Shown here in pieces: positions 1 through 64,000 of a stretch of DNA of 64,000 bases. Each line of letters starts with the position of its first letter. Positions within the stretch are counted from its first letter, which is position 1. The notes beneath the pieces were generated by a model that saw only the letters and a program-made list of their open reading frames with translations, searched no databases and was not told the DNA's origin. The translations under genes and the position numbers were made by a program. This DNA is from Camelus dromedarius (lineage: Eukaryota). The stretch is taken from positions 186,001 to 250,000 of the forward strand of contig NC_087453.1 of the NCBI RefSeq assembly GCF_036321535.1, written 5' to 3'.

Positions 1-1125
1 GGACACTGTGTGTGTTGGGGGGGGGGTGTTGTGCTGAGAACAACTTAGAAGTGAGATGGGGGTGGGGGACACTGGGTTCTGAGAGCTCAGGCCACAGGCC
101 TCCAGCCCCCACACCCAGGGCAGACCAGGGTTACAAATCAGGAGGGGCTGCCTGAGAGGGAAGCTCAGCCAGGCAAGGGGAGGCGGGAGGCAGGAGGCTG
201 CGCCAGGTCAGGGAGCCTGGACCCGTGTGTGCACGCACACAAGCACACACACCTGCACACACCTGCACGTACACGCCGCATACACACTCACTCACATCCA
301 CATTCTAGGGCAGCTCTGGCAGGAGCCCCCAGGAAGGAACAGTGGGGCCAGGGTGCAGGAGTATCTTGTCCACTCATGTGTCTGCAGCCCAGGACTCAGA
401 TGGGGATTGTCCACCCATAACTCTGAGGCCCCACCCCTCCCCACAGCTGCCCCAAAACTGTGGCTGGTTTGCACCTGCTTCAGGCATGGGTGGATGGAGG
501 GGCGGCCCTGGAAGCCACATCCAGATGCTGTTAGGAGAGGCATGCTCTTCCCCCCAGGCCCTCGGGCTAGGGCAGGCCCAAGTGCCAGGAGCTAGTCCCT
601 GCACCCAGGCCTGTGGACTCTTACTGACCTTCCCCAGGCCCAGCTCAGCTGTGCCATGCCTTGTGCCCCAACCAGAGTGGGCCTTTTACCTCCTAGCTGG
701 ACACCTGACTGCACCCCAAGGCTTGCCTGGCGGGAGCCCAGCGAGGGGAGTAGCCCATCAGGCATGGGCCTGCTCCCCTCACCACACTCATCAGGGTTTC
801 CCAAGTGGAGTCTGAGGCCAGGACCTTAGGGCTGGCTGGACCTCCCCTCACCCCTTCGTGTCCAGGCCCACCTCCTTCAGCCCCACCTCACCACACAGGC
901 CCCCTGCACACGCCACCTCCACGCACAGTGCAGGGACAGGGATCTGACTCAACCCTGCCTCTGACGTCCCTCCTCGGCTTAGACCCTGCTGGGCGGGCAC
1001 TGCCAAGCTCCCCCCTCACATGCTCGAGCCCCAGCTGGAGCCCCCACAGCGCGCCCTTCCCCACAGCCCACTGACCACACCAGGGAGTGTGCGGAGCACA
1101 AGTGCTGTGAGAATGCTCCGTGCGG

Positions 1126-1163
1126 GTGTGTGTGTGTGTGTGTGTGTGTACGTACGTACGTAC
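1126..1163. repeat. Compound microsatellite (GT)12 followed by (ACGT)n
   Basis: gtgt...gt acgtacgtacgtac read directly. Confidence 0.95.
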
Positions 1164-2350
1164 CACAGGCGTCACCCTCACATTCAGAGAGCATGGCCCC
1201 CTAGGTGAGCTGTACCTCGTGGCCTGGGAGCCTATAAGGTCACTGAATCACACTGAGGACCCCATTTTGTGCCCAGGGCACATGTGCGGTGTAGCGCTGC
1301 TGGGGCCTGGCTCTCATCCCAGCTCTTAGCTTTCTGGCTGTCCTGTGACCTCCCAGAGCCTCAGCTCCCTGGTCTGTAGAACAGTCATGCCTGCTGCACA
1401 GACTGCGTATGTTGACACACAGAGCAGGGCTGGGTCGGGGCAGTTGTGCCAGCTCCATCAGGAAGACCTTTCTGCACCTCCTGCCTGCCTTCGTTCTGCG
1501 GGGTAGCCCAGAGGGAAGGCCTGCTTGAGTGCCTCCGGGGTACGTCCACCTGTCAAGGAGAAGAGTGATGACAGGTGTTGTGTCCACCAGGCCCTCCACC
1601 TTTGGCCAGGTGCTCTGCTTGCTCAACTGTCTCCTCTCCTCCAGAGGCTTTCATTACAGGGGGGCCATCCCTCCAGGCCTATGCAGCTGCACGTGGGGGA
1701 GTCCAGGGATTAGCGACCCCCAACCCCGCCAAGCAAACATTGGGTCCCAGGACACAAGCCAGTGTGTCCCTGGCCAGCCTGTCCAGTCCCACAGAGGGGG
1801 CTGCCGCCACCCTTCCCGGGGCTGCAGGAAACGGCCTGGCCCAGCTTCCCTTCAGGCCCATTTCCTTTATCCGGTTGTTTTGCTCTGAATGCACAAAGCT
1901 CAGCCTTCCCCTCCCCTCCATTTCCACCCCTTCCCCCATTCCAGAGTGGAGCAGGCCGGATATGCCACATTTTAGGGCGGCAGGAGTCCCCGGGTGGCGG
2001 GAACCCCCCCTCCACCAAGCCTGAGGCGTGGACTGAGCAGGAGTCGCGTCCAGGGTCCCGAGCTGCCCCCTGCTGCCTGAGCCTGGGAGCACTGTCCCCG
2101 CTCCCGCCCCTGCCCAGGTGTGGAGGAAAAGTGTCTCCTCAGGCCCCCGCCACGTGTGTCGGTGGCTCCAGGGCCCGCTCCCCACCAAGGTGCAGATCTG
2201 GGGCGGCCCAGCCCCGCCTGGCCCCACAGGAGCAGGTGAAGAAAGGGAAGACCAGACCGCAGCACCAGCTCAATTTATCGGAGCCTCCTTGGGGCGAGGG
2301 GGGCGGGCCCTTCTGGGACCAGCATGGCCAGGTGGGATCGGGTCTCCTGG

Positions 2351-2563
2351 TCATGGGCTCTGTGGGGAGCACAGGCTTCGATGCGTTGGTTGTGCCCCCG
2401 TCAGGCTCGTTCTCAGCCTCGCTCGTTCTTCACCCTGCTGCGTGGCCGCTGCACGCAGTGCGAAGAGCTTCTCCCAGCAGGTGGCGATGGCGTCCAGGGC
2501 GTGTAGCAGGAGCCACCTCCGGCCGCCTCGACGCCGGGAAGGGCGCGTCTGAGGCCGCCAGCT
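2351..2563 (-). CDS. C20orf204: C20orf204 last coding exon (70 aa + TGA)
   Basis: acaacag|AGC TGG; SWRPQTRPSRRRGGRRWLLLHALDAIATCWEKLF...SP*. Confidence 0.85.
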   Translation of the reverse strand, partial: SWRPQTRPSRRRGGRRWLLLHALDAIATCWEKLFALRAAATQQGEERARLRTSLTGAQPTHRSLCSPQSP

Positions 2564-4599
2564 CTGTTGTCGGAGACGCGTCGGTCAGGGAGTGGGCAGG
2601 GTCCCCAGGCCCACCCGCCCTCTAGTCCAGCCCTTGGGGGAGTCGCAGCACGGTGTGGGCCCGACTCACGCCCCCAGGCTGTGAGGCCATGGGGCTGCGG
2701 GAGCGAATGGGATGGGGGTCTCGGGGACGCGCACCTGGCGCAGCGTCCAGCAGTAGCGCTGCATCACCGCCTCGGTGCGCATGGCCACAGTCCATGCCAC
2801 TTTCTCCAGTGCCCGACGGCGGCCCCGGGCCACCGCCCCACGTAGGGTCCGACCCAGGGACAGGATGGACAGTAGGATGCTGTGCTCCTGGGAGGGGAGG
2901 AAATAAGCAACTGGAGGACGAGCCCTGTGAAGGGGCCTCAGGGGGACGGAGGGCTTGGGTGGGGGTGTCTCCATACCTTCTGGGCCCCACAGGAGGCTCC
3001 CACCCGGCCCCGCCGTCGGGAGGCCGCAGCTCCAGTCAGGTTTCTCTGAACGAAATGGAGGTGTCTGGAGCCCAGCCCCGTCCCTTCGGCCCCTGGCCCC
3101 ACCCACCTCGCTGCGGCCTGCAGGTCTTGGAAGATGACCGCCCGGTAGTGGCGGAGCACGTCGGGGACACTGCAGGTGCGGAGCCCGGCCCGGCCCTGTG
3201 TGGTCCCCAGCAGCACCAGCAGGAGTGCCCAGAGTGCAGGCTTGGGGGGCCCCTGCAAGGGACACCGGGTCAGGGTGGGGCACCCAGGCCTGTGGAAGGG
3301 GGCTTCCCTCCTGCAACACCCCAGGCAATGTGCTTTGGCCACCCCACCCCGACCACCCCAGAACAATCTGTGAGCTGGTATGGAGATATCACCATGCCAT
3401 GCAGCAAATGCTCTGGGTGTGGGTCTGGGTCTGGCAGGTTTAGGGAAGGATGGACAATGTCTGCACGCTGGACAGCTCAACTCATGCAGAGATCGCAGGG
3501 TGAATGCTGGGGGTCAGGAAAGAGACAGGCTTCCCAGGGCAGGAGCACCTGGACCTCTGGTCTGCACAGGTGTGAGGGCTCTAGTGCCCACAGGCCTGTG
3601 GAGGGCAGGGCTGGCTAGGTCTGGGGTAGCCATAGCAGTAAGTACCCTCAGCACAGCCTCGCCCCGGCCATGCCCTGACCCACCCCCACCGGAGCTGGGC
3701 CCTGAGCACCCTAATCCCCAGCACACTGCGGGGCCTTGGGTGCCCTGGGCAGTGGCTGCACGGCTGTTGCTCTGCCTTCGCTGCAGGAGAGCAGAACAGA
3801 CCTGCTCCCTTCTACCGCTGGGCAGCACCCCCAACCCAACCAGGACAGGGGTGAGGGCTCAGAGCTCAAGGCCACACCCCTTCAGAAGGGGAAGGCCTGG
3901 GGAAAGCCCGAGGCTAAGGGCGGAAGGGGCCATGTTACGCCTCACCAAACATTCCACTTGCAGACCTCCCCTCCCCCAGAATGGAGGGAACTGGCTCTCT
4001 GGGAAGAGACCCACCCTCAGCACAAGCCCAAACATCAAAGAGAAAGAGCCACGTGTCCCCGGCTCCCAGCACCCAGGCTGGACTCCACAGTGACCAGAAC
4101 ATTAATCATGTGAACCCAGTGAGACTCAGGACTCAGGCAAGGACTCGACTCTGCTTCCCAGCCCTGGCTGGGGAGCCTGACCTCACAGGACGAGAGCTGG
4201 GAGTCCGCGGGGGGGCTTCTGCCTGAGGCACCCAGAAGAGCAGATGCAATTGGCTGTGGCCAGGTCTTGAAACCCACGCACCCCCGCCCTGAGTCGCCCC
4301 TCTGCCTGCTGAGGGTCAGAGGTCACAGTGAGGACAAGAGCTGGAGATGCTGGAGGTGCTGTCCAAGTGGGGCAGCCTGGTTGACCAGGGAGTCCTGGGG
4401 AGGCCTGTCTGGCACCAGGAGGGAGTCTTCTCAACAGTGGTGGGAAGGCCAGGCAGGGGCCCCCAGGGCCCCCAGGGCCAGGCTTCAGTGACAGCAACCC
4501 AGGGGGATTTCCCAGTGGGGCGCCTCTCCCAGCCACACAGGCTCCCTGCCCCTTGGCCGGAGTAAGCCCCCTCCCCAGTAGCCCGCAGCTGCTCACCAT
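2351..4599 (-). CDS. C20orf204: C20orf204 (LINC00176) orthologue, predicted secreted protein, 214 aa; exons 4597-4599, 2977-3252, 2735-2887, 2351-2563
   Basis: Spliced translation MGPPKPALWALLLVLLGTTQGRAGLRTCSVPDVLRHYRAVIFQDL...EHSILLSILSLGRTLRG...ALDAIATCWEKLFAL matches recalled human C20orf204. All junctions GT-AG, phase 0. Syntenic position downstream of PRPF6. The ATG exon is inferred. Confidence 0.88.
2735..2887 (-). CDS. C20orf204: C20orf204 coding exon (51 aa)
   Basis: cag|GAG CAC ... CGC CAG|gtgcgc; EHSILL...YCWTLRQ. Confidence 0.9.
2977..3252 (-). CDS. C20orf204: C20orf204 coding exon (92 aa, includes signal peptide)
   Basis: ttgcag|GGG CCC CCC AAG ... CAG AAG|gtatgg. Confidence 0.9.
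4597..4599 (-). CDS. C20orf204: Putative C20orf204 start codon as the last 3 nt of an upstream exon
   Basis: ggcccATG|gtgagc is a strong donor directly after ATG; splicing to 3252 gives MGPPKP (recalled human MVPPKP). Confidence 0.55.
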
Positions 4600-5160
4600 G
4601 GGCCTCTCAGGGTCAGGCTCTCCCTCACTCCCACCACAGGGCCTCGCACATGACCTGGGGTCCTCAGGTGGGGAGTGTAGCTGCCACTCCAGGTCCTGCT
4701 CCAAGCCGGGCCACCAGGGCTCCCTGGCGGGCTACAAGCGTGCAGATGGGCGGCAGGCAGACAAGGCTTTTGAAGTTGGCTCCTCTGAGCAAAGAAGGGA
4801 GGGAGCAGAGGGAGGCCCCAGGATCCCAGCCCTGCCCCCAACGTCTCCCCACCCCATATCCAATCGCTTCTTCAATTAACCTGACCCTGGAGCCCAGCCC
4901 CACTGGGCTGTCTTCCCACCCAGTGGCTCTTGGATTAAGCCATCAGACCCGGGATATCTGCTCTGCCCAGGGGGGAGGAGGGGGAGCGTGTTGGGTGAGC
5001 AGAGGGCAGTGCAGGGCCCCGCTGCTGGGGGAGGGGAGGAGAGGCAGGGGCCTTCCTCAGTGGTCAGCAGGTGCTGTCTCTTCCAGGAACCTGGCCTCAG
5101 GCAGAACCAGGTGAGCAGGACTTAACCCCCCAACCTCAGCTCCCTCCCCTGCCATGGGGC

Positions 5161-5174
5161 GGGGGGGGGGGGGG
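5161..5174. repeat. G14 homopolymer
   Basis: Read directly. Confidence 0.95.
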
Positions 5175-6861
5175 TCCTGCCCCAGCAGGTCCCAGGCGTG
5201 GGACTTCCCAGGCTCCCCGCTGGCCCAGCACTGCAGAGGTGCCTCCTGCTACTCACCCCTGCAGGGACTAAGGGGTCTATCACTGGGGAGGTGGGCATGG
5301 CCACTGGCCCAAAAGGGCTTGCAGGGAGCCAACCCCCCAACCTCCCCACCCCAGGCCTCAGAGCAAGGAAGCCGAGGAACCTGCTCGCCTTGAGCTGGGA
5401 CTGGAAAGCAGCAGCCGAAGAAAAGCTAAGGGGTGTTTCCCAGGGAGAAGAGAGATGTAACCGCCACCTCAAGGTGCTGAGGGAAGCACCCCAGGCAAAG
5501 GAGAAAGGAGACGTTCCCTGGACAATCCAGATGCTCAGGAACTTCTCAGAGGCCCCACGGGTGGCCTCACCTGACTGGAGGTTGGAGGAAGTGCCCCCAG
5601 AAGCCACACCCGACTCAGGGCACAGCTGCCTTGTGGCCGCAGCCAAGTCACTGCCCCTTCCTAGGCCTCAGTTTCCACATCTGATAGGGACAGGCTGGCT
5701 TTCAAGCTTCTAAACTCTTCAGGGCTCACTCTTCAGTGTAAGGGGCGGGATCCCTCCCCCCACCACCAGAGATCAAAGGAAACTCCCAAGTTTCAGTGAA
5801 AACACCTAAGACCCTCCAGCATGGTTCCCCAGGACTGGCCTCTCTGGGTGAGGACAGGACGGACCCCCAGAGTCGGCCCATATGAGCGGGGCCCAGCCCA
5901 GGTCGCCTGCCTGGGCAACAGCAGTTCCTACCCCAACACAGGGCGGTCTGGTCCAGTCCTGGGCTGGCCTTGTCCTTGGGGCTGCCAGAACATCGGAGGT
6001 GGACCCAGCAGGGCCCTCACTCTCCGGACAGATGCCCACACCCCAGGTGCTGACGTGGAGGGGTATGCACCCCAACCTTGGCCGCCACGAGAGAGCTCAC
6101 CCCACCATGAGGCACCAAGGGGCCCCCCTGGGACCTTTCCTTATGAGAATGTGTGGGAACAACAGCCAGCTGGCCTTCTTGTTATCACACATGACAATCT
6201 ACGCCTCTTCTCCGTGGCCCACAGCCTCTGGACCACCTCTGACCTCTGGCCACATGTCTCCAACCATGGCCAACACAGCCCTTCCAAGAGAACTGGCTAT
6301 TTCCAACCAAACACACATGCAAGGATCCAGAGCCCAAGAAAGTCTCATCCTTACATGATGAAAACACACTCAAGGCTCCCAAGTAACGAATACACTTTCA
6401 GTCTAGAGAGAAGCAGTTACAAGTGCTTTAGGGTAAAACTGCTGATTATAAGTTAGCAAAAATGAATTCACCTGCAAATGGGAGAAACTCACTCCCCACA
6501 TACTCACGTCCTCAGTAGCACTGCGGGGAGCCAGGCCTGTCTGCTCTCAGTGAGGCTGCAAACCCCCCACATCTGCAGTCCTGTGATATGGGGCCCTCTG
6601 CCCGCCCTGGGGAGAGCACACACACGGGGGGAGGAGGGGACACGGACTGGAGTCGCCAGGAGGGCCAGCCACCTGCTGCCCCCAAGGCACGGCCTCTCCC
6701 CAGAACGTGACCCCAGCACCTTCTCCACAAAGCCTCAGTGAGGCTCCTTCTTCCCTTGGGCGTCCTCCGTGGGGCGCAGGCTGTCTGCAGGATGCCTCCT
6801 CGAAAGTGAGCCTGAGCCCTGCACAGCCCAGGCCACACTGGGGAGTGGCCAAAGCACACAC

Positions 6862-6875
6862 GGGGGGGGGGGGGG
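6862..6875. repeat. G14 homopolymer
   Basis: Read directly. Confidence 0.95.
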
Positions 6876-6929
6876 ATGGGACTCAGAGAAAACCAGCAGG
6901 TCACTCACCCCACAACTACCTAGAAAACC

Positions 6930-6935
6930 TTTAAT
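6930..6935 (-). terminator. PRPF6: PRPF6 polyadenylation signal ATTAAA
   Basis: ATTAAA on minus strand about 85 nt after the stop, followed by a GU-rich tract (ggtagttgtggggtgagtg). Confidence 0.75.
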
Positions 6936-7018
6936 TAAAGACCAGGATGGACCGCTCAGGGCCCCTCAGCCCCTGTTCCCCACCAGATTCCCCCCGTGTG
7001 CACCCCGAGGCCCTGCAG

Positions 7019-44400
<37,382 letters not shown>

Positions 44401-45754
44401 CCCTGCCCTTCAGAGTCGCCCTGGCTTGGGGCAGGGCCTAACACATCTGAGCGGGCTGCACACCTAGCCAGTGTGTAAGCTTGTGCGGTGTGTATTGCGG
44501 TGATTGCGGTGCCCCCATGTGCAGACTGCTGCCTTGGCTCTTCGCACTCAGATTTCTGGGCTCGGTCCTGGCGCTGGTACCTATACAAGCCCCACTCACA
44601 CCCCCACCATACCCTGAACATCCCGGTGATTCTGGTGGTTCCGATGACGGTGGGAACCCAGACCCTAAGCAGCTAATTGATGAAAATAAATAAATGCAAC
44701 AGAGTAAGTCAGTGTGTGGGCATAGGCGGTCACAGCATGTGGGTGGATTCAGTGCAAATCTACCTGAGTGTGTTGGTGGGCACTGGTGCAAGTCAGATCA
44801 TCTGTGTTCATGTTTTAGGTGGATACGCAAGACTGTCCTATGCATGCATGTCTGCCTGTCCGTGTGCACCTTTGCTGGGGTGGGTGTAGGACATCCTCTG
44901 GCCCCCACATACACCTGGGGAGAGCCTTCGGTCTCTTTGGCAGAGCAGGCAAAAAGCTAGTCACAAGTCTGGTCTTCTGCTGGACCAGGTAGCCCCCAGC
45001 CCACCCAAACACTTCTCACAGGGGTCATGAACCAGACACATCCCTCCTGTCTGCTGCGGCCTCCTCCGAGTTTCTCTCTCCTCCCTTTTCCCAGCTGAGC
45101 CCCTTGGAGTGACACCGTGGGCACTGAGTCAGATTCTGGGGCTACAGAGGGAAAGAGAGAGACCCCAGCTGCCCTCCTGACCTTCATAGTGTGGTGGGGG
45201 GCAAGAGAGGGTCAAACTGGCTTCTCTAGGAAAGTGAGTGGCTATTTGAAGGAGAGCCCTCCGGAGAGGCCCAGAGAATGCACGAATAAAGGAATAAGTA
45301 AGTAAACCGACGTGGGAGAATGGAGGGACATGGGGGTGGAGGGGTCTGGGCCCTCGACCTGGGTCCCAGTGGGCAGAGGGTCCCAGAAGCAGGTAGGATA
45401 CCCCCCCACCCTCCACACACACAGGGAACTAATGCACCCCTACGTCCCTGCCTCAGATCCTTCAGAGCCTGGACCCCTTGTAGGTGCACAGTCCCATGCC
45501 TGGGTGCGCACGGATGCCCCTCGCCGCGGCAGACACCCTCCGCGTACGCAGGTCCGCGCGCCGCCGACAAAACTCGGAGCTCCCGGAGCGCGCCCCGCTC
45601 TCAAGCTCAGCGGCAGGTGCCTCGCCGCGCAGACTCGCCGGGCGCGGGGCCGGTTGGGGCGGGGCGGCGGCGCGCGTTCCCCGCTGGCCGCACGGGCCGC
45701 CCTGCGCCCGGCGAGGGGCGTGTGCACGGGCTGGGCTGGGGACCCGCGGGCCCC

Positions 45755-48984
<3,230 letters not shown>

Positions 48985-50345
48985 CTGCTGCTTGAGGCTT
49001 GAACCCCAGACCTCAGCACTGTGACCGGAGCCCCTGACAAGGACGAGGCAGAGCTGGCTGCGCAGCCCTTCTGGGACCCTGCAGGAGGCCCCAGGGGCTG
49101 AGGCCAGTCCCGTGGACAGGTGGGACCAGAATTGCCACCTCCAGCCACCTCTGGTTGTGCATTCTGGGCTGTGCCTGGGATTGGGCGGGCAGGGGCTGCT
49201 TGAGTGTGGCCCTTCGTCCTAGGACCTGAGCCCAGGCCCACCCCCTGGTGCTGCTGGCAGCATGCAGGACAGCCACCTGGAGCCAGAGAGGGTTTGGACG
49301 TCCCCTAGACTCCCAGGGAGCCTGCTTATTTATGTTCCCTTCACCCCGTTAATGTCTGTCCTCCATCGCCTGCTAAGTCACATGTCCTTTAGGCATCCTG
49401 CTCTCTCCCAGGGCTGGAGGTCTGCCCCCTGTTTAGGCCCTCCCCAAGCACCCAGAGGACTGCCTGCACAGGTGGGACAAACTGCCAAGGCTCCCTTTGG
49501 TGTGTGCCCTCCCCTTCCCCGGCCCAGAGGATGGGCATCAGTGTTGGCCTGGCAGGGCAGCGGGCCAAGTGCTTTCACTCATTTATTCTCATAAATTCTC
49601 ACCACACTCTCGGCTACCTGCGGGAACTGGGACACGCACCCGAGACCCGAGTGGCACAGTGAGGACCCCACACCCCATACCCAGCACTGGGCTCAGCCGT
49701 GTCCTGGCCTTTGGTTTGGAAACATCCCTCTCCTCCCAGGGTCACGGAGATCACCTTTGAGGCATAGTCATGGGTGGGCATTCCCACTGTCCCTTTCCCA
49801 GGAAATCCCGGGTCCACACAAGAACTGTCCTGATGGCTGCATCCCATGCCCCACCCACTGGAGACCCAGCCAGCATCTGAGCAACTGCCCTGTGGGCCAG
49901 AAAGTCCCAGGTCTGGGGCTAGCTGGCGTTGCCCAGCAGAGGGATAGCAAGAGTGGTCCTGGCACCCCCACCCTCTTGCTCCTCTGCCCACTTACTCCCC
50001 TAGGGGACTCTGAAAATCTCAGGGACAGATGAGGCTGAGCCTCTAGCCCCTTCTCTGTGCTCTGAGTTGGCCTCAGGATGGGAGGCTGGGTGTGTAGGTC
50101 CCAAGTGGAATTCGAACAACTCGCCTGGTGCCTCCCATCCCTTGTGTCCCCCACGGGAAGCTCCTTATACTGTCTGGCTGCCCCAAGTGCCCCTGGCCAC
50201 CTCCTGCCATCAGGACAGCTCCCTTTCCGGGAGCCCTTTCCCTTCCCTCCTTCCCCCTCCTTGTCTTGTCCCTTTGGCCCCACCATGCTTGTCTTGTCTT
50301 CCTTGTTCTGTGCTAACTTTTTTACATTCTGACAAAAAGACCAGA

Positions 50346-50351
50346 AATAAA
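50346..50351 (+). terminator. SAMD10: SAMD10 polyadenylation signal AATAAA
   Basis: First AATAAA noticed after the stop (about 1.36 kb), with a U-rich upstream tract. Confidence 0.7.
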
Positions 50352-50571
50352 CCCGGTTCTCAAGCGACCTAAGTGTGGTGTCCCGCTCTGGCCAACCAGG
50401 CATGTGGGGTAGGGAGTCAGGGACCAGCTGTCTCCAGCTGTGGCCACCAGGGGGCAGTGGTGTTCCATCCTGGCGGGGTGCCTGTTTACGCCCGGACCTG
50501 CCAGGCTAGCTGGCAAAGGCTAAGAAGGAGGGCTCAGCCCTGTGGACCGCACCCAGACGCTCGGACACAGG

Positions 50572-50948
50572 TGTGTTAGGTTCCTGGGGCTGCTGTAACC
50601 AATGACCACAACTGGGAGGCTTAACACACCAGAAATGGACTTCCTCACTGTTCCTCAGGCCGCACGCCTGAAATTCAGCGGCACAGCACTCCCGCCGGGG
50701 CTCAGGGGAAAACACTTCCTTACCTATCCCGGGTTCTCCCATCACTCCACCCTGGATTCCGTGGTATCATCACCCTCCTACAAGGACACTTGTCACTGGG
50801 CCTACCTAGATAACCCAGAATGATCTCTTCATCTCTAGATCCTTAACTTCATTATGTCTTCAAAAGCCCTTTTCCAGATAAAGTCCATTCACAGGTTTCA
50901 GAGATCTGAAGTAGCTATCTCCTGGGGTCCTCATTTAGCACCCCAACA
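50572..50948 (-). mobile_element. ERVL-MaLR solo LTR (MLT1-type)
   Basis: tgtgttagggttcctggggctgctgtaaccaatgaccacaactgggaggcttaa...agatccttaacttc...caaca matches the recalled reversed MLT1 consensus; TG...CA ends. Confidence 0.8.
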
Positions 50949-50959
50949 GGGCAATGCAC

Positions 50960-51420
50960 TTAGATAAGAAACACACGTGTGGCAGCACATGCACTGATAC
51001 ACATACCCACACAGCAACCAGACGAGCAAATACACAGAGGCAGAAACTGACCGCTGCAGTCTGGACACACAGACGCTCATACACAGAGACAATGACACCA
51101 GCATCCAGACCCACAACATACCTGATACACAGTGTCCCAGCATCCCATGATCACCTAACAGACAGAAAAACACCAGGTGCAGCACACCCCATATACAACA
51201 CATATGACATAACACGATGCCCTGATCACCAGACACGCTTTTGCCTGGACAAACACCGGCTGAGACCCAGACACCTTCCTACACACTACATCACCTGAAT
51301 GCTAAAACACGATAGGCATCCTTCTCACCTAGTACAGGACACACAGACATACCCTGACACCAAACAGAATACTGCTTGACACACATCGTCACACAGATGC
51401 ATCATACATGACTTACACAG
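50960..51420. repeat. Degenerate CA-rich simple repeat region
   Basis: Many acacac/acagac runs. Confidence 0.7.
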
Positions 51421-52406
51421 GGAAAGCTGGCAGCCTTGGATGCACTTCAGGGCACACACACTGACCCCTCTCCCCAAGTCCTGCATGTCTTGACCCCAGG
51501 CACAGGGATGAGGGAAGGATCACATGGGCCTCTCTGGCTCTGATTTCCAAGGGAAGGACTAACTTACCTCCCCACTGAGGGCCCCACCCTGCCTTTGCCC
51601 CACTGTGGGCACTTTGTCCCTTGAAAGAAGCAGGCCCCAAATCTACCCCTGTCCTTTGTGCCCTGCCCACAAGCTGTGTAGCCAAAGCTGCTCCAGTGTG
51701 GACAGAGCGGGTGGAAGGGGCTCAGCGAAGGGGTGCACCTTGTGCCTCTGTTTCCCAACTACAACTCCTTCCTTGCTTCATTCATTCTCAAGTCTCGGTG
51801 AGGCTGGTGCCCCATCACCCCTAGACTTGAAACGACCTTCCTGGCCAAGAGCCCAGTTCTGGGGCACAGAGGAGCAAGGTGCTGGCCGCTGATTTTGGAC
51901 TACCCCCCCAAAAGTAGACAAACACTGCTCCAATGGTCAGTAACCCCAATAAAGCCCACGGCCTCAAACTGCCTCGGCACTGCCAGGGGCCAGGCGATTC
52001 CCTGAGGGTGGCCACAAGAAGACATGGTCACAGGTTGGAAAAGAGGCCAGATCCTGCTTTGCAGGGGGAAGGCCGGTGGGGACCAAGAGTTCAAGGTCCC
52101 AACGGACAGCGGCTGCCACAGCCGCACCTTCCCAGGGCCAGGACTCAGAGACATTCAGTCCCTTCAGTTCCTGCGCGCTGGGCTTAGGGGGCAGTACCCA
52201 GCGCCTTATCGTGCCTCAGTTTACCCCATTGCCTGGAAAACGCCTCCTGCCCTGCGAGCGGCACAACTGGCCACCATGCACTGGTGGCTCAGCACATGCA
52301 GGCAACGGATCGGGAGCCGGGCGAGCGGGCTATCCCTTTGGGCCCCCTCCCCCGACCCGTCTCTCCCCGTCGCGGAGCGGCTGCAGGAATACCGCGAGAG
52401 TTCGCC

Positions 52407-52546
52407 NNNNNNNNNNNNNNNNNNNNNNNNNNNNNNNNNNNNNNNNNNNNNNNNNNNNNNNNNNNNNNNNNNNNNNNNNNNNNNNNNNNNNNNNNNNNNN
52501 NNNNNNNNNNNNNNNNNNNNNNNNNNNNNNNNNNNNNNNNNNNNNN
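52407..52546. other. Assembly gap (140 N), probably hiding the ZNF512B TSS
   Basis: Run of n inside the CpG island. Confidence 1.
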
Positions 52547-52568
52547 CCTGGCCCGCTGCGCGCCGCAG
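52547..52568 (+). other. ZNF512B: Visible 3' end of ZNF512B non-coding exon 1
   Basis: Consensus donor CAG|gtaagc at 52568/52569 upstream of coding exon 2. Confidence 0.7.
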
Positions 52569-54508
52569 GTAAGCGCCCGGCCGCGCCCCCGGCCGCGCCC
52601 CCAGGCCGCCTCCGCGCCGGCCGCGCCCCCGACCCTGACCCCGAGCGCAGGTCGTGGGGCCGAGCCCGGGGCCCCAGCCTGCCGCCCCCGCCGCGCCCGT
52701 ACCCCAGCTCCGCGCCCCGCGCCCGGCGCCGGCGCCGCGTCCCTGCCTTCTCCTTCTCCAGAAAAAGTCGCCATTTTGGTTCACTGCCTCTGGGCCCCCC
52801 CACCCCAAAGGCGCCCGCGATCGGCCCTTCCGGAGCCAGGCCGGGCCCGCACGCGGCACAGGTGACAGGTGGGTGGTGAGGCCAGTCTCCAGGTGTGCGT
52901 CCCCTGGCCCGCCTCATCTGCGCGCCCAGGCTTGGGCTGGGGTCCCGGGGCCGAGCGGCCTTGGCCGCGGTCCCGCTGCCAGCGTCGCCTGCTGTCAGCG
53001 CGTGGCACCCCTTCCCCCCAGCCCTTCGGCGAGGGTCCCACCTCTACGACCCTGCTGGGCCCTCTGGGAGGGTGGAAGTCCTTTCTCTTTTTGGTGCGCC
53101 AGTCACAGGGTCTAGATAGAAGGAGGGTCTCTGACTCCTAGTCCAGCCTCTGCCCCAGGCCCGGGAACTCTGAATTCTCCACCTAAGCTGGAGAAAGACT
53201 GGAAAGGTGGGCTCAGCAGGCACCCTCAGCCCCCACGGCTGGGGTCGTCACGGGGCTGGGGTGACTGATGCTAGCATGTCACCTCAGAAGCAGCAGTGTG
53301 AGGACTTCAAAGAAGTTTGTTTCGACCCCTCTAGACCTCCCCCAGGCTCAGGGTATAGGCATCTCCATGGCCGTGGGCAGTAACTTTCCTGATCTCTGCC
53401 CAGATGGCCCCTGGACCCTCCTAGGCACACCAGCTCCTTCCCATCCCCTCTGATATGTTAGTTGGAAACCACCAGGGGAGGGGTCACCTGCCCACAGAAC
53501 CCCCACCACTACTACCTTCTTCAGTGAACTCAGAGTCCCCCAGCTCTCAGGGTGTAGGGACCCCAGCAGAACAGGCCCACAGAGGCCCAGCCTGGGGCAG
53601 TGGAATGTTCCCTGTGGCCAGTGGCTGGTGGTCTATGGAGTGGTGCTTGGGGGGCCTGTAGATTGGGGATGGATAGTCTCTTGAGGGTGGAAATGAGGAG
53701 GAGGTCAGCCAGGTGGAGGGTGGCTGAGGGGTCCAGTGTGAGGCCTCCTTCTGGTGGGAGGGCCCCCAGCTGGAAACAGGGCCGAGAAGAGGGTCAGGTA
53801 GGGTGATGCAGCTGGCACAGGGACTAGAACCAGGTGCTGCGGGGTCCTTGGTCTGCTCCCCCTGGAGGGGTGTGTGTGCAGTTGGAGAGTGGGCTGGGGC
53901 CCTCAGGGCCCACCTTGGCTGCCTTCCATCTGTGTTCTGGGGAGAAGGATACAAGGGTACCCGCTCTTGTCCAGGGGCATTGCCTTGGGTCTGGGTGGGG
54001 CTGTGGGGGAAGGTGTCCCAAGGTACCGGGCCAGCACAGCCTATAGGCCAACAGCCACACCGGTGTAATAATTGGCCCCCAGAGGGGTATTATTGGCCTC
54101 CCTCCTCCAGGGCACCGCACCTCTCCCGGGGCCACCCACAGCCCAGCACTAGGTAGGAGGTACGTGATTCTCTGATTCTCGCACTCTCCGGGATTGTGTG
54201 TCTGGAGACAGAGGGAGTCCCGTGGGGCTGGTGAGGGTCTCAGAAGAGGGTTAGATTTTTCCAAGCTGACGGTATCTCCTGGGTCATCTGGGTCTGGGGA
54301 GACTTTGGCTGGGCAGCCCCTTCCCTAAACCAGAAGTACCCCTCACTCCATCACCTGCTTCCCTTGTGGCCAAAAGCACAGGTAGGTCGGCTCCCCTTCC
54401 TTGGGCCAAAGAGTGGACCTACCTGGGGGCAGGATTCAAGAACAGCCCATTTCAAGTCCTGAGTTGGGCCTCATGGGCCTCATAGGTCTGTTCACTTGCT
54501 CTGCAGAG

Positions 54509-54632
54509 ATGACCGATCCTTTTTGTGTTGGAGGAGGCCGCCGGCTTCCAGGGTCCAGCAAGACTGGACCTGGGAAGGATGGCAGCCGGAACGAGGTCCG
54601 ACTTCCCATGCTCCACGACCCTCCAAAGCTAG
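54509..54632 (+). CDS. ZNF512B: ZNF512B exon 2 coding part
   Basis: ctgcag|agATG ACC...CTA G|gtaaga. Confidence 0.94.
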
Positions 54633-57600
54633 GTAAGAAGAGTCAGGCCAGGTGGTCATGGGCAGCGGGGCTGGGTCTGCACCTCCGTGGATGTCAGCTT
54701 CTAGGTGCCCAGCTGGCCGCCTGGGCTCCTAAGAAGCTTCCCAGGGTGGAGGCAGCCCAGGGTCCTGGGTTCTTATCCTTGGCTGCCTGTGGCCTCCTGC
54801 CCCCCATGCCCTGCTCCAGGCTTGACTAGCCCCCTGGGTGGCTAATGAGGCTGTGGGGAATGCAGCCTCTGAGCCTCGGTGTGTTGTGTGCTGCAGGGCT
54901 GCCGATGGTCCGGGGTGGGCAGACGGTGCCCAGTCAGGGCCCACTCTGCCTTGACTCCGGAAGTTCAGCCAGCGACAGGACAGAAGGGAAGAAAAAGGGG
55001 CGTCCAAAAGCTGAGAGCCAGGCCCTCCGAGACATTCCTGTGAGCTCCCTGAGGGCTGGGTGGGGCTCCTGGGGGGTCTGCCTGGCACGCCCGCTGCCTC
55101 GCCTCCTGCACGAGCAGCAGCGAGCCCTCAGCCTACATCAGCCGGCCGCTCTGTGTGTCAGGGCTTCAGGGCAGGGCCTGGGGCCTAGTGGATCGTGTCT
55201 GTGGGGCTCAAGGAACAGTCTGGTGCACTGAGGCTCCTCAGGGGGCCTGCCTCCTACTGTAATCCAGGGTTGCAGGGCTCTGGCCTGGGGAGGGCGCTGC
55301 AGAGGCCTGGGCAGCTGTGGGGTCAGCAGCCTGGCCTCTCCCACGCCCAGCTCTCCCTGATGAACCAGTGGAAAGATGAGTTCAAGGCGCACTCGAGGGT
55401 GAAGTGTCCAAACTCTGGGTGCTGGCTGGAGTTCCCCAGCATCTACGGGCTCAAGTACCATTACCAGCGGTGCCAAGGGGTAAGGGCTGCGGCTGGGGAA
55501 GAGGAGGCCTGGGGCCTGCCCTGCCCTGGCTGTGGGCTCAGGGGTGTCTGGGCAGAGGCCTGGGCACCCCACCCCACACCTGCCCTCTCCACCCAGGGTG
55601 CCATCTCAGAAAGGCTCACCTTTCCCTGCCCCTTCTGTGAGGCCGCATTCACCTCCAAGACCCAGCTAGAGAAGCACCGGATTTGGAACCACATGGACCG
55701 GCCTCTGCCTGCCCCCAAGCCTGGGCCAGTTAGCCGGCCGGTCACCGTCAGTCGGCCCGTTGGGGTCAGCAAGCCCATTGGAGTGAGCAAACCTGTCACT
55801 ATCAGCAAGCCTATCGGCATCAGCAAGCCAGTGACGGTCAGCCGACCTGTGACAGTCACCAAGCCAGTGACGGTCAGCCGGCCTGTGCCAGCCACTAAGC
55901 CAGTGACGGTCAGCCGGCCCATGCCAGTCAACAAGCCTATACCTGTCACCAAGTCTGTGCCAATCGCCAAGCCAGTGACAGTCACCAAACCGGTGCCAGT
56001 CACCAAACCGGTGACCATCAACAAGCCAGTGCCGATGACAAAGCTCGTGACAGTTACAAAACCCATGCCGGTCACAAAGCCGGTGACGGTCAGCAGGCCC
56101 ATTGTGGTCAGTAAGCCAGTGACGGTCAGCAGACCTATTGCCATCAGCAGACACACACCGCCCTGCAAGATGGTGCTGCTGACCAAGTCTGAGAACAAGG
56201 CTCCTCGAGCCGCGGGGAGGAGCAGCGGTAAGAAAAGGTACGGGGGCTCCTACTGAGTTGGGGTTGGTGCCTCCAGCTGCAGCCTGGGGGTCACAGGGCC
56301 CAGAGTGGACTCTCCTGTCCCTCACCTCCCTGCTCCCTGCAGGGCTGCAGATGGCCTGGATGCCTGCCCCATTCCACCCAAGCAGGCGAGGCCGGAGAAC
56401 GGGGAGTATGGCCCAGCCACCACCGGCCAGAGCTCGGCCCTCCAGCAGAGCACAGAATCCAGCAGCAGCCCCCTTTCTCTGGGCAGCAGGCCCTTGGGAG
56501 GCAAGGAGGCGCTAAGGGCCTCGGGCTCTGTGTCCCCGCCTGAGGAGGGTGCGGAGCGCACAAAGCACAGTAAGATGAGGGCGGGGGCCAGTGGCTGGGA
56601 CAGGGGCGGTGCCTCCCGATGGTTATTTGACCAGAGTCTTGGTCCCTGTTTTCTCTCCCCCGAGTCAGGAAGGAAACAGAAAACACCCAAGAAGTTTACA
56701 GGGGAGCAGCCGTCCATCTCAGGGACTTTCGGACTCAAAGGTGAGGCCTCAGGCCAGCCAGGCATCTGCGGGGTTCAGCACATGTACAGGTGTGCCGGCA
56801 CCCTTGGCCCACACCTGCTCCACCTACATGTGCACACAGGCCTAGCCAAGGCGGAAGACAAATCCCGCATTCACCGTGCCAAGAAGCAGGAGGGGCCGGG
56901 CCCCGAGGACATGCGGAAGAAGGTGCCGGCCCCCACCAGCGCTGTCAGCAAGGAGGTGCCGGCCCCTGTGGCCCACCCAGCCCCAGGTGGGGGCTGCCAT
57001 GTGGTGGGGCCCAGGCCAGGTCTCGACTGTGGGGCAGATCCTGAACCACAGGGACGGAGGCTGAGTGTGGGCCCTGAGGCTCTGGCTCTGACCCTACAGG
57101 TGGCCCTGAGGAGCAGTGGCAACGAGCCATCCACGAACGAGGTGAGGCTGTCTGTCCCACCTGCAATGTGGTCACCCGAAAGACCCTCGTGGGGCTCAAA
57201 AAGCACATGGAAGTGTGCCAGAAGGTAAGGCTGCCCCCGGAGTGCCGGGAAGGGGCACCCCGGGGCCAGCTTCTCACAGGTGGGTCCTGGCTGCAGCTGC
57301 AGGATGCACTTAAGTGCCAGCACTGCCGGAAGCAGTTCAAGTCCAAGGCCGGCCTCAACTACCACACCATGGCTGAGCACAGCGCCAAGGTACACCAGTG
57401 GGCCCAGCTGCCTTCCAGCCCCGCCCACTGACCGCTGTTTTCCGACCCACCCACCTGCCCAGCACTGACCACTCACCTCTCGTCAGCACACCACTGCAGG
57501 GCTTAGTGGCTCCCATACCTGACCGGGGATGCCCGTGCCCCAGCCGCGGGACAGGGGTCCTGTGGGGGCAGGGGGCACTGAGGCTGGGCCTGCCCCCTAG

Positions 57601-60136
57601 CCCTCGGATGCCGAGGCCTCAGAGGGGAGCGAGCAGGAGGAGCGGGAGCGGCTGCGGAAGGTGCTGAAGCAGATGGGGCGGCTGCGCTGTCCGCAGGAGG
57701 TCAGTGGGCAGCCCGGGTGTGGGCACCGTGTAGGATGCGGCCGACCCTCACTGGCCACTTACCTGACCCCGGAACCCTAGGGCTGCGGGGCCGCCTTCTC
57801 CAGCCTCATGGGCTACCAGTACCACCAGCGACGCTGCGGGAAACCGCCCTGTGAGGTGGAGAGCCCCTCCTTCCCCTGCGCCCACTGCGGCAAGACCTAC
57901 CGCTCCAAGGCTGGCCACGACTACCACGTGCGCTCAGAGCACATGGCCCCGGTGAGCGGCCGCAGCCCGGCTCCCCCATCCCTCGGGCACTGGGCAGACA
58001 TGTCCATCTGCTGCCTGCTGCGTTTGCAGTCCCTTCCCTTCCTGCCAGCCACCTATACCGGGGCAGTGAGCCTGGATGGGCCCCCGTGTCCCCAGCATGC
58101 TTGCTCATGTGTTCCCTCTCTGTGGCATGTGCCCCCAGTCCCCACACCTCCAAGCGCATGGCTCCTGTGGCTCACCTGGCCTCCTCACCCTGCAGCCCCC
58201 TGAGGAGCCCGAGGACAAGCCCTCCGAGGCTGAGGACCTGTTGGGTGTCGAGCGGACCCCCAGTGGCCGCATCCGCCGCACGTCGGCCCAGGTTGCCGTG
58301 TTCCACCTGCAGGAGATCGCGGAGGATGAGCTGGCCCGGGACTGGACCAAGCGGCGGATGAAGGATGACCTGGTGCCTGAGACCGCGAGGGTGAGCCACA
58401 GCCTCCTGGTCTCTGAGCAGGACATGCCCCAGCCTGAAGCCCCCTGTGACTGGGCTGTCTGCTCACCCCCTGGGCAAGCCTCCGGTCCATGGAGGACCCA
58501 GCTGAGGACTTTCTCAGAGCAGCTGGACATGTCGGTTGGCGCTCACACTGGTGCCCGTTGGCTTCTGCAGCTCAACTACACTCGGCCAGGCCTCCCTGTG
58601 CTGAACCCCCAGCTGCTGGAGGCGTGGAAGAACGAGGTCAAGGAGAAGGGCCATGTCAACTGCCCCAATGATGTGAGCTGGGGAGGCTGGGGTGGGCTTG
58701 TGGACACTGGGAGTTGGGATGGAGGGCCCAGATGTGGCCTGGAGGGGAGCCCTCCACGTGGCCCCCACAGGGGCCTCAGATGGAATCTTGCAGGCTGAGA
58801 GGCCTCGACCTCAGTCCTCATAGCCTGGCCTGCCCACACCTCATGACTCCTGGGGTCAAGCCTGCCACTTGCCCCAGAGGGACCCCAGGTCCCAAAGGCT
58901 GGAGCAAGGAGTGTCCATTTGTGTGGGGGTACCTCCAGGAAGGCCCTCCCCGATGGTTGCCCTTTGCCCCCAGTGCTGCGAAGCTATCTACTCCAGTGTG
59001 TCTGGCCTCAAGGCCCATCTGGCCAGCTGCAGCAAGGTCAGTCCACAGGCCCTCTCCTGGGCACGATGTGTCCTCAGTGCTCCCAGCTCCCCCTGGGGTC
59101 CCCACACATTGGGTGTGCGCCCTGCCCCTGTGGGGCTAATGGCCAACCCAGCCCAGGACCCGCACCACCCCGAGCCCTAGCTGTTGGCCAGTCAGTCCTG
59201 GGTTGTTGTCCCGCCATGGGGGTTCCTTGTCTGTACCGGGACAGGTGGGCACACCGACCTGGGCTTGGGGTGAGGGCATTCCCTGGGACACCTGCCTCTC
59301 CCTACCCTCTCCTCGTCCCTCTCCTCCCCCGCATCAGGGCAACTTGGTGGCCCTGCCAGAGTGGCTTTGTGGGTCCCTGAAGCCCGCCCATTGGCTACCT
59401 GTCCAGATAAGCTGCAGTTGCCCCTGATCCTGTAGCCAAAGGGGTAGGTGGGGGGTCCTGGCTACATCTGGGTACTTCTGGTCCTCCAAGGGCTGGGGTG
59501 GGCGCCAACCTCTGGGGCCAGACTGCCCCTTGCCTTCCAGGGGGACCACCTGGTGGGGAAGTACTGCTGCCTGCTGTGTCCCAAGGAGTTCGGCTCAGAG
59601 AGCGGTGTCAAGTACCACATCCTCAAGACCCACGCGGAGGTGGGGCAGGGACGGGGTCCTGGCGTGAGAGCCCTGCTGGGCCTGTGGCTAGACCAGTTGG
59701 CCCCATGGAGGGGCCAGGCTGGGTGAGGGGTGTCCGGGTGGCAGCTCGTGTGGTCTTAGAGCAAGTGGCATCTGGCTTCCCTGGAAGTGCTGAGAGGCTT
59801 GGGAGCCCCAGACCCTGGGTCCCCGGCCACTCAGCCCTTCGGTGTCCTCGGCCACAGAGTCTCTCCATCACTGCTCTTCTCTCCCAGAACTGGTTCCGGA
59901 CTTCGGCAGACCCGCCTCCCAGACACAAAGGCCTGGACTCTCCGGTGCCCAAGAAGGAGGAGAAGAGTCTGGCTGGTGGAAAGAAGCGGGGCCGCAAGCC
60001 CAAGGAACGGCCCCCTGAGGAGCTGGCACCCAGGACACCTCCTCGCCAGGACGACTGGCCCCCAGGAGGCAGAGACAAGGGGGCCCGGGGCTCCGCTGGC
60101 CGGAAGGTGGGAGCCAGCAAGGCACCTGAGAAGTGA
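54509..60136 (+). CDS. ZNF512B: Zinc finger protein 512B, 16 coding exons, 2679 nt, 892 aa
   Basis: Exon lengths 124,143,129,641,227,72,147,125,93,99,171,195,102,63,99,249 sum to 2679 in phase; MTDPFCVGGG...KAPEK*; C2H2/C2HC fingers, AT-hook-like KKRGRKPK, HRRKQKTPKK motif; matches recalled human ZNF512B. Confidence 0.98.
54897..55039 (+). CDS. ZNF512B: ZNF512B exon 3
   Basis: LPMVRGGQTVP...KKKGRPKAE...DIP|gtgagc. Confidence 0.94.
55351..55479 (+). CDS. ZNF512B: ZNF512B exon 4
   Basis: LSLMNQWKDEF...YHYQRCQG|gtaagg. Confidence 0.94.
55597..56237 (+). CDS. ZNF512B: ZNF512B exon 5 (C2H2 finger and hexapeptide repeat)
   Basis: GAISERLTFPCPFC...GKK AG|gtacgg. Confidence 0.93.
55720..56150 (+). 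repeat. ZNF512B: Coding 18-bp minisatellite, 24 hexapeptide units [K/R]P[V/I/M]x[V/I][T/S]
   Basis: aagccagtgacggtcagc occurs four times exactly; units counted from the translation. Confidence 0.92.
56343..56569 (+). CDS. ZNF512B: ZNF512B exon 6
   Basis: AADGLDACPIPPKQARPENG...RTKH A|gtaaga. Confidence 0.93.
56669..56740 (+). CDS. ZNF512B: ZNF512B exon 7
   Basis: RKQKTPKKFTGEQPSISGTFGLK G|gtgagg. Confidence 0.93.
56840..56986 (+). CDS. ZNF512B: ZNF512B exon 8
   Basis: LAKAEDK...VAHPAP G|gtgggg. Confidence 0.92.
57100..57224 (+). CDS. ZNF512B: ZNF512B exon 9
   Basis: GPEEQWQRAIHERGEAVCPTC...EVCQK|gtaagg. Confidence 0.94.
57297..57389 (+). CDS. ZNF512B: ZNF512B exon 10
   Basis: LQDALKCQHCRKQF...EHSAK|gtacac. 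Confidence 0.93.
57601..57699 (+). CDS. ZNF512B: ZNF512B exon 11
   Basis: PSDAEASEG...LRCPQE|gtcagt. Confidence 0.94.
57781..57951 (+). CDS. ZNF512B: ZNF512B exon 12
   Basis: GCGAAFSSLMGYQYH...CAHCGKTY...HMAP|gtgagc. Confidence 0.94.
58196..58390 (+). CDS. ZNF512B: ZNF512B exon 13
   Basis: PPEEPEDK...LVPETAR|gtgagc. Confidence 0.94.
58571..58672 (+). CDS. ZNF512B: ZNF512B exon 14
   Basis: LNYTRPGLP...VNCPND|gtgagc. Confidence 0.94.
58974..59036 (+). CDS. ZNF512B: ZNF512B exon 15
   Basis: CCEAIYSSVSGLKAHLASCSK|gtcagt. Confidence 0.94.
59541..59639 (+). CDS. ZNF512B: ZNF512B exon 16
   Basis: GDHLVGKYCCLLCPKEF...KTHAE|gtgggg. Confidence 0.94.
59888..60136 (+). CDS. ZNF512B: ZNF512B exon 17 coding part
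   Basis: NWFRTSADPPP...KKRGRKPK...KAPEK TGA. Confidence 0.95.
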   Translation, partial: NWFRTSADPPPRHKGLDSPVPKKEEKSLAGGKKRGRKPKERPPEELAPRTPPRQDDWPPGGRDKGARGSAGRKVGASKAPEK

Positions 60137-63100
60137 GCTTGGAGCTTGGCAGGTGGGTGGGGCCCAGTCCCCACGCTGGCCAAGCCCCTGTGTCCAGGGT
60201 GGGGCTCTGGAACCTCCCATCCTCCAGGTCTCCACCCCCCACCCCTGCCTATTCATCTGTCCAGTGGGGGCGGCCAGCCCATTCTCTCTCTCCCTCGAAG
60301 GTGGCCCTTCCCCTGTATAGGCCACTGCAGGGCACGCTGGGCTGGGGCTGCCGGGCAGGGGCTCCCGGTGCAGTAGTCTGCAGGGACGTTCCCAGCCGGC
60401 AGAGTCTGGTCCTGGATGGCCAGGAGGAGGGCCTGTGGCCTGGGTCTCAGTGCCCTGGGGGCAGCGTGGAGCGGGCAGATGGCCTTCTGGCCCTTGGTGT
60501 GTGAGCTTCATGCCCTACCTGCTTCCTTGGGCCCAAGGCTTGGGAGTGCCTGGTGCCCTGTGGTTCTGGGCTGCCTCACTTCTTGACCTGACACTGGAAC
60601 CCCAGCACCCCACAGCTACCTCCCAGGACAGACCCCAAGTCTGACAGCTGCCGTGCTGATCTGACAGCCCTCCCAACTCTCCACCTCCCACCTCAACTGT
60701 GCCCCGCCCCATCCAGCCCTACCCGACCCCCCAACCCCCCACCAAGGTCCCTCCTCCCATGACCCCCCCACATTCCCCCAGCCATCTTCTGGTTCCTGCA
60801 CTTCTCTCTACCTCTCTGGGCCCACCCTCCCCTGCTGTACAACCCTTGCTGGGCCCGAGCCCCTGTCCCACTGGCCCGGTGGTGGGAGGCAGCCCTGCTC
60901 TGCCATCCCCAGTAGTGCTCCCTGCTTGAGGCAAGAGAGCGGCTCTGCTTCTCCCACTGCAGGGCCGCGGGAGCAGTGGTGAGGGGCCCCGTGAAGCCAT
61001 CTCTGGTCTCAGCCTCCAGCATTGCTAATGCCATTGGCCTAGGTTGGGCAGCCTGCTGGGTTAGGGATGGGCCAGGCTGGGTTCTGGAGTCATGTGGGGC
61101 CCACAGCCATGTGGGGCAGGGAATGGGGGCTTGGCTCTGAGTAGTGACCACTGTGGGAAGCAGCCTTCTGCCTGCTGGTCTGGGTTGGCCCATGGCCAAG
61201 CTCCCATGGGCGCCTCCTTGCACCCTTTTTACCTGCTCTTTCGTTTCTGGTTGTGTGGCCTTTTGAAATGAGAGCTGAAGGCTGGCAAGGGAGCTTGGCC
61301 AAGGTCACAGCAGGGTGGTGGCAGCTCCAGGGCTCTGTCCTGGCTCCCTCTGCTGCCCCAAGGATGGTGAGGTCTGCAGGTTGGTTCAGGTGGAGTCCAG
61401 GCACCCTGAGGAAGCAGCCCCATGGATTCTGGGCTCCTGCCTGGGCCCCACGTTCCGATGTGGCATTGCAGGGACGGGGGATGCTCAGAGCCGCTGAATT
61501 TGAATGGAGCCTGGGGGGTGGGGGTGGGCTGAGGGCTCGGCCTTGCCGATCCTGGATGATGTGAATTTTGATATTTGCCCGTGTGCGTGTGTCTCCTGGG
61601 TGTAGTGGATGCCAGTCTTGTGGCTGTGACAAGTGACAACCTTTTTTTTATTCTGTTTTTTATACAAAAATTCACAACAATCTGACATTTTGGTGCTAAG
61701 GGTTTCCTGGTGCCGACGGTGGTTCTGGGGGCCGGGCTGGGGTCCCTCCCCTGCTCAGGGAGGCAGTGCTGACTGGGCAGCCCTCTGCCCCCAGCCCCTG
61801 GAGAGGAGGGGCTCCAGTGTGGGCTCAGTTCTCTTCACCCTGCACTCGGAAGACAGTTTCCAGGAGGGCTCTAGGGCTGAGTTGCCATGCTGCCCGTCTC
61901 CGGCTTCTTCCTTTGGTTAGAATGCTCTGACCTAAGGCCGTCCTGGCCTGATATGTGGGGAGGGGAGAGACGTGGACTCCCTGGCACCTGATGAGATCCA
62001 TGGGTGGAGGCTTGGGCAGATGGAGGTTTGGTCCAGCATCGAAGCTTAGGCAAGCGGCGTGGGTTTTGGGGCAAGAGGGCTTGCTTTCCTGTGTTCCTGG
62101 GTGTCACTGGTGTGCAGCTGGTGGAGGTAGAGGTGGGTTGGGCAGCTACTGCAGGAGCAGCCTCGTTGTGGGCCGGGGAGCAGGTGCTGGCAGGAGCCCC
62201 ACGTGCCCTTTGTCCTTGTCACCGAGGGCTGGAGAAGGTGGGACCTCAACACCTCTGCTAGGGACAGCCACCCACCCTGGCCTCTCAGGTACTTGTTGGC
62301 CCTTGGAGAGCAGGGGCTGGTTTCGGCTGGGGGATGAGTTTCATTGTCACCCCCTGAAGTCCACGTGTGGTCCCTGGCACGGGAACCCTCTGAGATGTGT
62401 GGGAAGAGGTGGGATCTTGGGTAACTTAATGTTTAGCACTTTAACCCTCTTCTTTGTCTTTAAAGTGGGCATGGGGACTGCTGCCAAAAGTGGGCTCTCC
62501 CTCCCTTTTCCCTCCCTGCTCCCCCTGCTCTGGCTGGTGGGTGGCAGTGGCTCGCTGGTGTGCAGAGCCCTCCTCCCACTGAGGCAGAGCCCTGGGTGGC
62601 TCAGTGGGATCTGCCCACTTCCCACACTGGTGGGAATGCAGCCAGGTAGCCACCTGCCCTTGACTGACACCTTCAGCGAGAGGGACCCAAGTGGCAGACC
62701 CCCCTCACCAGGTGGGCGTGGACTCTGCTTGAGACCCAAGCCTAGGGCACAATGTCAGGTCCCTTTCTGAAGATCTACCTCTGGCCCAGCCCACCCCCTT
62801 GCCCTGAGAACAGGAAAGGGATGACTCAAGAGACCGACACTTCACACAAATAGGATGCACTTTTCTGCTTGTGCAAGGGCAGACAAGTGTCCCCTGGTGT
62901 GACTGGTGGCCCTCGCAGTGGTCGCCCCCCTCCTGTCTCTCTGTTTGGAAGGGAAAGAATGGGTGCACCCTGGCCTTCGGGGAGGGGGCCTGTTCTCGTG
63001 CGCCCCCTCGAAGGGCCCCAGGCAGCTACCCTGAGGGCCTGGGGGCAGCCAGCACCTCCAGCGTGGCAGCCACACATCCTGTACTTTGGGTTTTCTAATG

Positions 63101-63330
63101 CCAGTTCTCCGTAATAAGTGCATTTCGAAGAGAGGTTCCAGCTATCACTTGTAACCATATATATACATATATATTCTATCTACAAAGTGTTTATTTGCAA
63201 GATGTTTTGACGGTGAGCTCGGGCCCTGCCCGCCTAGTGACCATCTGTCCCCGGTCCTCGTTCCCGCCCCTCGGTCCCAAGTGGTGCGGGGGTGGGCCAT
63301 CACCTGTATGTATTAAAAATGACTGTATCA

Positions 63331-63336
63331 AATAAA
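63331..63336 (+). terminator. ZNF512B: ZNF512B polyadenylation signal AATAAA (ATTAAA also at 63312-63317)
   Basis: About 3.2 kb after the stop, followed by U-rich and GU-rich tracts (ttttttttccaggggttttgt). Confidence 0.8.
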
Positions 63337-63369
63337 TGTTTATTGATTTTTTTTCCAGGGGTTTTGTAC

Positions 63370-64000
63370 GTCTGAGTTTGTGGTAAAGCGCGGGTTGGGG
63401 GTCCTTTCTCCCATGGCCGTAGCGCGGCCTCCCGGGACTTGTAGTCCGCGGGGCCCTCTGGCGAGCTCTCGGCGCGGAGCGCTGAACCACAGCTCCCGGC
63501 AGCCTGCGCGGCCGGCCCCCGAGCCCCGCCCCGCCCCGCCCGCGGAGAGGCCCCCGAGCTCATGGCTGCGCCCCCGGCCTCGGCCGACGCCCCCCGCCAG
63601 GCCTCGCCGCTCCCCGCGGCTGGAGACGGGCCGAATCGGCCAGAGGGGAAGACCGAGACCGCGTGCGAGGACCGGTAGGCGCGGCGCGCCCCTCGCGTCC
63701 TGTGGGAGGGGCGGCCCCATGAGCAGGGCCTGGACCAGCGGAGGGTCCGCAGGGCCTGGCAGGGGCCGGCCCTCGCGGACGGCCGTGGGAAGGGGCCCGT
63801 GAGCAGGCCCTGCGCGGGGCCTTGGTCTGTCCCGAGCGGACGGCGTGCTGGGCCGGTGAGCGCCGGGACTGGTTTGGGCGCCCGGCGGAAGCTCCCAAGT
63901 GGTCAGTCTGTTCCGGGACCCGCATGGACTCGGCCCTGCCCCTGCCCCTGCCCCACCCGAGGCCAGGGGTTGTGATGCTGGGCGGCGCCTTCCGTGCCTT
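63370..64000. promoter_or_regulatory. UCKL1 CpG-island promoter and first intron
   Basis: Dense CpG and GC boxes (ccccgccccgccc at about 63525-63540). Confidence 0.8.
63562..63674 (+). CDS. UCKL1: Uridine-cytidine kinase-like 1, exon 1 (gene continues beyond the window)
   Basis: ATG GCT GCG CCC CCG...MAAPPASADAPRQASPLPAAGDGPNRPEGKTETACED CG|gtaggc; matches recalled human MAAPPA...ETACEDR and synteny. Confidence 0.92.

What the first reader, a model, noticed from the sequence alone, without database searches (positions are those of the whole stretch)
2351..4599. C20orf204 orthologue looks like an unrecognised TSLP/IL-7-family four-helix cytokine
Seen in sequence: a 214-aa spliced product with a hydrophobic signal peptide (ALWALLLVLLG), an N-glycosylation sequon (N72-L-T), four core cysteines (C28, C89, C139, C173), four amphipathic segments and phase-0 introns throughout. 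Compared with recalled human TSLP and IL-7: helix A C28-x8-Y-x3-I-x2-D-L (CSVPDVLRHYRAVIFQDL, 3121-3174) has the same spacing as TSLP CDFEKIKAAYLSTISKDL. SCGAQK|EHSILLSILSL parallels TSLP SCSNR|PHCLTEIQSL. Helix C VAMRTEAVMQRYC parallels TSLP FAMKTKAALAIWC with identical spacing. A basic loop is followed by helix D LLHALDAIATCWEKL, which parallels TSLP CLEQVSQLQGLWRRF and IL-7 LLQEIKTCWNKIL. As I recall the TSLP exon map, its introns also fall just before the helix-B xH motif and just after helix C, both phase 0, as here. C28-C139 would correspond to TSLP C34-C110. Inference: an ancient TSLP/IL-7 paralogue, possibly signalling through IL-7Ralpha, CRLF2 or an orphan type I cytokine receptor. 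I know this locus only as an uncharacterised or cancer-associated former lncRNA, and cannot check whether the cytokine link has been published.
Basis: partly seen in the sequence, partly recalled or inferred. Interest (0 to 1): 0.9.

Follow-up and report, generated by a model that had tools for sequence, protein, structure and literature searches.

The report
Overlooked IL-7/TSLP-like cytokine gene (C20orf204)
This camelid gene, known in humans only as a cancer-linked "former lncRNA" (C20orf204/LINC00176), encodes a protein conserved from skates to mammals. It has the hallmarks and predicted fold of a secreted four-helix cytokine, and its nearest detectable relatives are IL-7 and TSLP, so vertebrates may carry a cytokine that has not been recognised as one.

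Summary
On the minus strand, four GT-AG exons (4599-4597, 3252-2977, 2887-2735, 2563-2351), all with phase-0 introns, give the 214-aa protein with the stated signal peptide, N72-L-T sequon and Cys28/89/139/173.

It is the camelid orthologue of C20orf204. The family spans jawed vertebrates (skate, sturgeon, lungfish, amphibians, reptiles, birds, mammals) and lies directly downstream of PRPF6 in skate, ostrich and camel.

An AlphaFold2 model built on 65 orthologues (pTM 0.68) was compared with 48,161 PDB chains. Its 14 best matches are all helical cytokines: IL-11 Z 11.3, IL-7 Z 10.7, IL-6 Z 10.2, TSLP Z 9.2-9.3.

Profiles of the family hit IL-7 as the top PDB sequence in five of eight searches (best E 0.002, full length). 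No other cytokine ever appears. Pfam's TSLP model hits 8 of 65 members (best E 7e-4), below its curated cut-off.

The cytokine reading is therefore well supported. The specific IL-7/TSLP kinship is probable but sub-threshold. Receptor use is untested.

Published work calls the human protein nucleolar, yet reports EndoH-sensitive glycosylation, which implies ER entry. A 2023 paper noted "interleukin/growth hormone" resemblance. I found no paper making the IL-7/TSLP link.

The parts
4597..4599 (-). Coding part of exon 1: the start codon only, followed at once by a GT donor (gtgagc)
   Evidence: The upstream in-frame ORF has no earlier ATG. The ostrich orthologue shows the same Met-only first coding exon.
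2977..3252 (-). Exon 2 (residues 2-93): signal peptide, helix A, AB loop with the N-glycosylation sequon, and the Cys before helix B
   Evidence: It matches the Vicugna model P0001 at 99%.
2735..2887 (-). Exon 3 (residues 94-144, 153 nt): helices B and C, phase 0 at both ends
   Evidence: A 51-codon exon of the same size is found in ostrich and skate.
2351..2563 (-). Exon 4 (residues 145-214 plus TGA): basic CD loop, helix D with the invariant C-W-E-K-L motif, and a camelid-specific tail
3184..3252 (-). Signal-peptide-like N-terminus (residues 2-24; hydrophobic core residues 7-17)
   Evidence: hydropathy; conserved in orthologues. The human orthologue carries EndoH-sensitive glycan (PMC7969625).
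3100..3168 (-). Helix A (residues 30-52), preceded by invariant Cys28 (3172-3174) and containing invariant Tyr37
   Evidence: AF2 model; conservation. It aligns to the IL-7 'KQYESVL' segment.
3046..3111 (-). A 66-nt, 22-codon insertion in the AB loop found in therians but not other vertebrates: a probable exonised ancestral intron
   Evidence: Non-mammals have a phase-0 intron at exactly this point (alignment). The camel segment begins gcgagg, one change from a gtgagg donor, and ends ttcgttcag, which looks like an acceptor. Part of it falls in the low-confidence stretch of the model, residues 56-86 (pLDDT below 50).
3034..3042 (-). N72-L-T glycosylation sequon
   Evidence: Asn is present in 59 of 65 orthologues.
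2828..2887 (-). Helix B, main part (residues 94-113); it starts at residue 88 in exon 2 (2977-2994), just before Cys89 (2989-2991)
   Evidence: The motif C-x-x-x-K-E-x-x-I-L-x-S-I is conserved and aligns to IL-7 'CDANKEGMFL'.
2735..2812 (-). Helix C (residues 119-144), ending near invariant Cys139 (2750-2752)
2531..2563 (-). Arg-rich CD loop (residues 145-155 and onwards; the whole protein has 32 Arg and pI 11.9)
   Evidence: TSLP likewise has a basic cassette in its CD loop (PMC5382266).
2426..2530 (-). Helix D (residues 156-190) with invariant Cys173-Trp174 (Cys at 2477-2479)
   Evidence: It aligns to IL-7 'KTCWNKIL'.
2354..2440 (-). C-terminal extension found in the camelid models (residues 186-214, includes Cys209); most other orthologues sampled end about 25 residues earlier
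   Evidence: Alignment. An identical tail is present in the Camelus ferus model P0057.

Best explanation
The locus is the camelid orthologue of C20orf204. It encodes a secretory-pathway protein of about 190 mature residues that folds as an up-up-down-down four-helix bundle, that is, a class I helical cytokine. I infer that two disulfides hold the bundle together: helix-A start to helix-C end, and pre-helix-B to helix D. It carries one N-glycan in the AB loop and a strongly basic CD loop. The family arose no later than the jawed-vertebrate ancestor. Its nearest detectable relatives are IL-7 and, more weakly, TSLP. The most likely mode of action is as an extracellular ligand made by epithelial or progenitor cells that brings together type I cytokine receptor chains. 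This would be an IL-7Ralpha-, CRLF2- or gamma-c-type pair, or a partner not yet assigned, signalling through JAK/STAT. Its very high positive charge probably keeps it close to the producing cell on glycosaminoglycans. Shown here: the gene model, conservation, synteny, predicted fold and remote profile similarity. Shown by others for the human protein: EndoH-sensitive glycosylation and partial ER localisation. Inferred: signal-peptide cleavage, secretion, disulfide pairing, receptor binding and signalling.
For: The gene model and its features are verified. Orthologues occur in placentals, platypus, turtles, birds, alligator, caecilian, newt, lungfish, sturgeon and skate. PRPF6 lies immediately upstream on the same strand in skate, ostrich and camel. 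The AF2 model from 65 sequences has pTM 0.68, with helix blocks at pLDDT of about 80-92. In the VIA-align search of 48,161 PDB chains all 14 top matches are helical cytokines. IL-7 scores Z 10.7 with 104 of 115 residues aligned. Mouse and human TSLP score Z 9.3 and 9.2, cover 105 of 109 and 98 of 114 residues, and show the highest identities among the top 20 matches (16-19%). Family profiles searched against 177,635 PDB sequences put IL-7 at the top with these E-values: 0.002 for the non-mammal profile (12-146 of 155 positions against 12-150 of 154 residues), 0.017 for the anamniote plus platypus profile, 0.031 and 0.088. No other cytokine appears in any of these searches. Pfam's TSLP model is the only hit in four muroid orthologues (E 7e-4 to 4e-3). 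It also gives collinear, near full-length hits in goose and sturgeon. Pfam's IL7 model hits 2 of 65 members. In the IL-7 alignments the family's Cys89 and Cys173 align with IL-7 cysteines, and Cys139 lies within 2 residues of one. Among protein-language-model neighbours, every top hit is a helical cytokine, and IL-7 is the best class I short-chain hit. The human protein shows EndoH-sensitive bands and partial co-staining with KDEL (PMC7969625).
Against: All profile hits are below the curated thresholds (TSLP 20 bits against a cut-off of 27). Placental-only, rodent-only and sauropsid-only profiles find nothing in the PDB. Foldseek finds no significant match apart from the protein's own orthologues, and its best TM-scores (about 0.5) are to G-CSF and IL-6. 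The top VIA match is IL-11. The predicted helices are long (23-35 residues), which is more typical of long-chain cytokines. The tool warns that Z below about 13 can arise from generic helical bundles. Language-model features score the IL-10 family and TPO (0.93) above IL-7 (0.88). Published experiments place the human protein mainly in nucleoli, bound to nucleolin and rRNA, and did not report secretion. A pI of 11.9 is extreme for a cytokine. I could obtain no RNA evidence for the camel splice junctions.
Confidence: 0.6

Rival explanations
1. It is a helical cytokine but not an IL-7/TSLP relative. It would be either a long-chain member near the IL-6/IL-11/G-CSF or GH groups, or an independent lineage of the four-helix cytokine superfamily whose weak IL-7 and TSLP hits reflect convergence in helix patterns and a short C-W-x-K motif.
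For: IL-11 (Z 11.3), IL-6 (10.2) and CLCF1 (10.0) rank with or above IL-7 and TSLP. Foldseek's best TM-scores are to G-CSF and IL-6. The helices are 23-35 residues long, with a possible mini-helix in the AB loop. PROST aligned the human protein to somatotropin (PMC9992864). Language-model neighbours are led by the IL-10 family and TPO.
Against: No sequence profile, in either direction, ever reports an IL-6, GH or IL-10 family member, while IL-7 and TSLP recur. The IL-7 alignment is full-length and collinear. By my recollection, the positions of the four invariant cysteines match IL-7 and not the local disulfides of IL-6 and G-CSF.
Confidence: 0.2
2. Its real function is the published one. It would be an intracellular, arginine-rich nucleolar protein that binds nucleolin and rRNA and boosts rRNA synthesis, with the cytokine-like fold being incidental.
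For: PMC7969625 reports nucleolar co-localisation with nucleolin and fibrillarin, pull-downs with nucleolin and 28S rRNA, and faster growth of transfected HeLa cells. The protein has pI 11.9 and 32 Arg.
Against: The hydrophobic signal peptide, four invariant cysteines and a sequon are conserved over roughly 450 million years. Those features are unexpected in a nuclear protein. The same paper shows EndoH-sensitive glycosylation and ER staining, which require translocation into the ER. Highly basic proteins often accumulate in nucleoli when over-expressed or when they fail to translocate (general knowledge). Non-mammalian orthologues have fewer arginines.
Confidence: 0.12
3. It is a secreted helical protein that has lost, or never had, receptor signalling. 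For example, it could be a glycosaminoglycan-bound or antimicrobial cationic factor, or a decoy or antagonist.
For: The charge is extreme. TSLP itself is reported to have antimicrobial activity (title of PMC5039494, listed; not read).
Against: Surface positions on helices A, C and D are strongly conserved across vertebrates. That suggests a specific protein partner rather than function through charge alone.
Confidence: 0.08

Closest known systems
Interleukin-7 (PDB 3DI2/3DI3; Pfam PF01415)
   Same: Both have a predicted four-helix up-up-down-down bundle (Z 10.7, rmsd 3.2 A, 104 of 115 residues). IL-7 is the only PDB sequence picked out by family profiles, and the alignment is collinear: a Tyr in helix A, C-x-x-x-K-E before helix B, and T-C-W-x-K-[IL] in helix D. 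Cysteines sit at the helix-A start, before helix B, at the helix-C end and in helix D. The papers read say only that IL-7 has three disulfides, one of them joining the N-terminus to the end of helix C or the following loop (PMC7396566, PMC12810954). Both proteins have a signal peptide and N-glycosylation. Both genes are expressed in epithelial tissues; IL-7's expression is from general knowledge.
   Different: Identity is only about 14%. Pfam's IL7 model reaches just E 0.045 in 2 of 65 members. C20orf204 lacks IL-7's third disulfide, has longer helices and is far more basic. IL7 is on a different chromosome (human 8q21, from memory) from this PRPF6-linked locus (human 20q13.33). No receptor data exist.
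Thymic stromal lymphopoietin (PDB 5J11, 4NN5; Pfam PF15216)
   Same: Structural matches cover nearly the whole TSLP chain (Z 9.2-9.3, 16-19% identity). Pfam's TSLP model is the sole hit in several rodent orthologues (E 7e-4 to 4e-3) and gives full-length weak hits in goose and sturgeon. The C-x8-Y spacing at helix A matches. A Cys ends helix C, as in TSLP Cys34-Cys110. The CD loop is basic and flexible, like TSLP's 127-131 cassette (PMC5382266).
   Different: Scores are below Pfam's cut-off (27 bits). Family profiles never retrieve TSLP chains from the PDB. TSLP's other two disulfides (69-75 and 90-137) have no counterpart. TSLP is known mainly from tetrapods (general knowledge), whereas this family reaches cartilaginous fish.
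IL-6/IL-11/CLCF1/G-CSF long-chain cytokines
   Same: This group gives the highest raw structural scores (IL-11 Z 11.3, IL-6 Z 10.2, CLCF1 Z 10.0; G-CSF TM about 0.5) and has similar helix lengths.
   Different: No sequence or profile signal appears in any search. By my recollection of those families, the cysteine pattern differs.
Somatotropin / 'interleukin variants and growth hormones' (PROST, PMC9992864)
   Same: This is earlier, independent computational evidence that the human protein resembles helical cytokines.
   Different: That paper chose growth hormone as the analogue and kept the nucleolar function. It did not point to IL-7 or TSLP, to the vertebrate-wide family, or to the secretory features. 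Here placental lactogen reaches only Z 7.8, and somatotropin and prolactin give TM 0.32-0.46 by Foldseek.

Membership tests
IL-7/TSLP group of class I helical cytokines | [quoted passage not shown] | tested here: met
   The AF2 model has pTM 0.68 and helices at residues 30-52, 88-113, 119-145 and 156-190. The top 14 of 48,161 PDB matches are all helical cytokines, including IL-7 and TSLP. This is a prediction, not a solved structure.
IL-7/TSLP group of class I helical cytokines | Score above the curated Pfam gathering threshold for PF01415 (IL7) or PF15216 (TSLP) | tested here: not met
   The best TSLP score is 20.0 bits against a cut-off of 27. IL7 reaches E 0.045 in 2 of 65 members. The window's own protein gets neither hit.
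IL-7/TSLP group of class I helical cytokines | Statistically supported remote sequence similarity by profile search | tested here: inconclusive
   IL-7 is the top PDB hit at E 0.002, 0.017, 0.031 and 0.088 with four profiles that include non-mammals. It is absent with three narrow profiles. The result is significant for a pre-named target and marginal database-wide. A profile-profile test could not be run.
IL-7/TSLP group of class I helical cytokines | Disulfide tying the N-terminal start of helix A to the end of helix C (TSLP Cys34-Cys110; IL-7 N-terminus to the end of helix C) | tested here: inconclusive
   Invariant cysteines sit at both positions (C28, C139). The literature basis is PMC5382266 and PMC7396566.
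IL-7/TSLP group of class I helical cytokines | Signal peptide and passage through the secretory pathway | tested here: met
   The N-terminal hydrophobic core is conserved, as is the sequon. EndoH-sensitive glycoforms of the human orthologue are reported (PMC7969625). Release into medium has never been assayed.
IL-7/TSLP group of class I helical cytokines | Shared intron positions and phases with IL7 and TSLP | not testable with these tools
The family's own map is established: phase-0 introns after helix A (lost in therians), between K and E before helix B, and 5 residues after the helix-C Cys. No IL7 or TSLP genomic sequence was available.
IL-7/TSLP group of class I helical cytokines | Binding to IL-7Ralpha (with gamma-c or CRLF2) and STAT5 activation | not testable with these tools
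   Neither complex prediction nor wet-lab work is possible here.
IL-6/gp130 long-chain cytokines | Sequence or profile similarity to family members | tested here: not met
   No IL-6, LIF, CNTF or G-CSF family hit appears in any Pfam or PDB-sequence search at E up to 10. There is structural similarity only.

The most novel reading that the evidence does not exclude
C20orf204 is a genuine third member of the IL-7/TSLP cytokine lineage and is as old as jawed vertebrates. It may be an ohnologue of IL7: as I recall, human 8q and 20q13.33 carry paralogous gene sets such as SOX17/SOX18, TCEA1/TCEA2 and STMN2/STMN3. It would be secreted by Wnt-active epithelial stem or progenitor cells and by some tumours. 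It would signal to lymphoid or epithelial cells through IL-7Ralpha, CRLF2, gamma-c or a receptor chain not yet assigned. That would be a previously unseen JAK/STAT axis hidden behind a 'lncRNA/microprotein' label.
Probability: 0.3. Interest if true: 0.95.

Novelty: new member of a known kind. Interest (0 to 1): 0.75.

Why it matters
The list of human class I helical cytokines has been treated as essentially complete for about two decades, and each member has become a drug target or a drug. A further conserved member next to IL-7 and TSLP would open a testable receptor-deorphanisation problem.

It would also recast the cancer literature on LINC00176/C20orf204. That literature reports HCC-specific expression, Wnt activation, and growth phenotypes seen only in vivo (PMC7580003). 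It also reports the gene as a marker of LGR5+ intestinal stem cells (PMC13533482). These findings could then be read in terms of paracrine signalling.

The family also gives a clean example of an intron turned into coding sequence, and of database annotation ('uncharacterized', 'lncRNA') hiding an ancient gene.

Tried and rejected
- **First AF2 run:** the placental-only alignment (30 sequences) gave a poor model (pLDDT 63.5, pTM 0.29) and a meaningless Foldseek result. I discarded it.
- **Foldseek on the good model:** searches against PDB, AFDB Swiss-Prot and AFDB clusters gave only self-family hits as significant. The ESM-Atlas shape search returned bacterial transporters and ferritin-like proteins with TM below 0.5, which is uninformative.
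- **Narrow profiles:** placental-only, rodent-only and sauropsid-only profiles found no cytokine in the PDB sequences.
- **RNA-seq support for the camel splice junctions:** The junctions therefore rest on GT-AG and phase consistency and on agreement with RefSeq-type models of other species.
- **Profile-profile comparison (hhalign) against IL-7 and TSLP alignments:** not possible, because no tool supplied those sequences and I did not type them from memory.
- **Cys-Cys distances in the model:** not measurable, because coordinates are not exposed.
- **TSLP and IL7 exon maps:** no paper was found by search.
- **Literature searches for a published IL-7/TSLP link or a renamed gene:** nothing found.
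- **Earlier-findings look-up:** it returned only an unrelated note on a PRPF6 intron.
Full report
**Observation.** On the minus strand the coding exons are 4599-4597 (ATG only), 3252-2977, 2887-2735 and 2563-2351. Every intron is GT-AG and phase 0, and the product is 214 aa. The hydrophobic core ALWALLLVLLG (residues 7-17), the N72-L-T sequon and Cys28, Cys89, Cys139 and Cys173 are all present. A fifth cysteine (209) lies in a tail found in the camelid models. No in-frame ATG lies upstream in the exon-1 reading frame.

**Identity, age and synteny.** Exon 2 is 99% identical to the Vicugna pacos 'C20orf204 homolog' model, and the C-terminal tail is identical to a Camelus ferus model, so the window is camelid. 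A full HMMER scan of 1.84 billion representative proteins found 78 family members and nothing else. Exact look-ups name them as C20orf204 homologues of these species:
- platypus
- turtles
- owls
- alligator
- a caecilian
- a newt
- lungfish
- sturgeon
- a skate

A second search added many birds and rodents. None carries a Pfam domain. In the window, a PRPF6 N-terminal exon lies at about 42 kb on the same (minus) strand and ZNF512B-like zinc fingers lie at 55-58 kb. In both skate and ostrich, PRPF6 ends just upstream of the gene on the same strand. The locus is therefore a single orthologous gene kept in place since the jawed-vertebrate ancestor.

**Gene structure.** Mapping the ostrich and skate proteins onto their loci shows phase-0 introns at three places:
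- after helix A (…Q-N-L | K-N-L…)
- between K and E or D just before helix B
- a few residues after the helix-C cysteine

The helix B+C exon is 153 nt in skate, ostrich and camel. Ostrich, like camel, has a first coding exon that supplies only the Met.

Therians lack the intron after helix A. At that exact point they carry a 22-25-residue insertion. In camel this is window 3111-3046. It begins gcgagg, one change from a gtgagg donor, and ends ttcgttcag, which looks like an acceptor. Sequences that look marsupial (species not confirmed) show both the spliced and the retained form, and platypus has a spliced isoform. I read this as an ancestral intron that shrank and became coding. Part of it falls in the low-confidence stretch of the model.

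**Fold.** With only placental sequences AlphaFold2 failed (pLDDT 63.5, pTM 0.29). With 65 sequences spanning vertebrates, the mature domain gave mean pLDDT 75 and pTM 0.68. Most blocks of the helical core score about 80-92, and the AB loop is disordered. Foldseek found no significant match other than the human and mouse orthologues.

The exhaustive VIA-align search of 48,161 PDB representatives gave eight matches at Z of 8 or more, all helical cytokines, and the 14 best matches are all helical cytokines:

| Rank | Match | Z | Coverage or note |
|---|---|---|---|
| 1 | IL-11 | 11.3 | |
| 2 | IL-7 | 10.7 | 104 of 115 residues, rmsd 3.2 A |
| 3 | IL-6 | 10.2 | |
| 4 | CLCF1 | 10.0 | |
| 5 | mouse TSLP | 9.3 | 105 of 109 residues |
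| 6 | IL-23 p19 | 9.2 | |
| 7 | human TSLP | 9.2 | 19% identity |
| 8-14 | viral IL-6, leptin, IL-27 p28, LIF, IL-34, placental lactogen, a fish interferon | 8.3-7.8 | |

The tool warns that helical bundles can reach such Z values generically. Even so, a clean run of cytokines at the top of a library in which they are rare shows that the model has the cytokine topology. The ranking does not separate IL-7/TSLP from the IL-6 group.

**Sequence relationship.** Family profiles were searched against all 177,635 distinct PDB sequences:

| Profile | Result |
|---|---|
| 13-sequence vertebrate-wide | IL-7 top, E 0.031 |
| 65-sequence | IL-7 the only hit, E 0.088 |
| 19-sequence non-mammalian | IL-7 top, E 0.002, 21 bits; positions 12-146 of 155 against residues 12-150 of 154 |
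| 8-sequence anamniote plus platypus | IL-7 the only hit, E 0.017 |
| placental-only | nothing relevant |
| rodent-only | nothing |
| sauropsid-only | nothing |

The alignments are collinear and pair the family's conserved features with IL-7's:
- the helix-A Tyr
- C-x-x-x-K-E before helix B
- T-C-W-x-K in helix D

In the other direction, Pfam's TSLP model hit 8 of 65 members. It was the only family reported in four muroid orthologues (E 6.8e-4 to 4.3e-3), and it gave near full-length alignments in goose (E 0.073) and sturgeon (E 0.32). Pfam's IL7 model hit two members (E 0.045). All of these are below curated cut-offs.

No other cytokine family appeared in any of these searches.

Protein-language-model neighbours of the turtle orthologue are all helical cytokines. 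They are led by the IL-10 family and TPO (0.93). IL-7 (0.88) is the best once those families are removed. This supports 'cytokine' but not the specific clade.

**Cysteines.** Cys28, Cys139 and Cys173 are invariant in 65 sequences and Cys89 is present in 64 of 65. TSLP has Cys34-Cys110 joining the helix-A start to the helix-C end (PMC5382266). IL-7 has three disulfides, one of which ties its N-terminus to the end of helix C or the following loop (PMC7396566 and PMC12810954). In the HMMER alignments Cys89 and Cys173 fall on IL-7 cysteines, and Cys139 falls within two residues of one. I recall, without having checked, that those two IL-7 cysteines pair with each other. The four cysteines would thus reproduce two of IL-7's three bridges and only one of TSLP's. 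The pairing itself could not be measured because model coordinates are not exposed.

**Secretion versus the published function.** Burbano De Lara et al. (PMC7969625) describe human C20orf204-189AA as a nucleolar partner of nucleolin and rRNA that speeds proliferation. Reviews up to 2026 repeat this. The same paper shows that the 24 and 26 kDa forms disappear after EndoH treatment and that part of the protein co-stains with KDEL. That requires entry into the ER and fits the conserved signal peptide and sequon. The protein is extremely basic (32 Arg, pI 11.9), and such proteins often collect in nucleoli when they are over-expressed or fail to translocate. I therefore rank the nucleolar role as secondary or artefactual (0.12), not excluded.

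**Expression context from papers.**
- LINC00176 (the same gene) names the LGR5+ intestinal stem-cell cluster in a paediatric Crohn's disease atlas (PMC13533482).
- It is classed as Wnt-activated and was a functional hit in vivo in a pancreatic cancer screen (PMC7580003).
- It was among the most up-regulated genes in bovine WC1.1+ gamma-delta T cells in tuberculosis (PMC10628470).

An epithelial source would parallel IL-7 and TSLP. The link to function is my inference.

[quoted passage not shown] The general cytokine-like resemblance is therefore already in print. I found no paper proposing the following:
- the IL-7/TSLP kinship
- the gnathostome-wide family
- the secretory reading
- the exonised intron

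**Verdict.** My estimates are about 0.85 for a secretory four-helix cytokine-like protein, about 0.6 for the full statement including specific IL-7/TSLP affinity, and about 0.3 for a genuine receptor-signalling cytokine of that lineage.

Noticed in passing
window 3046-3111 (minus strand): The therian AB-loop insertion (22 codons in camel) sits exactly where non-mammals have a phase-0 intron. It still starts with a near-donor (gcgagg) and ends with an acceptor-like ttcgttcag. It looks like an ancestral intron that became coding sequence.
   Followed up: partly
window 2354-2440 (minus strand): The camelid models carry a C-terminal extension of about 29 residues with an extra cysteine (Cys209). 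The Vicugna model runs on to 243 aa, whereas most other orthologues sampled stop shortly after the C-W-E-K-L-F-A-L-R helix. The cause (lost stop or frameshift) was not examined.
   Followed up: no
window 2561-2566 (exon 4 acceptor): The Vicugna model has one extra Gln at the exon 3/4 junction (…RQQSW…) compared with the window's …RQSW…. This is either a small acceptor shift or a sequence difference between the camelids.
   Followed up: no
window 41941-42693 (minus) and 55195-58795 (plus): There is a PRPF6 N-terminal exon (Pfam PRP1_N, E 8e-7) and ZNF512-type zinc-finger ORFs. The window therefore matches the human 20q13.33 order ZNF512B - (SAMD10) - PRPF6 - C20orf204. PRPF6 occupies most of the interval between about 5 and 42 kb.
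   Followed up: partly
window 11054-11206 and 52407-52546: Two runs of N (153 and 140 bases).
   Followed up: no
AFDB cluster entry E9QGK3: An unnamed 184-aa protein matches the model with Foldseek probability 1.00 and TM 0.56/0.52 at only 13% identity. It may be a divergent fish relative, since no teleost member turned up in the sequence searches. Its organism and name were not shown.
   Followed up: no
database models P0002, P0015, P0034, P0055-P0057, P0059 and others: Many public gene models of this locus retain introns or read in the wrong frame. Some carry neighbours' names ('PRP6 factor' in hyena; 'transcription elongation factor A 2' in a turtle). This helps explain why the family stayed unnoticed.
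   Followed up: partly
L001 19772-27656 and L002 13452-15208: The helix B+C exon is exactly 153 nt in skate, ostrich and camel, even though protein identity is only about 30%.
   Followed up: yes
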